DNA from: an uncultured Solirubrobacterales bacterium
Lineage (GTDB): Bacteria; Actinomycetota; Thermoleophilia; Solirubrobacterales; 70-9
Assembly (NCBI GenBank): GCA_963728835.1
Contig: CAVSKZ010000003.1
Span: 90,923-154,922 of the forward strand
Length of the DNA: 64,000 nucleotides
Reading direction: 5' to 3'
Within the stretch, counting starts at the first letter, position 1, and each line of letters begins with the position of its first letter. Shown piece by piece: positions 1 to 64,000 of the stretch. The translations under genes were made by a program, and so were the position numbers. The notes under the pieces were generated by a model. That model did no database searches and was not told the DNA's origin. It worked only from the letters and a program-made list of their open reading frames with translations.

Positions 1-319
1 CAAGCGCCTCCTCGAGCGCTTCGGCCAGCGCGAAGCTGCCCTCCCAGCCCGGAAGGTTGCGGGCGCCGGAGACGACGCCGGTTCGCTCGTCCGCGTCTCC
101 GGGCGAGCCGACGCCGACACCCCGGAGGGCGCCGGTCTGCACGCCGGCCTCCTCGGCGGCCTCGCGGAGCGCCGCCGCCATCTCGCCGGCAACGTCCTCA
201 GGCCCCCCGCTGGTCGGCGTCGGGCGCCGCGACTGGCCGAGCACCTCGCCGCTCGCATCGACGATCGCGGTCTGGATCTTCGTCCCGCCGAGGTCGATGC
301 CGCCGCGCAAGTCCGCCAC
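1..319 (-). CDS. ROK-family glucokinase/sugar kinase, N-terminal part (rest lies outside window)
   Basis: Reverse translation from GTG at 319-317 reads VADLRGGIDLGGTKIQTAIVD...GVGVGSPG...NLPGW, the ROK N-terminal ATP-binding pattern. It is absent from the ORF track because it runs off the window edge. Confidence 0.6.
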   Translation of the reverse strand, partial: MADLRGGIDLGGTKIQTAIVDASGEVLGQSRRPTPTSGGPEDVAGEMAAALREAAEEAGVQTGALRGVGVGSPGDADERTGVVSGARNLPGWEGSFALAEALEEAL

Positions 320-339
320 GTGCGTCAGTCTATGGCGCG

Positions 340-909
340 GTGCAGAGAGGCTGGCGCATCTGGTGGGCGAAGCGGCGCTGGTATGAGCGCAACCGGCGGC
401 TGGCCCGGCGCCGGCGGCTGGCCCGGCACGCGGCGCGCGGCGGCTTCTACGTGCGCCAGCCGGTCGAGGGCGAGGTCCTCGAGGCGCTCGACGAGGGCCG
501 CCTGCGGATCGGCGAAGGGACCCTGCTGGAGCCGGGTTGCTGGCTCACCCTGGCGCCCGAGGCGCGGATCGAGATCGGCGAGGGCTGCTTCCTCAACCGC
601 AACACGATGCTGGCCGCGCTCGAGCGGATCGAGATCGGCGACCACACGATGTTCGCCAACGGCTGCTTCGTCGGCGACTCCGACCATCGCTTCGACGACC
701 CCGGCGTTCCGATCACCCAGCAGGGCTTCACCTCCAAGGGGCCGGTGAGGATCGGCTCCAACTGCTGGTTTGGCGTCAACTGCGTCGTCACCAGCGGGGT
801 GACGGTAGGCGACCGCTGCGTGATCGGCGCCAACTCGGTCGTAACCCGCGACCTGCCGCCCGGGACGATCGCGGCGGGCATCCCCGCGAAGCCCTTGAAG
901 CAGCAGTAG
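340..909 (+). CDS. hexapeptide-repeat (left-handed beta-helix) O-acetyltransferase
   Basis: Repeated [LIV]-G-x4 hexapeptides (IEIGEGCFLNRN, IEIGDHTMFANG, VRIGSNCWFGVN, VTVGDRCVIGAN) as in the maltose/galactoside acetyltransferase family. The start codon is uncertain. Confidence 0.7.
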   Translation: MQRGWRIWWAKRRWYERNRRLARRRRLARHAARGGFYVRQPVEGEVLEALDEGRLRIGEGTLLEPGCWLTLAPEARIEIGEGCFLNRNTMLAALERIEIGDHTMFANGCFVGDSDHRFDDPGVPITQQGFTSKGPVRIGSNCWFGVNCVVTSGVTVGDRCVIGANSVVTRDLPPGTIAAGIPAKPLKQQ

Positions 910-1003
910 CACTGCTTTTGGGCAACTCGCGCAATGTGATCAAAACAGCGTAGTTCCGCACGGGACTGCCTATAATCCGCCACACGGCCGTGACCCGAAG
1001 GGC

Positions 1004-1909
1004 ATGGACCCAATGGACCTCGCAGAACTCGTCGATCCCACTCACGCACAAGGCGACGTGAAGCTCTTCCGTGTCAAGGACGAGCTTCGAGCTGCGCTTG
1101 CCCCGGCGCGACGGGACGGCGGCTCGATCGGCCTGGTGCCGACGATGGGCTACCTCCACGAGGGCCATCTCTCGTTGCTGCGCGCAGCCCGCGCCGAGTG
1201 CGACCTCGTGGTCATGAGCCTCTTCGTCAACCCGGCCCAGTTCGGCCCGGGGGAGGACCTCGACCGCTACCCGCGCGACGAGGAGCGCGACCTCCGGCTT
1301 GCCGCCGAGGCCGGGGTCGACCTCGTCTACGCGCCGCCCGTGGAGGCGGTCTACCCGGCCGGCTTCGCCACCCATGTCGAGGTCGGCGGGGAGCTCACCG
1401 GCGTTCTCGACGGCGATCCCTCGCGCCGCGGCCCCGGCCACTTCCGCGGCGTCGCCACCGTCGTCGCCAAGCTCTTCAACTCGATCCAGCCCGACATCGC
1501 CTATTTCGGCCAGAAGGACGCCCAGCAGGTCGCCGTGATCCGCCGCATGGTCCGCGACCTCGACATCCCCGTGAGGATCGAGGTGCTGCCGACCGTGCGC
1601 GAGGCCGACGGCCTGGCGATGAGCTCGCGCAACGCCTACCTCGACCCCCGCGCTCGGGGGCAGGCGGTCGCGCTCTCGCGGGCGCTGCGCGCCGCCGAGG
1701 AGGCGGCCCGGGCCGATGGCCTCGAGGCCGGGCTGCGGGCCGCCCGCGCCGAGCTCGAGGCCGCCGGGGTCGAGCCCGAGTACCTGGAGGCGCGCGACGC
1801 AGAGAGCTTGACCGAGGTCGCCGAGCTCGGCGACCGTCCAACCTTGATCGCGGTCGCCGCCCACGTCGGCGGCGCCCGCCTGATCGACAACGTCTTGATC
1901 CGACCTTGA
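1004..1909 (+). CDS. panC: pantoate--beta-alanine ligase
   Basis: PTMGYLHEGHLSLL HIGH-like motif, FGQKDAQQ and MSSRN motifs; followed by panD and panB. Confidence 0.93.
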   Translation: MDPMDLAELVDPTHAQGDVKLFRVKDELRAALAPARRDGGSIGLVPTMGYLHEGHLSLLRAARAECDLVVMSLFVNPAQFGPGEDLDRYPRDEERDLRLAAEAGVDLVYAPPVEAVYPAGFATHVEVGGELTGVLDGDPSRRGPGHFRGVATVVAKLFNSIQPDIAYFGQKDAQQVAVIRRMVRDLDIPVRIEVLPTVREADGLAMSSRNAYLDPRARGQAVALSRALRAAEEAARADGLEAGLRAARAELEAAGVEPEYLEARDAESLTEVAELGDRPTLIAVAAHVGGARLIDNVLIRP

Positions 1910-1944
1910 AACGCGAAATTCGAGAGAGCTGAACGGGAGGCCAG

Positions 1945-2358
1945 ATGCAAAGGCAGATGCTCAAGTCCAAGATCCACCGTGCCACGGTGACCGACTGCGA
2001 CGTCGACTACATCGGCAGCATCACCATCGACACCGAGCTGATGGCGAGCGCGGACCTGATCACCAACGAGCAGGTCCACGTCTGGGACATCGACAACGGG
2101 GCGCGCTTCGTGACCTACGTGATCGACGGCGAGCCGGGGTCGAAGACGATGCAGGTCAACGGGGCGGCGGCGCACCTGACCCGCCCGGGCCACAAGATCA
2201 TCGTCGCCTCCTTCGGCGCCTACGACGAGAGCGACCTCGAGACCTACTCGCCGGTCGTCGTCCACGTCGACGACGAGAACGAGATCGTCGCCGTCGACAG
2301 CCACCCCGAGGTGCTCCTCGCCGAGCCGGCGCACGCTTCGGACGCGGAGATGGCTTGA
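1945..2358 (+). CDS. panD: aspartate 1-decarboxylase
   Basis: MLKSKIHRATVTDCDVDYIGSITID, the canonical PanD N-terminus including the G-S self-cleavage site; about 137 aa. Confidence 0.93.
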   Translation: MQRQMLKSKIHRATVTDCDVDYIGSITIDTELMASADLITNEQVHVWDIDNGARFVTYVIDGEPGSKTMQVNGAAAHLTRPGHKIIVASFGAYDESDLETYSPVVVHVDDENEIVAVDSHPEVLLAEPAHASDAEMA

Positions 2359-3302
2359 TGACCTCGGGCGCCCGCTCGCACACCGCGCCGCCGCCCGAGG
2401 GGCGGAAGCCGGTCACCCTGCCCCGCCTGGCCGAGATGAAGGCCGCCGGCGAGCCGATCGCGATGGTCACCGCCTACGACTACCCCTCGGCCCGGGTCGC
2501 CGAGGAGGCCGGCGCGGACGTCGTCCTGGTCGGCGACTCCGCAGCGATGGTCGTGCTCGGCCACCCCGGCACCGAGGCCGTCTCGATGGAGGAGATGATC
2601 GTCCTCGGCAAGGCCGTGCGGCGCGGGCTGAACACGCCGCTGATGGTCGGCGACATGCCGATGGGCAGCTACGAGGCGAGCAACGAGCTGGCGATCGGCA
2701 ACGCCCAGCGCCTGGTCAAGGAGACCGGCTGCCAGACGGTGAAGCTGGAGGCGGGAGGGATATCGGTCGAGCGCGCCCGCGCGATCGTCCGCTCCGGGAT
2801 CCCGGTGATGGGCCACGTCGGGCTGACGCCCCAGACCGCGACGGCGCTGGGCGGCTACAAAGCCCAGGGCAAGACCGCCCAGAGCGCGATCCAGCTCTGC
2901 GAGGACGCGCTGGCGCTGCAGGCGGTCGGCTGCTTCGCGATCGTCTTCGAGGCCGTGCCGGCTGCCGTGACCGAGGCGATCGTCGAGAAGCTCGAGATCC
3001 CGGCGATCGGCATCGGCGCCGGCCCCGCGACCGCGGGCCAGGTCCTCGTCTTCCACGACCTGCTCGGCATCACCACCGGGCGCATGGCGAAATTCGTCAA
3101 GCAATACGCCAATGTCCACGAGGAGATGGTCGGCGGCATGGAGCGCTACGTCGAGGAGGTCCGCACCCGCCACTTCCCCGAACCCGACCACGTCTACGGC
3201 ATCGAGCCCGCCGAGCTGGCCGAGCTCGAGGCGCTACCTGGAGCAGGAGAGCCTCACCTCGGCGAAGGCGTGGGACTGGGAGCCGCTGTCCTAGCGGCCT
3301 AG
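2355..3302 (+). CDS. panB: 3-methyl-2-oxobutanoate hydroxymethyltransferase
   Basis: MVTAYDY, VLVGDS, VKLEAGG and GHVGLTPQ motifs of ketopantoate hydroxymethyltransferase; start overlaps the panD stop. Confidence 0.92.
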   Translation: MMTSGARSHTAPPPEGRKPVTLPRLAEMKAAGEPIAMVTAYDYPSARVAEEAGADVVLVGDSAAMVVLGHPGTEAVSMEEMIVLGKAVRRGLNTPLMVGDMPMGSYEASNELAIGNAQRLVKETGCQTVKLEAGGISVERARAIVRSGIPVMGHVGLTPQTATALGGYKAQGKTAQSAIQLCEDALALQAVGCFAIVFEAVPAAVTEAIVEKLEIPAIGIGAGPATAGQVLVFHDLLGITTGRMAKFVKQYANVHEEMVGGMERYVEEVRTRHFPEPDHVYGIEPAELAELEALPGAGEPHLGEGVGLGAAVLAA

Positions 3303-3323
3303 AGTCCACCCGAGACTCTTAAG

Positions 3324-3593
3324 ATGGGCGTCAGAGTGCCCGTCTACGAGTTCGAGTGCGAGCAGTGCGGCGACCGCTTCGAGGAGCTGGCGCCGAGCGA
3401 TACGCAGAGCCTTGCCTGCCCGGCCTGCGGTTCGGGTCGCACACGGCGCCTGATCTCGCCGGTTTCCCCACCCGGCCGCCAGCCACGCGGGGCGAGCGTT
3501 CGCTCGGGCGAATCGCAGCGCCGCGAGCGCGAAGCGGCGCGGGGGGAGCGCCTCGCCGAGACCAGGCGCAAGCGCGCGGCGGGAGAGCTTTGA
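3324..3593 (+). CDS. FmdB-family zinc-ribbon protein
   Basis: YEFECEQCGDRFE...CPACGS, i.e. CxxC-N-CxxC at the N-terminus with a basic tail, as in the FmdB/CxxC_CxxC_SSSS family. Confidence 0.75.
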   Translation: MGVRVPVYEFECEQCGDRFEELAPSDTQSLACPACGSGRTRRLISPVSPPGRQPRGASVRSGESQRREREAARGERLAETRRKRAAGEL

Positions 3594-4267
3594 TGGTCAC
3601 CGCCGAGGAGCGGCGAGAGCACTTGGTCGCCCTCTACAAGGAAGTCCGGGCCTGCACGAAGTGCCCCCTGCACGAGACGCGCACCAAGGCGGTCTTCGGG
3701 GCCGGGGACGCCGACGCGGACCTGATGTTCGTCGGCGAGGCGCCCGGGGCCGAAGAGGACCGCCAGGGCCTTCCCTTCGTCGGTCGCGCCGGCCAGCTGC
3801 TCAACCAGATGCTGGAGGAGATCGGGCTCTCGCGCGAGGAGGTCTTCATCGCCAACGTGCTGAAGAGCCGTCCGCCGGGAAACCGCGACCCGCAGCCCCT
3901 GGAGATCGAGGCCTGCCGCGCCTACCTCTTCGAGCAGGTGCGCCTGATCGAGCCGACGGTCATCTGCACGCTGGGCAACTTCGCCACCAAGCTGCTCACC
4001 GGCAACCCGGCCGGAATCACCCGGGTGCGGGGAACCCCCCAGGTGCACGAGCTGGGCGGGCGCACGGTCTTCCTGTTGCCGATCTTCCACCCGGCGGCCG
4101 CGCTGCGCACGCCGGCCGTGAAGGAGACGCTGCGCGAGGACTTCGCCACCATCCCGGACCTGCTGGCGATGGGTCCCCCGGTCGCCGCCGAAGAGCCTCT
4201 CGAGGAGCCGGAGGAGGGGGATTCGGCGCCCGAGCCCCCCGCCGACCAGCTCGGCTTCTTCGGGTGA
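3593..4267 (+). CDS. family 4 uracil-DNA glycosylase
   Basis: CTKCPL, GEAPGAEED, FIANVLKSRPPGNRDP and HPAAALR motifs. ATG at 3593 overlaps the preceding TGA. The upstream part of track ORF 3356..4267 is Arg/Pro-rich shadow. Confidence 0.88.
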   Translation: MVTAEERREHLVALYKEVRACTKCPLHETRTKAVFGAGDADADLMFVGEAPGAEEDRQGLPFVGRAGQLLNQMLEEIGLSREEVFIANVLKSRPPGNRDPQPLEIEACRAYLFEQVRLIEPTVICTLGNFATKLLTGNPAGITRVRGTPQVHELGGRTVFLLPIFHPAAALRTPAVKETLREDFATIPDLLAMGPPVAAEEPLEEPEEGDSAPEPPADQLGFFG

Positions 4268-4719
4268 GCGTCCAGCGGCATCTCACGCAGTCCGCCGCGG
4301 AGACCGAAGCGCTCGGCGGCGAGCTCGCCGAGCGGCTCGGCCCCGGCGACGTGGTCGTCGTCAGCGGCGAGGTCGGTGCCGGCAAGACGACCCTGATCCG
4401 CGGCGCCTGCCGGGCGCTCGGGATCGAGTCCCCGGTCACCTCGCCCACCTTCACGATCGGCCACCGGTACGAGGGGGGACGGCTGCCGGTCGCCCACCTC
4501 GACCTCTACCGGCTCGAGGGCGGCCTCGAGGGCGAGGACCCAGCCCTTCTCGACGACTACCTGGTCGCGAACGCGGTCGCCTTCGTCGAGTGGCCGGCGG
4601 TGGCCGAGCCCCATCTCACCGACCGGCGGGTCCTGGCCGTGCGCCTCGCCCACGCGGGCGGCGACCGCCGCGAGATCGAGATTCCGCCGCATCCGCCCGC
4701 AAACAGGCGTGTTCAGTAG
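4264..4719 (+). CDS. tsaE: tRNA t6A37 biosynthesis ATPase TsaE
   Basis: SGEVGAGKTTLIRG P-loop, SPTFTI, HLDLYRL and VEWPAV motifs; GTG at 4264 overlaps the UDG stop. Confidence 0.88.
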   Translation: MSVQRHLTQSAAETEALGGELAERLGPGDVVVVSGEVGAGKTTLIRGACRALGIESPVTSPTFTIGHRYEGGRLPVAHLDLYRLEGGLEGEDPALLDDYLVANAVAFVEWPAVAEPHLTDRRVLAVRLAHAGGDRREIEIPPHPPANRRVQ

Positions 4720-4753
4720 AGAGCGGTACATGTAGCATCGAACGGATGTCGAA

Positions 4754-5149
4754 ATGCGAACTGGAGGGATGCCGATGAAGGGAATGAAGACGCTGGGCGC
4801 CGCGCTGCTGACGGTCGCGGCTCTGACCTGCCTGGCGCCGGCGTCGGCGGGGGCTGCCGCCTACCAGCATTACGTCGCCTGCGGTGTCTCCCAGAACGCG
4901 CCGCCGGCGCACAAATGTCCGAAGAAAAGCAAGAAGGGCGCCTTCTTCAAAAGCCTCCAGGCGGAAGTCGACTACAGCATCTGCGTCAAGTTCCCGACTG
5001 GGGAAAACATCTGCGCGAAAGCCCAGCCGGCCAAACAGGGAAAGCTCTACGTCAACAAGATCACTTCCAACATCCCCGGCAAGCACCGGGTGACCTGGTT
5101 CGTCGGGGGCAAACGCGTCGGTCTCTTCATCTTCAAAGTCTCTGACTGA
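4754..5149 (+). CDS. secreted hypothetical protein (signal peptide, 6 Cys)
   Basis: MKGMKTLGAALLTVAALTCLAPASAGAAA signal sequence followed by a small Cys-containing beta-rich domain with good GC3. No family recognised. Confidence 0.6.
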   Translation: MRTGGMPMKGMKTLGAALLTVAALTCLAPASAGAAAYQHYVACGVSQNAPPAHKCPKKSKKGAFFKSLQAEVDYSICVKFPTGENICAKAQPAKQGKLYVNKITSNIPGKHRVTWFVGGKRVGLFIFKVSD

Positions 5150-5873
5150 CCGTCCGGGAACCGAGATCGCCGTCGTCGGCTTCGACACGGCGACCGCCGA
5201 CACCGCTGTCTGCTCGACGCGCGGCGACGCGGCGATGCACGAGGAGCGACTCGGGCTCGGGCCTGACGGGAGCCCGCGGCACTCGACCGCGCTGCTGGCC
5301 GAGGTCGAGCGCGCGACGTCGGCAATCGGGGGCTGGGGTGCAGTCGACCGGATAGCGGTCGGTCTCGGCCCGGGCTCCTTCGTCGGGATCCGCATCGCGA
5401 TCGCCACGGCTCGCGGCTTGGCCGCGAGCACCGGCCTGCCGGTGACGGGGGTCTGCACCCTCGACGCGCTCGGCCGGGCGGCGGGGGAGGCGGCGGACCC
5501 AGGTCGGTCCTGCCTGGCCGTGCTCGACGCGCGCCGGGGGGAGGCGTTTGCCGCGCTCTACGCGGCCGACGGCACCCGGCTTTGGGAGCCCTTCGTGGCC
5601 GCGCCCGAGGAGCTGGCGGACCGCGTCGGGGCTCTTCCGCAACCGCCCCTGGCAGCCGGATCGGGAGCGCTACGATTTCGGGATGAGCTGGCGAGTCGGG
5701 GCGTCGAGGTTCCCGGCGACGCCGACCCCGTCCACCGGGTCGCGGCGCGGCACGTCTGCGCGCTCGCGGCGCCCGGCGGCAGCGTGGACGACGACCGGCT
5801 CGACCCGATCTACCTGAGGCCTCCCGATGCGCAGCGATGGCGTGAGCGAAACGATGTCCAGCCGGCCGAGTGA
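5142..5873 (+). CDS. tsaB: tRNA t6A37 biosynthesis protein TsaB
   Basis: EIAVVGFDTATADTAVC...PRHSTALLAEV...IAVGLGPGSFVGIRIAIATARGLA is the YeaZ/TsaB pattern. Homology starts near 5163, upstream of the track ATG at 5235. No canonical start codon is visible there, so the 5' end is uncertain. Confidence 0.8.
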   Translation: MTDRPGTEIAVVGFDTATADTAVCSTRGDAAMHEERLGLGPDGSPRHSTALLAEVERATSAIGGWGAVDRIAVGLGPGSFVGIRIAIATARGLAASTGLPVTGVCTLDALGRAAGEAADPGRSCLAVLDARRGEAFAALYAADGTRLWEPFVAAPEELADRVGALPQPPLAAGSGALRFRDELASRGVEVPGDADPVHRVAARHVCALAAPGGSVDDDRLDPIYLRPPDAQRWRERNDVQPAE

Positions 5874-6312
5874 GGCGCTCGAGGGAGTCGAGATGAGGCG
5901 GCTCGCCTACAGCGACCTGCCCGCCGTGATCTCGATCGAGCGCCGTTCCTTCCCGACCCCCTGGTCGCTGGCGATGTTCGTGCTCGAGCTCTCCAAGCCG
6001 TCGGGCATCTGCCTCGCGGCGACCGACGGCACCGGGCTCTGCGGCTACCTGGTCTGCTCGCGCTACGACCAGGTCTGGCACCTGATGAACGTCGCCGTCG
6101 CCCCCGAGCGCCGGCGCACCGGCATCGCCCGCGGCTTGATCTCGCGGCTCCTCGAGGAGGGGGAAGGGCGACTTCCCTTCACGCTCGAGGTCCGGGTCTC
6201 CAACCGGCCCGCGATCGCGATGTACGAGAGGCTCGGCTTCCACTCGGCAGGCGTGCGGCCCCGCTACTACCAGGACAACGGCGAGGACGCTCTGATCATG
6301 TGGCTGGACTGA
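5854..6312 (+). CDS. rimI: ribosomal-protein-alanine N-acetyltransferase
   Basis: GNAT fold (IERRSFPTPWS, LMNVAVAPERRRTGIARGLI, MYERLGF) in the conserved tsaB-rimI-tsaD position. The start could be 5827, 5854 or 5893. Confidence 0.85.
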   Translation: MSSRPSEALEGVEMRRLAYSDLPAVISIERRSFPTPWSLAMFVLELSKPSGICLAATDGTGLCGYLVCSRYDQVWHLMNVAVAPERRRTGIARGLISRLLEEGEGRLPFTLEVRVSNRPAIAMYERLGFHSAGVRPRYYQDNGEDALIMWLD

Positions 6313-7331
6313 TCCTCGCGATCGAGACCTCCTGCGACGACACCTGCGCGGCGCTGCTCGACGGGCCGCGCGTGCTCGCCAACACGATCTCCTCGCAGGC
6401 GGCTGCCCACGCCCAGTTCGGCGGCGTCGTGCCCGAGGTCGCCTCTCGCCACCACCTGGAGCTGGTGACCCCGGTCGTCGAGGCGGCCCTGGAGGCGGCC
6501 GGCGCCACGCTCGACGACGTCGGCTCGGTGGCCGTCACCGCCGGGCCGGGCCTGATCGGCGCGCTGCTGATCGGGGTGAGCACGGCGAAGGCGATCGCTG
6601 CCCCGCGCCGCCTGCCGCTGATCCCGGTCGACCACCTGCAGGGGCACGTCGCCGCCAACTTCCTCGAGCCCGAGCCGCTGCAGCCGCCCTTTCTCTGCCT
6701 CCTTGCCAGCGGCGGCCACACGCTGCTCGCCGCCGTGCGCGACCACGCCGGACACGAAGTGCTCGGCCAGACCCTCGACGACGCGGCGGGGGAGGCGTTC
6801 GACAAGGTCGCCCGCCTGCTCGGACTCGGCTATCCGGGCGGGCCGGCGCTGGAGAAGCTGGCCCGCGAAGGCGACCCCGCAGCGTTCGAGATGCCGGTGG
6901 CAATGAGCCGCGATCCCGGCCTCGACTTCAGCTTCAGCGGCCTGAAGACCGCCCTCGTCTACCTCTGCCGGGATCTCGGTCCCGACGGCGTGAGCGAGCG
7001 CCGCGCCGACCTGGCGGCCAGCTTCCAGGCCGCCGCCGTCGGCCAGCTCGTCGCCAAGCTCGAGCGCGCCCTGAAGCGCGGAGACTGGCAGGCCGTCGCC
7101 CTGGGCGGGGGCGTGGCCGCGAACGGGCCGCTGCGCGAGTCGGCGCGCGAGGCCTGCGAGCGCAACGGCGCCGCCCTAAAGCTGGTCGGGCTCGAGCTCT
7201 GCACGGACAACGCGGCGATGATCGGCTCCGCCGCTCGCTTCGCGGAGCCGATCCCCTATCCCGACTACCTCGCCTACGACGCCTTCGCCACCCGTAACCA
7301 CCCGCCGACGGGACGAAATCAGCCCGTATGA
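6300..7331 (+). CDS. tsaD: tRNA N6-adenosine threonylcarbamoyltransferase
   Basis: LAIETSCDDTCAALL, VASRHH, GPGLIGALLIG, VDHLQGH and LASGGHT motifs of Kae1/TsaD. Confidence 0.93.
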   Translation: MAGLILAIETSCDDTCAALLDGPRVLANTISSQAAAHAQFGGVVPEVASRHHLELVTPVVEAALEAAGATLDDVGSVAVTAGPGLIGALLIGVSTAKAIAAPRRLPLIPVDHLQGHVAANFLEPEPLQPPFLCLLASGGHTLLAAVRDHAGHEVLGQTLDDAAGEAFDKVARLLGLGYPGGPALEKLAREGDPAAFEMPVAMSRDPGLDFSFSGLKTALVYLCRDLGPDGVSERRADLAASFQAAAVGQLVAKLERALKRGDWQAVALGGGVAANGPLRESAREACERNGAALKLVGLELCTDNAAMIGSAARFAEPIPYPDYLAYDAFATRNHPPTGRNQPV

Positions 7332-7350
7332 GGCGGATTTCGTCCCGTCG
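7306..7350 (+). terminator. 15-bp perfect hairpin spanning the tsaD stop codon
   Basis: CGACGGGACGAAATC (7306-7320) is the exact reverse complement of GATTTCGTCCCGTCG (7336-7350). The 15-nt loop contains the TGA. No U-tract follows. Confidence 0.45.
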
Positions 7351-7359
7351 GCATCGAAG

Positions 7360-7608
7360 ATGACGATCGTCACTGTCTACTCCCGGCCGGAGTGCCACCT
7401 TTGCGCGGAAGCGATCGAGGCGCTCGTCGCCCTGCACGCGGAGGGTTTCCGCTTCGAGCTGCACGAGGTTGACATCGAGAGCGAGGAGCTGCTGCTGCGG
7501 CGCATGCTGGAGAGAATCCCGGTGGTGGAGGTCGACGGCGAGATCGTGTCCGAGCTGCTGCTCGACGAGGCGGCGGTACGGGCGAGGCTCGATAGGGTGG
7601 AGGCGTGA
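7360..7608 (+). CDS. glutaredoxin-like protein (DUF836/YruB type)
   Basis: 82 aa with VYSRPECHLCAEA (CxxC) and IPVVEVDGE, the thioredoxin-fold glutaredoxin 2-like pattern. Confidence 0.7.
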   Translation: MTIVTVYSRPECHLCAEAIEALVALHAEGFRFELHEVDIESEELLLRRMLERIPVVEVDGEIVSELLLDEAAVRARLDRVEA

Positions 7609-8273
7609 GCCCCTTGATCGAAGAGCAGGAGGCGGCCGACGGGCTGATCGTCGAGGGCGAGCGCCTCTCGCTCGGCGTCGCGGCACGGCTCTCGCGTTAC
7701 CTCCAGGTCCTCACCCAGGCCCGCAAGATGGGCCGCGAGACGATCTCCTCGCAGGAACTCTCCGAGTACACGCACATCAACCCGACCCAGATCCGCCGCG
7801 ATCTCTCGGGCTTCGGCAAGTTCGGCAAGCGTGGCGTCGGCTACAACGTCGACTCCCTGGTGGCGGAGGTCCGCAAGATCCTGCGCACCTCGGGCCAGCA
7901 CAACATCGCCCTCTTCGGCGCCGGCAACCTCGGCCAGGCGATCGCCAGCTCCGACATCTTCGCCGACCACGGCTTCCAGATCGTCGCCATGTTCGACGTC
8001 GACAGCGGGGTGGTCGGCACCGAGGTCGGCGACATGCGGGTGCGCGACTTCTCCGAGCTGGAGTCGGTCGTGTCCGAGCAGGAGATCGTCGTCGGGGTGC
8101 TGGCCGTGCCCGCCGCGGCTGCGCAGGGGGTCGCCGACCGGCTGGTCGAGGCCGGGGTGAAGATCATCTTCAACTACTCCGAGCAGCTTCTCCAGGTGCC
8201 GCCGGAGGTGACGGTCCACACCTCGAGCCCCGCTGTCGACCTCCTCTACGCGCTCTACTTCTACCTGACCTGA
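7605..8273 (+). CDS. rex: redox-sensing transcriptional repressor Rex
   Basis: RLSRYLQVL, ISSQELSE, IRRDLSGFGKFGKRGVGY and the LFGAGNLGQA Rossmann motif. Confidence 0.9.
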   Translation: MSPLIEEQEAADGLIVEGERLSLGVAARLSRYLQVLTQARKMGRETISSQELSEYTHINPTQIRRDLSGFGKFGKRGVGYNVDSLVAEVRKILRTSGQHNIALFGAGNLGQAIASSDIFADHGFQIVAMFDVDSGVVGTEVGDMRVRDFSELESVVSEQEIVVGVLAVPAAAAQGVADRLVEAGVKIIFNYSEQLLQVPPEVTVHTSSPAVDLLYALYFYLT

Positions 8274-8282
8274 GGCTGATTC

Positions 8283-9443
8283 TTGTCCTTGGACCTCGAC
8301 CTCGCTCGGGAGACGTTCGAGTCCTCTACCGACTTCACCATCGGGCTCGAGGAGGAGTTTGCGATCCTCGACCCAGCGACGCTCGAGCTCGAGCACCGTT
8401 TCGAGGACGTGTACGCGGCCTGCCAGCGCGACGAGCTGCTTGCCGAGTCCGCGGCCGGGGAGCTGATCGCGTCGGAGATCGAGATCCGCTCGGGCCGGGC
8501 CGGCGACTTTGCCGAGGCGGTTGCGCTGCAGCGCGAGCGGCGCGTCCGTCTCTTCGATCTGGTGGGGGGGATGGGCCTGGCGCTGGGAGCGATGGGCACT
8601 CACCCCTGGGCCGACTATCTCGACCAGCGGATCATCGACACGCCACACTACAGCCGCCTTAGGCACGAACTCGGCTACGTCGCCCAGCGCAACAACACCT
8701 GGAGCATGCACGTGCACATGGGCGTGCGCGGGGCCGACCGCGCGATCGCCGTCTGCGACTGGATGCGCGAGCTGCTGCCGCTCCTGCTCGCGGTTTCGGC
8801 CAACTCGCCTTTCCTCGACCGACGCGACAGCGGCCTGCACACGGTGAGGACCGAGATCTTCACCCGCACCTTTCCCCGCTGTGGGGTGCCCAGCCCGTTC
8901 GTCGACTGGGCCAGCTACGCCGACTTCATCGGCACCCTCGAGCGCACCGGCTCGGTGGTCGAGTCGACGCAGCTGTGGTGGAGCGTGCGCCCGCACCATT
9001 CCTTCGGCACGGTCGAGGTGCGGATCTGCGACGCCCAGACGCGTGGGGAGGAGTCCTTCGCCCTTGCCGGCCTGATCGCCGCCTGCATCGCCCAGACCGC
9101 GCTCTCCTACGACGAGCACGGCTACGACGGCGCCGGCCGGCCGCTCGCCGATCGGGAGATCGAGGAGAACCTCTGGCGCGCGATCCGCCACGGGATGAGC
9201 GGACGCCAGATCGACTTCCGCCGCGGAGTCGAGGTGGAGGCCCCCGCGGCCCTGGAGTCGCTGCTTGCCTGGACCGAGCCGGCACGGGCCCAGCTGGGCA
9301 TCGAGGTCGACCTTCCGGCTCGCAACGGCGCCCAGCGGACGCGCGAGGCGATCGACGCGGGAGTGGCGATCGAGGACGTCTACCGGGACGCGGTGGCGGA
9401 GACGAAACGCACCTACACCGCCGATGTCGGCGCACGTAGATAG
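8283..9443 (+). CDS. carboxylate-amine ligase (glutamate-cysteine ligase family 2, YbdK-like)
   Basis: [19 protein letters not shown] and [17 protein letters not shown] motifs of GCS2. Confidence 0.85.
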
Positions 9444-9480
9444 ACTCCCGCGCCGCTTAAACCACGCCGGAGGAATTGAC

Positions 9481-11569
9481 TTGACCAGCTTCTTGACCGA
9501 CTACGGAGTCGTTGTCGCGCTCGTCTGCGCGGGCGCCGCCGTTCTCTACGGACTTGTAATCACCCAGCGCCTGCTCAAGCGTCCCGCGGGCAACGACCGC
9601 ATGCAGGAGATCTCAGGCGCCGTCCAGGAAGGCGCAACCGCCTACCTGAACCGCCAGTACACGATCATCGCCGCGGTCGCCGTGCCGATCGCGATCGTGC
9701 TCCTGCTGCTGCAGAACTGGGAGACCGCAGTTGGCTTCGTCATCGGAGGGGTTCTCTCCGGCGCCGCCGGGTTCATCGGCATGAACCTCTCGGTGCGGGC
9801 CAACTCGCGCGTCGCCGAGGCGGCTCGCGGTGGGGTGCCGCCGGCGCTCGACGTCGCCTTCAAGGGCGGCTCGGTGACCGGCATGCTCGTCGTCGGCCTG
9901 GCGCTGCTCGGCGTCGCCGGCTACTACGGCTTCCTGGTCCTCACCGGCAGCAGCGACGAGCACGCTGTCGACGCCCTCGTCGGGCTCGGCTTCGGCGGTT
10001 CGCTGATCTCGGTCTTCGCCCGTCTCGGCGGCGGCATCTTCACCAAGGCCGCCGACGTCGGCGCCGACCTGGTCGGCAAGGTCGAGGCAGGCATCCCCGA
10101 GGACGACCCCCGCAACCCCGCCGTGATCGCCGACAACGTCGGCGACAACGTCGGCGACTGCGCGGGGATGGCCGCCGACCTCTTCGAGACCTACGCGGTC
10201 ACCTCGGTCGCCGTGATGCTGCTCGGCGTGCTCACCTTCACCGGCGCCGGTGGCGACTACCTGCGCGAGGTGGCGATCTACCCGCTGGTGCTGGGTGCCG
10301 TGGCGATCCTCGCCTCGATCGTCGGCGCGCTCTCGGTGCGGACCAAATCCGACCGGGTCGAGGGTGCCCTCTACCAGGGCCTGATCGTCTCCGGGATCCT
10401 CTCGATCGCGGCCTTCTACCCGATCACCGAGTGGCTGATGAGCGACGCGGTGCGGCTCGGCCTGAGCACCGCCGCCGACGCGGTCACCACCACCGACCTC
10501 TGGCTCTGCGCGGTGATCGGCGTGGCCGTGACGGGCCTGCTCTTCGTCATCACCGACTACTACACCTCGACCCGCTTCCGGCCGGTGAGGACGACCGCCG
10601 AAGCCTCCCAGACCGGTCACGCGACCAACATCATCCAGGGGCTCGCCCAGGGCTTCCAGTCGACCGCGGCGCCGGCCCTCGTGCTGGCGCTGGCGATCCT
10701 CGGCGCCAACGAGCTTGCCGGCATCTACGGCATCGGCGTCGCCGTGATGGCACAGCTCTCGCTCTGCGGCCTGATCGTCGCCCTCGACGCCTTCGGGCCG
10801 ATCACCGACAACGCCGGCGGCATCGCCGAGATGGCCGACCTGCCGGAGGAGGTGCGCAACGTCACCGACCCGCTCGACGCGGTCGGCAACACGACCAAGG
10901 CGGTGACCAAGGGCTACGCGATCGGCTCCGCCGCGCTGGCGGCGCTGGTTCTGTTCGCCGCCTTCAAGTAGCGAGCTGGAAGCGGAGGCCCCGGCCGGCT
11001 TCGACCTCAACGGCCTCTTCAACCTGACCTCGCCCGACGTGCTGATCGGGTTGATCATCGGCGGCATGATGGTCTACCTCTTCTCGGCCTTCGCGATCGA
11101 GGCGGTCGGTCGCGCGGGCGGACAGGTGGTCGAGGAGGTGCGCAAACAGTTCCGCGAGCACCCCGGGATCATGGAGGGCACCGAGAAGCCCGAGTACGGC
11201 AAGACGGTGGCGATCGTCACCGCCGCCGCCCAGAAGGAGATGATCCTTCCCTCGCTGATCCCGATCGTGATCCCGGTGATCGTCGGCCTGCTCAGCGTCG
11301 ACGCGCTCGGCGGCCTGCTGATCGGCGTCATCGTCGTCGGCCTCTTCGCCGCGATCTCGATGACCGCCGGTGGAGGCGCCTGGGACAACGCGAAGAAGCT
11401 GATCGAGGACGGTGCCTTCGGCGGCAAGGGCACGCTGGCCCACGAAGCCTCGATCACCGGCGACACGGTCGGCGACCCCTACAAGGACACGGCCGGGCCG
11501 GCGATCAACCCGATGATCAAGGTCGCCAACATCGTCGCGATCCTGATCATCCCGATAGTTCACTTCTAG
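9481..11569 (+). CDS. hppA: membrane-bound H+/Na+-translocating pyrophosphatase; frame broken by a 1-nt indel at about 10965-10971
   Basis: [49 protein letters not shown], then in the +1 frame [15 protein letters not shown] and [23 protein letters not shown] at 9481 is preceded by GGAGGA. The track splits it into 9265..10971 and 11039..11569. Confidence 0.9.
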
Positions 11570-11580
11570 GCTTGGAGCGT

Positions 11581-11662
11581 TGGGAGGGGCCGGGTGGCCC
11601 CTCCCAAAACGCGCGGCAGGAGCCGCGCTTGAGTGTTTTGGGAGAGGCCACCCGGCCCCTCT
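11581..11662. repeat. nested palindromic element (three hairpins) downstream of hppA
   Basis: GGGAGGGGCC-GGGT-GGCCCCTCCC (11582-11605), GCGCGGC-AGGA-GCCGCGC (11611-11628), then an inverted near-copy of the first hairpin with its AAAAC flank (11635-11662). The first hairpin probably terminates hppA. Confidence 0.6.
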
Positions 11663-11722
11663 GAAAGCCCAGGCCGAAAGCCCTCCTTCGGGGGATGACC
11701 GAAAGGCTCCTCGTGGCGTGGC

Positions 11723-12427
11723 TTACCGATGCTTCAGGGCTGCCGCCACACGCTCTGGTTCGTCGATCACCTGTCGGTAGGTGAGCCGCACGACGTCCAG
11801 CGAGCTCACATGGGCGTTTACCTCTGGCCTCGGCAGGCCGTATCGCTCGCATATCCGCAGGAAGGCTTGCTCGAGCGCGCTGCGTGTGCCCTCGAGCGAG
11901 GATTCGTCGTCGACTCGAAATCCGAGCACGCCCGCTTGACGTAGGGCGCGCTGCACCTCGGCGACGGGCGCGACCCTCCTCAGGTCCGCGATCGTTCGGG
12001 TCGGTGTTGTGACGGGAATTCCACGCCGCCGAGTTGTCTGCTCGGGTGTCAGGGTTCTTGAGCGATGAAGCTGGACCCCCTTGTGTTTGCCTTTGTTTGC
12101 GATTCCGGAGACCGAGACGTGGACGGGCTCGCTCCTCGGCGCCAGCAGCCCCCACAGAGATGCCGCGCTTCGGTGGCTGACGACGGCGTCGGATCCGTAC
12201 GCAAGTGCCGCGGCCATCCAGCGCCGCTCGTTGCTAGGGGCGGTGTGGCCAACTGCGTACACACCGCGGTGGATCCGATGCAAACGGCCAGATCTCAGGC
12301 GCCGGGTGATGGCATTGCTGGTCAGCCCGGCCGCTCGCAGCTGCCGAACGGACACGACCCCGTGCTGCCGGGCGGCCAAGTGGGCGATCACCACGTCTGT
12401 GGCGTCTTGCGATCGCATACCGACCAT
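11723..12427 (-). pseudogene. DUF559 / AbiEi-N domain protein with the nuclease core deleted
   Basis: The N-terminus RQHGVVSVRQLRAAGLTSNAITRRLRSGRLHRIHRGVYAV matches the intact paralog at 48043-48882. After LPRPEVNAHV the expected core (...EVD..W......VELDG..H......DRERD...) is missing and the text jumps to VRLTYRQV. Confidence 0.65.
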
Positions 12428-12479
12428 AAGACGCCACAGGCACGGGATTCTCCCCCTGGCGAGGGGTGGATGAGACGGG

Positions 12480-12956
12480 CTAGGGGGCGGGCTGGGCGCC
12501 GCCGTCGGAGATGGTGGCGCTGTTTACGCGCCTGCTCAGCTTGTTCACCCGTTCGTTGGTGGCGGCGATGCGGGTGTTGAGGCTTTCGGCCTGGGCTTCG
12601 AGCGAGCCGACCCGTTTCGCCAGCTTCGCGGTCTGTTCGGCGCCGGCTTCCAGCTTGGCGGTCTCGCGTTCGAGCTTGCCCAGGCGCTTGGAGAGGCTGT
12701 CGATGGCGCTGCGGCCTTGCTTGGCCTTGCCCTGCAATTCCTCCTGCTCGCCGGTCAGGCTCTCCTCGGCGATTCCGAGCCGGTCGGCCATGTTGGAGAG
12801 CTTGGTGGAGACTTCCTCGACGGACTGTTCCTTGGCGGCGTCGTCGCTTGCGCTCTTGGCGCCTGCGGCGACGATCAGGGCGATCACTCCGAGAGCGAGA
12901 CCGAGTCCGGCGATCGCAATCAGGATCCAGGACTGACGACTGTTCTCTTGCTCCAC
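12480..12956 (-). CDS. membrane-anchored coiled-coil protein (hypothetical)
   Basis: An N-terminal TM helix (WILIAIAGLGLALGVIALIVAAG) is followed by heptad-like Glu/Lys/Ala-rich sequence. Strong GC3. Confidence 0.6.
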   Translation of the reverse strand: MEQENSRQSWILIAIAGLGLALGVIALIVAAGAKSASDDAAKEQSVEEVSTKLSNMADRLGIAEESLTGEQEELQGKAKQGRSAIDSLSKRLGKLERETAKLEAGAEQTAKLAKRVGSLEAQAESLNTRIAATNERVNKLSRRVNSATISDGGAQPAP

Positions 12957-13072
12957 TTGCTTCCTCCGGATGTGGCCGAGCCGGCCTGGGGCTCGCTGAC
13001 GGGACGGGACCCGGCGATCCTCGCAGCCGCTGCGGTCGCCACTGGGAGCGAGAGCGCTAGGGTCGCGCCACG

Positions 13073-14165
13073 GTGCTCGACGATCCGATCAACGTCGCCG
13101 GCTTCGAGCGGGCGGCCGAGGAGAAGCTTGACCCCGGCGTCGCCGGGTACTTCTTCGGCGGCGCCTGCGACGAGGTGACGCTGGCCGAGAACGTCTCCGC
13201 CTGGGGGCACTGGCGCCTGCGACCGCGGATGCTGGCCGGTCATAGGGAGTGGCGGACCGGGTCGAAGCTGCTCGGCGGCGAGCTCTCGATGCCGATCTTG
13301 GTCGCGCCCGTCGCCTACCAGCGCCTCGTCGACCCGGACGGTGAGGCTGGCGATGGCGCGGGCCGCTAGCGCCGCCGGCACCGTGATGTGCCTTTCGACC
13401 CTGGCCACGACCCGGCCCAGCGAGGTCGCGGCCTCCTCGCCCGGCGGCCGGCGCTGGTTCCAGCTGTACTGCTTCCGCGACGAGGGGGTGACGCGGGCGC
13501 TGATGGAGGAGGCGATCGACTCCGGCTTCGAGGCCATCGTCGTCACCGTGGACGCACCCCGGGGCGGCCGGCGCGAGCGCGACCTGCGAACCGGCTTCAG
13601 GATTCCCGAGGGCCTCGGCGTCCCCAGCGTCCAGGCGGCGCTCGGCTCTGAGCGGGCGGTGACGATCGAGGAGACCTTCGCCCTGATGGACCCGGCGCTG
13701 GGCTGGAGGGACCTGGAGGATCTCGCCTCGGACTGCAGCGTGCCCGTCCTGGTCAAGGGCGTGCTGACCGCGGAGGACGCGACGCTCGCCGTCGAGCACG
13801 GCGCCGCGGGCGTCGTCGTCTCCAATCACGGCGGTCGTCAGCTCGACTGCGTCCCGGCTACCGCCGACGCGCTCCCCGAGGTCGTCGATGCGGTCGAAGG
13901 CCGGAGCTCCGTCCTCGTCGACGGCGGGGTGCGGCGGGGGACCGATGTGGCCATCGCCCTCGCGCTCGGCGCCGACGCGGTGCTGGTCGGACGGCCGGCG
14001 CTCTGGGGGCTCGCGGTGGGGGGCGAGGCCGGAGCCCTCCGGGTCCTGGAGCTGCTCCGCGCGGAGCTCGAGCTGGCGCTGGCCCTCTGCGGCTGCGATT
14101 CACCGGCAGGCCTGAGCCGCGCCCACGTGCGGCGGGCACCGGCTGCGTCCGTATATTCGGCCTAG
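13073..14165 (+). CDS. FMN-dependent alpha-hydroxy-acid dehydrogenase/oxidase (L-lactate dehydrogenase / glycolate oxidase family); 1-nt insertion near 13345
   Basis: PILVAPVAYQRLVDPDGE | (frame change) AMARAASAAGTVMCLST...WFQLY...VVTVDAP..GRRERD...VKGV...VVVSNHGGRQLD...DGGVRRGTDV. The track splits it into 13073..13369 and 13341..14165. Confidence 0.85.
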
Positions 14166-14188
14166 ATGATGGCCCCAGGCAGGAATAG

Positions 14189-16123
14189 ATGGCGCAGCGG
14201 ATCCCCCGCGACGAGTCGCTGAGTCGCGTACACGGCGTCGGCGGCCTCTTCGCCGCGGCCTACGGCAACGTCGGCTCGAGCATCTACTACGCGCTCGGCG
14301 TCACCGCGGCCTTCGCCCTCGGCCTGACGCCGGTCGCCTTCGTCATCTCTGGGCTGATCTTCGCCGCCACCGCCGCGACCTACGCCGAGGCGACGGTGAT
14401 GTACCCGGAGGCCGGCGGCTCCTCGAGCTTCGCCCGCCATGCCTTCAACGAGCTGGTCAGCTTCGTCGCGGCCTGGGGCCAGATGCTCAACTACGTGATC
14501 ACGGTCGCGATCTCGGCCTACTTCGTCCCTCACTACCTGGCCGTCTTCTGGGAGCCCCTCGGCGAGGCGCCGGGCGACATCGTCGGCGGCGCGGTGCTGA
14601 TCGTGGCCCTGGCGCTGCTCAACATCCGCGGCTCGCAGGAGTCGGCGAAGCTCAACCTGGTCCTGGCGATGGCGGACCTCGCCACGCAGGTGGTGCTGGT
14701 CGGGATCGGCGTCTTCCTCGTCCTCAGCCCGGAGGTTCTGATCGACAACGTCCACCTCGGCGTCGCCCCGACCTGGAGCGACTTCGCCCTCGGGATCGCG
14801 GTCGGAATGATCGCCTACACGGGGATCGAGACGATCTCCAACATGGCCGAGGAGGCCCGTGACGCGGCACGGACGATCCCCCGCAGCGTCGGCCTCACCG
14901 TCGTCGCCGTGCTCGGGCTGTACCTGCTGATACCCATCGTCGCGCTCTCGGCGATGCCCGTCACCCAGGACGCCGCGGGCCAGTACACGACCACTCTCGG
15001 CACCCAGTTCGCCAACGACCCGATCCTCGGCATCGTCGAGAACCTCGGCCTCAGCCACGGCCCGACCGAAGCGCTGCGCTTCTACGTCGGCGTGCTCGCC
15101 GCGGTGATCCTCCTGATCGCGACCAACGCCGGCCTGATCGGCGTCTCCCGCCTCACCTACTCGATGGGCCAGCACCGCCAGCTGCCCGAAAGGCTGCGCC
15201 AGGTCCATCCCCGCTACCGGACGCCCTACATCGCGATCCTCGTCTTCTCCGCGATCGCGATGATCACCCTGCTGCCGGGGCAGACCGACTTCCTGGCGAC
15301 GATGTACTCGTTCGGCGCGATGCTGTCCTTCACGATCGCGCACGTCTCGGTGATCCAGCTGCGACGGCGCCGGTCCGAAGACGGGCGCCCCTGGAAACCG
15401 CCGTTCAACTTCCGCGCCTTCGGCACCGAGGTTCCGCTGACCGCCGTCCTCGGGGGGTTGGGCACCTTCGCGGCGTGGATCGTCGTCATGGCGCTCAACC
15501 CGCGCACCCTCGCGGTGGGGCTCGGCTGGATGGCCTTCGGACTCCTCGTCTACGTGCTCTACCGCCGCAATCAGCGCCTGCCGCTCACCGAGACGGTCAA
15601 GGTTCTGACACCCGAGCCGCTTGGAGTCGAGGAGATCGAGTACCGCAGCGTCCTGGTCGCCTTCGAGGACGGCGAGCCGTTCTCGGAGGAGATGGTCGCC
15701 ACCGCGGTCAAGCTCGCCTCCAAGCGCCGCCGCGGCATCCACATCCACTCGATGCTGACCGTACCCACCAACCTGCCCCTGGACGCCGAGCTTCCCGCGC
15801 AGGAGTCTGAGACCCAGAGCAAGATCGAGCAGGCGAAGCTGATCGGCGGCCAGCGCGTGACCGGGCACGTCGAGCGGGTCCGGCCCGGCCAGGCCGGCTA
15901 CGCGATCGCGGAGGAGGCGGAGCTGATCTCGGCCGCCGCGGTGGTCGTCGGCCTGCGCTACCGCAACGGGCGTCCGCTCTACGACAAGACCCTGCAGACG
16001 GTGCTCGGCCAGCGTCCCTGCCGTGTCATCGTCGTCTCCGACCCGGCCGTAGAATCGCAGGCGTGGGCTCGCCCGAACGGATCTACCGCGGCTCCGTCCG
16101 CGCCCTCTCCCTCGTCTTCCTAG
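14189..16123 (+). CDS. APC-superfamily permease with C-terminal universal stress protein (Usp) domain
   Basis: About 12 predicted TM segments with the GGSSSFARHAFNELVSFVAAW motif. The C-terminal region of about 150 aa (VLVAFEDGE...PCRVIVV) is Usp-like. Confidence 0.85.
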   Translation: MAQRIPRDESLSRVHGVGGLFAAAYGNVGSSIYYALGVTAAFALGLTPVAFVISGLIFAATAATYAEATVMYPEAGGSSSFARHAFNELVSFVAAWGQMLNYVITVAISAYFVPHYLAVFWEPLGEAPGDIVGGAVLIVALALLNIRGSQESAKLNLVLAMADLATQVVLVGIGVFLVLSPEVLIDNVHLGVAPTWSDFALGIAVGMIAYTGIETISNMAEEARDAARTIPRSVGLTVVAVLGLYLLIPIVALSAMPVTQDAAGQYTTTLGTQFANDPILGIVENLGLSHGPTEALRFYVGVLAAVILLIATNAGLIGVSRLTYSMGQHRQLPERLRQVHPRYRTPYIAILVFSAIAMITLLPGQTDFLATMYSFGAMLSFTIAHVSVIQLRRRRSEDGRPWKPPFNFRAFGTEVPLTAVLGGLGTFAAWIVVMALNPRTLAVGLGWMAFGLLVYVLYRRNQRLPLTETVKVLTPEPLGVEEIEYRSVLVAFEDGEPFSEEMVATAVKLASKRRRGIHIHSMLTVPTNLPLDAELPAQESETQSKIEQAKLIGGQRVTGHVERVRPGQAGYAIAEEAELISAAAVVVGLRYRNGRPLYDKTLQTVLGQRPCRVIVVSDPAVESQAWARPNGSTAAPSAPSPSSS

Positions 16124-16248
16124 CGCTGGGCCTGGCGATCCTCGTCAGCACGGTCGCCAACGGCGGCGGCCCGCTCTCGGTCGGGACCCTGCTCGGCGTC
16201 GCCTTCCTCCTGCTCGGATCCGTGCGTCTCTGGATCGCGTTGCGTTGA
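16063..16248 (+). CDS. small two-TM membrane protein (hypothetical)
   Basis: 61 aa with very high GC3. Its stop overlaps the TTG start of the next permease (TTGA), suggesting translational coupling. It overlaps the low-GC3 tail of the upstream gene. Confidence 0.45.
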   Translation: MGSPERIYRGSVRALSLVFLALGLAILVSTVANGGGPLSVGTLLGVAFLLLGSVRLWIALR

Positions 16249-18239
16249 CCGAGCCCGGGCAACCGCGGAAACCGCCGCTGCCGCCGCTGCTGCAGCGCGG
16301 CCTCGGGGTGCCGGGGCTCTTCGTCGCCGTCTACTCGGCGGTCGGAGCCTCGATCTACTTCGCGCTCGGGGTCGTCGCCGAGCGGGGCCTTGGGCTGACC
16401 CCGCTGATCTTCCTCGCCGCGGGGCTCCTCTTCGTCCTCACGACGCTCAGCTACGCGGAGGGAGCGGGGATGCTGCGCGAGCGCGGCGGCTCTTCGAGCT
16501 TCGCCCGCCATGCCTTCAACGAGCTGATCGCGTTCATAGCCGGCTGGGCGATCCTGATCGACTACCTGATCGTCGCCGCCCTGGCTGCGATCTCGGTCCC
16601 GCACTACCTGGCGCCGGTCTCCGCCGACCTCGCCTCCTCCGGCTGGGAGGTGGGGATCGCCGCCCTGGTCATCGTCGCCGCCTGCCTGCTCAACGTCTTC
16701 AACGTGACCGGGCGGGGCCGCGAGCGCCAGCTGGCCGTCCTCGCGCTCGCCGACATCGTCCTCCAGCTGGCGGTGGTCGCGGTCGGCGTCCTCGTCGTCT
16801 TCCACCCCGACCGGCTCACTGCCGAGCTCGACCTCTTCACCGACCCCAACGTCACCGACATCGTCTACGCAGCGGTGATCGCGATGCTCGCCTACGCCGG
16901 GATCGAGGCCGCAGCCGACCTTGCGCCGGACATCGACGCTAGGCCGCGCGAGCTGAGGCGGATCGTCTCGATCGGCGCGATCGCCGTCCCGTTCGGCTAC
17001 GCGGCGATGGCGACGATCGCGCTGATGGCGGTGCCCGTGATCGCCGGTCCGAGCGGCCCCGAGACGGCGCTCGGCGGCGAGTTCGTCGAGGCGCCGATCC
17101 TGGGGGTCGTCTCCGCCTACGAACCCGTCTGGGTCGCCGACGGGATGCGCTGGGCCGTCGCGATCGTCGCCGTGCCGGTGCTCTTCTGGGCGGCCACGAC
17201 CTCGCTGCTGGGGGTCTCCCGCCACATCTACACGCTCGCGATCAACCGTCAGATCCCCAGCTGGCTGGGAAAGCTCAACCGCCGTCACGCGGCCCCATAC
17301 GTGGCGATCGCGATCTCCGGCCTGATCGCGATCGGCCTGGTCGTGCCGGCGGACGTGCACGTGCTGGCCGGCCTGTACGCCTTCGGCGCGACGCTGGCGA
17401 TCACGATCGCCCACCTCTCGGTGATCCGGTTGCGCGTCACCGAGCCCGGCCTCGCGAGACCGTTCCGCGTCCCCTGGGACTTCTCCTGGCGGGGTGCTCG
17501 GCTGCCGGTCCCGGCGGTGCTGGCGGCGGCGATCAGCGGCCTCGCCTTCCTCAGCGTGCTCGGATACCACGACACGGCGCGCTGGGTGGGAGGCGGCTGG
17601 ATGCTGTTCGGGCTTCTCTTCTACGTCGTCTACCGCAAGGTCGTCGAGGGGACGAGCCTGACCAAGCGCGTCTCGGTGACCGAGAAGGCGCTGACCAAGC
17701 AGGTGCCGGAGGTCGCCTACCGCAACATCCTCGTTCCCGTCTTCGGCACCAAGCTCGACGACGACATCGTCGCCACCGCCGGTCGGCTGGCCGCGGCGGA
17801 GCAGGAGCAGGCCGCCGCTGACGCCGACCCGACACGTCTGGATTTGATCTTCGTGATCGAGGTGCCGCTGACCGTCGCCCTCGACGCCGAGCTGGACCCG
17901 GGGATCGAGCGGGAGGCGGCTCGCGCCCTGCGCCGCGCCAGCGACGTGGGCGAGGAGTACGCCGACGTTCGGGTGACGGCGGAAGCGGTGCGCGCCCGCG
18001 ACGTCGGCGCCGGGATCGTCGACGCGGCGCGGCACAGCGGCGCCGAGGCAATCGTGATGGGGAGCGAGCCCCCCACCAAGATCAGGGGCGGGGCGACGCT
18101 GGGGGGGATCGGCGCCGCGAAGCCGGCCGAGATCGGCGCCGCGACCGAGTACGTCCTGAAAAAGGCCCCGTGCCGCGTGTTGCTCACCGCGCCTCCCGAG
18201 AGCCCAGACGGGGAAGTTGCGCGCCCCTTTCAGTCCTGA
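16245..18239 (+). CDS. APC-superfamily permease with C-terminal Usp domain (paralog of 14189-16123)
   Basis: Same architecture and the same GGSSSFARHAFNELIAFIAGW motif. The C-terminal ILVPVFG...PCRVLL is Usp-like. Confidence 0.85.
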   Translation: MTEPGQPRKPPLPPLLQRGLGVPGLFVAVYSAVGASIYFALGVVAERGLGLTPLIFLAAGLLFVLTTLSYAEGAGMLRERGGSSSFARHAFNELIAFIAGWAILIDYLIVAALAAISVPHYLAPVSADLASSGWEVGIAALVIVAACLLNVFNVTGRGRERQLAVLALADIVLQLAVVAVGVLVVFHPDRLTAELDLFTDPNVTDIVYAAVIAMLAYAGIEAAADLAPDIDARPRELRRIVSIGAIAVPFGYAAMATIALMAVPVIAGPSGPETALGGEFVEAPILGVVSAYEPVWVADGMRWAVAIVAVPVLFWAATTSLLGVSRHIYTLAINRQIPSWLGKLNRRHAAPYVAIAISGLIAIGLVVPADVHVLAGLYAFGATLAITIAHLSVIRLRVTEPGLARPFRVPWDFSWRGARLPVPAVLAAAISGLAFLSVLGYHDTARWVGGGWMLFGLLFYVVYRKVVEGTSLTKRVSVTEKALTKQVPEVAYRNILVPVFGTKLDDDIVATAGRLAAAEQEQAAADADPTRLDLIFVIEVPLTVALDAELDPGIEREAARALRRASDVGEEYADVRVTAEAVRARDVGAGIVDAARHSGAEAIVMGSEPPTKIRGGATLGGIGAAKPAEIGAATEYVLKKAPCRVLLTAPPESPDGEVARPFQS

Positions 18240-18255
18240 CATCTAGTATCCGGCC

Positions 18256-18732
18256 ATGTTCATTCTCATCGTCGGATGCGGTCGCGTCGGGTCCTCCCTG
18301 GCGCGGGCGATGCTGAGCCAGGGGCACGAAGTCTCCTGCCTCGACGAGGACCCCGAGTCCCACGCCCGGCTCGAGGTCGGGCTCGACAAGGGGTGGGAGG
18401 ACCTCGGCGGCCAGTTCACGGTCGGGGCAGGCCTGGAGACCGACGCCCTCGTCGCCGCCGGGATCGAGAGGGCGGACGCCTTCATCGCCTCGACCGACGG
18501 CGACAACACCAACATCGTGATCGCCCAGATCGCGCAGCGCCGCTACGAGGTCCCGACCGTGGTCGCACGCATCCTCGACCCCCTGCGGGCGGAGTGGTAC
18601 GAGCGCCAGGGCGTGCACACGGTCTGCCCGACCCGAGTTGCGATCGACATGCTCGAGGCCGCCGTGCTCGAGGGCCCGTCCCGGGAGAGCGCCGCCTCCG
18701 GTGAGCGAGCAGAAGCCGGACGGGGGGGCTGA
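18256..18732 (+). CDS. TrkA-N (RCK) domain K+ transport regulatory protein, CeoB-like
   Basis: MFILIVGCGRVGSSLARAM Rossmann motif and ADAFIASTDGDNTNI. Confidence 0.8.
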   Translation: MFILIVGCGRVGSSLARAMLSQGHEVSCLDEDPESHARLEVGLDKGWEDLGGQFTVGAGLETDALVAAGIERADAFIASTDGDNTNIVIAQIAQRRYEVPTVVARILDPLRAEWYERQGVHTVCPTRVAIDMLEAAVLEGPSRESAASGERAEAGRGG

Positions 18733-18735
18733 GAC

Positions 18736-19419
18736 ATGTACATCATCGTCGTCGGCGCGGGGAAGGTCGGTTGGAACCTGGCCCGCGAGCTGCTCGAAAA
18801 GGACCACGAGGTGACGCTGATCGAGAGCGACCGCCGCCGCTACCTCACGGTCGAGCAGGAGCTCGAGCACAACGTCACCTACGGCGACGCATCCGAGCTC
18901 TGGGTGCTGGAGCGCGCCGGCATCCAGCGGGCCGAGATGGTGATCGCCGTGACCGGCGACGACGAGGACAACATGCTGATCTGCCAGGTTGCCCGCGAGA
19001 AGTACGAGGTAGAGCGGATCATCGCCCGGGTCAACAACCCGCGCAACAAGTCCCACTTCGACCTGCTCGGGATCAAGCCCTCGGTCTCGGCCACCGACCT
19101 GATCCTGCGCCTGCTCGAGCACGAGGTGCCCGAGTACGGCCTCGTCCACCTGCTCGACCTGCAGGAGGAGCAGCTGGAGATCATCGAGATGCTGCTCGGC
19201 AAGGACTCGGGCGTGACCGGGCGGCGGGTCGGCGACCTGGAGATGCCCGAAGGGAGCCTGCTGATCTCGGTGCTGCGCAGCGGCAAGGGCTTCGTGCCGG
19301 TGGCCGACACGGTGCTCGAAGCCGGCGACGAGGTCCTCGCGGTGCTCGATCCCGGCCACGAGGAGCAGCTGAAGGAGCTCTTCGGGCCGGGCGGCAACGG
19401 CTCCGTCGCCGATGGCTGA
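18736..19419 (+). CDS. TrkA family K+ transport protein (RCK N + C domains), CeoC-like
   Basis: MYIIVVGAGKVGWNLAREL, AVTGDDEDNMLICQ and a C-terminal TrkA-C segment (GRRVGDLEMPEGSLLISVLR). Confidence 0.82.
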   Translation: MYIIVVGAGKVGWNLARELLEKDHEVTLIESDRRRYLTVEQELEHNVTYGDASELWVLERAGIQRAEMVIAVTGDDEDNMLICQVAREKYEVERIIARVNNPRNKSHFDLLGIKPSVSATDLILRLLEHEVPEYGLVHLLDLQEEQLEIIEMLLGKDSGVTGRRVGDLEMPEGSLLISVLRSGKGFVPVADTVLEAGDEVLAVLDPGHEEQLKELFGPGGNGSVADG

Positions 19420-20641
19420 CCGCGAGGTCGACTTCCTCCTCGTCGGCGGCGGCATGGCCGCCGCCCACTGCGCGGCGGAGCTGCGAAAGCGCGGCGCGGA
19501 GGGCACGATCCTGCTCGCCGGCCGTGAGCCCGAGCCCCCCTACGAACGCCCGCCGCTGTCCAAGGAGTACCTGCGCGGCGAGGCCGAGCGGGCCGATGCC
19601 TACGTCAACCCGCTCGCCTGGTACGAGGAGAACGGGGTCGAGCTGCGCTCCGGCGTCAACGTGATGTCGCTCGACCCGGCGGCGCGCACGGCGAAGCTGC
19701 AGGGGGGAGAGGAGGTCGCCTTCGGCAAGGCGCTGATCGCCACCGGGGCGATGGTCAACATCCTCCGGGTCGAGGGCGCCGAGAACGAGGGCATCCACTA
19801 CCTGCGCGCCTACGGCAATTCCGATGCGATCCGGGTCGATGCCGAGGCGGCCGAGCACGTCGTCCTCGTCGGCGGCAGCTACATCGGCGCCGAGGTGGCC
19901 GCCTCGCTGACCGCACGGGGGACGAAGTGCACGATCGTGACGATGGAGGACGTGGCGCTCTCCCGCAGCTTCGGCGAGGAGGCCGGCCGCTGGTTCCACG
20001 AGATGCTCGAGTCGAAGGGGGTCACGATCCACGGTGGCGAGGAGCTGGAGGCCTACGAGGGCGACGGCAGGGTCAAGGCGGTGCTGACCAAGAGCGGCCT
20101 CGCGGTCGAGTGCGACGCGGTGGTCGTCGGCGCCGGCGTGCGCCCCGACGCGATGCTGGCGCAGCGCGCCGGGCTGGAGGTCGACGACGGCATCGTCTGC
20201 GACTCGAAGCTGCAGACGTCCGCCGACGGGATCTACGCCGCCGGCGACTGCTGCTCCTATGAGAGCGTCGTCCACGGCCGCCGCCTGCGGGTCGAGCACT
20301 GGGACGTGGCGATGCAGCAGGGGGTGCACGCGGCAGGGAACATGCTCGGCGCGGACGCGGACTACGAGGTCGTCCCCTACTTCTTCAGCGATCTCGCCGA
20401 CTGGGCGAGCCTCGAGTACGTCGGGCCCGCCTCCGAGTGGGACGAGGAGGTCTGGCGGGGCGACCGCGACGCCGGCGAGTTCTCCGTCTGGTACCTGAAG
20501 GACGGCCGCGTCGCCGGCGCCCTCAGCGTCGAGCGATCCGAAGACCTCGCCGAAGCCCGCCGCCTGCTCGCCGCCGGGACTGACGTCTCCGCTGCCAGGG
20601 CCGCGATCGCGGACGCCGGCTTCGACCTTTCGGCTCTTTGA
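19412..20641 (+). CDS. FAD/NAD(P)-dependent pyridine nucleotide-disulfide oxidoreductase (ferredoxin-reductase/AIF-like)
   Basis: LLVGGGMAAAHCA, YERPPLSK, ATGA, VVLVGGSYIGAEVA, AAGDC and a C-terminal reductase dimerisation domain. Confidence 0.85.
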   Translation: MADREVDFLLVGGGMAAAHCAAELRKRGAEGTILLAGREPEPPYERPPLSKEYLRGEAERADAYVNPLAWYEENGVELRSGVNVMSLDPAARTAKLQGGEEVAFGKALIATGAMVNILRVEGAENEGIHYLRAYGNSDAIRVDAEAAEHVVLVGGSYIGAEVAASLTARGTKCTIVTMEDVALSRSFGEEAGRWFHEMLESKGVTIHGGEELEAYEGDGRVKAVLTKSGLAVECDAVVVGAGVRPDAMLAQRAGLEVDDGIVCDSKLQTSADGIYAAGDCCSYESVVHGRRLRVEHWDVAMQQGVHAAGNMLGADADYEVVPYFFSDLADWASLEYVGPASEWDEEVWRGDRDAGEFSVWYLKDGRVAGALSVERSEDLAEARRLLAAGTDVSAARAAIADAGFDLSAL

Positions 20642-20699
20642 GCGCCTAAACAGGCACCTTGGATCGGATAGCCTGTTGAGCGGGCACCTCGCCCGTCTG

Positions 20700-20770
20700 T
20701 GCCCGGTCGTCTAGTGGCAAGACACTCGGCTCTGGACCGAGGAACGGTGGTTCGAATCCATCCCGGGCAG
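20700..20770 (+). tRNA. tRNA-Gln (anticodon CTG)
   Basis: Hand-folded cloverleaf. The acceptor TGCCCGG/CCGGGCA has the U1-A72 pair typical of bacterial tRNA-Gln. The anticodon stem is CTCGG/CCGAG with loop CT-CTG-GA. The T arm is GGTGG-TTCGAAT-CCATC and the discriminator is G. No encoded CCA. Confidence 0.85.
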
Positions 20771-20809
20771 CTTTTGTCTCGCGCTCCGGGGGCAACGTTC
20801 TGTCCGAGC

Positions 20810-21030
20810 CTTGATCGAACATTTGCTCGATGAGAAAAAGAGTCGGAGAGCCTGCTCGCTCTTGGGCTTTCACGGCAGGAGATCGCGCGAAGGCTCGGAA
20901 TCACGTCAATGGCGATGGGCAGGACAATCGGCTGGAGAACCTTCAGTTGCTCTGCGGCAACTGCCACGCACAGACTGACAACTGGGGTGGGCGGGGCAGA
21001 AAGCAAAAGCGCAGTCGCCAGGCGTGCTGA
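20810..21030 (+). pseudogene. HNH endonuclease remnant (internally deleted, frameshifted)
   Basis: One frame reads LLALGLSRQEIARRLGI (an HTH segment). It then joins directly, in another frame, to HVNGDGQDNRLENLQLLCGNCHAQTDNWGGRG (the HNH core). The region between them in full-length homologs is missing. Confidence 0.6.
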
Positions 21031-21063
21031 GCGTCTATCCACTCTGCTACTTTCGCCCCTCGC

Positions 21064-21771
21064 ATGAGACCCCGTCACGCTTCGCTTCTCTCCCTGCTGG
21101 TTGTCATCGCGTTCCTCGCCGGCTGCGGTGGGGGGGACGATTCGACCGAATCGGCGCCTGTGGCGAGCACGCCGACCGTCGAGGCTGTGACGCAGGCCGA
21201 ACTGATCGAACGGGGGGACGCGATCTGCGCCGAGGTCAACGCCGCTGTCGGCACGGTCGGGGCAAGCACGGAAACGGGCGGCGCCGCCGAGCAGGCGGCA
21301 GGTCTCTACACCGGCATGGTCGACAGCCTGAAGGGCATCGGGGAACCGCAGGAAACCACCGGCTACCCGGAGTTCATCGCCGCCGCCGAAGCGCTTGCCA
21401 CGGCTGAGGACGAAGTCGAGCTGGCTTCCGAACGCGAAGACACAGCAACCCTCGAAAGCGCCGAATCGAACGCGTCCTCGGCGCTCGCCGACTTCCAGTC
21501 GGCCGCGGAGGAATACGGCTTCGAGCAGTGCAGCGAGGGTCCCAGCGCCCCGGTCAGCACAGGAACTGGACCCGAAGCAGGCGAACCCGGCGCCGCGGAA
21601 GCCCCCGAAGAAGAAGCTGCTCCAGAAGCGGTGGAACCGGAAGCAGAAGAAGCTCCGGAAGCTGCGCCTGAAACCGGCGGGGCCGGTGGCACCGCCGAAG
21701 GTGGCGGTACTGCTGGAGCCCCCGAAGGCGGCGGCACGACTGGCGGTAGCTCCGGCGGCATCGGCCCCTAG
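21064..21771 (+). CDS. lipoprotein with acidic/Gly-rich low-complexity tail (hypothetical)
   Basis: The lipobox LLVVIAFLAGC follows a basic N-terminus. The C-terminal half is Glu/Ala/Pro/Gly-rich. Confidence 0.65.
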   Translation: MRPRHASLLSLLVVIAFLAGCGGGDDSTESAPVASTPTVEAVTQAELIERGDAICAEVNAAVGTVGASTETGGAAEQAAGLYTGMVDSLKGIGEPQETTGYPEFIAAAEALATAEDEVELASEREDTATLESAESNASSALADFQSAAEEYGFEQCSEGPSAPVSTGTGPEAGEPGAAEAPEEEAAPEAVEPEAEEAPEAAPETGGAGGTAEGGGTAGAPEGGGTTGGSSGGIGP

Positions 21772-21788
21772 CCGAGGGGCGACTCCAA

Positions 21789-21856
21789 GACGGCCTCGGG
21801 GGTCCTTCCCCAGGCCGCTTCGCAGGAGTTCCTGGGGAAGGACCCCCGAGGCCGTC
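21789..21856. terminator. 26-bp perfect inverted repeat between convergent genes (bidirectional terminator candidate)
   Basis: GACGGCCTCGGGGGTCCTTCCCCAGG (21789-21814) is the exact reverse complement of 21831-21856, with a 16-nt loop. The right arm abuts the ABC gene stop codon. Confidence 0.6.
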
Positions 21857-23720
21857 AGGCAGCCGAGCTTCGTTCCCAGGCGCCGTAAAGCCGCGAGTAC
21901 GGCCCGCCGGCCCCGATCAGCTCCTCGTGCGTGCCGGTCTCGGCGATGCGTCCTCCTTCGAGGACGACGATCTTGCCGGCTCGGCGAATCGTCGAGAGCC
22001 GGTGGGCGATCACGATCGCGGTGCGGCCGGCCAGCAGGCGCTCCAGCCCGCGCTCGATCGTCTTCTCGGTGCGCACGTCGACGTTCGAGGTCGCCTCGTC
22101 GAGGATAAGGATGCGGGGCTCGGCGATCAGCGCCCTGGCGAAGGCGACGAGCTGGCGCTGGCCGGCCGAGAGATGCACTCCCCTCTCTCCGACCTCGGTC
22201 TCGATCCCCTCCGGCAGCGCCGCGATGAAGTCCGTTGCGCCGACGGCCGCCGCCGCGGCTTCGATCTCCTCCAGCGAGGCGCCCGGCCGGCCGAAGGCGA
22301 TGTTCTCGCGCACGCTGCCGGAGAAGAGGAAGCCCTCCTGGGGGACGATCCCGAGCTGTCGCCGCAGCGCCTGCTGGCGCATATCGCGCAGGTCGTGGCC
22401 GTCGACCAGCACACGGCCTCGCTGGGGGTCGTAGAAGCGCGCGACCAGCTTCGCGAAGGTCGACTTGCCGGCTCCGGTGGCGCCGACCAGGGCCAGCGTC
22501 TGTCCGGGGGGCACGTGCAGGTCGACTTCCTCCAGCGCCCAGGAATCAGGCGGCGGATGCTCTGCTCCCGCAAGCTCGCGCTCATCATTACCGGAGATCT
22601 CGCGAGCTTGCTCCCGCGTCCGCTCCGCCTCGTCGGCATAGGAGAAGCTGACACCTTCCATCTCGATCTCGCCGCGCAGGGTTCCCGGGTCGAGGGCAGC
22701 GGGCGCGTCGACCATGTCCGGCTTGGTGTCGAGCAGCTCGAAGATCTTGTCGAGGGCCGCCATCCCCTGCTGGTAGGTCGTGTACAGCTGGGAGAGCTGC
22801 TGGATCGGGTCGAAGAAGAGCTGGAGGTAGCCGATGAAGGCGACGATCACGCCGACCTGGATGGCGTCGTCGATCGCCAGGGTGCCGCCGTAGAGGATGA
22901 TCGCTGCGGTGCCGACGGCCGAGAGCAGTTCCACGCCGGGGAAGTAGGTGGCGTTGAGGTAGACGGTCTTCATGTTGGCCTCGCGGTTGGCCTCGTTGAG
23001 CTCGTCCATCGCGGTCGTGTGCCGCGTCTCCTGGCCGAAGCTGCGAACCACCCGCACTCCGCTCAGCGTCTCCTGGAGATAGGCCGTGACAGCGGCGATC
23101 CGCTCGCGCGTGGCCCGGTAGGCGCCGTGGGAGACGATCCGGAAGATGACGCTGGCGATCGCCAGCAGCGGGAAGGTGAGGAAGGCGACCAGGGCCAGCT
23201 TCAGGTCGAGCAGGAGCATGATCGTCACCACGCCGATCAGGGTGAGGCCGCTGGAGAGCAGCGTCACCGCTCCCGTGGTGACGAGCTGGTTGAGCGCCTC
23301 GATGTCGTTGGTCAGGCGGCTGATCAGCATGCCCGGGCTGCGCCGCGTGAAGAAGCCGATCGACATCGACTGGATGTGGGCGAATACGTGCTCACGCAGG
23401 TCCTGGAGGGCGCGGGTGCCGACCCAGCCGACCAGGTAGGTCTGGGCGTAGGTGGCGATGGCGTAGACGATCGCCGCGCAGACGAAGACGATCACGATCA
23501 GCGCAAGGGCGGCGGTGTCGCGGGTGGCGATGCCGGCGTCGATCGCCTGTCCGGCGAGGTACGGGGGCGCGAGCCCGGCGGCGGTGGCGGCGAGGATCGC
23601 GACGAGGGTCAGCGTGACCCGTCCGCGGTAAGGACGCAGCAGTCCGGCAAGCCAGCGCAGCTTGCGGGCACGCTGGTCCTCGCCGCGGAGCAGGCGCCAG
23701 AGGTTGCCGATCCGTCTCAC
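21855..23720 (-). CDS. ABC exporter, fused permease/ATPase subunit (MdlB/heterodimeric type)
   Basis: Six-TM domain followed by Walker A GATGAGKST, signature LSAGQRQ and Walker B ILILDEATS. The likely start is GTG at 23720 (VRRIGNLWRLL), not the track start at 23753. Confidence 0.88.
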   Translation of the reverse strand: MRRIGNLWRLLRGEDQRARKLRWLAGLLRPYRGRVTLTLVAILAATAAGLAPPYLAGQAIDAGIATRDTAALALIVIVFVCAAIVYAIATYAQTYLVGWVGTRALQDLREHVFAHIQSMSIGFFTRRSPGMLISRLTNDIEALNQLVTTGAVTLLSSGLTLIGVVTIMLLLDLKLALVAFLTFPLLAIASVIFRIVSHGAYRATRERIAAVTAYLQETLSGVRVVRSFGQETRHTTAMDELNEANREANMKTVYLNATYFPGVELLSAVGTAAIILYGGTLAIDDAIQVGVIVAFIGYLQLFFDPIQQLSQLYTTYQQGMAALDKIFELLDTKPDMVDAPAALDPGTLRGEIEMEGVSFSYADEAERTREQAREISGNDERELAGAEHPPPDSWALEEVDLHVPPGQTLALVGATGAGKSTFAKLVARFYDPQRGRVLVDGHDLRDMRQQALRRQLGIVPQEGFLFSGSVRENIAFGRPGASLEEIEAAAAAVGATDFIAALPEGIETEVGERGVHLSAGQRQLVAFARALIAEPRILILDEATSNVDVRTEKTIERGLERLLAGRTAIVIAHRLSTIRRAGKIVVLEGGRIAETGTHEELIGAGGPYSRLYGAWERSSAA

Positions 23721-23737
23721 AGGTGCGCCTCGCGTTC

Positions 23738-23793
23738 GCGCCCCAATCGACACGGATTCGAGCCCCCGGAAGTCACCGTGTCGATTGGGGCGC
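23738..23793 (-). promoter_or_regulatory. 18-bp perfect intercistronic hairpin between the two ABC genes
   Basis: GCGCCCCAATCGACACGG (23738-23755) is the exact reverse complement of 23776-23793, with a 20-nt loop. It fills the gap between the upstream stop (23794-23796) and the downstream start. Confidence 0.5.
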
Positions 23794-25612
23794 TCACAGC
23801 CGGGCCAGCTCCTCGCGCTGCTCGAGGTCGCGCTGGAGGAAGACCGTGTCGGCGAGGCCGTGCTCGGCGATCTCCCGGTAGAAGCCGCACCCCTCGAGCA
23901 GCTCCTCGTGGGTGCCGCGGTCGACTATCCGGCCCCGTCCATCACCACCACCTCGTCGGCAAGCGAGACGGTGGAGAGGCGGTGGGCGATGACGAAGGTC
24001 GTGCGGCCGGCCATCGCTTCCTGCAGTCCCGTCTTGATCGCCGCCTCGGTGGTCGCGTCGACAGCCGAGGTGGCGTCGTCGAGGATCAGGATCCGCGGGT
24101 CGGCCAGCAGGGCACGGGCGATCGCCACCCGCTGGCGCTGCCCGCCGGAGAGGGTGAGGCCGCGCTCGCCCACGGTGGTGTCGTAGCCGCCGGGCAGGTC
24201 GCGGATGAACTCGTCCGCCTGGGCGCGGCGGGCGGCCACTTCGATCTCCTCGCGGCTCGCCTGCGGCCGGGCGTAGGCGATGTTCTCGGCGACGCTGGCG
24301 CTGAAGAGGAAGCTGTCGTCGGCGACGAAGGCGACCTGCGAGCGCAGCGATGCGACGTCGACCGTGCGTATGTCCACCCCGTCGACCAGCACCGACCCCT
24401 CGCCGGCGTCATACAGCCTGGCGATCAGCGCAACCAGGCTGGTCTTGCCCGAGCCCGACGGCCCGACCAGGGCCACCGTGCTCCCCGCGGCCACGTCGAG
24501 GTTGACGTCGCTCAGGGCCGCATCCGACTTCGACCCACCCTCAGCGTGGTTTTCCACGTCGGATGCGCCGGCGCGGTCACTGCCGTAGCGCAGGGTCACC
24601 CCCCGCAGCTCGACTCGTCCCCCGCCGGCCGGCAGGGCGGGTGCTCCGGGGGGCTCTCGATCCGCGGCTCGCGGTCGAGCACTTCGAACAGCCGGTTGCC
24701 GGAGGCGATTGCCCGCTGTGCCATGCCCAGCGTCATCCCCAGCATCCGCATCGGCGCCGCCAGCATCACGACGTAGACGTAGAAGGCGGTGAAGGCGCCG
24801 AGGCTGAGGCTGCCGGCGATCACCTGGCGACCGCCGACGAGCAGGACCAGCGCTATCCCGATCTGGGGGAGGAAGCCGAGGAGCGGCGAGAAGAAAGCCT
24901 GCAGGCGGGTCGAGTAGACGCTCTGGTCGAAGACGCGGGTGACGGCGCGCTGAAAGCGGTGCAACTGGTGCTCCTCGCGGGCGAAGGCCTTGACGATGCG
25001 GATGCCGGAGACGCTCTCCTCGGCTTCGGCGGTCAGCTCGGCGAGACGTTGCTGCACCTCCTGCACGGCCGGCCGCGAGACCCGGTTGTAGCGGGAGGAG
25101 GCGTAGACGACGAACGGGGCCGGGGCCAGCGCAATCAGCGCCAGCCAGGGCTCGAGCGCGAACATCACCGCGCTGGCGAGGACGATCGTCAGCAGGTTCT
25201 GGGTGATGAAGATCAGGCCGTAGCCGAGGAAGAAGCGGATCGACTGCAGGTCGACGGTCGCCCGCGACATCAGCTGACCCGTCTGCTGGCCGTCGAAGAA
25301 GCCCAGCTCGAGCCGCTGCAGGTGCCCGTAGAAGCGCTGGCGCAGGTCGAACTCGACCGCAAGCGAGACTTTTCCCGCCACCACCCGCCGCACGAGGGTC
25401 AACCCCAGGCGCAGGATCCCGGCGGTGACGATCGCCAGCGCCAGCGGAAGCAGGTCAGGCTGTTCTTCGGCCTGGATCGCGTTGATCGCGCGCCCGATCA
25501 GCCACGGGATCAAGACCGTCATCCCCATCGCGGCCCAGGCGAACACCAGCGATCCCCAGAGCTGACCCCGGTAGGGACGGAGGAAGGCGGTCAGACGGCG
25601 GTAGGTCCGCAT
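23794..25612 (-). CDS. ABC exporter, fused permease/ATPase subunit; two homopolymer frameshifts (about 24648-24653 and about 23929-23936)
   Basis: The TMD (25612-24650) ends LFEVLDREPRIESPP. The NBD has GPSGSGKTS, LSGGQRQR and ILILDDATS. After VVVMDG the frame must shift to read RIVDRGTHEELL...REIAEHGL...ELARL-stop at 23794. The track splits it into 24596..25612 and 23925..24599. Confidence 0.85.
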
Positions 25613-25708
25613 CGAATCTCACTATACAAAGTGAAGTATTGGCCCCCGTGGGTCGGGGGACCGGTGAAGATGCGTCACAGCGCAGGGAGAGTTGGGCCGG
25701 CCGGCCCC

Positions 25709-26727
25709 CTACCTGGCATCGGGCAAGGCACGCCCAGGATGCCGGCTTGCCTTGTACTCGTCGACCCATTGACGGGTCGAGTACCAATTTCCTCCATATT
25801 TGTTGGCCTTGAGCCTGCCGCGCTGCGCAGCCCCGACAAGCGCCGCTCGCGATAGATCTCCGTCTGCGAGTCCGGCGAGGGGAACCACAGAAAGCGGCCC
25901 GGCGAGATTGGGCATCAAGAAGCGGTAAATGCCCTCTTGGACAGACCGAGCAAGCAGTTCAGCGAGCGCGCCAGGATCTCCGTCGTCGGCTCGCTGCAGG
26001 GCCGCCAGATAGCGTTTTCGCTCCTCCTTGTAGATGATCGCGGGGGGATAGCCGTTTTGAACCAGGAGCATCGTCAGCACTAGGCGACCGGCTCGGCCAT
26101 TGCCATCCGGGAATGGGTGAATCCGCTCGAGCGTGGCATGGCGCTCAGCCAGGTGCTCGATGACATGGCAGTCCTTGGGGGGCCCGGCATTGGTCTCCTT
26201 CAGCCAATCTCCCACCAGGGCCGAAACTATGCTGGGCGGCGGTGGCGTCAAATCGGGTCGGAGGGGTTCGATGTCGCCCGTTCGGTAGCCCCCCGGTTTC
26301 TCGTCGGCTCGGAGGCCCTCGGGCGGGAAGTGAACCCAGACGGACTCGACAGCAAGTTGGTGGATGCGACGTAGATCGGACTCCTTGATCGTGTCTCCGC
26401 CCTGGAACCGCCCACGGTAGGCGCCCTCGTAAGTCCAGCGTGCAGCCTCTCCATAGGCCTTCGCCTCCATCCACTCCTTGAGCTCGTGGGCGCTCCCGGT
26501 GACAACGCCCGCCTCGAGAAGGAGTGGACCTGTTTTCGACGCAGCGTGTTTCCCTCGATCGCGGTCGAGTTGTGGGTCTCTTCGATCCAGATGTCGGCCC
26601 ATACGTCTTCGAAGACGGTGGGCTCGGGAAGACCGCCAATGATGTTCAAATCTCGACGAGCCTCGTCGAGATTCCTGAAGACCCGTTGGCGGCTGGGACG
26701 TCCTCGTGGCATAGCCTCGTCCAGCAT
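25709..26727 (-). CDS. Fic-family AMPylase, class II (intramolecular inhibitory motif); 1-nt indel near 26521-26530
   Basis: HPFPDGNGRAGR Fic motif with an upstream STAIEGN, which fits the (S/T)xxxE(G/N) inhibitory helix. The track splits it into 26248..26802 and 25709..26602. The local sequence is less GC-rich than the flanks. Confidence 0.8.
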
Positions 26728-26869
26728 AGCTGTTTTTAACTTGATCTGGACAAGGTTGCGAACATCAGTTCGGTTGTCGTGGCAGGGAAAAACTAATTCC
26801 ATCTGGACCAGGTTTCAGAAAATCCCTGGAGAGTCTGCTTCCAGCCTGACCGGGATGGCGGTCAGGGCG

Positions 26870-27505
26870 CTAGTCGAAGGCGGCGGCCTTGGCGCTGGGA
26901 ACCTTGCCGCCGCTGCACTTCGGGCCGTGGCCGGAGCGGGGGAGGATCTGGAAATTGGTGACCGCGTGGACCGGAGTGGGGGAGCCGTCGTTCTGGGCGA
27001 GGGTGATGACCAGCCGGTAGAACCCAGAGCGCAGGTCGTGGTAGTAGATCTCGGGCCTGGTCGCCGGCGAGTAGCTGCCCGCAGAGCCGATCCGCTCGGC
27101 CAGCACGCCGTTGGGGCCCGCGTACTCGGGGAAGTCGAAGGAGGCGCCGACCAGGCGGCCTTTGCCGAATGGGCTGTCGATCGCCCGCTGGAGCTTCACC
27201 GGGTCGACGCAGTCGGGGACCCGGTTGAGCCCGAAGCGGATGTGGCCCTCGCCCAGCTGCGGTTCGCCGCCGAAGTGGCGTGGCGCCAGCTGGAAGTTGT
27301 CCAGGGCGACCTTGACCACGACCGCGTGGCTCGACTGCCGGGCGCCGTTGCGGGGGGAGATCACCTCCACGCTGGGGCGACCCGTTTCCGTGTCGCCGTC
27401 GGCCCGCGCGGTGCCCCCGTCCCTGCCTCCGCCCAGGAGGAGGACGACGAGGGCGACGGCCGCCGCGGACCCGGCGGCGAGGAGGATCGAGGTTCTGCCT
27501 CGCAT
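26870..27505 (-). CDS. secreted hypothetical protein
   Basis: MRGRTSILLAAGSAAAVALVVLLLGGG signal/anchor followed by a beta-rich domain. Only the last 212 codons of track ORF 26870..28576 look coding. Confidence 0.6.
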   Translation of the reverse strand: MRGRTSILLAAGSAAAVALVVLLLGGGRDGGTARADGDTETGRPSVEVISPRNGARQSSHAVVVKVALDNFQLAPRHFGGEPQLGEGHIRFGLNRVPDCVDPVKLQRAIDSPFGKGRLVGASFDFPEYAGPNGVLAERIGSAGSYSPATRPEIYYHDLRSGFYRLVITLAQNDGSPTPVHAVTNFQILPRSGHGPKCSGGKVPSAKAAAFD

Positions 27506-27550
27506 GGCGGCCGGGACTTTACGCCTACCGACCCCATAGGCTTTTCCGGG

Positions 27551-27979
27551 ATGAGCCCCGCCGCTGAATTCGCCTACCGGCTCGGTGCCGCCGCACGCCG
27601 CCCGGCCAGCTGGTGGCAGCTGATCAAATTCGGTCTCGTCGGCGGCTCGGGGTACGTGATCAACCTCGCCGTCTTCGCCCTGCTCAGCGCCGAGCTCGGC
27701 CTCCATCACGTCCCAGCCGCCCTCGGCGCCTTCTGCGTCGCGGTGAGCAGCAACTTCCTCTGGAACCGGCACTGGACCTTCGCGGCTGCCGATGGCCATG
27801 CGGGGTTCCAGGCGGCCCGCTTCTTCGCCGTCAGCGCCGGCGCGCTGCTGATCAACCTGATCGCTCTCGAAACCCTCCTGCTCGGCACCACCCTCGGCGC
27901 GCTTCCGGCGCAGGCGATCGCGGTCGCGATCGCGATGCCGTTCAACTTCCTCGGCAACAAGCTCTGGACGTTCGCGTAG
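27551..27979 (+). CDS. GtrA-family membrane protein
   Basis: WWQLIKFGLVGGSGYVINLAVF...NFLWNRHWTF...NFLGNKLWTF, the four-TM GtrA pattern; ATG at 27551. Confidence 0.8.
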   Translation: MSPAAEFAYRLGAAARRPASWWQLIKFGLVGGSGYVINLAVFALLSAELGLHHVPAALGAFCVAVSSNFLWNRHWTFAAADGHAGFQAARFFAVSAGALLINLIALETLLLGTTLGALPAQAIAVAIAMPFNFLGNKLWTFA

Positions 27980-28036
27980 CCCGGCTGTTCGGTGTCCCCG
28001 CTCGCCCGGGCGTTTGGGCGCTAAGATTCCTGACCA

Positions 28037-28813
28037 ATGGCGCAGGCCAGTGCAATCGAGATTCCCTCCGACTGGTACCGCCGGGCGTTTCCGCCCGAGG
28101 AGACCACCCGCAGGCCGTGGGCGGACCAAACCGAGTCCGAAGTCGATCGCGCCCTGGCGATGCTCGGCGCGACCGGCTCCGAGCGGGTGCTGGACCTCGC
28201 CTGCGGAACGGGAAGGCACTCGCTGGAGCTGGCGCGAAGGGGCTTCTCGGCTGTCGGCGTCGACATCTCGCGAGACCTGCTCGAGATCGCCGAAAAGGAC
28301 GCGGAGGCGCAGTCCCTCGACGCCACCTTTGCCGAAGCGGACCTGCGCAAGCTGGACTTCAGCGAGGAGTTCGACCTGGTTCTCAGCCTCAACGACGGCG
28401 CCGTCGGCTACTTCGAGACCGAGGAGGAGAACCGCCGCACCTTCGAGGTCGTTGCGCAGGCGCTGCGCCCCGGCGGCGGGCACCTGATGCAGCTTCCGAA
28501 CGTCCTCTACGCCGAAACGCACCTGCCGCAGAAAACCTGGATCGAGGGCGATTCGATGATCGAACTGATCGACCACCGCTGGGACAGCCGGACCCGCTAC
28601 TTAGAAGGGACGACGACCCCGATCCACTTCGGCGACGTCTTCGAGGGCGTCTCCCCGATTCCGTTTCGCCAGCGCCTTTACTCCGTCGAGGAGATCGAAG
28701 GCCTCTACGAGTCGGTCGGCATGACCCTGGCAAACGTCTTCAGGGGCAACGGCAAGCCGCGGCCCCCGAAGGACACGCAGTTCGAGCTCTTCGTCGCAGG
28801 CCGGAAGCTTTAG
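28037..28813 (+). CDS. class I SAM-dependent methyltransferase
   Basis: VLDLACGTGRHSLELARRGFSAVGVDIS (motif I and the post-I acidic residue) and LRPGG. The TAG stop is the first 3 nt of the MITE-like element. Confidence 0.82.
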   Translation: MAQASAIEIPSDWYRRAFPPEETTRRPWADQTESEVDRALAMLGATGSERVLDLACGTGRHSLELARRGFSAVGVDISRDLLEIAEKDAEAQSLDATFAEADLRKLDFSEEFDLVLSLNDGAVGYFETEEENRRTFEVVAQALRPGGGHLMQLPNVLYAETHLPQKTWIEGDSMIELIDHRWDSRTRYLEGTTTPIHFGDVFEGVSPIPFRQRLYSVEEIEGLYESVGMTLANVFRGNGKPRPPKDTQFELFVAGRKL

Positions 28814-28976
28814 GAGGGCTTGGCGAAACCCCCGCGCACGTCTGGCGGCGGCGGACACTGCGCGGTACGGCGTCCTCAGTCGGCCAAATAGCGCTGCTAT
28901 TCGGCCCCCCTGCGTCCTTGTCCCGCTTGGTCCGGCGCTCGCCAGCCGCCCACGCGGGTTTCGCCAAGCCCTCCTA
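28811..28976. mobile_element. MITE-like element, copy A (166 bp)
   Basis: 21-nt perfect terminal inverted repeats: TAGGAGGGCTTGGCGAAACCC ... GGGTTTCGCCAAGCCCTCCTA. The reverse complement is near-identical to 50386-50552. There is a central hairpin GGCCAAATAGC/GCTATTCGGCC. Confidence 0.8.
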
Positions 28977-28983
28977 GAAGCGC

Positions 28984-29343
28984 CTACCAGGAGCCCTCCA
29001 GCCAGCGCAGCAGCTCCGGCATGCGGCTGCGCAGGTCGGGCTCCGGCGTGGCGAGCTCGTGCCTGGCGAGCTCTATCGCGGCGCCGAGCGAGAAGGTTGC
29101 CCGCACCGGGCTCATGCCCAGCGAGGCCTCCAGGCGCTCGACCGCATCGCGGTTGCCACGTAGTGACCAGAGCGCCGCCCGGGTGCCGGTGGGGTCGAGC
29201 TCTGCGAGGTCGACGATGGTCTCGACCGCCTCGCGGACCCGCTCCTCCGGCGGCGCCTCGGAAAGAGCTTCCAGCGTCCTCTCGACAAGCCGTTCGTCCA
29301 GCTGCCCGTCGACTACTCCCGTGACTCCTCTACCCTCTGTCAT
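28984..29343 (-). CDS. hypothetical protein (all-helical, acidic)
   Basis: 119-aa ORF with good GC3, convergent with the methyltransferase. No motif recognised. Confidence 0.5.
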   Translation of the reverse strand: MTEGRGVTGVVDGQLDERLVERTLEALSEAPPEERVREAVETIVDLAELDPTGTRAALWSLRGNRDAVERLEASLGMSPVRATFSLGAAIELARHELATPEPDLRSRMPELLRWLEGSW

Positions 29344-29515
29344 GTTGGGACCTCCTCTTCAGGTCTCGGCCAGGCCCCGGGGTGTCGCAAGCACCGCCGG
29401 GGCAGCTTTATGAGAGTTTGCGAGTGTAGACTCGGCCTAAGACGATAAGCGCCCGTCGCTCAATGGTCAAATTGTCTCGCTCGTGACGCACGGGAGCGCA
29501 TGAGGAGCCAGGTGG

Positions 29516-31750
29516 ATGAGCAGCGCAAGATCGAGCTACGACGCATCGACGATTGAGGCCGAGCGGCAGGCCGCGTGGGCGCAGGCCGACGCCTTCGCGA
29601 CGCCGGCGCCGGACGATGTGGGTCCCGGCCGGGGCGTCTACATCAAGCCCTCCAGCCCCTTCACCTCGGGCAAGCTGCACATGGGGCACGTTCGCGACTA
29701 CTCGATCGGCGACGCCTACGCCCGCTTCCGTCGCGCCCGGGGAGACGCCGTCCTCTTCGGCTTCGGCTTCGACGCGTTCGGCCTGCCGGCCGAGATGGCG
29801 GCGATCGAGCGCAAGGTCCCGCCGGCCGAGTGGGTGCAGGGCTGTGGCGAGCGGATGCTCGAGCAGATGAGGCGGCTCGGCTTCTCGTTCGACTACGACC
29901 GCGTCTTCTACAGCTCCGACGAGGAGCAGTACCGCTGGTCGCAGTGGCTCTTCCTCGTTCTTCTCGAGGCCGGCCTGATCTACCGCGACGACACGACCGT
30001 CGACTGGTGCGACAGCTGCCGCACGACGCTTGCCGCCCTGCAGGTTGAGGACGGACGCTGCTGGCGCTGCCACAACGAGGTCCGCCTGATCCGCCGGCCG
30101 ACCTGGTTCCTGCGCATCACGCCCTACCTGGAGGAGAACGACCGGAGCCTGCGCGAGCTCGAGGAGCGAGGCCACTGGGACGAGATCTCCCTCTCGACCC
30201 AGCGGTACATCCTCGGCCGCAGCGACGGGGTCGAGGTCGAGCTGGCCGGTCCGGACGGAAGCGACTTCGAGGCGTTCACGCCACACGGCGACGCGGTCGC
30301 GCAGGCGAGCTTCGTATTGATCTCCCCGCGCCACCCGAAGGTCGAGGCATGGGTAACCGACCCGGCCGTGCGGGAGCAGCTCGACGAGCTTCGCTCCGGC
30401 GGATGGGAGCGCAGCGCCCGCGACGCCAGGTCGGTGCCGGTCGTCGATGCCGGCGTCTCGGTGCCGGCGCCGTGGGCGGTGGATCCCCTGCCGGTCCTGG
30501 TCTCGCCGATCGTCGACGCCCGCTACGGGCCCACGGCGGCCCTCGGCATCCCCGCCGCCGACGAGGCGGATGCGGCGGTCGCGGAGCGTGTGCCGGGGCT
30601 GGGGGAGGGGGACGCGGCCGAGTCCGCCCCCGGGGCGCACCCCGACGCCCGGCAGACGGTCCGCTACCGAGCCGCGGACTTCTCGATCTCCCGTCAGCGC
30701 TTCTGGGGCACGCCGATCCCGATCGTCCACTGCGATGCGTGCGGGGCGGTGCCGGTGCCCGAGGAGGACCTGCCGGTCGTCCTGCCCCGCGACGTCGAGC
30801 CAACCGGCGAGGGCAATCCCCTGGCGGAGCTCGCCGCCTTCGTCGACGTGCCCTGCCCGCGGTGCGACGCGCCCGCCAGGCGTGAGACCGACACCCTCGA
30901 CTGCCACTTCGACGCGCTCTGGCTGTGGGTCCCGGCGGCGGTCCCGCCCGACGGCAGGGCCGAGTCCATGTTCGACCACCCGGAGCTGCGCACCTGGTTG
31001 CCGTCCGAGCGCCTCGTGGCCGGCTCCGACAGCGGCGGCTTCGTCTTCGACCAGCGCGTCGTGACCAAGGCCCTGCGGGACATCGGTCCCTTCGCGTTCA
31101 TGGCCGAGGGGGAGCCCTTCTCTGGGTGCCTCTTCCACGAGATGGTGATCGCCGACGGCCGCAAGATGAGCAAGCACCTGGGCAACGTCGTCGATCCCGA
31201 CGAGCTGGTCGAGCACTACGGCGCCGACACGGTGCGCCTCGCCATCCTCTATGCGGCGGGCCCGGCGAAGACGCTGAACTGGAACGACAGCGCCCTGCGC
31301 TTCGCCGACCGCTTCCTGCGCAACGTCTGGTCTTACTCGCAGAAGCGCTTCGAGGGCGTCGCGGCGGCGCCGGAGGACCCGGAGGCGGCCGAGGACACCG
31401 CGTTCATGCGGGAGCGCCTGTGCAAATGGGCCGACAACGGCCTGGCCCGGATCACCGCGGATCTCGAGCAGCTGCAGATGCACAAGGCGGTCCGCAACGT
31501 CACGCGCCTCTTCGAGCGTATCCAGGATTTCGAGAAGCGCGTCATCGCGCGTCGCGGAGAGCTGGGTCGCGCAGACGCGGAGGCCCAGGTCGCGGCCCTG
31601 CTCCTGCTTGCGAGAGCGCTCGCTCCCTTCGCGCCCCATGCCGGCGAGGCGCTTCTCCTCGCCGGCGGTGAGGACGCCGGCGAGCTCCCCGGCGCATGGC
31701 CGGAGAGGCTCGTCTTCCCGGCTGCCTCCTCGGGTGCCGGGACGCTCTAG
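29516..31750 (+). CDS. leuS: leucine--tRNA ligase, short form with divergent CP1 region
   Basis: PFTSGKLHMGHVRDY (HIGH), FGFDAFGLPAE, YRWSQWLF, DWCDSC..L....V.DGRCWRC zinc module, ISRQRFWGTPIP and RKMSKHLGNV (KMSKS variant). 744 aa. Confidence 0.85.
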   Translation: MSSARSSYDASTIEAERQAAWAQADAFATPAPDDVGPGRGVYIKPSSPFTSGKLHMGHVRDYSIGDAYARFRRARGDAVLFGFGFDAFGLPAEMAAIERKVPPAEWVQGCGERMLEQMRRLGFSFDYDRVFYSSDEEQYRWSQWLFLVLLEAGLIYRDDTTVDWCDSCRTTLAALQVEDGRCWRCHNEVRLIRRPTWFLRITPYLEENDRSLRELEERGHWDEISLSTQRYILGRSDGVEVELAGPDGSDFEAFTPHGDAVAQASFVLISPRHPKVEAWVTDPAVREQLDELRSGGWERSARDARSVPVVDAGVSVPAPWAVDPLPVLVSPIVDARYGPTAALGIPAADEADAAVAERVPGLGEGDAAESAPGAHPDARQTVRYRAADFSISRQRFWGTPIPIVHCDACGAVPVPEEDLPVVLPRDVEPTGEGNPLAELAAFVDVPCPRCDAPARRETDTLDCHFDALWLWVPAAVPPDGRAESMFDHPELRTWLPSERLVAGSDSGGFVFDQRVVTKALRDIGPFAFMAEGEPFSGCLFHEMVIADGRKMSKHLGNVVDPDELVEHYGADTVRLAILYAAGPAKTLNWNDSALRFADRFLRNVWSYSQKRFEGVAAAPEDPEAAEDTAFMRERLCKWADNGLARITADLEQLQMHKAVRNVTRLFERIQDFEKRVIARRGELGRADAEAQVAALLLLARALAPFAPHAGEALLLAGGEDAGELPGAWPERLVFPAASSGAGTL

Positions 31751-31768
31751 AGATTTGAACGAAAGTAG

Positions 31769-31797
31769 TTGACTGGTTGCTGTAAACCTGTTATGAA
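31769..31797 (+). promoter_or_regulatory. sigma-70-like promoter candidate (TTGACT-17 nt-TATGAA)
   Basis: TTGACT at 31769-31774, 17-nt spacer, TATGAA at 31792-31797. Same layout as 33055-33083. Confidence 0.5.
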
Positions 31798-31804
31798 TGG
31801 AATT

Positions 31805-32152
31805 GCTGACGATCAGCGCAGCGAAGAGGCGGGGTCCACTCAACGGAGGCTCGCCTGGCACGGCAAAGGGAGAGTCCGGTAAAGAGCCGCGACACGGCAT
31901 CGGCACACTCTGCTGACCCTTGTTGCCCCCGACCTCTTCCTGCGCACCTCTTGCGCGGCGGGTTGGATACCGCGCGCCGCGCTCCACTTTGAATTCCGGC
32001 CCGACGACTCTGGTCGCCGGGGTCTCGGGTCGCTCGCGGCGCAATTGCAAGGTGGTGAAACCGTTTGCCTCCGTCGCGCGTTCTTCCCTCCAGGGAGTAC
32101 CAGAAAAAGTATGTTGAGTTTTCTAATGGGCTTCGCGGGAAGGATGGTTTTA
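31805..32152 (+). promoter_or_regulatory. long structured 5' leader (riboswitch/attenuator-like, class unknown)
   Basis: About 350 nt of non-coding sequence. A long-range helix pairs GCGCAGCGAAGAGG (31816-31829) with CCTCTTCCTGCGC (31933-31945). A second CCTCTTGCGC copy (31947-31956) overlaps the 5' arm of the GC hairpin GCGCGGCG/CGCCGCGC (31953-31982), which is followed by TCCACTTTGAATT. Confidence 0.45.
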
Positions 32153-33019
32153 ATGGGAGAGCAAGGGAAGCTGAAGGCCGCGGCGCGCGACGTTGCACGG
32201 CTGGCGGCCAGTGAGAAGGCATTTTGGGCCGGGCTCTGGGAGACCCCGATCCAGGACGCGGTGCACGAGAGCGGGGTCGACGTCGTGCGTTTCGGCCCGA
32301 TCCATGCGGCATGCGTCGCGGAGGTGCCCAGGCATTCGGGGGTCAACTTCGTCCTCGGCGCCAGTGAGGCAGGCGCCGTTTCGCACGGACACCTGCGCGA
32401 TGCGGTCCGCTGGCTCGAGACCAGGCGCTCTGCATGGAGCGAGGATTGCGGCGTCGACTATCGCGTTCCCGTCATCCCCGGCCTGCCCGAGGCAGCCGAG
32501 GCGGAAGACTGGCTGCGGGAGCACGGGCACGTTCGCGACGAGGGAGTGGCGAAGCTGGTCCGCGACGCGACCGAGCCGCGGTTTTCCCCGGCGGCGGACA
32601 TCGAGGTGCTCGACTGGGAGGAGTGGGACGAAGGGTTCGCAGCCCCACTCGCCGAGAGCCTCGGCCTCTCGACGGCAGCCGAGATCTTCTTCCTCTGCCT
32701 GCTGGAAGAGGAGGACTGGCGTTGCTATTGCGGCATCATCGGCGACGACCCCCTCGCCTATGTCGCGATGCACGTCGGCGCCGGAGTGGCCTCGATCGCG
32801 CTGGCGTCCCGGCACTACGCGGGTCGCGGCGGAGAGGGACAGCTCGCTGTCCTGCATCGCTGCATGGAAGACGCGAGGGCGGAGGGCTGTGACGCGTTCG
32901 TCCTGGTCGACGCCGGTGGCGAATCGCCGGTGATCGATCGCGCGAGCCTCCTCCAGGCCGGCTTCGAAGTCGCCTACCGGGTGCCGAGCTGGCACAGCCC
33001 GGCACGGGTTGCGGCGTGA
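32153..33019 (+). CDS. hypothetical protein, possibly a two-domain GNAT-like acyltransferase
   Basis: Good GC3 with a GGAAGGA SD 9 nt before ATG 32153. The C-terminal half (YVAMHV...GRGGEGQLAVLHRCMEDARAEGCDAFVLV) loosely resembles the GNAT motif A region. Assignment is weak. Confidence 0.45.
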   Translation: MGEQGKLKAAARDVARLAASEKAFWAGLWETPIQDAVHESGVDVVRFGPIHAACVAEVPRHSGVNFVLGASEAGAVSHGHLRDAVRWLETRRSAWSEDCGVDYRVPVIPGLPEAAEAEDWLREHGHVRDEGVAKLVRDATEPRFSPAADIEVLDWEEWDEGFAAPLAESLGLSTAAEIFFLCLLEEEDWRCYCGIIGDDPLAYVAMHVGAGVASIALASRHYAGRGGEGQLAVLHRCMEDARAEGCDAFVLVDAGGESPVIDRASLLQAGFEVAYRVPSWHSPARVAA

Positions 33020-33054
33020 GCCTGCAACGGTCAGCCACTTTTGCGCAAAAAGAC

Positions 33055-33084
33055 TTGACTGGTAGCGGGAGCGTGTGTTATACG
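33055..33084 (+). promoter_or_regulatory. sigma-70-like promoter candidate overlapping a 9-bp DNA palindrome
   Basis: TTGACT (33055-33060), 17-nt spacer, TTATAC (33078-33083). The palindrome AGCGTGTGT-TATACGT-ACACACGCT (33070-33094) straddles the -10 hexamer. Confidence 0.45.
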
Positions 33085-33091
33085 TACACAC

Positions 33092-33491
33092 GCTGACGAC
33101 CAAGCGTTTGCGAAGAGGTGAGAAATCCCGGTCAGGGGCGACTCGCTTTGCGATGACTAAGGAGTTGTGTCGAGTCATGAGTCGAGAAGACGGACGTTTC
33201 GGGTGCAACACAAGGAAGGCAATGACGCTGCGCGCGCTGCCCCACCTCGAGCACGTAGCGCTGCCCCCCGTGACGGCCGTCTCGCCCTCTCACCCCTGGC
33301 AGCTAGGCCCTCGGAGAGGGGGGGCGGCCATATAGCTGGCCGAAGCGCAGGTTCTTAGCCGTGGCTGACCGAGGCCACGATGAATTTGGGCCCGTCCCCG
33401 CGGAACGTGACAGCCGCTCGGACGGGCCCAATTCCTTGCTGGGGGTGGCAGCGCCTTGGAGCGCCCAGTACCCTGCTCGGAGGAGACGTCG
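33092..33491 (+). promoter_or_regulatory. long structured 5' leader with several T-box-like features (unconfirmed)
   Basis: It starts with GCTGACGA..GCGAAGAGG as the 31805 leader does. It also has GCGATGA (33150) / TGACGC (33223) flanking GAAGGCAA, a 12-bp hairpin at 33386-33431, and CTGG-GGGTGGCA-GCGC-loop-GCGC-CCAG (33439-33468) just before the SD GGAGGAG. Confidence 0.4.
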
Positions 33492-34790
33492 ATGCTGAAC
33501 CCCGAGGACCGAACCCGCTCCTGCGCTACCGAACTGGTCTGCCGCGATTGCGGTCGCCGCCTGCCGCTTCTCGATACGACGTTCAAGTGCCTTGGCTGCG
33601 GCAACGGACTCGACATCGACTACGACTACGAGCTGGCCAGGGAGCGGCTCGGCGAGATCCCGCCGGCCGAGCGGGAGATCAACATCTGGCGCTTCGAGGA
33701 GCTGCTGCCGATCGTCGACGCGAGGGCCCAGGCGCGAGTCGGGCGCTACAGCGGGCGCACGCCGCTGATTCACGCCGACCGGCTCGGGGCGGAGCTGGGG
33801 CTGAAGAAGCTCTACCTAAAGGACGACAGCACCTCGCGCCCCAGCCTCTCTTACAAGGACCGTGTGGTCTCGATGGCGGTCGCCCGCCTGCTCGAGCTGG
33901 GCAAGGACGAGATCGGCTGCGTCTCTACCGGCAACGTCGGCACCGCCGTCTCCTCGCTGGCGTCCAAGGCCGGCGTCACCGCCTACGTCTTCTACCCGTC
34001 GAACATGGAGCGCGGAAAGGCGCGCGCCTGCCGGGCGCTCGGCGCCGCCGTCTGCCAGCTCGACGGCAACTACGACGAAGCCAACCGCGCCTGCCGCGAG
34101 CTTGCCCTCGCCAGCGGCATCCAGTTCGCCAACATCACCCTGCGGCCGTTCTACGCCGAGGGCGCGAAGACGGTCGCCTACGAGGTGGTCGAGCAGCTCG
34201 AGTGGGAGGCGCCCGACCACTTCGTCATCCCGGCCGCCGGCGGCACGCTCTCCTCGCGCGTGCACAAGGGGCTTGTCGAGCTCGAGACCGTGGGCCTGGC
34301 GGAGACCTCGGGGGTCAGGATCGACGTTGCCCAGGCAGAGGGCTGCAGCCCGATCGCAACGGCGATAAGCGACGGCTCGGGAGAGATCGAGCCGCAGACC
34401 CCGCACACGGCGGCGCACTCGATCGCGATCGGCGCGCCCGGCGACGGCCCGCTCGTGGTCGATGCGGTGACGTCGCGGGGTGGCAGCGCCGCGACGGCCA
34501 CTGACCGGGAGATCTTCGAGGCGATCGACCTGCTCGGCGCCACCGAGGGCATCCTCACCGAGCCCGCGGGCGGGACGACGATCGCCTGCACGGCCAAGCT
34601 CGCCAACGAAGGCAAGCTCGGTCCCGACGACACCGTCGTCGCGATCGTCAGCGGCAACGGCTACAAGACCCTCGACGAGCATCCCGACAAGCCCTGGGCC
34701 GAAGGCGTCGCCTGCGACGTCGACGCGATGGGCGAGATGCTCGAAGAGTTCCGCCAGCACGGCGTCGGCGCCACGCTGTCGGCTGATTGA
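33492..34790 (+). CDS. threonine synthase-like PLP enzyme with N-terminal zinc ribbon
   Basis: CRDCGRR...CLGCGNGLDIDYDY zinc ribbon, TPLI, DDSTSRPSLSYKDRV (PLP lysine), STGNVG and SGNGYK. ATG at 33492 is preceded by GGAGGAG. Confidence 0.8.
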   Translation: MLNPEDRTRSCATELVCRDCGRRLPLLDTTFKCLGCGNGLDIDYDYELARERLGEIPPAEREINIWRFEELLPIVDARAQARVGRYSGRTPLIHADRLGAELGLKKLYLKDDSTSRPSLSYKDRVVSMAVARLLELGKDEIGCVSTGNVGTAVSSLASKAGVTAYVFYPSNMERGKARACRALGAAVCQLDGNYDEANRACRELALASGIQFANITLRPFYAEGAKTVAYEVVEQLEWEAPDHFVIPAAGGTLSSRVHKGLVELETVGLAETSGVRIDVAQAEGCSPIATAISDGSGEIEPQTPHTAAHSIAIGAPGDGPLVVDAVTSRGGSAATATDREIFEAIDLLGATEGILTEPAGGTTIACTAKLANEGKLGPDDTVVAIVSGNGYKTLDEHPDKPWAEGVACDVDAMGEMLEEFRQHGVGATLSAD

Positions 34791-34824
34791 CTCGTCAGTC
34801 AACCGCCCGGATATAGTTCCGGCC

Positions 34825-36564
34825 ATGTTCGCCTACGGCGATGGAAAGTTCGTGCCGGCGGATTTCCCGCCCCCGGTCGAGCCGCGCGAGGAGTTCGTCA
34901 AGCGCTCGCTCGACGGCGAGGACGAGCGGATCGAGATCGGCGTCGCGATCGTCGGCGGCGGCACCGCCGGACTCGCCTGCGCCAACCGCCTGCTGCAGCT
35001 CCTGGCAGACGATCCGGAGACGATGGAGCGCCTCGGCGAGGTCCCGGTCGCCGTGATCGAGAAGGCGAAGACCTGTGGTGGCCACAACCTCTCCGGGGCG
35101 GTGATGCGGCCCGGGCCGCTGCAGGAGCTCTTCCCGGAGATGAGCCGGGAGCAGTGGCGCCAGGAGGGCTTTGCCTTCGGCGAGGTGAAGAAGGAGGCGA
35201 TCTACCTCCTGCCCAGCGCCAAGACCAAGATCCGCATCCCGCCGCCCCCGCCGCAGCGCAACCACGGCAACGAGGTGATCTCGGTCGCCGCCCTCTGCCG
35301 CCACATGCAGCGTCAGGCCGAGGAGGCGGGCGCCTACCTGCTGACCGAGACCGCGGCCACGCAGCTGATCGTCTCCGACGGCGCCGTCGTCGGCGTCCGC
35401 TCCGGCGACAAGGGCCGCGGCAAAGACGGCGAGGAGCTCGGCAACTTCGAGCCGGGGACCGACATCGCTGCCAGGGCGACCGTCCTCGCCGAGGGCTGCT
35501 GGGGCCACCTCACCGACGCCGCGGTGCGCGAGTTCGGCCTCGACGAGGGCCGCGAGCCGCAGGTCTGGGAGCTGGGCGTGAAAGAGGTCTGGAAGGTGCC
35601 CAAGCCGCTGGACCGCGTGATCCACACGCTGGCCGGCTGGCCGCTGAAGATCTCCGCGAAGCACCACCAGATCGGCGGCTCCTGGATCTACCCGATGGTG
35701 GACGAGAAGACGGGCGAGGACCTGGTCTCGATCGGCTTCGTCCTCGACCTCGACTACGCCGACGCGACCAGCTCCGCCCACGACTTCCTGCAGCAGTTCA
35801 AGACCCACCCGATGGTGCGCGACATCCTCGAGGGCGGGGAGCGCGTCAGCTGGGGCGCCAAGGCGATCCCGGCGGGCGGGTACTGGGCGATGCCGAAGCT
35901 CTCGATGCCCGGTGCCGCGATCGTCGGCGACGCCGCCGGCATGGTCAACCTGGCTGCGCTGAAGGGCGTCCACTACGCGATCAAGGCGGGGATGCTCGCG
36001 GCGGAGCAGATCCACGCCGCGCTTCGGGCCGGCAGCGACGACTTCTCCGGATACGAGCAGGCGGTCGAGGACTCGATCATCCGCAAGGACCTCTACGAGC
36101 AGCGCAACACCCGCCAGCCCTTCCAGAAGGGCTTGCTCAAAGGCGGCCCCCTGGTCAACCTGATGATCGCCACCAAGGGCCGCTTCCCCGGCGGCCGCTG
36201 GAAGCTGCACCGCAACGACGCCCAGCCGATGTTCGTCGGCGAGACCAGGGACGGCTACCCCCAGCCCGACGGCAAGCTCACCTTCGACAAGCTCTCCAGC
36301 GTCTTCATCACCGGCAACGCCACCCGCGACGACGCCCCCAACCACATCCGCGTCCAGAAGCGGGTCCCCCGCGAGATCGCCGAGACCTGGAAGTGGATGT
36401 GCCCCGCCGGCGTCTACGAGATCCCCGACGACGCCCCGGAGACCGGCGACGTCGACGTGATCGTCAACTACACCAACTGCGTCCAGTGCGGCGCGATCAC
36501 GGCCAAGGGCGGCCGCCTGACGACGCCCGAGGGCGGCGACGGGCCGCTGTACCAGAACACCTGA
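34825..36564 (+). CDS. electron-transfer flavoprotein:quinone oxidoreductase (ETF-QO)
   Basis: VAIVGGGTAGLACA FAD motif, GGHNLSGAV, AEGCWG, GGSWIYP and C-terminal 4Fe-4S ligands (WKWMCPAGVY...NCVQCGAI). Confidence 0.88.
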   Translation: MFAYGDGKFVPADFPPPVEPREEFVKRSLDGEDERIEIGVAIVGGGTAGLACANRLLQLLADDPETMERLGEVPVAVIEKAKTCGGHNLSGAVMRPGPLQELFPEMSREQWRQEGFAFGEVKKEAIYLLPSAKTKIRIPPPPPQRNHGNEVISVAALCRHMQRQAEEAGAYLLTETAATQLIVSDGAVVGVRSGDKGRGKDGEELGNFEPGTDIAARATVLAEGCWGHLTDAAVREFGLDEGREPQVWELGVKEVWKVPKPLDRVIHTLAGWPLKISAKHHQIGGSWIYPMVDEKTGEDLVSIGFVLDLDYADATSSAHDFLQQFKTHPMVRDILEGGERVSWGAKAIPAGGYWAMPKLSMPGAAIVGDAAGMVNLAALKGVHYAIKAGMLAAEQIHAALRAGSDDFSGYEQAVEDSIIRKDLYEQRNTRQPFQKGLLKGGPLVNLMIATKGRFPGGRWKLHRNDAQPMFVGETRDGYPQPDGKLTFDKLSSVFITGNATRDDAPNHIRVQKRVPREIAETWKWMCPAGVYEIPDDAPETGDVDVIVNYTNCVQCGAITAKGGRLTTPEGGDGPLYQNT

Positions 36565-36618
36565 GCGCGCCTTTCTGGCGAAGCTTCTTGTCTGCAGCTT
36601 AGTCTAAGCTCGTGGACC

Positions 36619-36852
36619 GTGATCAGGCTCGTCTCATTTCGCATCGCGCTATTCGCGGTCCCTGCTGCGGCGGTCGCCGGCCTCATGCTTTTGCTGAACG
36701 GTCTCGATGCAAGCGCGGGTATCGCCGTAGCTGCTTTTGGGGTGGTCGCCGTCGCGACTGGCACCGCACTTGGTTACTTCGCCGAATGCCTCCCTGAGCT
36801 TCCTCGGGTTCGTCGACATCATCGCCTTGCTGGCATTCATCACGGCGACTGA
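36619..36852 (+). CDS. small two-TM membrane protein (hypothetical, weak)
   Basis: 77-aa ORF with two hydrophobic helices and mixed GC3. It lies at the left edge of the low-GC islet. Confidence 0.3.
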   Translation: MIRLVSFRIALFAVPAAAVAGLMLLLNGLDASAGIAVAAFGVVAVATGTALGYFAECLPELPRVRRHHRLAGIHHGD

Positions 36853-36959
36853 GGCGTGGCTGTTGTCGCCGGGCAAAGCAGTCCGGTTGGCAAGTCCGTT
36901 TCGGGCCCACTAAAAAGCCCGAGCGTGAACTCGTCGTCCTCTAGTCTGCGTTCTCGGTT

Positions 36960-38082
36960 ATGCCAGTGAAATTCGGACTGTGGCGAGTCGACGGCGAGTC
37001 AATCGAGCGGGTTCCGACGAGCGGCGTTGCCAGCGAGGAGCGCCTGGAGGACATCCTTGAGGCGCGCATCGATCGGTCGACAGGTCGTCACCGACTTCGG
37101 CAAGCGCATCGACCTGTTGGCTATCGACGGCCAGGGTGACCTGCACGTCATCGAGCTGAAGAAGGACCGAACGCCGAGAGAGGTCGTAGCGCAGGCGCTG
37201 GAGTATGGGTTCTGGGTCCAGGGCCTCTCCTTCGAGGCCATCCGCGAGCTCTACGCGAAGCATCACGACGGAGAGGACTTCGACTCGGCATTCACCAGCC
37301 ACTTCGAGTCTGAAATCCCGGAGGCGGTCAACACAAGCCACCAGCTCGTCGTCGTCGCAACCGGAATGGATGCCAGCACTGAGCAGATCGTCGAGTACGT
37401 GCGCGGCTACGGCGTGCCGATCAATGTCCTGTTCTTCGAGTACCTCGCCGATGGTGGCCGCGAGTATCTGGCACGCTCGTGGCTCACCGACCCCGAGCTT
37501 GAGTCGTCAAGCAAAAGCGGCGGCAAGAAGCAGGCGCCTTGGAACGGCGTTGACTTCTTTGTCGCCGTGGGAGAGAACAACGAGAGGAACTGGGACGACA
37601 TGGTCCGCTACGGCTTTGTATCTGCCGGGCACGGAGACAAATACCGCAAGGCGATGGAGAGCCTCTTCGAGGGCGCCCGTGTTTGGGCTGCGATCCCAAG
37701 TAGCCGCGCCACGGGAGGCGCTCATGGCTATGTCGGGGTGGGCCGGGTGACGGCGCCTGCCGTCGGCGTGAACGACTTCGATGTTGAAGTCGCAGGCGCG
37801 ACTGTGAACGTCCTCCAAGCGCCGTTGGAGGCTACCAACATGGGCTGGGATGCCGATGACCCTCAGTTGTGCGAGTACCTCGTCAGGGTCGAGTGGATGA
37901 ATACTCGCCCCCGGGAGAAGGCGGTGTGGGAGAAGGGCATGTTCGCCAACCAGAATGTCGTGGCGAGGTTGCGGCAGCCGTTTACCTTGCAATGCCTCAA
38001 TGAAGTTTTCGATCTCGAAGAAGGGCTGGCGGACCCAGGGGTCACGCCCACGGCGGATAACAAGGAGTCGTTGAGCACATAG
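36960..38082 (+). CDS. PD-(D/E)XK (NucS/DUF91-like) nuclease fused to an EVE/PUA-like domain; 1-nt indel near 37065-37080
   Basis: MPVKFGLWRVDGESIERV...EERLEDILEARI | IGRQVVTDFGKRIDLLAIDGQGDLHVIELKKDRTPREVVAQALEYGFWV forms the nuclease core. The C-terminal WNGVDFFVAVGE...RYGFVSAGHGDKYRKAMESLFEGARVWAAIP...GYVGVGRVT resembles UPF0310/EVE domains. Confidence 0.65.
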
Positions 38083-38121
38083 CGCAGAGCCCCTGCCAAT
38101 CTGATTCCGCTTGCTGCTGCC

Positions 38122-38163
38122 ATGCCCGAGGAGGACTCGAACCCCCGACACGCGGATTACGAT
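38122..38163 (-). repeat. duplicated 3' half of tRNA-Met (att remnant)
   Basis: It aligns to 41229-41271 with 40 identical positions of 43 columns (one gap), counted by eye, from the anticodon loop to the acceptor end. No 5' half is present, so it is not a functional tRNA. Confidence 0.75.
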
Positions 38164-38290
38164 GGGCGACACGCAGGGGGTCTGACGGTTCTGGGAGCGG
38201 CTCTCAGCACGCCCCCCGGTTGTCGGGAATTCGCGCAAATCGGGTATTCGCGGTCGTAGGCCGTCCGGTCGAAGGGCTAGTCTCGCCCAG

Positions 38291-38515
38291 ATGAATGAGG
38301 CGAGCAGCAGCGAAGTCGAGAAGGTTCTTCTCTTCGTATCGGATGCGCGCGACCGGGCTGGCAAAGCGCGGGCTCGGCTACAGGCGGACGGTGCCGACCA
38401 GCATTTGATCGAGGCCTTGGAGCGCGCCGAGGCGTCGCTGGCCGAGACTCACCGCGACCTCATGCAGGGCACCTACTTCGCGGTGCCACGGCGCGAAAAG
38501 CAGCTCGCTCTCTAG
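38291..38515 (+). CDS. hypothetical 74-aa helical protein upstream of the MmeI-like gene
   Basis: The ORF ends 6 nt before the GTG of the MmeI-like gene. No motif recognised. Confidence 0.4.
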   Translation: MNEASSSEVEKVLLFVSDARDRAGKARARLQADGADQHLIEALERAEASLAETHRDLMQGTYFAVPRREKQLAL

Positions 38516-38521
38516 AAAGTC

Positions 38522-41270
38522 GTGTTGATCACCGGCGAGGAGATTCGCCGTCGCCTGACCGGGTTCGTCGAGAAGTGGTCGTCCTACCAGGGCTCCGAGC
38601 GCGCCGAGGCCCAAACCTTCCTCAACGAGCTTTTCGGCTGCTTTGGCACCGACCGTCAGGAGGTCGCCCGCTTCGAGGACCCTCAGCACAGAAGGTTCCT
38701 TGACCTGATCTGGGACCGTGTCTGCATCGTCGAGATGAAGCGGCCCAGCGAGGCTCAAAGGCTCGATCAGCATCGCCCTCAGGCGTTCGGCTATTGGCGA
38801 AATGCGGCCGACCCCGATCGCAACCTCCCGGCGCCCAGATGGCTCGTCCTCTGCGCATTCAGGCGATTCGAGATCTGGGAGCCAGGGTCGTTTCCCAATG
38901 AGCCACGAGCTGAATTCGAGCTTGGCGAACTTCCCGACCGACTCGACTCACTTCTGTTCTTGGCCGGCAGAGAACCCGTTTTCCTGTCGTTTCAGGAGGC
39001 GGTGACTCGCGAAGCGGTCAAGCATGTGACGGACCTTTACGCGGGGCTGCGCGAGCGTCGTGCGGCTGACTCAGATGTCTTGCGACTTCGTCCTGCAGAG
39101 CGTCTGGTGCATGTTCGCCGAGGACCTCGGCCAGCTCGAAGGCCATCTCTATACCCGTATCGTCGACGAGCTTCTGGCCAATCCGCAGCGATCGAGCGCG
39201 GATGACCTGGGTGGTCTATTTCGATGGCTCAATACGCCAGGGAACCGGCCCGACGGGGGGTTCTACGCCGAGACCCGATATGTGAACGGCGGACTTTTCG
39301 CTCATCCGGCTTTGGTTCATCTGGCGTCCGAGGAGTTGGAGCAGCTTCGCTCTGCCTGCGAGTTCAACTGGAAGCGCGTCGAGCCCCACATCTTCGGGTC
39401 GCTCCTGGAGGGGGCGCTTGGCCGAGAGTCCCAATGGATTCTCGGTGCCCACTACACGCACACGGTGGACATCATGAAGGTCATCGGTCCAAGCATCGTC
39501 GTTCCCTGGCGTGAGCGAATCGAGAACGCGGATACCGTCCGGCAGGCTCAGCAGCTTCAAAACGAGTTGCTCAACTACGTGGTACTCGATCCGGCCTGCG
39601 GCTCCGGGAATTTCCTCTACATCGCCTACCGCGAGTTGCGCCAGATCGAGAAGAGACTGAGGGTGCGGGAGCGGGAGCTGCGCCGCGAGTCCGGCATGCC
39701 CGACGCCGACGCGCTGAGTGCCTTCTTTCCGCTGCGGAATATTGCGGGGATTGAGATCAACGCTTTCGCCGTGGCGCTTGCGCGGGTCACGCTGTGGATG
39801 GGGCACAAGCTTGCGGTCGATGAACTTGATCTAGCCGAGTCCACCCTGCCGCTTGAGGATCTCGGCGGAATTCAGGCCGGCGATGCGCTCAGGATGCCTT
39901 GGCCGAGATGTGACGTAATCGTCAGTAATCCACCGTTCCACGGAGATCGAAACCTTCGTGGACTGCTCGGTGACGATTACGTCGAGTGGCTCAAAGAGGA
40001 GTTCGGCTGTGGCGTCAAAGATCACTGTGTCTACTGGTTTCGCATGGCGCAGGATCATCTGGAGCCTGGGCAGAGGGCTGGGATGGTCGGCACCAACTCG
40101 ATCAGCCAGAACCGAGCGCGGGGCGCGAGCCTCAACTACATCGTCGAATCCGGCGGGGTCATCATCGACGCCATCAGCTCGCAGGATTGGCCCGGGGGGG
40201 CAAACGTCGACGTCAGCATCGTCAACTGGATCAAGGGTCCTCTTTCGAACGAGCCACAGCGGGTTCTGGACGAGCGGCACGTCGATGGAATCGACACCGC
40301 CCTTCGGTCGTCGACGATTCCAGTTGCCGATGTTCCTCCGCTCAGCGCTAATCGGAACTTCGCGTTCCAGGGTTTCCTGCCCGGAGCAAAGTTCGACATT
40401 CCGGGTGAGGTGGCAGAGGAGCTGCTCGGACTGACGGATGCCGCGTACTCCGACGTCGTCTTGCCGTACCTGGATGGCCGAGACATTGCGCGGACGGTGG
40501 ATCAGCGGCCGACCCGCTACACGATTGACTTCGCACAGATGGAGCTGGAGGAAGCAATGCGCTACCCGGCGGCCCTTGAGATCGTCAGGGACCAGGCGAA
40601 GGACGCCAGGGAGTCGAGCAACTCCTACTCTCGAAATCCGCGCTGGTGGCAGTTTCTCTGGCCCCGGCCGGATTTCCGAGAGCGTGCGGCGGGTCTTCAG
40701 CGCTTTATTGCAGGCTCGGCCACAGCTAAGCGCATTTTCTTTATCTGGTGCGATCTGGGCTGGCGTCCGAGCAACAGCACCAACATCTTTGCCTTCGATT
40801 CCGATTACGCAATTGCTGTCTTGAGCTCGGCGATACATACGGAATGGGCGGGGGGACGTTCATCCACGCTTGAGGATCGCATCCGTTACACACCCAGCTC
40901 CGCATTCGAGACGTTTCCTTGGCCGTCCGTAGACGCGACCGAAGCCGGCGCCATCGGAGATGCCGGGCGGGCACTGCTTGCTCGACGCAGTGAGATCTGC
41001 AACGAAGCCGAGATCGGCCTCAACGAGCTTTACAACCGGCACGAGGAAGGCGCCTGGTCTGATTTGGGCGAATTGCATCGCCAGCTTGACCAGGCCGTGT
41101 TGAGCGCCTATGGCTGGAGTGATATCGGCGTCGATGACAACGTTGCCGTCAATCAGAGGCTCTTTGCCCTAAGCCGCGCGATTCAAGGCGGCCATGTCGA
41201 ATATGCCGGGCCGAACGCTGCCAATGCGATGCCGGAGGAGGGACTCGAACCCCCGACACGCGGATTATGA
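38522..41270 (+). CDS. MmeI-family type IIL restriction-modification enzyme (endonuclease + N6-adenine methyltransferase + TRD); 1-nt indel near 39080-39086
   Basis: N-terminal D-x9-E-x-K (DLIWDRVCIVEMK), helical spacer (CMFAEDLG), MTase motif I VLDPACGSGNFL and motif IV VSNPPF, followed by a long TRD/C-terminal region. The last codons read through the tRNA 3' half. The track splits it into 38522..39205 and 39060..41270. Confidence 0.8.
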
Positions 41271-41303
41271 TTCCGCTGCTCTAACCAGCTGAGCTACTCC
41301 GGC
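41230..41303 (-). tRNA. tRNA-Met (anticodon CAT), elongator type (a tRNA-Ile2 identity cannot be excluded)
   Basis: Hand-folded: acceptor GCCGGAG/CTCCGGC, D arm GCTC-AGCTGGTTA-GAGC, anticodon stem GCGGA/TCCGC with loop AT-CAT-AA, T arm GGGGG-TTCGAGT-CCCTC, discriminator A. It lacks initiator features. Confidence 0.88.
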
Positions 41304-41387
41304 GGGGAGTGGATCGTAGCGATGGAGGGGCGGCTCTCGCCGGGGCGCGCTCCGCGGCGAATGAGGCCTTAGGCTTAGCCTTGGGAC

Positions 41388-42335
41388 ATGACGCAGGAGC
41401 TGGACAGGGCGGTGAGGACGGTTCTGCGGGATTGCCTGCGGATCGAACCTGGCGAAGAGGTGCTGGTGATCTGCAACCCGGTCACCGAGGACATCGGCGC
41501 CCTGATGCGGATCGAGGCCGAGGGGGATGGGGCGTTCGCCACCCTTGCGGTGATCTCCGAGCTCGACTCCAACGGGGCCGAGCCGCCGACGCCGGTCGCG
41601 GCTGCGATGGTCGCCGCCGAAGTCGTGCTGGCGCCGACGATCCAGTCGCTCTCCCACACCAACGCGCGCCGCGCCGCGACCCAGGCGGGTGTGCGGATCG
41701 CGACGCTGCCGGGCGTGACCGAGGACATGCTGGCACGGCTGATGAACGCCGACATGCGCACCCTGCGGCGGCGAGGAGCGGCGATTGCGGCCGCGCTGCG
41801 CAGCGGCGAGGAGGCGCGGATCACCTGCCGGCACGGCAGCGACCTGCGGCTCGGGCTGAAGGACCGGATCCCGATCGCCGACGCCGGCGTGCTCAACGCT
41901 CCGGGCGCATTCGGCAACCTGCCCTGCGGAGAGGCCTTCGTCGCTCCCACCACCGCCGAGGGGACGCTGGTCGTCGACGGCTCGATCGCCGGCGTGGGAA
42001 AGGTCGAGACCCCGGTCGAGCTGACTGTGCGCGACGGTCACCTGATCGACGCGACCGGCCCCGAGGGCGCGGCGCTGCTCGAAATGCTGACCCTGCACGG
42101 CGAGGACGGCACCAACGTCGCCGAGCTGGGCATCGGCACCAACGAAGAGGCCACTTTGACCGGCAACATCCTCGAGGACGAGAAGATCCTCGGCACCGCC
42201 CACGTCGCCTTCGGCGCCTCGGCTGCGATCGGCGGCACCGTCCAGGTCCCCGTCCACCTCGACTGCGTGATCGTCGAGCCGACCGTGGAAGTGGACGGCA
42301 AGGAGATCGTCCGCGGCGGCCAGCTGCTCGTCTGA
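41388..42335 (+). CDS. M29-family aminopeptidase-like protein
   Basis: GNLPCGEAFVAP, VVDGSI and LGIGTN..A.LTGNILEDEKILGTAHVAFG resemble aminopeptidase T / NicX-like proteins. Confidence 0.6.
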   Translation: MTQELDRAVRTVLRDCLRIEPGEEVLVICNPVTEDIGALMRIEAEGDGAFATLAVISELDSNGAEPPTPVAAAMVAAEVVLAPTIQSLSHTNARRAATQAGVRIATLPGVTEDMLARLMNADMRTLRRRGAAIAAALRSGEEARITCRHGSDLRLGLKDRIPIADAGVLNAPGAFGNLPCGEAFVAPTTAEGTLVVDGSIAGVGKVETPVELTVRDGHLIDATGPEGAALLEMLTLHGEDGTNVAELGIGTNEEATLTGNILEDEKILGTAHVAFGASAAIGGTVQVPVHLDCVIVEPTVEVDGKEIVRGGQLLV

Positions 42336-42338
42336 CCG

Positions 42339-43229
42339 GTGACGCCCGCCTTCCTCGCCGTCCCGAACGTCTCCGAGGGGCGGGACTCCGGTCGCATCGC
42401 CGGCCTGCGGAGCGCGTTTGGGCGGGGGGCCGCCCTGCTCGACCTCCACTCCGACGCCGATCATCACCGCACCGTGCTCACGCTGGCGGCGGACCAGGCG
42501 CCGCTTCGCGACGCGCTCCTCTCCGGCGCCGCGCAGGCGATCGAGACCGTCGACATGAACGGCTACGACGGGCTGCACCCGGCGGTCGGGGCGCTCGACG
42601 TCTGCCCGGTCGTCTGGCTCGACCCCGCCGACCGCGACGCCGCCCGCGCCGAGGCGGTCGAGCTCGCGGCGCAGATCGGCGGCCTCGGCGTCCCGGTCTT
42701 CCTCTACGGCGACCTGGCCCACCGCCCCGAGCACGCCGAGCGCGCCTACTTCCGCAACGGCGGGCTCGCCGAGCTCTGGCTGCGGATGGAGGGCGGGGAG
42801 CTTCGCCCCGATCACGGGCCTGCCTTCCCCCACCGCACGGCGGGCGTGACGCTGGTGACCGCGCGCCCTCCCCTGGCGGCCTTCAACGTCGAGCTCGACA
42901 GCGGAGACCCCGAGCTCGCCGGCTCCGTCGCCGCGGGCCTGCGCGAGTCCGGTGGCGGCCTGCCGGGCGTGCGAGCGTTGGGGCTGGTGCTCTCCAGCGG
43001 CCGCGCCCAGGTCTCGGCCAACGTCCACGATCCCTTTGCCGTGCCGCTGGCGGAGGTGGTCGAGCGCGTCGAAATGCTGGCCGCCCCGCTCGGCGCACGC
43101 CCGGTCGAAGCCGAGGTCGTCGGGCTGGTCCCGGCGGCGGCCCTCGCGGGCTATCCCTCCGGGGTGCCGATTCGCGACTTCGATCCCGCCGCGCAGACGA
43201 TCGAGGGGCGCCTGCGGCCCGCCGCTTGA
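42339..43229 (+). CDS. glutamate formimidoyltransferase
   Basis: The AVPNVSEGR N-terminal signature and a length of about 296 aa match the formiminotransferase domain of FtcD. Confidence 0.75.
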   Translation: MTPAFLAVPNVSEGRDSGRIAGLRSAFGRGAALLDLHSDADHHRTVLTLAADQAPLRDALLSGAAQAIETVDMNGYDGLHPAVGALDVCPVVWLDPADRDAARAEAVELAAQIGGLGVPVFLYGDLAHRPEHAERAYFRNGGLAELWLRMEGGELRPDHGPAFPHRTAGVTLVTARPPLAAFNVELDSGDPELAGSVAAGLRESGGGLPGVRALGLVLSSGRAQVSANVHDPFAVPLAEVVERVEMLAAPLGARPVEAEVVGLVPAAALAGYPSGVPIRDFDPAAQTIEGRLRPAA

Positions 43230-43254
43230 GCGCTCCGAACGCTAGATTCAGCTG

Positions 43255-43626
43255 ATGGCACAGACCAAGAAGAAGCGCCGCCGCAAGCACCGCGGCACCC
43301 AGGGGGGCCGTGTCGACGCCAACCGCAGGCCCTCGCGCCCGCGCAGCCGCGCCGAGGCGAAAGCCCGCGCCCGCGCCGGCACCAAGAAGAAGGGCGCGCC
43401 GCGGGGTGACCAGCCGCCGACCTGGCGCAGCGCGATCACCCGCGGGCTGGTGGCGGCCGTCATCTTCACCGTCCTGCTCCTGCTGATCTTCAAACGCTCG
43501 CTCGGCTCCGCGCTCGGTCTCGGCGCCTTCATGCTCGCGTTCTACATCCCCGCGGGCTACTACATGGACATGCTGATGTGGCGACGCCGGGAGCGGGCGC
43601 GGATACGCGCTGCCGAAAGACCGTGA
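43255..43626 (+). CDS. membrane protein with highly basic N-terminus (hypothetical)
   Basis: MAQTKKKRRRKHRG... followed by two TM helices; good GC3. Confidence 0.55.
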   Translation: MAQTKKKRRRKHRGTQGGRVDANRRPSRPRSRAEAKARARAGTKKKGAPRGDQPPTWRSAITRGLVAAVIFTVLLLLIFKRSLGSALGLGAFMLAFYIPAGYYMDMLMWRRRERARIRAAERP

Positions 43627-44267
43627 ACCTCGACATCCGCCAGCTAACGGTTGGCGCGATTGCCGAGAACTGCTTCATCGTCCGTCGCGAAGGCTCCGGC
43701 AAAGGGTTCGTCGTCGATCCGGGCGAGGAGCCGGACCGGATCCTGGCCGAGATCGACGAGATCGGGGTGAAGATCGAGGCCATCCTGGTCACCCACTGCC
43801 ATTTCGACCACATCGGCGCCGTCGCCCCGGTCGCGAAAATGACCGGTGCTCCCGTCTACTGCCCGAAGCTCGAGGTTCCGGTGCTCGCGGACATCATGTC
43901 CTTCGTGCCGATCGGCGGCTTCGGCCCATACGAGAGCTATGAGGCCGACGTGGCGGTGGAGGGCGGGGAGAGTCTCGATCTGGCGGGGCTCGCTCTCGAC
44001 GTCATCTTCACCCCGGGCCACAGTCCCGGCCACGTCACCTACTCGGTCCGCGACCACGACACGATCTTCTCCGGCGACGTGCTCTTCCAGGGCTCGGTCG
44101 GGCGGGTCGACCTGCCGGGGGGGGACGGGCCGACCCTGATGCGGTCGATCCGCACCCTGGTCGAGTCCCTGCCGCCGGAGACCGGTGTGTACCCCGGGCA
44201 TATGGGAGTCACGACGCTGGGGGCCGAGCGGGCGACGAACCCCTTTCTCGCCCAGCTCTCGGGGTAG
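43623..44267 (+). CDS. MBL-fold metallo-hydrolase (glyoxalase II-like)
   Basis: VTHCHFDHIG metal motif, TPGHSPGH and GDVLF..S.GR.DLPGGD. GTG at 43623 overlaps the upstream stop. Confidence 0.85.
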   Translation: MNLDIRQLTVGAIAENCFIVRREGSGKGFVVDPGEEPDRILAEIDEIGVKIEAILVTHCHFDHIGAVAPVAKMTGAPVYCPKLEVPVLADIMSFVPIGGFGPYESYEADVAVEGGESLDLAGLALDVIFTPGHSPGHVTYSVRDHDTIFSGDVLFQGSVGRVDLPGGDGPTLMRSIRTLVESLPPETGVYPGHMGVTTLGAERATNPFLAQLSG

Positions 44268-44294
44268 GGCGCAGGCCGGTAAGGTCGCGGCACT

Positions 44295-45548
44295 GTGGCG
44301 GCGCTCAGGTACCAAGCCCCTCGCGGGACGTTCGACGTCCTGCCGGCTGCTGCCCGCACCCGCGAGAGGATCGTGGAGACCGCCGCGACGATCTTCGCCC
44401 GCGCCGGCTACGAGCCGATCGCCACTCCCAGCTTCGAGGACACGGAGCTGTTCGAGCGCGGCGTCGGCCACTCCACCGACATCGTCCGCAAGGAGATGTT
44501 CACCTTCGAGGACAAGGGGGGGCGCAGCCTCACCCTGCGCCCGGAGGGGACCGCGCCGATCTGCCGCGCCTACGTCGAGCACGGGATGCACAAGCTCGCG
44601 CAGCCCGTGAAGCTCTCCTACGCCGGCCCGTTCTTCCGCCACGAGCGCCCCCAGGCCGGGCGCTACCGGCAGTTCCACCAGCTCGGGGTCGAGGCGATCG
44701 GCAGCGACGCGCCGCTCGCCGACGCGGAGGCGATCGGGCTCTTCGCCGAACTCGTCGCCGAGCTCGGTGTCCCGGGGGTCGAGCTGCGGCTGGGAAGCCT
44801 GGGTTCGCTCAGCGCCCGCGAGGCCTACCTGGAGGAGCTGAAGGCGTACCTGCGCGCCCACGAAGGCGAGCTTTCCAGGGAGGTGCGCGAGCGGATCGAG
44901 GCCAACCCGCTGCGCGCCTTCGATTCAGACGACGAGGGCACCCGCGCAGCGATGGCGTCGGCGCCGAAGCTTCTCGAGCGCCTCGAGGACGATGACGCTG
45001 AGCATTTCGCGGAGGTGCGGGCCCTGCTTGACGCCGCGGGGGTCGAGTACGAGATCGACCCGACGCTGGTGCGAGGCCTCGACTACTACACGAGGACGAT
45101 CTTCTCCTTCGTATGCGACCGCCTCGGCGCCCAGTCGGAGATCGGCGGCGGCGGTCGCTACGACGGCCTGGTCGAGCAGCTGGGCGGACCGCCGGCGCCG
45201 GCGATCGGGTGGGCCGCGGGAATCGAGCGGATCGCGCTGTCGCTCGAGGAGGAGGAGACGTCAGCCGGGCGAGACGTCTTCGTCGCCACGGCCGAGGAGG
45301 AAGACGACCGGCGCGCCCTGGCTCTGCTCCTGGCGGGGGAACTGCGCAAGGCGGGGCTCTCGGCCGAGGTCGACCTGGGTGGGCGCGGCCTCAAGGGCCA
45401 GCTCAAGCACGCCGACCGCCTCGGCGCCCGCCGGGTGCTGATCCTCGAAGACGCCGGGGCGGCCCAGTTGCGCGACATGCAAAGCGGCGAGCAACGCCCG
45501 GTCGACACGGGCAACCTGATCGAGGAGATCACAGGGGGGCGGCTGTGA
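44295..45548 (+). CDS. hisS: histidine--tRNA ligase
   Basis: RGTFDVLP, MFTFEDKGGRSLTLRPEGTAP, YRQFHQLGVE, GGGRYDGL and a C-terminal anticodon-binding domain. Confidence 0.93.
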   Translation: MAALRYQAPRGTFDVLPAAARTRERIVETAATIFARAGYEPIATPSFEDTELFERGVGHSTDIVRKEMFTFEDKGGRSLTLRPEGTAPICRAYVEHGMHKLAQPVKLSYAGPFFRHERPQAGRYRQFHQLGVEAIGSDAPLADAEAIGLFAELVAELGVPGVELRLGSLGSLSAREAYLEELKAYLRAHEGELSREVRERIEANPLRAFDSDDEGTRAAMASAPKLLERLEDDDAEHFAEVRALLDAAGVEYEIDPTLVRGLDYYTRTIFSFVCDRLGAQSEIGGGGRYDGLVEQLGGPPAPAIGWAAGIERIALSLEEEETSAGRDVFVATAEEEDDRRALALLLAGELRKAGLSAEVDLGGRGLKGQLKHADRLGARRVLILEDAGAAQLRDMQSGEQRPVDTGNLIEEITGGRL

Positions 45549-45612
45549 TCGCGGAGCGACCAAGCGTGCATATCTGGTTCTTCGCGCCGGGAGCGAAGCG
45601 GAGGTATTTGCG

Positions 45613-47410
45613 ATGACCGAGGTCCCGGCGCTGAAGCCGAATGGATACCGCGACGCGTGGTGCGGCCAGGTGCTGCCCGACCGGGTCGGCTCCGAGGTCC
45701 GCGTCGCCGGCTGGGTTCACCGCCGCCGCGACCACGGCGGCCTGGTCTTCGTCGACCTGCGCGACCGCACCGGCATCGTCCAGCTCGTCTTCAACCCCGA
45801 CGAGGCCGGCGGTGCCTTCGAGCTCGGGCACGAGCTGCGCGCGGAGCACGTGCTGTCGGCGACCGGCACCGTCGTCCAGCGCTCTGCCGAGACCGTCAAC
45901 GCCGATCTGCCGACGGGAGAGGTCGAGCTCGAAGGTGAGCGCCGCGGAGCTGCTCGCCGAGGCCGAGACGCCGCCCTTCCAGGTCGAGGGCTTCGCCGGC
46001 GAGGTGGGCGAGGACGCCAGAATGCGCCACCGCTACCTCGACCTGCGCCGCGAGCAGATGCGCGAGGCGCTCGAACTCCGGCACCGGGTCGTCGCGGCGA
46101 TACGCGAGTTCCTCGACGGCGAGGGCTTCCTCGACATCGAGACGCCGATGCTGACCCGCTCGACGCCGGAGGGCGCACGCGACTTCCTCGTCCCCAGCCG
46201 CCTCCAGCACGGCTCTTTCTACGCCCTGCCCCAGTCCCCGCAGCTCTTCAAGCAGCTGCTGATGGTGGCCGGCTTCGAGCGCTACTACCAGATCCCGCGC
46301 TGCTTTCGCGACGAGGCGACCCGGGCCGACCGCCAGGCCGAGTTCACGCAGCTCGACGTCGAGATGTCCTTCGTCCACGCGGAGGACGTGATCGAGCTCA
46401 ACGAACGGATGCTCGCGCACGTCTTCGAGCGGGTCGACGGCCCCCCCGTGAAGCTGCCGATGGAGCGGATGCCCTACGACGAGGCGATGGAGCGCTTCGG
46501 CACCGACCGGCCCGACCTGCGCTTCGGCCTCGAGCTGGTCGACCTCGGCGAGGCGCTGCGCGAGACCGAGTTCAAGGTCTTCCGTTCGGTGATCGAGGGC
46601 GGCGGGGCGGTGCGGGGGCTCAACGCGGGCCGCCGTGAGATGCCCCGCTCCGAGCTCGACGGGCTCATCTCGCGCGCCCAGGAGCTGGGGGCCAAGGGCC
46701 TCGTCTGGGCATTTCGCGAGGGCGATGGATGGCGCTCGCCGACGGCGAAGTTCCTCTCCGGCGAGGAGCTGCGCGAGCTCAACGACCGCCTTGGCGCTGA
46801 GGAGGGCGACCTGCTGCTGCTGGTGGCCGACGAGCGGGCGGTCACCGACGCGGTCCTTGGCCAGATGCGGGTCGACCTGGCCGAGCGTTTCGGCCTGATC
46901 GAGGAGGGCGAGGACCGCCTGGTTTGGATCGTCGACTGGCCGCTGATGGAGTGGAACGCCGGGGAGGGTCGCTGGGACTCCCTGCACCACCCGTTCACGG
47001 CGCCGGCGGGCGAGTTCGACCCCGAGAACCCGGGCGCGGCCCGCGCGCTCGCCTACGACGTGGTCCTGAACGGCCAGGAGCTGGGCGGCGGCTCGATCCG
47101 CATCAACCGTGCCGACATGCAGAAGGCGGTCTTCGCGGCGCTGGGGATCGACGCCGAGGAGGCGGAGGCGCGTTTCGGCTTCCTGCTCGAGGCGCTGCGC
47201 TATGGGGCCCCGCCGCACGGCGGCATCGCCTACGGCATCGACCGCATCGTGCAGCGCCTGTATGGGGCCGAGACCATTCGCGACGTGATCGCCTTCCCCA
47301 AGACCGCGTCGGGATTCGACCTGCTGACCGGCGCTCCGGCGCCCGTCGACGAGATGCAGCTGAAGGAGCTGGGGATCTCGATTCACCAGCGCAAGCTCGC
47401 CGGCCACTAG
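45613..47410 (+). CDS. aspS: aspartate--tRNA ligase; 1-nt insertion near 45934
   Basis: OB-fold N-terminus (VRVAGWVHRRRDHGGLVFVDLRDRTG), then after the frame change RYLDLRR, FLDIETPMLTRSTPEGARDF, QSPQLFKQLLM, FRDE..RADRQ.EFTQLD, GGGSIRI and PPHGGIAYGIDR. The track splits it into 45613.. and 45641..47410. Confidence 0.92.
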
Positions 47411-47417
47411 GCACGAG

Positions 47418-47711
47418 ATGCGTTTCTTCAGCCGGATTCGAGCTGTGTTCAAGCCGGCACCCGGCCCAGGGGCGTCGCCGGTCCACGTCGACGACCCCCG
47501 CTTCGACAGCTGGGAGGTGGTTCGCGACTTCGTCGACGTGCGGACGGCCCGGGCCTGGCGCCAAGCCCTGGAAGAGGGCGGCATCGAGGCGGTCCTCACC
47601 GCCGACTGGCCGCTCGATCGCTTCGGCCGCGGCGACATCGCGCTCCGAGTCCAGCCCGACGACTGGAGCGAGGCGGAGCTGCTGCTCTCCAATCTGGACC
47701 TGGAGGATTGA
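47418..47711 (+). CDS. hypothetical protein (DUF2007-like small alpha/beta domain)
   Basis: 97-aa ORF 7 nt after aspS with good GC3. The ARAWRQALEEGGIEAVL...IALRVQPDDWSEAELLL pattern is loosely like putative signal-transducing DUF2007 proteins. Confidence 0.45.
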   Translation: MRFFSRIRAVFKPAPGPGASPVHVDDPRFDSWEVVRDFVDVRTARAWRQALEEGGIEAVLTADWPLDRFGRGDIALRVQPDDWSEAELLLSNLDLED

Positions 47712-47718
47712 CCCCTCG

Positions 47719-47738
47719 CCACCGGCGCCCGCCGGTGG
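47719..47738 (+). terminator. GC hairpin after the aspS operon
   Basis: CCACCGGCG-CC-CGCCGGTGG: a 9-bp perfect stem 8 nt after the stop codon, with no U-tract. Confidence 0.45.
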
Positions 47739-47986
47739 TACGGTTGCTGCGAGGTTCGAGCCCGTACGTGAGCCGTCTCACCGTTTGACCCAACACAAAC
47801 GGCGCGGGAGCTGATCTCTCTCGGTCCCTCGGGATCGCGAGGAGGCGCCCACCCTTTACTTCAAGGGATCAAAGCCAGAGGCGGTACCGGCGGGCTGGAA
47901 CCTCTTTTTTACGTCGCGAAGACGTGACTCTCAGCGCGCCATGCGCGCGCCATGGTAGGCGACGCTTCCTCGGATGGCCGACGCGT

Positions 47987-48021
47987 CGCACGTTTCCCAT
48001 GTCAGACATGGGAAACGTGCG
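47987..48021. promoter_or_regulatory. 15-bp perfect inverted repeat upstream of the DUF559 gene (operator candidate)
   Basis: CGCACGTTTCCCATG (47987-48001) is the exact reverse complement of CATGGGAAACGTGCG (48007-48021). It ends about 20 nt before ATG 48043. Confidence 0.45.
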
Positions 48022-48042
48022 TCATGTTCTCTTGAGCAGAGC

Positions 48043-48882
48043 ATGGGTGACCTCGCGGAGCGTCAGCACGGGCTCGTTACGCGACGCCAGCTTCTGGGCC
48101 TCGGGATGGGTCGCGGCGCAATCGAGGACCGGATCGGGCGCGGTCAGCTGCGCCCGGTTCGGCGCGGCGTCTACGCGGTCGGCTGTAGGGGCACAGGACA
48201 AGCGGCTCGCTGGATGGCCGCGGTGCTTGCCGCGGGTCCCGGCGCCGTCTTGAGTCACCGATCGGCAGCCGCTCTTTGGGGCCTCCTGCCGGCGAGCGCG
48301 ACCGAGCCCGAGGTGACCCGACCGACCAGGATCAGATCGCGACCTGGGATGCGAGTCCACCAATCGATCTTGCAGCGCGACGAAGTGTCGGTCGTGGACG
48401 GCATTCCCGTTACCTCGCTAGCACGCACCCTGCTGGACCTGGCAGCGGTCGTGAGCGAGCGATTGCTCGAGCAGGCGTTCAACGAGGCCGAAGTCCGGCG
48501 GCTGACCGATCGCCTCTCGGTTCCGGATCTACTCGCAAGGCGTCCCCGGCGCGCCGGCGCGAGTGCGCTGAGGAAGATCCTCGCCGCCGATGCTCATTCG
48601 CGTGGGATAACGCGAAGGGAGATGGAGGCGCGATTCGCGAGCCTGCTTGAAGGCACTGACCTGCCGAGGCCGCAACGCAACGCCGATATCGCGGTTGCGG
48701 GCCGGTTCTTCGAGGTCGATTGCCTTTGGCCGGCGCAGCGGCTGATAGTCGAGCTCGACGGAAGGGCCGTTCACGGGACCGCTCGGGCCTTCGAGCGGGA
48801 CCGGGAACGAGATCGTCTCCTGCTCGCTGACGGATGGCGGGTGGTCAGGATCACCTGGCGACAGCTGCGGGACGATGCGTAA
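48043..48882 (+). CDS. DUF559 endonuclease-domain protein with AbiEi-like N-terminal domain
   Basis: N-terminal RQHGLVTRRQLLGLGMGRGAIEDRIGRGQLRPVRRGVYAV. C-terminal FEVDCLWPAQRLIVELDGRAVHGTARAFERDRERDRLLLADGWRVVRITWRQL (Vsr-like DUF559 core). The track start at 47974 is probably too early. Confidence 0.78.
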   Translation: MGDLAERQHGLVTRRQLLGLGMGRGAIEDRIGRGQLRPVRRGVYAVGCRGTGQAARWMAAVLAAGPGAVLSHRSAAALWGLLPASATEPEVTRPTRIRSRPGMRVHQSILQRDEVSVVDGIPVTSLARTLLDLAAVVSERLLEQAFNEAEVRRLTDRLSVPDLLARRPRRAGASALRKILAADAHSRGITRREMEARFASLLEGTDLPRPQRNADIAVAGRFFEVDCLWPAQRLIVELDGRAVHGTARAFERDRERDRLLLADGWRVVRITWRQLRDDA

Positions 48883-48945
48883 TCCGTCGTTGCCGATCTG
48901 GAGCGGCTGCTGCGCAGCGGGGCAGGGCCTCCTACTCTGTAGCCG

Positions 48946-50388
48946 ATGGACCGCGAGCTATTCGAGGCATATCTGCGGGATTCGAGCCGGAACGGGCCGG
49001 CTCTCGATGGCGCCTTCACCGGGGCGGCAGGCGGCGCCGCCTGCGGGGACCTCTCTCGGGTCTCCCTCGTGGTCGCGGACGGCGTCCTCGCCGGCGTGAC
49101 CTTCGACACCGAGGGGTGTGGGGCGACTCGGGCTGCGACCGCTGCGGTGGCCGAGATGGTCGACGGGGCGGCGGTGCTGGACGCGGCGCGGATCGGGACC
49201 GAGGAGGTCGAAGGGGCGATCGGGGGATTGACTCCGGCCAAGCGGCACGCGGCGCAGCTGGCTGCGGATGCGTTGCACCGGGCCCTGGCGCAAATGGCGG
49301 CCTCCTCGGAGAAGCTCGCCGGGACGGGCGGCGACCGGGTGCTCGTCGCGATGTCCGGCGGGGTCGACAGCGCCGTGGCTGCGCTGCTGGAACGGGAGCG
49401 GGGGGCGGAGGTGGTCGGGGTCACCCTGAAGCTCTGGGCCGACCCGCAGACCGACGGGGCGAAGGCGTGCTGCTCCCCGGAGGCCGTGCTGGGCGCTCGT
49501 GCACTTGCCCACTCGCTCGCGATCCCGCACATGACCCTGGACCTCGAGGAGGAGTTCCGCCGGCGCGTGGTCGCCGGGTTCGTCTCCGGCTATGCGGACG
49601 GCAGGACGCCCAACCCGTGCATCGTCTGCAACGGCGAGGTGCGCATAGCGGCGATGGTCGACCTCGCCGTGCGGGTCGGCGCGACCCACCTCGTCACCGG
49701 CCACTACGCGCGCATCGTCGAGGACGGCGACGGGCCGTTGCTCGCCGCCGCGTCCGACGCCAACAAGGACCAGAGCTACATGCTCGCGGCGCTGCCGCCC
49801 GGGTTGCTGGGGCGGGTCCGGTTCCCGCTCACCGAGATGACCAAGCCAGAGGTTCGCGAGATCGCCGCCCGCCACGACCTCGCCGTGGCCCGCAAGCCCG
49901 AGAGCCAGGACCTCTGCTTCCTCTCCGGCCAGGGCAAGGCCGACTTCCTGCGCCGCCACGGTGGCCTGCGCGAGCGCGAGGGGGACCTGGTCGACCGCTC
50001 GGGCCGCAAGGTCGGCCGCCACCGCGGCCACCACCACTTCACCGTCGGCCAGCGCCGCGGCATCGGCGGCGGGGCCGAGGAGCCGCTGTACGTGCTGGCC
50101 ACCGATGCCGCGGCAAACACGGTCACGGTCGGCCCGCGCCGGGAGCTGCTGGAGCAGACGGTGCGGATCCGCAACGCGGTCCTGCACCGCGACGGGGCTC
50201 GGGTCGACGCGGTGCGCCTGCGCTACCGCGCAAGACCCGTCCCCGCCGCAGTATCGGCGACGGGGACGGGTCGGCATCCCAGGCTCGACATCCGGCTGGG
50301 GGAGGGGTTCGCCGGAGTCTCACCCGGCCAGACAGCGGTGCTGCTGGCCGGCGAGACGATCGTCGGGCACGGCACGATCTGCCCCTAG
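48946..50388 (+). CDS. mnmA: tRNA 2-thiouridine(34) synthase MnmA with an N-terminal IscU/NifU-like domain
   Basis: Residues of about 1-125 carry GAACGD, EGCGATRAA and PAKRHAAQLAADAL (IscU-like, with the third Cys replaced by Ala). They are followed by VLVAMSGGVDSAVAA (PP-loop), NPCIVCN, GHYAR and KDQSY. Confidence 0.88.
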   Translation: MDRELFEAYLRDSSRNGPALDGAFTGAAGGAACGDLSRVSLVVADGVLAGVTFDTEGCGATRAATAAVAEMVDGAAVLDAARIGTEEVEGAIGGLTPAKRHAAQLAADALHRALAQMAASSEKLAGTGGDRVLVAMSGGVDSAVAALLERERGAEVVGVTLKLWADPQTDGAKACCSPEAVLGARALAHSLAIPHMTLDLEEEFRRRVVAGFVSGYADGRTPNPCIVCNGEVRIAAMVDLAVRVGATHLVTGHYARIVEDGDGPLLAAASDANKDQSYMLAALPPGLLGRVRFPLTEMTKPEVREIAARHDLAVARKPESQDLCFLSGQGKADFLRRHGGLREREGDLVDRSGRKVGRHRGHHHFTVGQRRGIGGGAEEPLYVLATDAAANTVTVGPRRELLEQTVRIRNAVLHRDGARVDAVRLRYRARPVPAAVSATGTGRHPRLDIRLGEGFAGVSPGQTAVLLAGETIVGHGTICP

Positions 50389-50552
50389 TAGGGATTGGCG
50401 AAACCCGGGTGTGCGGGCCGGCGAGCGCCGGACCAAGCGGGACAAGGACGCAGGGAGGCCGAATAGCAACGCTATTTGGCCGACTGAGGACGCTGTACCG
50501 CGCAGTGTCCGCCGCCGCCGGACGTGCGCGGGGGTTTCGCCAATTCCTACTA
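50386..50552. mobile_element. MITE-like element, copy B (167 bp, inverted relative to copy A)
   Basis: TAGTAGGGATTGGCGAAACCC ... GGGTTTCGCCAATTCCTACTA. The interior matches the reverse complement of 28811-28976 apart from about a dozen substitutions and one 1-nt indel (by eye). Both termini coincide with the TAG stops of the flanking convergent genes. Confidence 0.8.
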
Positions 50553-50945
50553 GGCCTGGGCCTGTTCTTCCTGCTCTTCCTCGCGTTCGTCGCGCCGCAG
50601 TTCGGAGATCGACTTCACGCAGCGGCTGAACTCGGTGCCCTTCTCGCCTTTGACGTGCTTCTTGCTTTTGCCCTTGCAGACCTGGCCCGGCGCCTGATCC
50701 TCGTTGCGAGCCGCGCGGGCGGCCGTTTTGACGCAACGGGAGAAGGCGGTGCCTTGCTCGCCTTTGACGTGTTTCTTGCTTTCCCCCTGGCAGTACTTGC
50801 CGTATGCATTCGCCTGGGGCGGGGGAGCGGTTTCGTAGTTCGGCCCGCCCTGGCCTTTGCCGTTGCCGTTGTTGGCCAGAGCCGTCGCCGGGATCATCAG
50901 CGCCAGCGCGCAGGTTGCGAGTGCGATCTTCATTCCTAGCTTCAT
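50550..50945 (-). CDS. secreted protein with a duplicated Cys-bracketed 26-aa motif
   Basis: ATG at 50945 after GGAGGCACG. Signal peptide MKLGMKIALATCALALMIPATALA. Two repeats: YCQGESKKHVKGEQGTAFSRCVKTAA and VCKGKSKKHVKGEKGTEFSRCVKSIS. Acidic tail. Confidence 0.65.
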   Translation of the reverse strand: MKLGMKIALATCALALMIPATALANNGNGKGQGGPNYETAPPPQANAYGKYCQGESKKHVKGEQGTAFSRCVKTAARAARNEDQAPGQVCKGKSKKHVKGEKGTEFSRCVKSISELRRDEREEEQEEQAQA

Positions 50946-51018
50946 CGTGCCTCCTTGACTCGAGTGTCGAGGTTTTGGGATTGCTTCCCGGACCTGAAAC
51001 GGCCCTCGGAGCCAGTTG

Positions 51019-51967
51019 TCAGGGATTACCTTCCGTGCCTGCTTTCGCCGCTTCGACTTCGCCTCCCCCTGTCTCGGCCGGTGGCTGGTCGTCGCTCGCC
51101 TGCGGCGCGACCTCGCTCCCGTTGCCTTTCGGAGCGGGCTGCTGTGGTTCCGGCTGGGGAGGTGGAGCGGTGTCATGGCGCTTTTCCGTGCCGCCCCCGC
51201 GCTGTGCGCGTCCGTGCCCGGCCTGGCTCGATCCGCTCGGGGGATGAGATCGGCGTCCCGCCGAGCTGCCGCCGCGACGGGCCCCCGCGCCTTTTCGGTG
51301 CGCGGCGGCGGTTTCCTGGCCGTGCGCCGCGGCCGGCGCGGCTCCGGCCTGCGGCGGGGTCACAGACTCAGGGCCTTTGCCTCTCGACCCGCTGCCCGGG
51401 CCCCCGCCGTCGTTCCTGGAGCGGGCGGGCGACCTCCCGGTTTCATGCCCGGCGTTGCCGCCGCCGGGCTGCGCGGTGCCGGCTTCGCCGGCGGGAGTAA
51501 CAGGAGGAACGACCGGGCGCTTCGCGGCGGGGGTACCGGTGTCGCCCCCCGGGAGGCGAGCGTCGACCAGGCCGCTGCGGTCCGCCGCCGTCACCCCGAC
51601 CGTCGCGACGATCGCAACCGTGGCGACGGATTTGACGAGGGCCGAGGTCGCGGCGACTTTTCCCACCCCGGCGAGCGCGGCGCCACCCGCGGCCCCCGAG
51701 CCCGTGGCGGTTGTCCCGACGCCGATGGCGGCGGTCGCGCCCGCCGCCGATGCCGAGGCGCCGCCGCCGAGGGCGGCGTGGAGGATGCCGGCGACGGCGA
51801 CGGCTGGCAGGGGTGCGAGCGCGGCGAAGTCCTCGCGCCGGGACTCGATCGCAGCGGCGAACGCGCGGCACCGTGGGCAGGCCCGTAGGTGCGCCTGGAT
51901 CTCGCGCCTTCGCGCCGTCCTCCCGTCTTCGTCGGAGAGCTCGCCGCGTCACCTCTGCGCAGCTCAT
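51019..51967 (-). CDS. anti-sigma factor (zf-HC2 type) with one TM helix and a Pro/Gly-rich extracytoplasmic tail; 1-nt insertion at about 51943
   Basis: MSCAEVTR | ELSDEDGRTARRREIQAHLRACPRCRAFAAAI (H-x3-C-x2-C), then TM KSVATVAIVATVGVTAA. The downstream half equals track ORF 51019..51666. Confidence 0.7.
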
Positions 51968-52552
51968 CTCACGCCCCGCTTCCAGGCGCTGCAGGCTCTG
52001 CCGTGCCTCGTAGACGGCCTGGCGAACCACCGCGGCGCTCGTTTCGAAGGCCGCCGCGATCTGTGCGAACTCGAGGCCGGCGAGCTCGCGCATCACGAGC
52101 GCGCCGCGCTGGCGCTCGGGCAGCTCGTCGAGGTCGCGAAGCAGGGTCCGCAGGCGCTGCCTCTTCTCGGCGGTGTCGGCAAGGCCGCCGCCGCGCGCAG
52201 CGGTCTCCGGGTCGAGCGGCCTGGTGTCGCGACGCCTGCGCAGCAGCTCCACCGACTCGTTGTGGGCGATCCGGTACAGCCAGGGCCGGAGCTGAATGCG
52301 CCGCTTCTCCCCGGGCAGCGCCTGCAGGACCTTGACCATCGTGTTCTGGAGCGCGTCGTGAGCGTCCTCGGGATCGCCGACGATCGAGGCGCAGAACCTG
52401 TAGAGGCTCTGGCCGTAGCGCTCGAATATCGCCGCGAAGGCGTGTTCGTCGGCCTGCGCCGCGCGCAGTGCCAGGCGCTCGTCGGAGATGAGCTTGGCGC
52501 CGACCCCCAGCCGTGACGAGACTTGCGCTCCAGCCCTCCGAGTCATCTCCAA
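51964..52552 (-). CDS. ECF-type RNA polymerase sigma factor
   Basis: Region 2 (FAAIFERYGQSLYRFC...DALQNTMVKV...PWLYRIAHNESV) and region 4 (LPERQRGALVMRELAGLEFAQIAAAFETSAAVVRQAVYEARQSL). As sequenced there is no stop before the anti-sigma ATG. Confidence 0.8.
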
Positions 52553-52712
52553 TACGTCGTTTCGGCACTCGCGGCCATCCAGTCAAGGGTTGGGGGACCA
52601 TCCGTCCACTCCCTGAACGTGGAGGGCCGGCGATTGTCAGCCCTCTTTGCCACCGTCGTGGCTGCGAAGGAGTGGTACGCCCCCCGGCGGAATAGGCCCT
52701 AGTCTGCCCACC

Positions 52713-55335
52713 ATGAAGGCGACCGAGATCCGCCAGACCTACCTCTCCTTCTTCCAGGAGCGAGGGCACAAGATCGTGCCCTCGGCCTCGCTCGTTCCGT
52801 CCGTGCTCGACCCCTCCGTGCTGCTGACCACGGCTGGGATGCAGCCCTTCAAGCCGTACTTCCTCGGCCGCGAGGAGCCCCCGGCCCGTCGCCTCGCCGA
52901 CGTGCAGAAATGCTTCCGCACCACCGACATCGAGGAGGTCGGCAACACTGCCCGCCACCTCACCTTCTTCGAGATGCTCGGCAACTGGAGCTTCGGCGAC
53001 TACTTCAAGGAGGAGTCGATTCCCTGGGGCTGGGAGCTCTCCACGCAGGGCTTCGGCATGGACCCCGAGCGGATCTGGGTCACGGTCTTCGGCGGCGACG
53101 AGGAGCTCGGGCTGGGCCCCGACGAGGAGGCGATCGCATGCTGGGGCGCCATTGGGGTTCCCGACGAGCGGATCGTCCGCCTCGGTCGCGAGGACAACTT
53201 CTGGCAGGCCGGGCCGACCGGCCCCTGCGGCCCCTGCTCGGAGCTCTACCTCGACCGCGGCGAGGGCTTCGGCGCCCCGGGCGAGCGCCCCGGCGACGAC
53301 ACTGACCGCTTCCTCGAGTTCTGGAACCACGTCTTCATGACCTACGACCTCGGCTCCGACGGCTCGCTGGCCGAGCTGCCGATGCGCAACATCGACACCG
53401 GCATGGGCCTGGACCGGATGGCGGCGATCCTCCAGGACGTCCCCTCGGTCTTCGAGACCGACCTGATCCGCCCGCTGCTCGACCTCGCCGAGGAGATGTC
53501 GGGACGCTCCTACGGGGAGGACGCGGCCGTGACCCGAGCGATGCGGATCGTCGCCGACCACTCGCGCGGTGCCGCATTCCTGATCGCCGACGGCGTCGTC
53601 CCCTCGAACGAGGACCGCGGCTACATCCTGCGCCGGATCATGCGCCGGGCGATCCAACAGGGGCGCACGCTGGGCCTCGAGGCCCCCTGGCTGGGGCAGC
53701 TTTGCCGAGCGGACGATCGAGGTCATGTCCGAGGCCTATCCCGAGCTGGCCGCAGAGCGCGAGACGATCGCGCGCTGGGTCGGCGACGAGGAGGAGAGCT
53801 TCGGCCGCACGCTGGAGCGCGGCAGCGAGTTGCTGGAGCGCCTGGTCGCCGAGGCGAAGGAGTCCGGGACCTCCTGGATCGACGCGTCGGACGCCTTCAA
53901 GCTCCACGACACCTACGGCTTCCCCTACGACCTGACCAAGGAGCTGCTGGCCGAGCAGGGGCTCTCGGTCGACGACGGCGGCTTCGAGGAGCTGATGGAG
54001 GAGCAGCGCCAGCGCGCCCGCACCGGCGCCGCCACCGCGCACGGCTCCGAGGACCGCCACGAGCGGGTGATCGCCTTTGCCCGCGAGGCGGCACCCACCC
54101 GTTTCGTCGGCTACGAGACCCTGCGCGCGACGACCGGCCTGGCCGCTGTCGAGGGCGACGACGGGCGTGCGCTGGTGAAGCTTGAGGAGAGCCCCTTCTA
54201 CGCCGAGGGCGGCGGCCAGGTCGCCGACACCGGCGTGCTGCGCTGGGAGGGCGGCGAGGCCCGCGTCGTCGACGTCTACCGGGTCGGCGAGGACCAGGCG
54301 CTCGAGGTGGAGCCGGCTGGGGAGATCGACCCGGCAGCCGCCGTAGAGGCCGTTGTCGACCGCGGGACCCGCCACGCGACGATGCGCAACCACACCGCCA
54401 CGCACCTGCTTCACGCGGCGCTGCGCGAGCGGCTCGGCACCCACGTCCGCCAGGCCGGGTCGGCCGTCCGGCCCGACAAGCTGCGCTTCGACTTCACCCA
54501 CGGCCAGGCGCTCGGCGGCGAGGAGCTTCGCGCGGTCGAGGACCGGGTCAACGAGTGGGTCAAGGCGAGCCGGCCGGTGCGCTGGCTGGAGATGGAGCGC
54601 GCGGAGGCCGAGCGCCTGGGCGCGATGGCGCTCTTCGGCGAGAAGTACGGCGAGTGGGTGCGAGTGGTCGAAGTCGAGGACGTCTCGCGCGAGCTCTGCG
54701 GCGGTACCCACGTCGCCAACACCGCGGAGGTCGGCATCTTCAAGATCTCCTCGGAGGGCTCCAGCGCCGCCAACGTGCGCCGGATCGAGGCGCTCACCGG
54801 TCCCGCGGCGATCGACTGGTTCCGCGAGCGCGAGGACCGCCTGCGGGAGGTCGGCGAGGTGCTCGGCGCGCCGCAGGACCCCCTCGCGGGCGCCCGTCGC
54901 GCCGCCGAGCGCCTGCGGGAGGCCGGCGCGGGGGCGCAGGAGGCCCAGAAACAGGCCCTTGGCGAGGAGGCGGAGCGGCTCCTCGGCGAGGCGGTCGATG
55001 CCGGCGACGTGAAGGCGGTCGTCTCGGGCGTGCCGCTGGCGGACCAAAGGCAGATGCTCGAGCTCGCCAACCGGGTCCAGTCGAAGCTCGGCGGCGACTC
55101 GGCGATCGTCCTCGGCGGGACGGAAGAGGGCAAGGTCGCCCTGGTGGTCCTCATCTCGAAGGGCGCAGTCGAGCGGGGCCTCTCCGCGTCGACGATCGTT
55201 CGCGAGGCGGCTGCGGTCGTCGGCGGCGGGGGTGGCGGTCGCGACGACATGGCCCAGGCGGGCGGCAAGGACCCCGCCAAGCTCGACGAGGCGCTGGCGA
55301 CCGCGCGCCGGGCGATCGAGCGGGAGGCCGGGTAG
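52713..55335 (+). CDS. alaS: alanine--tRNA ligase; 1-nt insertion at about 53701-53703
   Basis: MKATEIRQTYLSFFQERGH, RHLTFFEMLGNWSFGDYFK, FWNHVFM, NIDTGMGLDR, then after the frame change YPEL..., the HTATHLLH editing-domain motif, GGTHV and a C-terminal DHHA1 GGGGGR. The track splits it into 52647..54185 and 53725..55335. Confidence 0.93.
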
Positions 55336-55341
55336 CGGCAG

Positions 55342-55749
55342 GTGCGTGTGCTCGCGCTGGATCACGGCACCGCGCGGATCGGCTGTGCGATCTCCGACCC
55401 GAGCGGGACCCTGGCGACGCCGATGCCGGTGATCGAGCCGCCCGAGGCGCGCGCGGTCGCCGAGCTGGTCGCCGAGCACGGGGTCGAGCGGGTAGTCGTC
55501 GGGTTGCCGCTGCACCTGAGCGGCGAGGAAGGCAGCCAGGCGGCCCTGACCCGGACCTTCTGCGGCGAACTGGAGGCGATTCTCGACGTCCCGGTCGAGA
55601 CCTACGACGAGCGGCTGACGACCCGGATGGCCGAGGCGAGCAAGCGCGAAGGCGCCGCGGCCGCCGCCGGACTCGCTCGCCGCCGCCCACCTGCTCCAGG
55701 CCTACCTGGCCGGTCAGCGCCGCGGTCGGAGGAGGGCGACGATGAGTGA
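55342..55749 (+). CDS. ruvX: Holliday junction resolvase-like nuclease RuvX (YqgF); C-terminal frame uncertain
   Basis: VLALDHGTARIGCAISD, VVGLPLHLSGEEG and YDERLTT. The conserved C-terminal DSLAAAHLLQAYL is encoded in another frame from about 55668. Confidence 0.85.
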   Translation: MRVLALDHGTARIGCAISDPSGTLATPMPVIEPPEARAVAELVAEHGVERVVVGLPLHLSGEEGSQAALTRTFCGELEAILDVPVETYDERLTTRMAEASKREGAAAAAGLARRRPPAPGLPGRSAPRSEEGDDE

Positions 55750-56767
55750 GGAACGCGCCGCCGCCGAACGCGAGCAGCGGCGCCGCGAGCGCGAAGCGCG
55801 CCGCGCCGAGCGCGGCGGCGGGGCGCCGGCCGCGGTCGATCCGGCCGGCCTCCCGAAGCCACCGAAGCCGCCCAAGCCTCCCAAGTCGCCAAAGGCGAAG
55901 CGGGAAGGGCGGCCGCGCCCGCCCGGCCGCCGCCTCGGCATCGCCGTCGGGGTGGCGGCGATCGTCCTCGGCGTGGTTGCGATCGCCGCGTTCGCCTACC
56001 GCCACTTCAACCGCGAGACGCCGCCGCCGGTCGTGGTCAGGACGATCACCGTGACGGTGCCCGAGGGCTACACCCGCGCCCAGACCGGTGAGCTCGCCAA
56101 GGACGAAGGCCTGCGCGGCAGCTATGAGCGGGCGAGCGTCCACTCTCCGTACCTGAACCCGGCCAAGTACGGCGGGAAGGACGCAGAGAGCCTCGAGGGC
56201 TTTCTCTTCCCCGACACCTTCGAGCTGGAAAGGCGCGCCGAGGCCGCGACGCTGGTCCAGCTGCAGCTCGAAGACTTCAAGCGCCGCATCAAGGGGGTCG
56301 ACATGGGCTACGCGCGCTCGAAGAACCTCACCACCTACGACGTGGTGACGATTGCCTCACTGGTCGAGGAGGAGGCCCAGCTCGAAAGCGAGCGGCCCCT
56401 GGTCGCCGCCGTGATCTACAACCGCCTGCGCGAAGGAATGCCGCTCGGCATCGACGCGACGATCCGCTTCGCGACCGGCAACTACACCGAGCCTCTGACC
56501 GAATCCGAGCTCGCCGTCTCCTCGCCCTACAACACGCGGCTCAATGCCGGTCTGCCGCCGGGACCGATCGGCAGCCCCGGCCTGGCCTCGATCGAAGCGG
56601 CGGCGCGGCCGGCCAAGGTCGACTACCTCTTCTACGTGGTCGAGCCGGGCAGCTGCGGCAAGCACGCCTTCTCCTCGAGCGAAGCCGAGTTCCAGCGTGA
56701 CGTCGAAAGCTACAACGCGGCCCGCGAAGCGGCCGGCGGCAACTCGCCGGACAGCTGCGGGGAATGA
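55742..56767 (+). CDS. mltG: endolytic murein transglycosylase MltG (YceG-like)
   Basis: Basic N-terminus plus TM helix, GFLFPDTFE, IASLVEEEA, AAVIYNRL and YNTRLNAGLPPGPIGSPG. Confidence 0.9.
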   Translation: MSEERAAAEREQRRREREARRAERGGGAPAAVDPAGLPKPPKPPKPPKSPKAKREGRPRPPGRRLGIAVGVAAIVLGVVAIAAFAYRHFNRETPPPVVVRTITVTVPEGYTRAQTGELAKDEGLRGSYERASVHSPYLNPAKYGGKDAESLEGFLFPDTFELERRAEAATLVQLQLEDFKRRIKGVDMGYARSKNLTTYDVVTIASLVEEEAQLESERPLVAAVIYNRLREGMPLGIDATIRFATGNYTEPLTESELAVSSPYNTRLNAGLPPGPIGSPGLASIEAAARPAKVDYLFYVVEPGSCGKHAFSSSEAEFQRDVESYNAAREAAGGNSPDSCGE

Positions 56768-56771
56768 GAGC

Positions 56772-57575
56772 GTGTCGCGCCTAGCCGTTCTCGGGCACCC
56801 GGTCGGCCACTCGCGCTCGCCGGCGATGCAGGGCGCGGCGCTGGCCGAGCTGGGGCTGGGGGGTGAGTGGAGCTACGAGGCGATCGACGTCGCTCCGGAC
56901 GCCTTCGAGGCGCGGGTGCGATCGATGCCGGGCGAGGGGTTCGCCGGCGCCAACGTCACGGTGCCGCACAAGGCCGCGGCGCTCGCCCTCGCCGACGAGC
57001 TCTCCGAGACCGCCCGTGAGATCGGCGCCGCCAACACCCTGGTCTTCGCGGAAGAAGGGGAGATCCGCGCGGAGAACACCGATGCCGAGGGACTGCTGCG
57101 CGCGCTGCCGGTCTCGCCGGCCGGCAAGCGGGCGCTCGTGCTCGGCGCCGGCGGGGCCGCCCGCGCCGTCGTCTGGGCCCTGCTGCGCGAGGGCGCCCGG
57201 GTGGCCGTCTGGAACCGCACCGAGCTGCGCTCGCGCAACCTCTGCGCCGAACTGGGGGGCGACCCGGTCCTCGACCCGGAGCAGGGGGCGTTCGAGGTGA
57301 TCGTCAACTCCACCGCGGTCGGTCTCGGCGGCGAGGACCCGTTCGCGGAGCTGCCGCTGGACCCGGGCGGCTTCGGTGCGGCTCAGGTCGTCGTCGACAT
57401 GGTCTACGGCGCCGAGCCGACCGCGCTGCTGCGTGCCGCCGAGGCTGCCGGTGCCACCGCCGTCGACGGCCTCGAGATCCTCGTCCAGCAGGGTGCCCTC
57501 TCCCTTGAAATCTGGACCGGCCGAAAGCCCCCTCTCGACACGATGCGCACCGCCGCCCGTTCGATCCGCCGATAG
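56772..57575 (+). CDS. aroE: shikimate dehydrogenase
   Basis: LAVLGHPVGHSRSPAMQ, GANVTVPHK, NTDAEG and VLGAGGAARAV; GTG at 56772. Confidence 0.9.
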   Translation: MSRLAVLGHPVGHSRSPAMQGAALAELGLGGEWSYEAIDVAPDAFEARVRSMPGEGFAGANVTVPHKAAALALADELSETAREIGAANTLVFAEEGEIRAENTDAEGLLRALPVSPAGKRALVLGAGGAARAVVWALLREGARVAVWNRTELRSRNLCAELGGDPVLDPEQGAFEVIVNSTAVGLGGEDPFAELPLDPGGFGAAQVVVDMVYGAEPTALLRAAEAAGATAVDGLEILVQQGALSLEIWTGRKPPLDTMRTAARSIRR

Positions 57576-57588
57576 CCTTGGCGGCCTG

Positions 57589-58755
57589 ATGAGCGGGTTT
57601 CGATTCACGACTGCGGGCGAGTCGCACGGGCCGGGGCTCGTCGCGATCGTCGAGGGGATGCCGGCAGGGCTCGAGCTCGACCGCGAGGCGCTCGACCGCG
57701 ACATGGCCCGCCGCCAGCTCGGCCACGGCCGCGGCGGGCGGATGAAGATCGAGACCGACGCCGTCGAGGTCCGCTCCGGCCTGCGCCACGGGCGCACGCT
57801 CGGCAGCCCGATCGCCGTCCTCGTCGCCAACCGCGACTACGCCAACTGGGAGGTGCGGATGAACCCCTGGCCGGTCGAGGCCGGGGTCGACCAGGTCCAC
57901 CTGCCGCGGCCCGGGCACGCCGACCTCGTCGGCGCCCAGAAGTACGGCCACGACGACATCCGCAACGTCCTCGAGCGCGCCAGCGCCCGCGAGACCGCCG
58001 CCCGCGTGGCGGCCGGCTCGGTCGCCCGCGGCTTCCTCGCGGCTCTCGGCGTCAGCGTCCACAGCCACGTCACCCAGATCGCCTCCGTGAGCGCGCCCGA
58101 GCAGGCCGATCTCGGCCCGGAGGATTTCGATGGGGTCGACGAGGATCCGGTCCGCTGCCTCGACCCCGAGGCCAGCGCGGCGATGGTCGCGGAGATCAAC
58201 CGCCTGCGCAAGGCCAACGAGAGCCTCGGCGGCACCTTCGAGGTGCGCGCCTTCGGCCTCGTCCCCGGCCTCGGCTCCCACGTCTCCTGGGAAGACCGCC
58301 TCGACGGCCGCCTCGCCGGCGCCGTCGCCTCGATCCAGTCGGTCAAGGGCGTCTCGATCGGGGAAGCGTGGGAAGTCGCCGGCCGTCCCGGCTCCGAGGC
58401 CCACGACGAGATCTTCTGGTCGCAGGAGCGCGGCTACTTCCGCGAGACCAACCACGCCGGCGGCCTCGAGGGCGGGATGACGAACGGGCTGCCGCTGTCG
58501 GTGCGCGCTGCGATCAAGCCGATCTCGACCCTGACCAAGCCGCTGCGCTCGGTCGACACCGAGACCAAGGAGCCGGCGCAGGCACTGCGCGAGCGCACCG
58601 ACTCGACCGTGGTGCCCGCGGCCGCGGTCGTCGCCGAGGCGATGGTCTGCCTCGTCCTGGCCCGCGCCTTCCGCGAGAAGTTCGGCGGCGACCACATCGA
58701 CGACGTGCTCGGCGCCGTCGAGGCATACAAGCAGCGCATCGACTTCCGGGGGTGA
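57589..58755 (+). CDS. aroC: chorismate synthase
   Basis: FRFTTAGESHGPGLVAIVEG, GRGGRMKIE, RPGHADL, ERASARETAARVAAG and GGLEGGMTNG. Confidence 0.93.
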   Translation: MSGFRFTTAGESHGPGLVAIVEGMPAGLELDREALDRDMARRQLGHGRGGRMKIETDAVEVRSGLRHGRTLGSPIAVLVANRDYANWEVRMNPWPVEAGVDQVHLPRPGHADLVGAQKYGHDDIRNVLERASARETAARVAAGSVARGFLAALGVSVHSHVTQIASVSAPEQADLGPEDFDGVDEDPVRCLDPEASAAMVAEINRLRKANESLGGTFEVRAFGLVPGLGSHVSWEDRLDGRLAGAVASIQSVKGVSIGEAWEVAGRPGSEAHDEIFWSQERGYFRETNHAGGLEGGMTNGLPLSVRAAIKPISTLTKPLRSVDTETKEPAQALRERTDSTVVPAAAVVAEAMVCLVLARAFREKFGGDHIDDVLGAVEAYKQRIDFRG

Positions 58756-58801
58756 GTCCCGTATCGACCGTGTTATCGACGGTGAAAGCGGGGCGAGTCC
58801 G

Positions 58802-60338
58802 GTGATGCGGCCCGCCCTGGTCTTCATCGGCTTCATGGGCGCAGGCAAGTCGACGGCACTCGCCGCGGCTCGCGAGGCGGGCCTGGAGACGACCGAGATC
58901 GACGACCTGATGGAAGAGGCGTTCGGCAAGCCGATCAAGGCCGCCTTCGAGGAGGACGGCGAGGTCGCCTTCCGCGAGCGTGAGGCCGAGGTGGTCGGCT
59001 CGCTTCTGGAGCGGGCCGGCGGCGGCGCGATCGCGCTCGGCGGCGGCAGCGTCCTCTCCGAGCGGGTCCGAGTGGCGCTGGACCGCCACGTGGTCGTCTG
59101 GCTCCAGGTCGGGGCAGATCAGGCCTGGGAGCGGATCGCCCGCAGCGACCGCCCGCTGGCGACGAGCGCCGATGACGTCGCACGTCTTCTGGGGGAGCGG
59201 CTGCCGCACTACGAGGCCCTCGCCGACGCGATCGTGCCGGCCGGGGAGCGCGAGATGATCTCCCGCTCGATGCCCTCGCTGCTGGCGCTGGCGGGCCTGC
59301 CGGCGGGAACGAAGATGCTCTGGGCGGTGAGCGCCTCTGGGGAGTATCCGGTCTTCGTCGGGCCCGGCCTGCTGGGCAAGGGCGAGTGGCCCCTGCTCGG
59401 GCGGCGTTTCTGCGTCACCGACAGGACCGTGGGGGCCCTCTACGCCGAGCCCCTCGCGCCGCTCGCCGCCACGGTCGAGGTCGAGCCTGGAGAGTCGGCG
59501 AAGACGATGGCCGAGGCCGAGCGGGTGCTGGGAGAGCTGGCCCGTGCCGGGATGACCCGTGAAGATCACGTGGTTGCCCTCGGCGGCGGTGTGGTCGGCG
59601 ACCTGGCGGGGTTCTGCGCCCACGTCTACCAGCGCGGCGTCCCCGTGATCCAGGTGCCGACGACGCTGGTCGCCCAGGTCGACTCGGCCTACGGCGGCAA
59701 GACCGGAGTCGACCTGCCCGAGGGCAAGAACTACGCGGGCGCCTACCACCTGCCCGCTGCGGTCCTCGCCGACACCTCGACCCTGACCACCCTTCCGGCG
59801 GAGGAGCTCGCCGCCGGTTTCGTCGAGCTGCTGAAGACCGGACTGCTCGCGGGCGGCGAGCTCTGGGAGCAGACGAGGGTGCTCGACCGAGCTCGACCCC
59901 GAGATCCTCGCGCCGCTCGTCTTCGCCTCCGCCGGGTACAAGTGCGGGATCGTCGCCGCCGACGAGCGTGATTCCGGCCAGCGGGCGGTGCTCAACCTCG
60001 GCCACACCGTCGGCCACGCGATCGAGGCGGCGAGCGGGTATGAGCGCTATCGCCATGGCGAGGCGGTTGGGCTTGGCCTGCTCGCGGCGCTTCGTCTGTC
60101 GGATGCGCCCGAGTTGCGCGAAGAGGTCGAGGCGATCCTCCGTCGCCACGGCCTTCCGGTCGGCCTCGATCCGGAAATCGACGTCGAGGAGACGCTCGAG
60201 GCGCTCGAACGCGACAAGAAGCGCACCGCCGCGGGCGTTGGCTTCGTACTGCTGAGCGAGCCGGGCAAACCACGTACGGGCGAGCTGGTCGATCCGGCTA
60301 AGGTCCGCGCAGCCGTGGAGGAGCTGTTCCAAAAGTGA
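58802..60338 (+). CDS. aroB: fused shikimate kinase / 3-dehydroquinate synthase; 1-nt insertion near 59887-59890
   Basis: AroK part: VFIGFMGAGKST. AroB part: GGGVVGDLAGF, VPTTLVAQVDSAYGGKTGVD, then after the frame change LNLGHTVGHAIE and HGEAVGLG. The track splits it into 58802..59971 and 59988..60338. Confidence 0.88.
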
Positions 60339-60793
60339 CAAGCGCCCACAACCGCGTCGCCGTCTTGCACGGCGTCAACTTCGACATCCTCGAGCGCCGC
60401 GACCCCGAGGTCTACGGCGGGCTCTCGCTCTCAGAGCTGGAGCGGAAGATCGGCGGCTGGGCCCGCGAGCTCGGCCTGGAAGCGATCTTCTTCCAGACCA
60501 ACTCCGAGGGCGAGTTCGTCGAGTACCTGCACCGGGTGCCGGAGCTGGCCGACGCCGCGCTCGTCAACGCCGGTGCCTGGAGCCACTACAGCCGGGCGAT
60601 CGCCGACGCCCTGGACGTCGCCCGCCTGCCCGCGGTCGAGGTCCACCTCTCCGACGTCGAGGGGCGCGACGAGTGGCGCAAGCTCTCCGTCTTCGACGGC
60701 CTGGTCCTGGCGAAGATCTTCGGCAAGGGCCCCGACGGCTACCGCGACGCGCTCGAGCTGCTCGCGGCAGAGCTCGGCGCGGGCGCCGCTTGA
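60335..60793 (+). CDS. aroQ: type II 3-dehydroquinate dehydratase
   Basis: VAVLHGVNFDILERRDPEVYG, FFQTNSEGE, NAGAWSHYS and VEVHLSDV. Confidence 0.92.
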   Translation: MTSAHNRVAVLHGVNFDILERRDPEVYGGLSLSELERKIGGWARELGLEAIFFQTNSEGEFVEYLHRVPELADAALVNAGAWSHYSRAIADALDVARLPAVEVHLSDVEGRDEWRKLSVFDGLVLAKIFGKGPDGYRDALELLAAELGAGAA

Positions 60794-61851
60794 TGCAGGC
60801 TCGCGGTGACCGTCTCGCCACCCTCGTGGCCGAGCGCGAGCTGGACCGGCTGCTCGTCACCGACCTGGTCAACGTCCGTTACCTGACCGGCTTCGGCGGC
60901 ACCAACGGGGCTTGCGTCTGCGGTGGCGAGGCGCGCCTCTTCTTCACCGACTTCCGCTACACCGAGCGTGCCGAGGCGGAGGTCGAGGGCTGGGAGGTGA
61001 TCACGGTCACCGACGACTGGCTCGGCGGGATCGCCGCCCACCTGGCGGGGCGGACCGGCTTCGAGGACCAGCAGATGGCCGTCCGCACGCTGGGGAAGCT
61101 GGAGGAGAAGCTTCCCGACGGCGTCACCCTGGAGGGGGCGGGGGGAACGGTCGAGAAGCTGCGCCGGGTCAAGGACGAGGCCGAGCTGGCGGCGATCGCC
61201 GCCGCCTCCGAGCTCGCCGACGAGATCTGGCGGTGGTCGCTGGAGCGCGGCCTCGCCGGGCGCAGCGAGCTCGATGTCGCCCGCGCCGCCGAGGCCCGCA
61301 TGCGCGAGCTTGGGGCGGAACCGTCCTTTCCGGCGATCGTCGCCGCCGGCCCGAACGGCGCCCTGCCACACGCCGAGCCCGGCGGGCGCGAGATCGGCCG
61401 CGGCGAGCTGGTCGTCTTCGACATGGGGGCGAAGCTCGACGGGTACTGCTCCGACGGTACCCGCACCTTCGCCACGGGCGAGCCCGGTGAGCGCGCACGC
61501 GAGGTATACGAGATCGTGCGCGAGGCGCAGGAAAGTGCGCTCGGCGCCGTCCGCGCCGCGGCATCCGCCGAGGCGGTCGACGCGGTCGCCCGCGAGCGGA
61601 TCGCGGCCGCCGGGCACGGCGAGCGGTTCGGCCACGGCCTCGGCCACGGGGTCGGCCTCGAGGTGCACGAGGAGCCGCGCGTCTCGCCGCGCTCGGAGGA
61701 CGTGCTCGAAGCCGGCGAGGTGGTGACCGTCGAGCCGGGCATCTACCTGCCCGGCGAGCTCGGTGTGAGGATCGAGGACCTGGTCGTCGTCACCCCGGAC
61801 GGCCACCGCAATCTCAGCGGCCTGCCCAAGGATCTTCAGCTCGTCGAGTAG
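60793..61851 (+). CDS. M24-family Xaa-Pro aminopeptidase
   Basis: N-terminal creatinase-like domain, then the pita-bread motifs FDMGAKLDGYCSDGTRTF, HGLGHGVGLEVHE and TVEPGIY. ATG at 60793 overlaps the aroQ stop. Confidence 0.88.
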   Translation: MQARGDRLATLVAERELDRLLVTDLVNVRYLTGFGGTNGACVCGGEARLFFTDFRYTERAEAEVEGWEVITVTDDWLGGIAAHLAGRTGFEDQQMAVRTLGKLEEKLPDGVTLEGAGGTVEKLRRVKDEAELAAIAAASELADEIWRWSLERGLAGRSELDVARAAEARMRELGAEPSFPAIVAAGPNGALPHAEPGGREIGRGELVVFDMGAKLDGYCSDGTRTFATGEPGERAREVYEIVREAQESALGAVRAAASAEAVDAVARERIAAAGHGERFGHGLGHGVGLEVHEEPRVSPRSEDVLEAGEVVTVEPGIYLPGELGVRIEDLVVVTPDGHRNLSGLPKDLQLVE

Positions 61852-61926
61852 GCGGCGCAGACAAGACGTTTAGCGGAAGACCGCTGTCAGTTTCAAGTAG
61901 CGGCGCCGAATAGCCGATGTCACAGC

Positions 61927-63020
61927 GTGATCGCAAGCGCCAAGATCGCGAGCGCCGTGAGTGCTCCCGCCGACACGGACCTCCTGCGGCAGCCTGATTC
62001 GCTGGCGGAAATCCGCGACGACGCCCGCCGCGAGCGCCTGCTCGACATGCAGGTGCGGCTGCGCCCCTACAGGAGCGGCTGCTTCGCGATCCTCGCCCTG
62101 GCCCTGGTCTCGGTCTCCTCGGAGATCGGCTGGTGGTGGGTCGTCCCTCTCACGGCCGGCCTCGCGGGGTTCACGGTCGCCGACCACTTCATGAAGCGCA
62201 GTGCCCATCCCGGCCTCTGGGCAGCCACGGCCTGGGGGATTCTGCCGCTGCTCCTCGCCGACGCGGTCGTCACGACCGGCGGCGCCGACAGCCCGGTCCT
62301 GATGTGGTTCGCGCTGCCCGCGGTGACGCTTGGGGCGCGATTCTCCCCACGCGGGATGGCCCTCGGAACCGCCTACATCTTGGCCCTTCTGCTCGTTGCC
62401 ACCTTCGGGCTCGATCAGGCGACCGCGTCGGAGCACCATCAGGACGTGATCGCGGCCTGCGCCCTGGTCATGAGCACGGTGATCCTCTCCGGCGCCCTGG
62501 TCGAGTCCGACCGCGCCCACAGGCGCAGTTCCACGCTCGACCCCCTGACCGGGCTCTTCAACCGCAACGCGCTCGAGCAGCGCCTCGCCGAGCTCGACGG
62601 CCAGCCGAGCAGCGAGAAGAACGGGCTCTCGCACGCTCTGCTGCTCTGCGATCTCGACCACTTCAAGCAGGTCAACGACCGGCTCGGACACGCCGCCGGC
62701 GACCAGGTCCTGCAGGACGTCGCCTACACGATGCGCTCGGTTCTGCGCGCCGGCGACTCGATCTACAGGATCGGCGGCGAGGAGATCCTCGTCGTCCTGC
62801 CCGGCGCCGGCAAGAAGGATGCGGCCTCGATTGCCGAGCGCCTGCGCAGGGCGGTGCGCGAGCTGCGCCCGGTCGGGACGGAGGTGACGATCAGCATCGG
62901 CGCCGCGGTCTCCAGGCCGGACGTGGTCAACACCGACGACCTGGTCGCCAGGGCCGACGCGGCTCTCTACTCGGCGAAGGCGAACGGCCGCGACATGGTC
63001 TTCATGGACACTGACGATCG
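61927..63020 (+). CDS. membrane-anchored diguanylate cyclase (GGDEF domain); 3' end undefined
   Basis: About 5 TM helices, then DPLTGLFNR, DLDHFKQVNDRLGHAAGD and RAGDSIYRIGGEEI, which is an RxxD I-site five residues before a GGEEI active-site variant. As sequenced the frame stays open to 63918, antisense to the M42 gene. Confidence 0.8.
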
Positions 63021-63024
63021 TCAG

Positions 63025-64000
63025 TCAGCGACTGAGGTCGACGTCCCCGTCGATGCGCCCTGCGAAGGCCGCGATCAGCTCGACGGTCGCCTCGACGTCT
63101 GCCAGGTCGACCATCTCGACCGGGGAGTGCATGTAGCGCAGCGGGATCTCGACGAGGCCCGTGGGTATTCCCGAACGGGCGAACTGGACGGCGTCGGCGT
63201 CGGTGCCGGTCGAGTTTCCGGAGGCGCCGAGCGTGTGCTCGATCCCGGCCTCCTCGGCGGTCTCGACCAGGAGCTCGAAGACCCTGGGGGAGAGGGTGGC
63301 GCCGCGGAAGATCACCGGTCCGGAGCCGAGCGTGTGGGTGCCCAGCTCCTTCTCGTCGACGCCGGGCGCGTCGGTGGCGTGGGTGACGTCGACGACGACG
63401 GCAAGGTCCGGTTTGACGGCGAAGGCCGAGGTGCGGGCGCCGAAGAGGCCAATCTCCTCCTGCACGGCGGCGATCGCCGCGAAGCTGCCGCTCAGCGAGC
63501 CGCGCTCGTGACAGCGGCGCAGCGCCTCCAGCGCGACGTAGGCGCCGAGCCGGTTGTCCATCGAGCGGGAGATGACGCGAGAGCCGGCCAGGCGCAGGGG
63601 CTCGCTCGCGATCACGACCGGGTCGCCGACCCTGACCAGCCCGGCGGCCTCCTCGCGATCGGCGGCGCCGACGTCGATGTGCAGGCCCTTCATCTTGACC
63701 ACCTTCTTGCGCGCGTCGGCGTCGAGCAGGTGCAGCGGCTTGCGCCCGACGATTCCGAGCACCGGGCCGTTCGGGCCCTGGACCTCGACCCGCTGTCCGA
63801 CCAGGATCTGCGGGTCCCAGCCTCCGATCGGCGCGAACCAGAGGAAGCCCTTCTCGTCGATGTGGCGGACGACCAGGCCGATCTCGTCGATGTGTCCGAC
63901 CACGGCCAGGAGGGGTGAGGCCTCTCCGATTCGGGCGACGGAGGAGCCGATGCCGTCGGTCGAGAGCGAGGCGAAGGAGGCCTCCTCGCGCCAGGCGACA
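63025..64000 (-). CDS. M42-family aminopeptidase (FrvX/endoglucanase-like), 5' end outside window
   Basis: VGHIDEIGLVV, SRSMDNRLG, QEEIGLFGA, TGTDA and PLRYMHSP. The frame remains open to the window edge. Confidence 0.85.
   Translation of the reverse strand, partial: VAWREEASFASLSTDGIGSSVARIGEASPLLAVVGHIDEIGLVVRHIDEKGFLWFAPIGGWDPQILVGQRVEVQGPNGPVLGIVGRKPLHLLDADARKKVVKMKGLHIDVGAADREEAAGLVRVGDPVVIASEPLRLAGSRVISRSMDNRLGAYVALEALRRCHERGSLSGSFAAIAAVQEEIGLFGARTSAFAVKPDLAVVVDVTHATDAPGVDEKELGTHTLGSGPVIFRGATLSPRVFELLVETAEEAGIEHTLGASGNSTGTDADAVQFARSGIPTGLVEIPLRYMHSPVEMVDLADVEATVELIAAFAGRIDGDVDLSR

Follow-up and report, generated by a model that had tools for sequence, protein, structure and literature searches.

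A probable integrase-less relic islet at a tRNA-Met integration and defence hotspot of Solirubrobacterales

Introduction

Tyrosine integrases insert genomic islands into the 3' portions of tRNA genes, as the pSAM2-type elements of actinomycetes do. Sublocation classes for integration in tRNA genes were reportedly set out by Williams in 2002, and an identity block ending in the anticodon loop is said to be expected for tyrosine integrases. Defence hotspots between core genes have been described in studies of Pseudomonas, E. coli and P2/P4.

We analysed the window, that is, a 64-kb stretch of DNA from an uncultured Solirubrobacterales bacterium. We think, with a probability of about 0.8, that its region 36565-41229 represents a decaying islet without an integrase, left by old integrating elements in a hotspot shared by the whole lineage. 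The islet resembles genomic islands in tRNA 3' parts in its tRNA and repeat ends, its composition, the existence of an empty site, tandem accretion and the integrase-bearing versions in relatives. It differs from them in that no integrase or excisionase is left, that the scar and the arm beside it are degraded, and that the relic measures only about 3 kb, with an older fragment of 1.2 kb. The islet would be a stranded relic, and the kind of feature is ordinary. The hotspot itself is like the known defence hotspots between core genes in its conserved flanks (ETF-QO, tRNA-Met and M29) and its differing defence cargo, but it belongs to uncultured Solirubrobacterales and is anchored on a tRNA attB used by at least five element families.

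Results and discussion

The features of the locus are listed in Table 1. Homologues of ETF-QO were found in 80 loci at 80-96% amino acid identity, and the homology to most relatives stopped at 36564-36569, at the end of this gene. On the right, the L087 homologue of the flanking aminopeptidase was identified as Pfam Peptidase_M29/NicX. The GC content was 0.60-0.64 over 36500-41250, as against about 0.69-0.71 for the flanks; of all 4.3-kb segments of the window, the one beginning at 36901 has the lowest value (0.616, against a window median of 0.699). The GC3 values were 0.73-0.80 for the islet genes and 0.91-0.97 for ETF-QO and M29. The composition of the islet thus differs from that of the backbone in both GC and GC3, and the low GC content noted in the original prediction was borne out, the DNA being foreign in composition.

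Table 1. Features of the ETF-QO to M29 interval (positions in the window).
Feature	Position	Strand	Remarks
ETF-QO gene	34912-36564	+	conserved left flank; true start may be upstream of 34912, as ORF opens at 34480
orf77, small hydrophobic ORF	36619-36852	+	GC3 0.59; common to several relatives
XRE/HigA-like HTH gene, truncated 3' terminal fragment	36905-36952	+	left edge of window-specific cargo
PDC-S11, N-terminal fragment (residues 1-39)	36960-37076	+	PADLOC PDLC04916 positions 1-36; 29-nt deletion follows
PDC-S11, remainder in other frame	37077-38082	+	PD-(D/E)XK core (IDLLAID...VIELKK) and predicted C-terminal EVE/YTH-like domain
Conserved tRNA-downstream flank TTCCGCTTGCTGCTGCC	38103-38121	.	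retained beside displaced tRNA half
att scar, displaced 3' part of tRNA-Met (anticodon loop to 3' end)	38122-38163	-	
Element arm beside scar (GGGCGACACGCAGGGGGTCTGACGG...CTCTCAG)	38164-38207	.	common to L018, L081, L082, L087
orf74, conserved helical-hairpin partner gene of MmeI clade, 74 aa	38291-38515	+	
MmeI-family gene, N-terminal nuclease part	38522-39083	+	ends at 2-nt deletion
MmeI-family gene, helical spacer, N6-MTase and TRD, shifted frame	39084-41270	+	stop at 41268-41270
tRNA-Met(CAT), intact, elongator type	41230-41303	-	ARAGORN; 3' part, 41229-41271, forms second copy of repeat
M29-family aminopeptidase	41388-42335	+	conserved right flank; tblastn identity 75-98% in syntenic loci

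ARAGORN placed the tRNA-Met gene exactly where the original prediction had put it; inspection of its sequence shows a paired G1:C72 end. The ungapped direct repeat of this tRNA covers 38133-38163 and 41241-41271, with 30 of 31 positions identical. When one gap was allowed, 38122-38163 aligned with 41229-41271 at 40 of 43 columns, which is the count originally given for the repeated 3' half. The two copies differ by two substitutions, C/G at 38127 and C/T at the anticodon position 38159, and by a 1-nt deletion in the GGAGGAGGG run. The 27-nt core of the repeat occurred twice in the window, as against 0 expected from 100 shuffles. A weaker match runs about 19 nt past the tRNA 3' end (38103-38121 against 41213-41228) and corresponds to the GCTGCC..ATGCC match noticed earlier just outside the repeat. 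This flank, TTCCGCTTGCTGCTGCC, adjoins the intact tRNA in eight relatives (L002, L004, L005, L011, L012, L013, L018 and L026) and the scar in L042 and L028. That is, an intact tRNA stands at one boundary and a direct repeat of its 3' part at the other, as in an island. The arm on the other side of the scar has lost about 90 nt by deletion, including the two GGGTGCGCGG repeats seen in relatives.

From this anatomy and from the relatives we infer the following origin. The attP of a tyrosine-integrase element would have recombined with the part of the tRNA that starts in the anticodon loop and includes the 3' end. Integration would have regenerated the tRNA at one junction (41230-41303) and left the original tRNA 3' half, with its chromosomal flank, at the other, distant one (38103-38163). 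Of the two modules, the right one (38164-41229) would be a relic of such an event, composed of the truncated arm and a two-gene operon of orf74 and an MmeI-family type IIG/IIL restriction-methylation gene, and the left one (36905-38104) would be truncated older cargo with an HTH tail and PDC-S11.

We then compared 21 syntenic Solirubrobacterales MAGs or loci. The gap from ETF-QO to the tRNA ranged from 43 nt to 9.9 kb. The shortest, in L001, is the empty site by which the original prediction had proposed to check the integration; the gap in L003 carries orf77 only. The cargo differed in every gap, and the GC content of the gap was below that of the flanks in all syntenic loci except L037. The cargo of the relatives was largely of defence type (TIR/PDC-S35, RelA-SpoT/PDC-S33, AbiU, Dsr1-like, HNH effectors and toxin-antitoxin pairs). 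That is, conserved flanks enclose a variable, defence-enriched cargo across genomes, as in a defence hotspot. In L006, L012, L028, L035 and L042 a tyrosine integrase lay no more than about 1.3 kb from the scar; those of L012 and L042 matched Pfam Phage_integrase (E = 2e-20 and 4e-19, respectively), and those of L006, L028 and L035 were found by tblastn. An integrase fragment is carried by L087. At least five different arm sequences begin in the anticodon loop, directly after GATTATGAT. Judged from these sequences, the interval bounded by ETF-QO and the tRNA-Met(CAU) 3' end is an integration and defence hotspot used across the whole Solirubrobacterales lineage. The integration reading is supported by the integrases near the scar in five relatives, by the empty site and by the differing low-GC cargo.

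It could be supposed instead that there was no site-specific integration. The copy of the tRNA half would then have arisen by partial duplication on the spot or belong to a dispersed family of tRNA-derived repeats, and homologous recombination in the conserved flanks would be the sole cause of cargo turnover. In favour of this, no scar belongs to the left module, and the boundaries of this module at 36904 and 38105 match those of a different cargo in L004, as replacement through the flanks would produce. Yet in 1.66 Mb of related loci the 27-nt att core was solely the tRNA itself or a scar, and, with the exception of L009, the copies all had one orientation and lay downstream of ETF-QO; the dispersed repeat family that had been named beforehand as a refutation was not seen there. 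In addition, in each family the stretch of identity stops within the anticodon loop, and the integrases beside the scar in five relatives refute this explanation as the sole mechanism. We consider it highly improbable, although homologous replacement may contribute to turnover in the left slot. The original prediction had called the repeat an integration scar, and this agrees with the same attB being scarred in many relatives.

The leftmost 340 nt (36565-36904), including orf77, is common to relatives and lies outside the insert proper to this genome, so that the extent first given to the islet holds for the cargo and not for this part. Matches of orf77 by tblastn or blastn were found in L003, L004, L018 and L087, with the reading frame retained against L004; Pfam and PADLOC profiles gave no family match. 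The homology to L004 ends at 36904 and the homology to the L087 cassette begins at 36900. The HTH fragment that follows aligned to the 3' end of an HTH gene in L087 (6652-6990) and to the C-terminus of one in L002 (13891-14280). The left module is a truncated fragment, and no second scar accompanies it, which is a point against our reading.

The PADLOC profile PDLC04916 (PDC-S11) was matched with E = 2e-125 at positions 1-36 and 46-356 of 358, on two frames (ORFs 36960-37139 and 37027-38082). That is, the profile match is full-length, but no intact ORF carries it. The break is a 29-nt deletion between ATCG microhomologies, mapped against six protein and two DNA homologues, which removes ILGLGNLFQ and shifts the frame.

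In order to predict the fold of PDC-S11, an AF2 model of the intact homologue P0155 was searched by Foldseek, and SduA, NucS/EndoMS, 1wmm, 2p5d and Mmi1 YTH were matched. The modelled C-terminal domain (pLDDT 82-95) matched 2p5d with E = 3e-4, 1wmm with E = 7.5e-4 and Mmi1 YTH with a probability of 0.94-0.97; we take 1wmm and 2p5d to be EVE-family structures. Pfam EVE (PF01878) gave no match at E <= 1 for intact P0155 and none for the window fragments. The PD-(D/E)XK-EVE fusion proposed earlier probably holds at the level of fold, as EVE/YTH-like, and not at that of the Pfam EVE sequence family. The model suggests that PDC-S11 is a PD-(D/E)XK nuclease with an EVE/YTH-like reader, that is, a modification-dependent (type IV-like) nuclease. 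It would share with the PUA-superfamily (EVE/YTH/SRA)-nuclease enzymes the architecture of nuclease plus PUA-like reader and the defence-island context. The predicted order is an N-terminal PD-(D/E)XK domain (NucS/SduA-like) and a C-terminal reader, whereas the characterised modification-dependent restriction enzymes of this superfamily are mostly EVE/SRA-HNH (PMC6765204, PMC7897488, PMC7641849). The literature accessible in full gave no experiment that tested PDC-S11 directly; a single paper describes a correlation in haloarchaea only. The window copy is disrupted.

In the right module, the large gene belongs to the MmeI family, as had been predicted. Its N-terminal part matched Pfam MmeI_N (E = 1.7e-22) and PADLOC REase_MTase_IIG positions 4-182, and its second part matched Pfam MmeI_hel, MmeI_Mtase and MmeI_TRD and PADLOC PDLC03599 (E = 4.8e-173, positions 187-910 of 959). 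The domain order is that of the family, namely N-terminal nuclease, helical spacer, gamma-class N6-MTase and TRD, and the gene is 92% identical to intact homologues of 903 aa. It differs from the described family in that the frame is broken between nuclease and spacer and the C-terminus is replaced. That is, it does not encode a single uninterrupted polypeptide (ORFs 38522-39205 and 39060-41270). Compared with L081, L082 and L083, a 2-nt deletion in a GCGCG run at 39083/39084 parts the nuclease domain from the MTase-TRD part, the last five or so native codons are gone, and the 3' end now joins the tRNA flank, so that the ORF reads into the tRNA.

The one new item of the islet is orf74. It is 77-92% identical in L081-L083, and in each of the nine contexts of this MmeI clade that were examined (9/9), the MmeI homologue was immediately preceded by a 74-aa gene; to our knowledge, descriptions of the MmeI family include no such helical-hairpin gene. 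The AF2 model (pLDDT 85) is a two-helix hairpin with a tail. No family match, no HTH family match and no PDB fold match below E = 0.5 were obtained. An identity as R-M controller (C) protein is not supported, since the modelled hairpin is not a helix-turn-helix and no HTH family was matched.

The complete tandem layout (scar, module, scar with arm, orf74, MmeI, tRNA) is seen in L081. Two successive insertions, as originally proposed, are plausible from this intact tandem; in the window, repeats flank the right module only. The arm element may have brought in orf74 and MmeI, but none of the instances of this arm family (the window, L018, L081, L082 and L087) has an intact integrase. The occurrence of the cassette away from tRNA-Met as well, in L083, L084/85, L089 and L090, also counts against our reading.

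Pfam searches of both strands of the islet gave no integrase, excisionase or transposase, and the integrases of the relatives, used as tblastn queries, had no match in the window; the absence first noted by eye thus stands. The right module, of 3.07 kb, might nevertheless be a minimal satellite-like element without an integrase of its own, excised and moved in trans by the integrases of other tRNA-Met elements. Direct repeats bound it, several integrase-bearing elements of relatives use the same attB, and the orf74-MmeI cassette occurs in several genomic contexts. Against this, the three differences between scar and tRNA include the 1-nt deletion and the anticodon position, which is inside the likely crossover region, the arm lacks its repeated GGGTGCGCGG sites, the window holds no integrase, and the cassettes elsewhere (L083, L084, L089, L090) have no att copies. 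Moreover, the divergence of the cassette is near that of the backbone (85.5% vs 90% for L081, 77.5% vs 80-83% for L082), which fits vertical descent. We therefore regard such a satellite as very doubtful. Of the two states first offered, stranded remnant or mobilisation in trans, the former is the better, and the islet can presumably no longer excise.

Both nuclease genes of the islet are disrupted. The original prediction had treated them as whole and had seen in the islet a candidate for an uncharacterised defence module; this is not supported, as PADLOC assigned them to PDC-S11 and to type IIG R-M (E = 5e-173). It might be argued that the islet is an intact, working pair of defence systems and that the frame breaks are artefacts of assembly or consensus, or else represent minority alleles. 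Since its closest relatives are MAGs, the window probably comes from a MAG or metagenome too, and the 2-nt lesion, situated in a short GC repeat, may reflect faulty assembly or a minority allele. The catalytic motifs D...ExK, DPACGSG and NPPF of the MmeI gene are intact, and relaxed selection is not apparent: dN/dS between the window gene and intact homologues was 0.096-0.100, as against 0.115 between two intact genes, and the window gene had six unique changes at otherwise invariant sites, as against 4-12 in five closer intact homologues (28 and 85 in the distant intact homologues L090 and L089, respectively). This would fit an assembly error or minority allele as well as it fits recent inactivation. 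However, the 29-nt deletion of PDC-S11 is flanked by microhomologies and is untypical of a sequencing error, the native 3' end of MmeI is lost, and the arm adjoining the scar is truncated too. Against L004, no indel (0) was found inside ETF-QO or M29 in about 7.8 kb of flanking backbone; the other backbone indels, from their coordinates and the ORF list, fell at gene ends, in intergenic DNA or in multiples of three. An intact pair of systems is unlikely in our opinion, and the islet, which we read as decaying, probably no longer restricts. The MmeI lesion would be recent, because the catalytic motifs and dN/dS are unchanged, and the 736-aa ORF of MTase and TRD might act as an orphan methyltransferase.

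Genes of the islet and their lesions

We searched the open reading frames (ORFs) of the islet, the low-GC interval between the ETF-QO gene and tRNA-Met(CAT), with the profiles of Pfam and PADLOC. The ORFs of 227 and 736 aa proved to be one MmeI-family type IIG enzyme, with the Pfam domains MmeI_N and then MmeI_hel, MmeI_Mtase and MmeI_TRD, and covered positions 4-182 and 187-910 of the 959 in PADLOC profile PDLC03599. The ORFs of 59 and 351 aa together make up the PADLOC candidate PDC-S11 (PDLC04916, E = 2e-125; profile positions 1-36 and 46-356 of 358), in which no Pfam domain was found. The best database identities were 96% for ETF-QO and 92% for both the MmeI-family protein and orf74, a small ORF preceding it. 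None of the six antisense ORFs in the islet (285, 335, 196, 131, 127 and 98 aa) had a credible Pfam match.

PDC-S11 had been predicted to be a PD-(D/E)XK-EVE fusion. The EVE domain was undetectable by sequence, and only the modelled fold speaks for the prediction. The AlphaFold model of P0155, an intact PDC-S11 homologue, consists of two parts: an N-terminal domain whose structural matches are the PD-(D/E)XK nucleases SduA, NucS/EndoMS, SfsA and HamA, and a well-modelled C-terminal domain matching 2p5d, 1wmm and the YTH domain of Mmi1. Modification-dependent restriction enzymes are known to include proteins in which a nuclease is fused to a PUA-superfamily reader (PMC6765204, PMC7897488, PMC7641849).

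Both nuclease genes are disrupted. All six intact homologues of PDC-S11 (363-383 aa, 86-89% identical) possess ILGLGNLFQ at the place where the window copy has a gap and a change of frame, and comparison of the DNA with relatives L087 and L088 showed that this lesion is a 29-nt deletion between ATCG microhomologies. In the MmeI-family gene, 2 nt present in three homologues are missing (CTGCGCGAC to TTGCGAC), and this deletion splits the nuclease domain from the remaining protein. The last ~5 native codons of the same gene are replaced via read-through into the tRNA.

Lesions of this kind might come from poor general assembly quality. However, when we compared the window with L004, a related locus that we judged from its contig names to be a short-read MAG, ETF-QO and the M29 aminopeptidase gene showed zero indels, and the other backbone indels, whose coordinates we read against the ORF list, were at gene ends, intergenic or multiples of three. 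General assembly quality is therefore an unlikely source of the lesions. Compared with intact homologues, the window copy of the MmeI gene gave dN/dS values of 0.096-0.100; two intact genes compared with each other gave 0.115. The window gene has six unique changes at otherwise invariant sites, compared with 4-12 in the five closer intact homologues, 28 in the distant L090 and 85 in the distant L089, and its catalytic motifs are intact. These results indicate a recent origin of the MmeI lesion, although it may instead be an error or a minority allele.

The islet was originally taken for the best candidate in the window for an uncharacterised defence module. This does not hold, as both nuclease genes are of known kinds and both are disrupted; the islet is an ordinary, degraded tRNA-anchored one. 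It is a textbook tRNA-anchored island scar with decayed restriction genes, and in itself contributes little except one example in a soil lineage that has been poorly studied. The parts worth following are the pairing of orf74 with MmeI and the hotspot itself.

Coordinates of features in the window and in related loci
Locus	Position	Strand	Feature	Remark
Window	31750-32250		GC dip	GC 0.606
Window	33000-33500		GC dip	GC 0.634
Window	36619-36852	+	orf77	
Window	36905-36952		XRE/HigA-like HTH gene, 3' fragment	directly upstream of PDC-S11
Window	36905-38104		left module	
Window	38122-38163		scar, displaced tRNA-Met 3' part	40 identical in 43 columns with 41229-41271, one gap allowed
Window	38133-38163		part of scar	30/31 identical with 41241-41271 (repeat finder)
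Window	38164-38207		arm adjoining scar	
Window	38291-38515	+	74-aa gene (orf74)	
Window	39083/39084		2-nt deletion, MmeI-family gene	
Window	41230-41303	-	tRNA-Met(CAT)	
Window	41268-41270		stop of MmeI-family gene	
L006	~12998		site of element using tRNA-Met attB	
L008	~3941		site of element using tRNA-Met attB	
L012	~12149		site of element using tRNA-Met attB	
L019	~18747		site of element using tRNA-Met attB	
L028	~15252		site of element using tRNA-Met attB	
L035	~16722		site of element using tRNA-Met attB	
L042	~13704		site of element using tRNA-Met attB	
L042	13740-21547		7.8-kb element	between scar and tRNA
L081	79-4117		Dsr1-like module	between two tRNA-half scars
L081	4334-4558		74-aa gene	
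L082	7767-7991		74-aa gene	
L083	762-986		74-aa gene	
L084	9765-9989		74-aa gene	
L086	2032-2256		74-aa gene	
L089	3758-3982		74-aa gene	
L090	5770-5994		74-aa gene	
L086	1-1456		YjbQ-family gene in place of ETF-QO	
L087	1011-1427		YjbQ-family gene in place of ETF-QO	
L007, L014, L016, L017, L020-L022, L024, L025, L027, L030, L032-L034, L038, L047	downstream of 11650		tRNA-Arg(TCT)	sister group

Integration at tRNA-Met

ARAGORN found two tRNAs in the window, one of them tRNA-Met(CAT). The claimed repeat of its 3' half was reproduced exactly by alignment, as listed in the table. The repeat block spans the tRNA from its 3' end to two bases beyond the anticodon, and the distal copy has three differences from the tRNA, namely two substitutions (C/G and, at the anticodon itself, C/T) and a 1-nt deletion. 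Fainter similarity extends ~19 nt past the tRNA end. The 27-nt core of the repeat occurs twice in the window, against none expected from 100 shuffles.

The islet is also lower in GC than the backbone, as had been noticed at first sight. The GC content is 0.60-0.64 over 36500-41250, the lowest 4.3-kb segment of the window, starting at 36901, has 0.616 where the window median is 0.699, and GC3 is 0.73-0.80 in the islet genes against 0.91-0.97 in ETF-QO and M29. Two further GC dips lie upstream of the islet, where relatives align weakly (65-70%).

We then searched 91 loci (1.66 Mb in total) for the 27-nt core. Every occurrence was either the tRNA itself or an additional copy and, L009 excepted, was located downstream of ETF-QO with one common orientation. 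The loci with additional copies were L006, L008, L012, L018, L019, L028, L035, L042, L081 (two) and L082, and diverged copies were present in L004, L013 and L087. A dispersed tRNA-derived repeat can thus be rejected, since in these 91 loci the core is confined to the tRNA or a scar at the hotspot. In L012 and L042 a tyrosine integrase (Pfam Phage_integrase, E = 2e-20 and 4e-19) is encoded no more than ~1.3 kb from the scar, and tblastn showed the same for L028, L006 and L035; L087 has an integrase fragment, and L012 additionally encodes a replication-relaxase.

The sequences that follow the scars fall into at least five families, all of which cease to match the tRNA either at the end of GATTATGAT or 5 nt beyond it. 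Some of these arms have short tandem repeats, for example GGGGACACA twice or GGGTGCGCGG twice, which look like arm-type sites. That is, at least five families of integrative elements, each with its own arm sequence, share one tRNA-Met attB. Together, the restricted core, the integrases beside the scar and the arm families bear out the original prediction of attL/attR-type integration into the tRNA gene.

The element in L042 encodes an integrase and an HK97-type major capsid protein and also has an excisionase-like gene; its size and gene content indicate a very small prophage or satellite-like element.

Inferred history of the window

The scar in the window retains the flank TTCCGCTTGCTGCTGCC, which adjoins the intact tRNA in eight relatives. 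We therefore think that the scar is the displaced original 3' half of the tRNA and that the right module (arm, orf74 and the MmeI-family gene) is the later arrival. The arm belongs to the same family as those of L018, L081, L082 and L087, and is without the distal part that bears GGGTGCGCGG twice. The tandem arrangement is complete in L081, where the order is scar, Dsr1-like module, scar with arm, orf74-MmeI, 1.4 kb of small genes and tRNA-Met. Since its arrival, the right module of the window would have been reduced by the loss of its integrase, of a portion of the arm and of the DNA that separated the MmeI gene from the tRNA. No integrase pseudogene fragment was found in the islet or the rest of the window (best tblastn E-value 0.5, at 13.5 kb), in agreement with the lack of an integrase noted originally.

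The left module opens with just the final ~16 codons of an HTH gene. The whole gene is present in L087, where a Gp49 (HigB-like) toxin, the HTH gene and an intact PDC-S11 follow one another in the same hotspot. The left module thus appears to be a truncated piece of a larger island. A Smith-Waterman scan for a second, degraded scar bounding it gave nothing above the shuffle maximum. It may have arrived by integration or by flank-mediated replacement.

The Dsr1-like module of L081 comprises a Dsr1-like protein of 926 aa and a 227-aa protein with a weak match to a pPIWI-associated nuclease (Aga nuclease).

The hotspot in related genomes

A scan for ETF-QO gave 80 Solirubrobacterales MAG loci, and 21 of them kept the order ETF-QO, tRNA-Met on the minus strand and M29, with 43 nt to 9.9 kb between ETF-QO and the tRNA. 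An empty site, for which a search had been advised, was found in L001. The gap in L003 holds a homologue of orf77 and nothing else; each of the remaining gaps holds different cargo, and all except L037 are lower in GC than their own flanks. PDC-S11 and the MmeI gene were absent from all 21 syntenic loci. The cargo of the relatives includes a TIR protein (PDC-S35), a RelA-SpoT protein (PDC-S33), DUF6414, HNH nucleases, a DDE transposase, AbiU/AIPR, a Dsr1-like protein, Schlafen-like proteins and Gp49/HTH toxin-antitoxin pairs.

In most loci, backbone homology to the window stops at 36564-36569. In L004 it continues to 36904 and restarts at 38105, indicating that orf77 is shared and that the left module is the window-specific cargo. 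The small hydrophobic orf77 has an unusually low GC3 (0.59) and is conserved in L003, L004, L018 and L087; it follows the scar in L018 but precedes it in L087 and in the window.

Thus, in uncultured Solirubrobacterales the ETF-QO/tRNA-Met/M29 interval forms a well-defined hotspot that holds known and candidate defence genes, and with at least five families of integrative elements it is a promising place to look for new systems of this clade. In L086 and L087 a YjbQ-family gene lies between the PALP gene and the hotspot, so the left flank also varies within the clade. In a sister group of MAGs, the tRNA gene found 0.85 to 8.6 kb after ETF-QO is tRNA-Arg(TCT) in place of tRNA-Met, suggesting that another variable slot anchored on a tRNA exists at the corresponding position.

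Pairing of orf74 with MmeI

The 74-aa gene was found 7-19 nt upstream of an MmeI homologue in nine of nine contexts (the window, L081-L086, L089 and L090), over enzyme identities from 68% to 89%. It has a coding-type GC pattern, and its protein is as conserved as the enzyme (77-91% identity in L081-L083 and 58-92% overall). Only 32 clusters represent it in a collection of 5.8 billion proteins, and no family match was obtained in Pfam, PADLOC, NCBIfam or PHROGs. The protein was modelled confidently (pLDDT 85) as a two-helix hairpin, with a conserved QGTYFAVP tail. This fold rules out a helix-turn-helix controller protein, and a fold search of solved structures returned generic hairpins only (Rop and designed bundles), with no specific match.

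We tentatively suggest, at a probability of about 45%, that a narrow actinobacterial clade of MmeI-family enzymes has in orf74 a previously undescribed functional partner, which as a helical hairpin would serve in regulation, assembly or inhibition. If so, the "single-polypeptide" restriction-modification enzymes of this clade would really be two-component systems. This small gene is a cheap and testable lead, and may encode an accessory factor for an enzyme family that is important both commercially and mechanistically. In four genomes TAGTCT is conserved ~10 nt before the ATG of orf74, a position that suggests the operon may be transcribed as a leaderless message.

Follow-up and report, generated by a model that had tools for sequence, protein, structure and literature searches.

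We consider it probable that the gene at positions 36960 to 38082 of the window (the whole 64,000-nucleotide stretch of DNA analysed here, from an uncultured Solirubrobacterales bacterium) is a decayed copy of the defence candidate PDC-S11, and that the intact form of this gene encodes a modification-dependent, type IV-like restriction nuclease coupled to a reader domain. The protein, which we call NucS-EVE, combines an N-terminal PD-(D/E)XK nuclease of the NucS type with a C-terminal domain predicted to adopt a PUA-like fold of the EVE/YTH kind. That the reading of modified bases is coupled to DNA cleavage is suggested by fold, fusion partners and genomic context. Our analysis adds four elements to the first reading: the window copy is very probably a pseudogene, in an island that is eroding; its family is that of PDC-S11, with an architecture that had been predicted before; according to structure models, the C-terminal domain represents an unannotated and divergent EVE/YTH-like family, which GIY-YIG and TIR effectors also possess; and the gene is repeatedly embedded in type I restriction-modification (R-M) operons. 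The features of the locus and its surroundings are the following:

36900..36944, + strand: remnant of an upstream HTH (HigA-like antitoxin) gene, last 14 codons and stop, FGPTKKPERELVVL* (translation compared with locus L078; DNA alignment A6)
36960..37073, + strand: 5' part of the NucS-EVE gene, frame A, corresponding to residues 1-38 of the intact protein, with the N-terminal beta-hairpin and the first helix (open reading frame list, alignment, model)
37073..37074, + strand: deletion junction, 29 nt lost (DNA alignment A4, protein alignment A2)
37072..37560, + strand: remaining NucS_C-like PD-(D/E)XK nuclease domain followed by a low-confidence linker, frame B, with catalytic D (IDLLAID), E-x-K (IELKK) and Q (VAQALEY)
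37561..38082, + strand: EVE/YTH-like PUA-fold domain, short unstructured tail and stop codon (WNG...RNWDD...YGFVSAGHG...GYVGVGRV...VEW...FANQN)
38104..38171, - strand: partial 3' copy of tRNA-Met, an att-like direct repeat (alignment to the tRNA gene, BLAST to the tRNA-Met of related loci)
38522..41270, + strand: MmeI-family type IIL R-M gene in two overlapping ORFs, 38522-39205 and 39060-41270 (Pfam; context gene)
41230..41303, - strand: intact tRNA-Met (CAT), integration site of islands (ARAGORN)

The coding sequence of the window copy is broken near its 5' end. Frame A opens with the ATG at 36960 and reads MPVKFGLWRVDGES...EARID in the open reading frame list and the sequence; followed from this ATG, it gives MPVKFGLWRVDGESIERVPTSGVASEERLEDILEARID and thereafter unrelated sequence. 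Frame B (IGRQVVTDFGKRIDLLAID...) extends from about 37072, where its opening reads IGRQVVTDFGKRIDLLAIDGQGDLHVIELKKDRTPREVVAQALEYGFW..., to the TAG at 38080-38082. In DNA alignment A4, ACATCCTCGGCTTGGGCAACCTGTTCCAG or a sequence very similar to it is present in five Solirubrobacterales orthologs between the nucleotides corresponding to 37073 and 37074, and protein alignment A2 shows that the window protein is missing the nine residues ILGLGNLFQ, which are nearly invariant in 11 intact homologs. Together, the 29 extra nucleotides of the orthologs and the nine lost residues imply that 29 nt were deleted at the break and that the frame was thereby shifted. The first-pass annotation of this DNA had advised joining the two frames at about 37070: a break does exist there, though alignment A4 identifies it as this deletion and not as a simple frameshift. 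All sequence motifs quoted in that annotation were recovered from the window translations (open reading frame list and sequence). In the AlphaFold2 model, the lost segment corresponds to the end of helix 37-40 and the beginning of strand 46-53, where the nuclease core starts. The longest downstream ORF begins with a TTG at 37027 and has 351 aa; its product would be devoid of the N-terminal hairpin and first helix. Because the deletion both strips conserved residues and shifts the frame, the window copy is most likely a pseudogene.

Intact relatives of this gene form a large family that has no Pfam assignment. Once repaired, the window protein shares 88-89% identity with the best intact proteins, which are 365-383 aa long (E down to 1e-220), a similarity far above chance. 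Of 8000 candidates scored against the joined protein, 3259 reached E<=1e-3; the best relatives are all labelled 'hypothetical' and lack precomputed Pfam domains. With the intact ortholog P0001 as query, phmmer returned 3588 representatives from the whole library at E<=1e-3, 378 of them at E<=1e-30. Conservation within Solirubrobacterales is 70-94%, and the 60 diverse full-length members that make up alignment A3 share 31-68% identity with P0001. Genome scans located carriers in Solirubrobacterales, other Actinomycetota, Chloroflexota, Acidobacteriota, Bacillota (Paenibacillus, Priestia), Deinococcus, Thermodesulfobacteriota and one gammaproteobacterium. Homologs also occur on 48 plasmid records, 31 of them conjugative and some haloarchaeal, while a tblastn search for the family in 50,697 phage records gave no match.

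The family was compared with catalogued defence systems. P0001 matches the PADLOC PDC-S11 model PDLC04916 over practically its full length (residues 1-362 on positions 1-356 of 358, E=2e-137), and further full-length matches to this model were obtained for three divergent members, P0124 (2.3e-154), P0136 (8.9e-124) and P0259 (1.8e-83). As judged from these profile matches, the NucS-EVE family is PDC-S11 and, since the match is end to end, it is already listed as a single-gene defence candidate. PDC-S11 is a computational candidate of PADLOC-DB v2, consisting of one gene that is intact in its PDC-S11 relatives whereas the window copy is broken. Models PDLC04909, 04910 and 04913 of the same entry have only the NucS-like region in common with our family, so the PDC-S11 label covers several C-terminal domains. 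The PDC-S11 of E. coli mentioned in a 2026 preprint probably belongs to a different subgroup, since a blastn search of E. coli genomes with the Providencia homolog produced no match.

Assignment of the N-terminal half to the NucS nucleases rests on several profile and structure comparisons. Pfam NucS_C (PF01939) is matched in 60/60 family members (best E=6.4e-11), though P0001 itself stays below the cut-off of 24 bits with a score of 14.2 (E=0.045); the sole NCBIfam match is to the NucS equivalog, at 14.9 bits against a cut-off of 216. A Pfam scan of the window's own two frames gave no match, and neither did a PDB sequence search with the profile of close homologs (A2). The family profile, by comparison, matches EndoMS (5gke) and aligns its D-ExK-Q motif with that of Pyrococcus abyssi NucS (2vld, E=9.8e-9): iDLLaiD, viELK and aQ of the family correspond to VDVMGVD, ELK and SQ. 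Foldseek searches of the PDB associate the N-terminal half of the model with EndoMS, NucS and the Shedu nuclease SduA. Across the 60 members of A3, D61 and E75 do not vary, and K77, Q88 and Y92 each show a conservation of 90% or more; the corresponding motifs, IDLLAID, IELKK and VAQALEY, are all present in window frame B. The N-terminal NucS-type nuclease proposed at first reading is supported by the 2vld and Foldseek matches, and its catalytic D and E-x-K residues persist in a proper alignment. The stretch LVVVATGMD...INVLFFEY, which had been taken for a separate accessory module, is instead the second half of the NucS_C nuclease fold; in the model it comprises strand 137-146, helix 148-159 and the strands at 164-184. 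Homology in the nuclease domain and the D-ExK-Q motif thus relate the family to NucS/EndoMS (2vld, 5gke), from which it differs by its EVE-like C-terminus, by an island and plasmid lifestyle, and by the lack of the NucS N-terminal domain: the profile scan did not find the NucS_N dimerisation and DNA-binding domain in the family, and only about 20 residues, a single beta-hairpin, precede the nuclease domain in the model.

The full-length AlphaFold2 model built with A3 (mean pLDDT 91.3) comprises two well-defined domains separated by a low-confidence linker at residues 193-199, so that the intact protein of about 360-380 aa consists of a hairpin, the nuclease (about 25-185), a flexible linker and a PUA-fold domain (about 205-360). 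Foldseek matches to the C-terminal half of this model were 2p5d, 1wmm/2hd9, 2g2x, 2eve, 2ar1, 1zce, the THYN1-5mC DNA structure 5j3e and YTH domains. When residues 200-365 were modelled separately (pLDDT 95.3, pTM 0.89), all of the top 50 PDB matches were EVE or YTH structures, the best being MJECL36 (2p5d, E=7e-5) and PH1033 (1wmm, TM 0.53 normalised on the query and 0.61 on the target). The similarity is moderate, with TM values around 0.5: target-normalised scores of the best matches range from about 0.45 to 0.61, with probabilities up to 1.0, and the YTH matches include m6A RNA structures. In Pfam, EVE (PF01878) is reached below threshold in 6 of the 34 C-terminal domains scanned (best E=0.003; none for the P0001 domain) and is the only family matched by more than one of them; a comparison of the C-domain profile (A5) with PDB sequences returned chance matches only. 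Because the Foldseek matches are all EVE or YTH and the Pfam EVE signal, albeit weak, recurs, we place the domain in the EVE/YTH branch of the PUA-like fold, as a divergent member by its predicted structure and not a Pfam EVE domain by score. The likeness to EVE domains noted at first sight thus holds for the predicted fold, with the Pfam EVE score staying below threshold. W204, W221, F229, Y267 and W322, candidate residues for a base pocket, are invariant or nearly so in A3.

Both halves of the protein are found in other combinations. A search with a profile of the C-terminal domain alone collected 416 proteins: many are about 272 aa long and carry an N-terminal LEM-3-like GIY-YIG nuclease (PF22945; within P0339-P0388), and others consist of the domain alone (about 150 aa). 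In P0236 (476 aa), the domain is attached to an N-terminal TIR domain. The NucS-like domain, for its part, occurs with DUF4268 in a paralogous architecture (P0256) and with other, unassigned C-termini, P0146 adding a DUF5655. A second protein with a NucS-like N-terminal domain and a DUF4268 C-terminal domain, besides P0256, is encoded at 4714-5829 of L082, as the direct neighbour of a NucS-EVE gene; this locus lies on a haloarchaeal plasmid, next to BREX. Sharing of a reader-like domain in this manner, among three unrelated effector types, is typical of a portable sensor or targeting module.

To describe the genomic context of the family, neighbouring ORFs were clustered for 82 loci. Type I R-M components are prominent: HsdM adjoins the gene in 13/82 loci, each time accompanied by hsdS, hsdR or both from a type I system, HsdS in 12/82, and two families of HsdR in 7/82 and 4/82. 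Altogether, type I R-M genes occur less than 5 kb away in 17/82 loci (21%) and are absent from that range in 65/82; by a rough estimate, this linkage would be far above that of a random gene. Other recurrent neighbours are tyrosine integrases (8/82), TrwC relaxases (7/82), IS66 transposases (4/82), Dcm-like C5 methyltransferases (4/82) and YhcG/DUF1016 nucleases (4/82). No methyltransferase is a constant neighbour among the 82 loci. In L048 and L052, the NucS-EVE gene (X) is inserted into a type I operon in the order hsdM-hsdS-X-hsdR, with gaps of 3-13 nt on either side of X; in L054 and L063 this order is kept, but a small additional ORF precedes hsdR, L051 has hsdM-hsdS-X, and L041 X-hsdR-hsdS-hsdM with an overlap. 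The X proteins of R-M-linked loci are 38-93% identical to one another, hence the linkage recurs in several lineages. The NucS-EVE gene of L044 is likewise embedded in or abutting a type I R-M operon, and such loci span several phyla. On a haloarchaeal plasmid, its neighbours are the BREX genes brxL/pglZ together with genes for a restriction endonuclease and a DUF4268 protein, and on a Deinococcus plasmid they are SNF2 and type I genes; further annotated neighbours are an HNH endonuclease and type I R-M. The defence role initially proposed from gene context is thus supported by the PDC-S11 entry of PADLOC, by the islands and plasmids that carry the gene and by its R-M neighbours.

In the window, the gene lies at a tRNA-Met hotspot. 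The intact tRNA-Met and its partial 3' copy bracket a 3.1-kb islet that contains the MmeI gene and is without integrase; the NucS-EVE gene is located just outside this islet, abutting the tRNA fragment. The first MmeI ORF (38522-39205) contains MmeI_N and the second (39060-41270) MmeI_hel, MmeI_Mtase and MmeI_TRD (the latter with 26.4 bits for a 27-bit cut-off); the MmeI_C domain was not detected in this gene with Pfam, and the split corresponds to an apparent 1-nt frameshift near 39075-39080. The last 40 or so nucleotides of the MmeI gene overlap the 3' end of the tRNA-Met. A 74-aa ORF without Pfam match (38291-38515, + strand) stops 6 nt before the MmeI-like gene and may encode a small regulator or controller protein of this R-M gene.

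Related loci help to reconstruct the island. The same tRNA-Met flanks the NucS-EVE gene in L001, L002, L006 and L078, and L013 has a tRNA-Met in its vicinity. The gene of L006 directly abuts an intact tRNA-Met, and those of L001, L002 and L078 reside within islands of 6-8.5 kb between tRNA-Met and a distal tRNA fragment. The L078 island includes an integrase fragment, an SLFN_AlbA_2 gene and, just upstream of the NucS-EVE gene, a Gp49/HTH (HigBA-like) pair at 7152-7990, whose intact HTH gene has 112 aa and ends in ...FGPTEKPERELVVL*. The window lacks the integrase and other island genes kept in L078, L001 and L002, and the HTH remnant at 36900-36944, compared with that intact gene, marks the deletion of the left part of an ancestral island. 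Upstream of it, a small hydrophobic ORF of 77 aa (36619-36852, + strand) is conserved at the island boundary in L078 (2497-2715) and L001, and appears to be part of the core-genome flank of the tRNA-Met hotspot.

The first-pass annotation had placed the gene beside a type IIL R-M enzyme in a tRNA-linked islet. The MmeI neighbour and the tRNA-Met are confirmed, but we reject a common islet for the two genes: they are separated by the tRNA-Met 3' repeat, and both L006 and L002 have NucS-EVE next to the tRNA with no MmeI. NucS-EVE belongs to an older, eroded island. With its two tRNA-Met repeats, the region looks like a tandem accretion of islands at one tRNA, and its history may have been as follows: an old tRNA-Met island with NucS-EVE lost its left part, the gene then suffered the 29-nt deletion, and the MmeI islet integrated later into the same tRNA-Met. 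Two defence genes would then be decaying at a single tRNA-Met hotspot.

In PvuRts1I and AbaSI, the nuclease is N-terminal and the reader C-terminal. NucS-EVE resembles these enzymes and the MspJI family in that a single polypeptide unites a nuclease with a reader of the PUA superfamily, and differs from them in its nuclease subfamily and in its reader, theirs being SRA-like and not EVE/YTH-like; MspJI gave a weak Foldseek match (E=0.11). A nuclease and a putative EVE/YTH-like reader in one protein, encoded in defence islands, is a trait of type IV restriction that is present in this family. EVE-PD(D/E)XK and EVE-GIY-YIG fusions have been predicted to be type IV restriction endonucleases, and an association of EVE with type I R-M was noted in the same study (Bell, Wolf and Koonin 2020, PMC7641849), in agreement with the first-pass remark that published comparative analyses contain EVE-like readers fused to nucleases. 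NucS-EVE has traits of that EVE-PD(D/E)XK class, a predicted PUA/EVE reader with a PD-(D/E)XK nuclease, defence contexts and a type I R-M link, except that its reader has diverged too far to reach the Pfam EVE threshold and its nuclease is specifically NucS_C; the architecture class had thus been predicted before this analysis, the likeness being one of architecture. The enzymes examined by Lutz et al. 2019 (PMC6765204) were mainly PUA-HNH fusions, which cut 5mC/5hmC DNA or, for ScoA3V, 6mA DNA; the only PUA-PD(D/E)XK case in that study, YenY4I, has a different architecture. END-Mag, described in a preprint (PMC12191111), restricts phages with modified guanine through a NucS-like PD-DExK nuclease and an inactive EndoIII/Ogg1-like sensor. 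It shares with NucS-EVE the pairing of a NucS-like nuclease, alike by description, with a C-terminal base-reading sensor, putative in NucS-EVE; the sensor of END-Mag is HhH glycosylase-like, that of NucS-EVE PUA-like.

Fold, fusion partners and context suggest how an intact NucS-EVE protein might act. The PUA-like domain would bind invading DNA and accommodate a flipped modified base in a conserved pocket, and base binding would tether or activate the nuclease domain, leading to a cut nearby. Restriction of this type IV-like kind would need no methyltransferase of its own and could complement neighbouring R-M systems from which modified phages escape. In some hosts, simple m6A or 5mC targeting is argued against because HsdM or a Dcm-like C5-cytosine methyltransferase (4 loci) adjoins the gene. 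In the window, the gene would have been inactivated by the 29-nt deletion in the first helix and strand of the nuclease core, as part of a wider erosion of the tRNA-Met island in which the upstream gene was truncated, the MmeI islet was inserted later and the MmeI gene was split.

The decay itself could be questioned. Many close relatives come from long-read metagenome bins, which are indel-prone, and an apparent 1-nt frameshift is likewise seen in the adjacent MmeI gene: the 29-nt gap could then be an assembly or consensus error, and the organism would possess an intact gene and a working NucS-EVE enzyme. We regard this as unlikely, for a clean loss of 29 nt is untypical of homopolymer errors, and the truncated HTH gene and the absence of the integrase and other genes of the L078, L001 and L002 islands are independent signs of decay. 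As to function, homology of the nuclease domain with NucS and the 70-94% conservation within Solirubrobacterales could designate a housekeeping, NucS/EndoMS-like paralog acting in mismatch repair. This role is highly improbable and we reject it, given the missing NucS_N domain, a patchy distribution across phyla and archaeal plasmids, variable genomic positions in integrase and tRNA islands and the decay of the gene in the window.

The nature of the substrate calls for a more careful discussion. EVE and YTH relatives also bind modified RNA, as illustrated by the YTH-m6A RNA structures among our matches, and this counts against a DNA reader. NucS-EVE could accordingly be a nuclease that targets RNA or acts in abortive infection, or else a guard linked to type I R-M and comparable to PrrC in the EcoprrI operon, its reader recognising a modified RNA base, for instance in tRNA; the position of the gene between hsdS and hsdR in several lineages and the fusion of the same domain to a TIR effector, typical of abortive infection, would suit such a function. 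However, characterised NucS/EndoMS members cut DNA (5gke is a DNA complex), the C-terminal domain is also paired with GIY-YIG DNA nucleases, and 65 of the 82 loci have no type I R-M within 5 kb, so that we give an RNA-directed or guard function a small probability only. Restriction of modified DNA is the reading we retain. A more specific version of it can be put forward, tentatively and as something we would rather doubt than assert: the C-terminal domain may be a previously undefined PUA-like sensor family for one phage DNA hypermodification, a plug-in that triggers three or more unrelated effectors (a nuclease of the NucS type, a GIY-YIG nuclease and a TIR NADase), and NucS-EVE may be functionally coupled to type I R-M operons, in which it would provide a built-in second barrier to phages that evade type I restriction through their DNA modifications.

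Apart from illustrating the turnover of defence islands, with two decaying defence genes at one tRNA-Met hotspot, the window copy is of little consequence. The family to which it belongs, however, counts thousands of members, spread over bacterial phyla and the plasmids of haloarchaea. Should the C-terminal domain of this family recognise a defined DNA modification, the toolbox of type IV restriction would gain a new reader/nuclease pair, with a use in epigenetic mapping, and the reading of modified DNA would explain why the gene has repeatedly been built into type I R-M operons.
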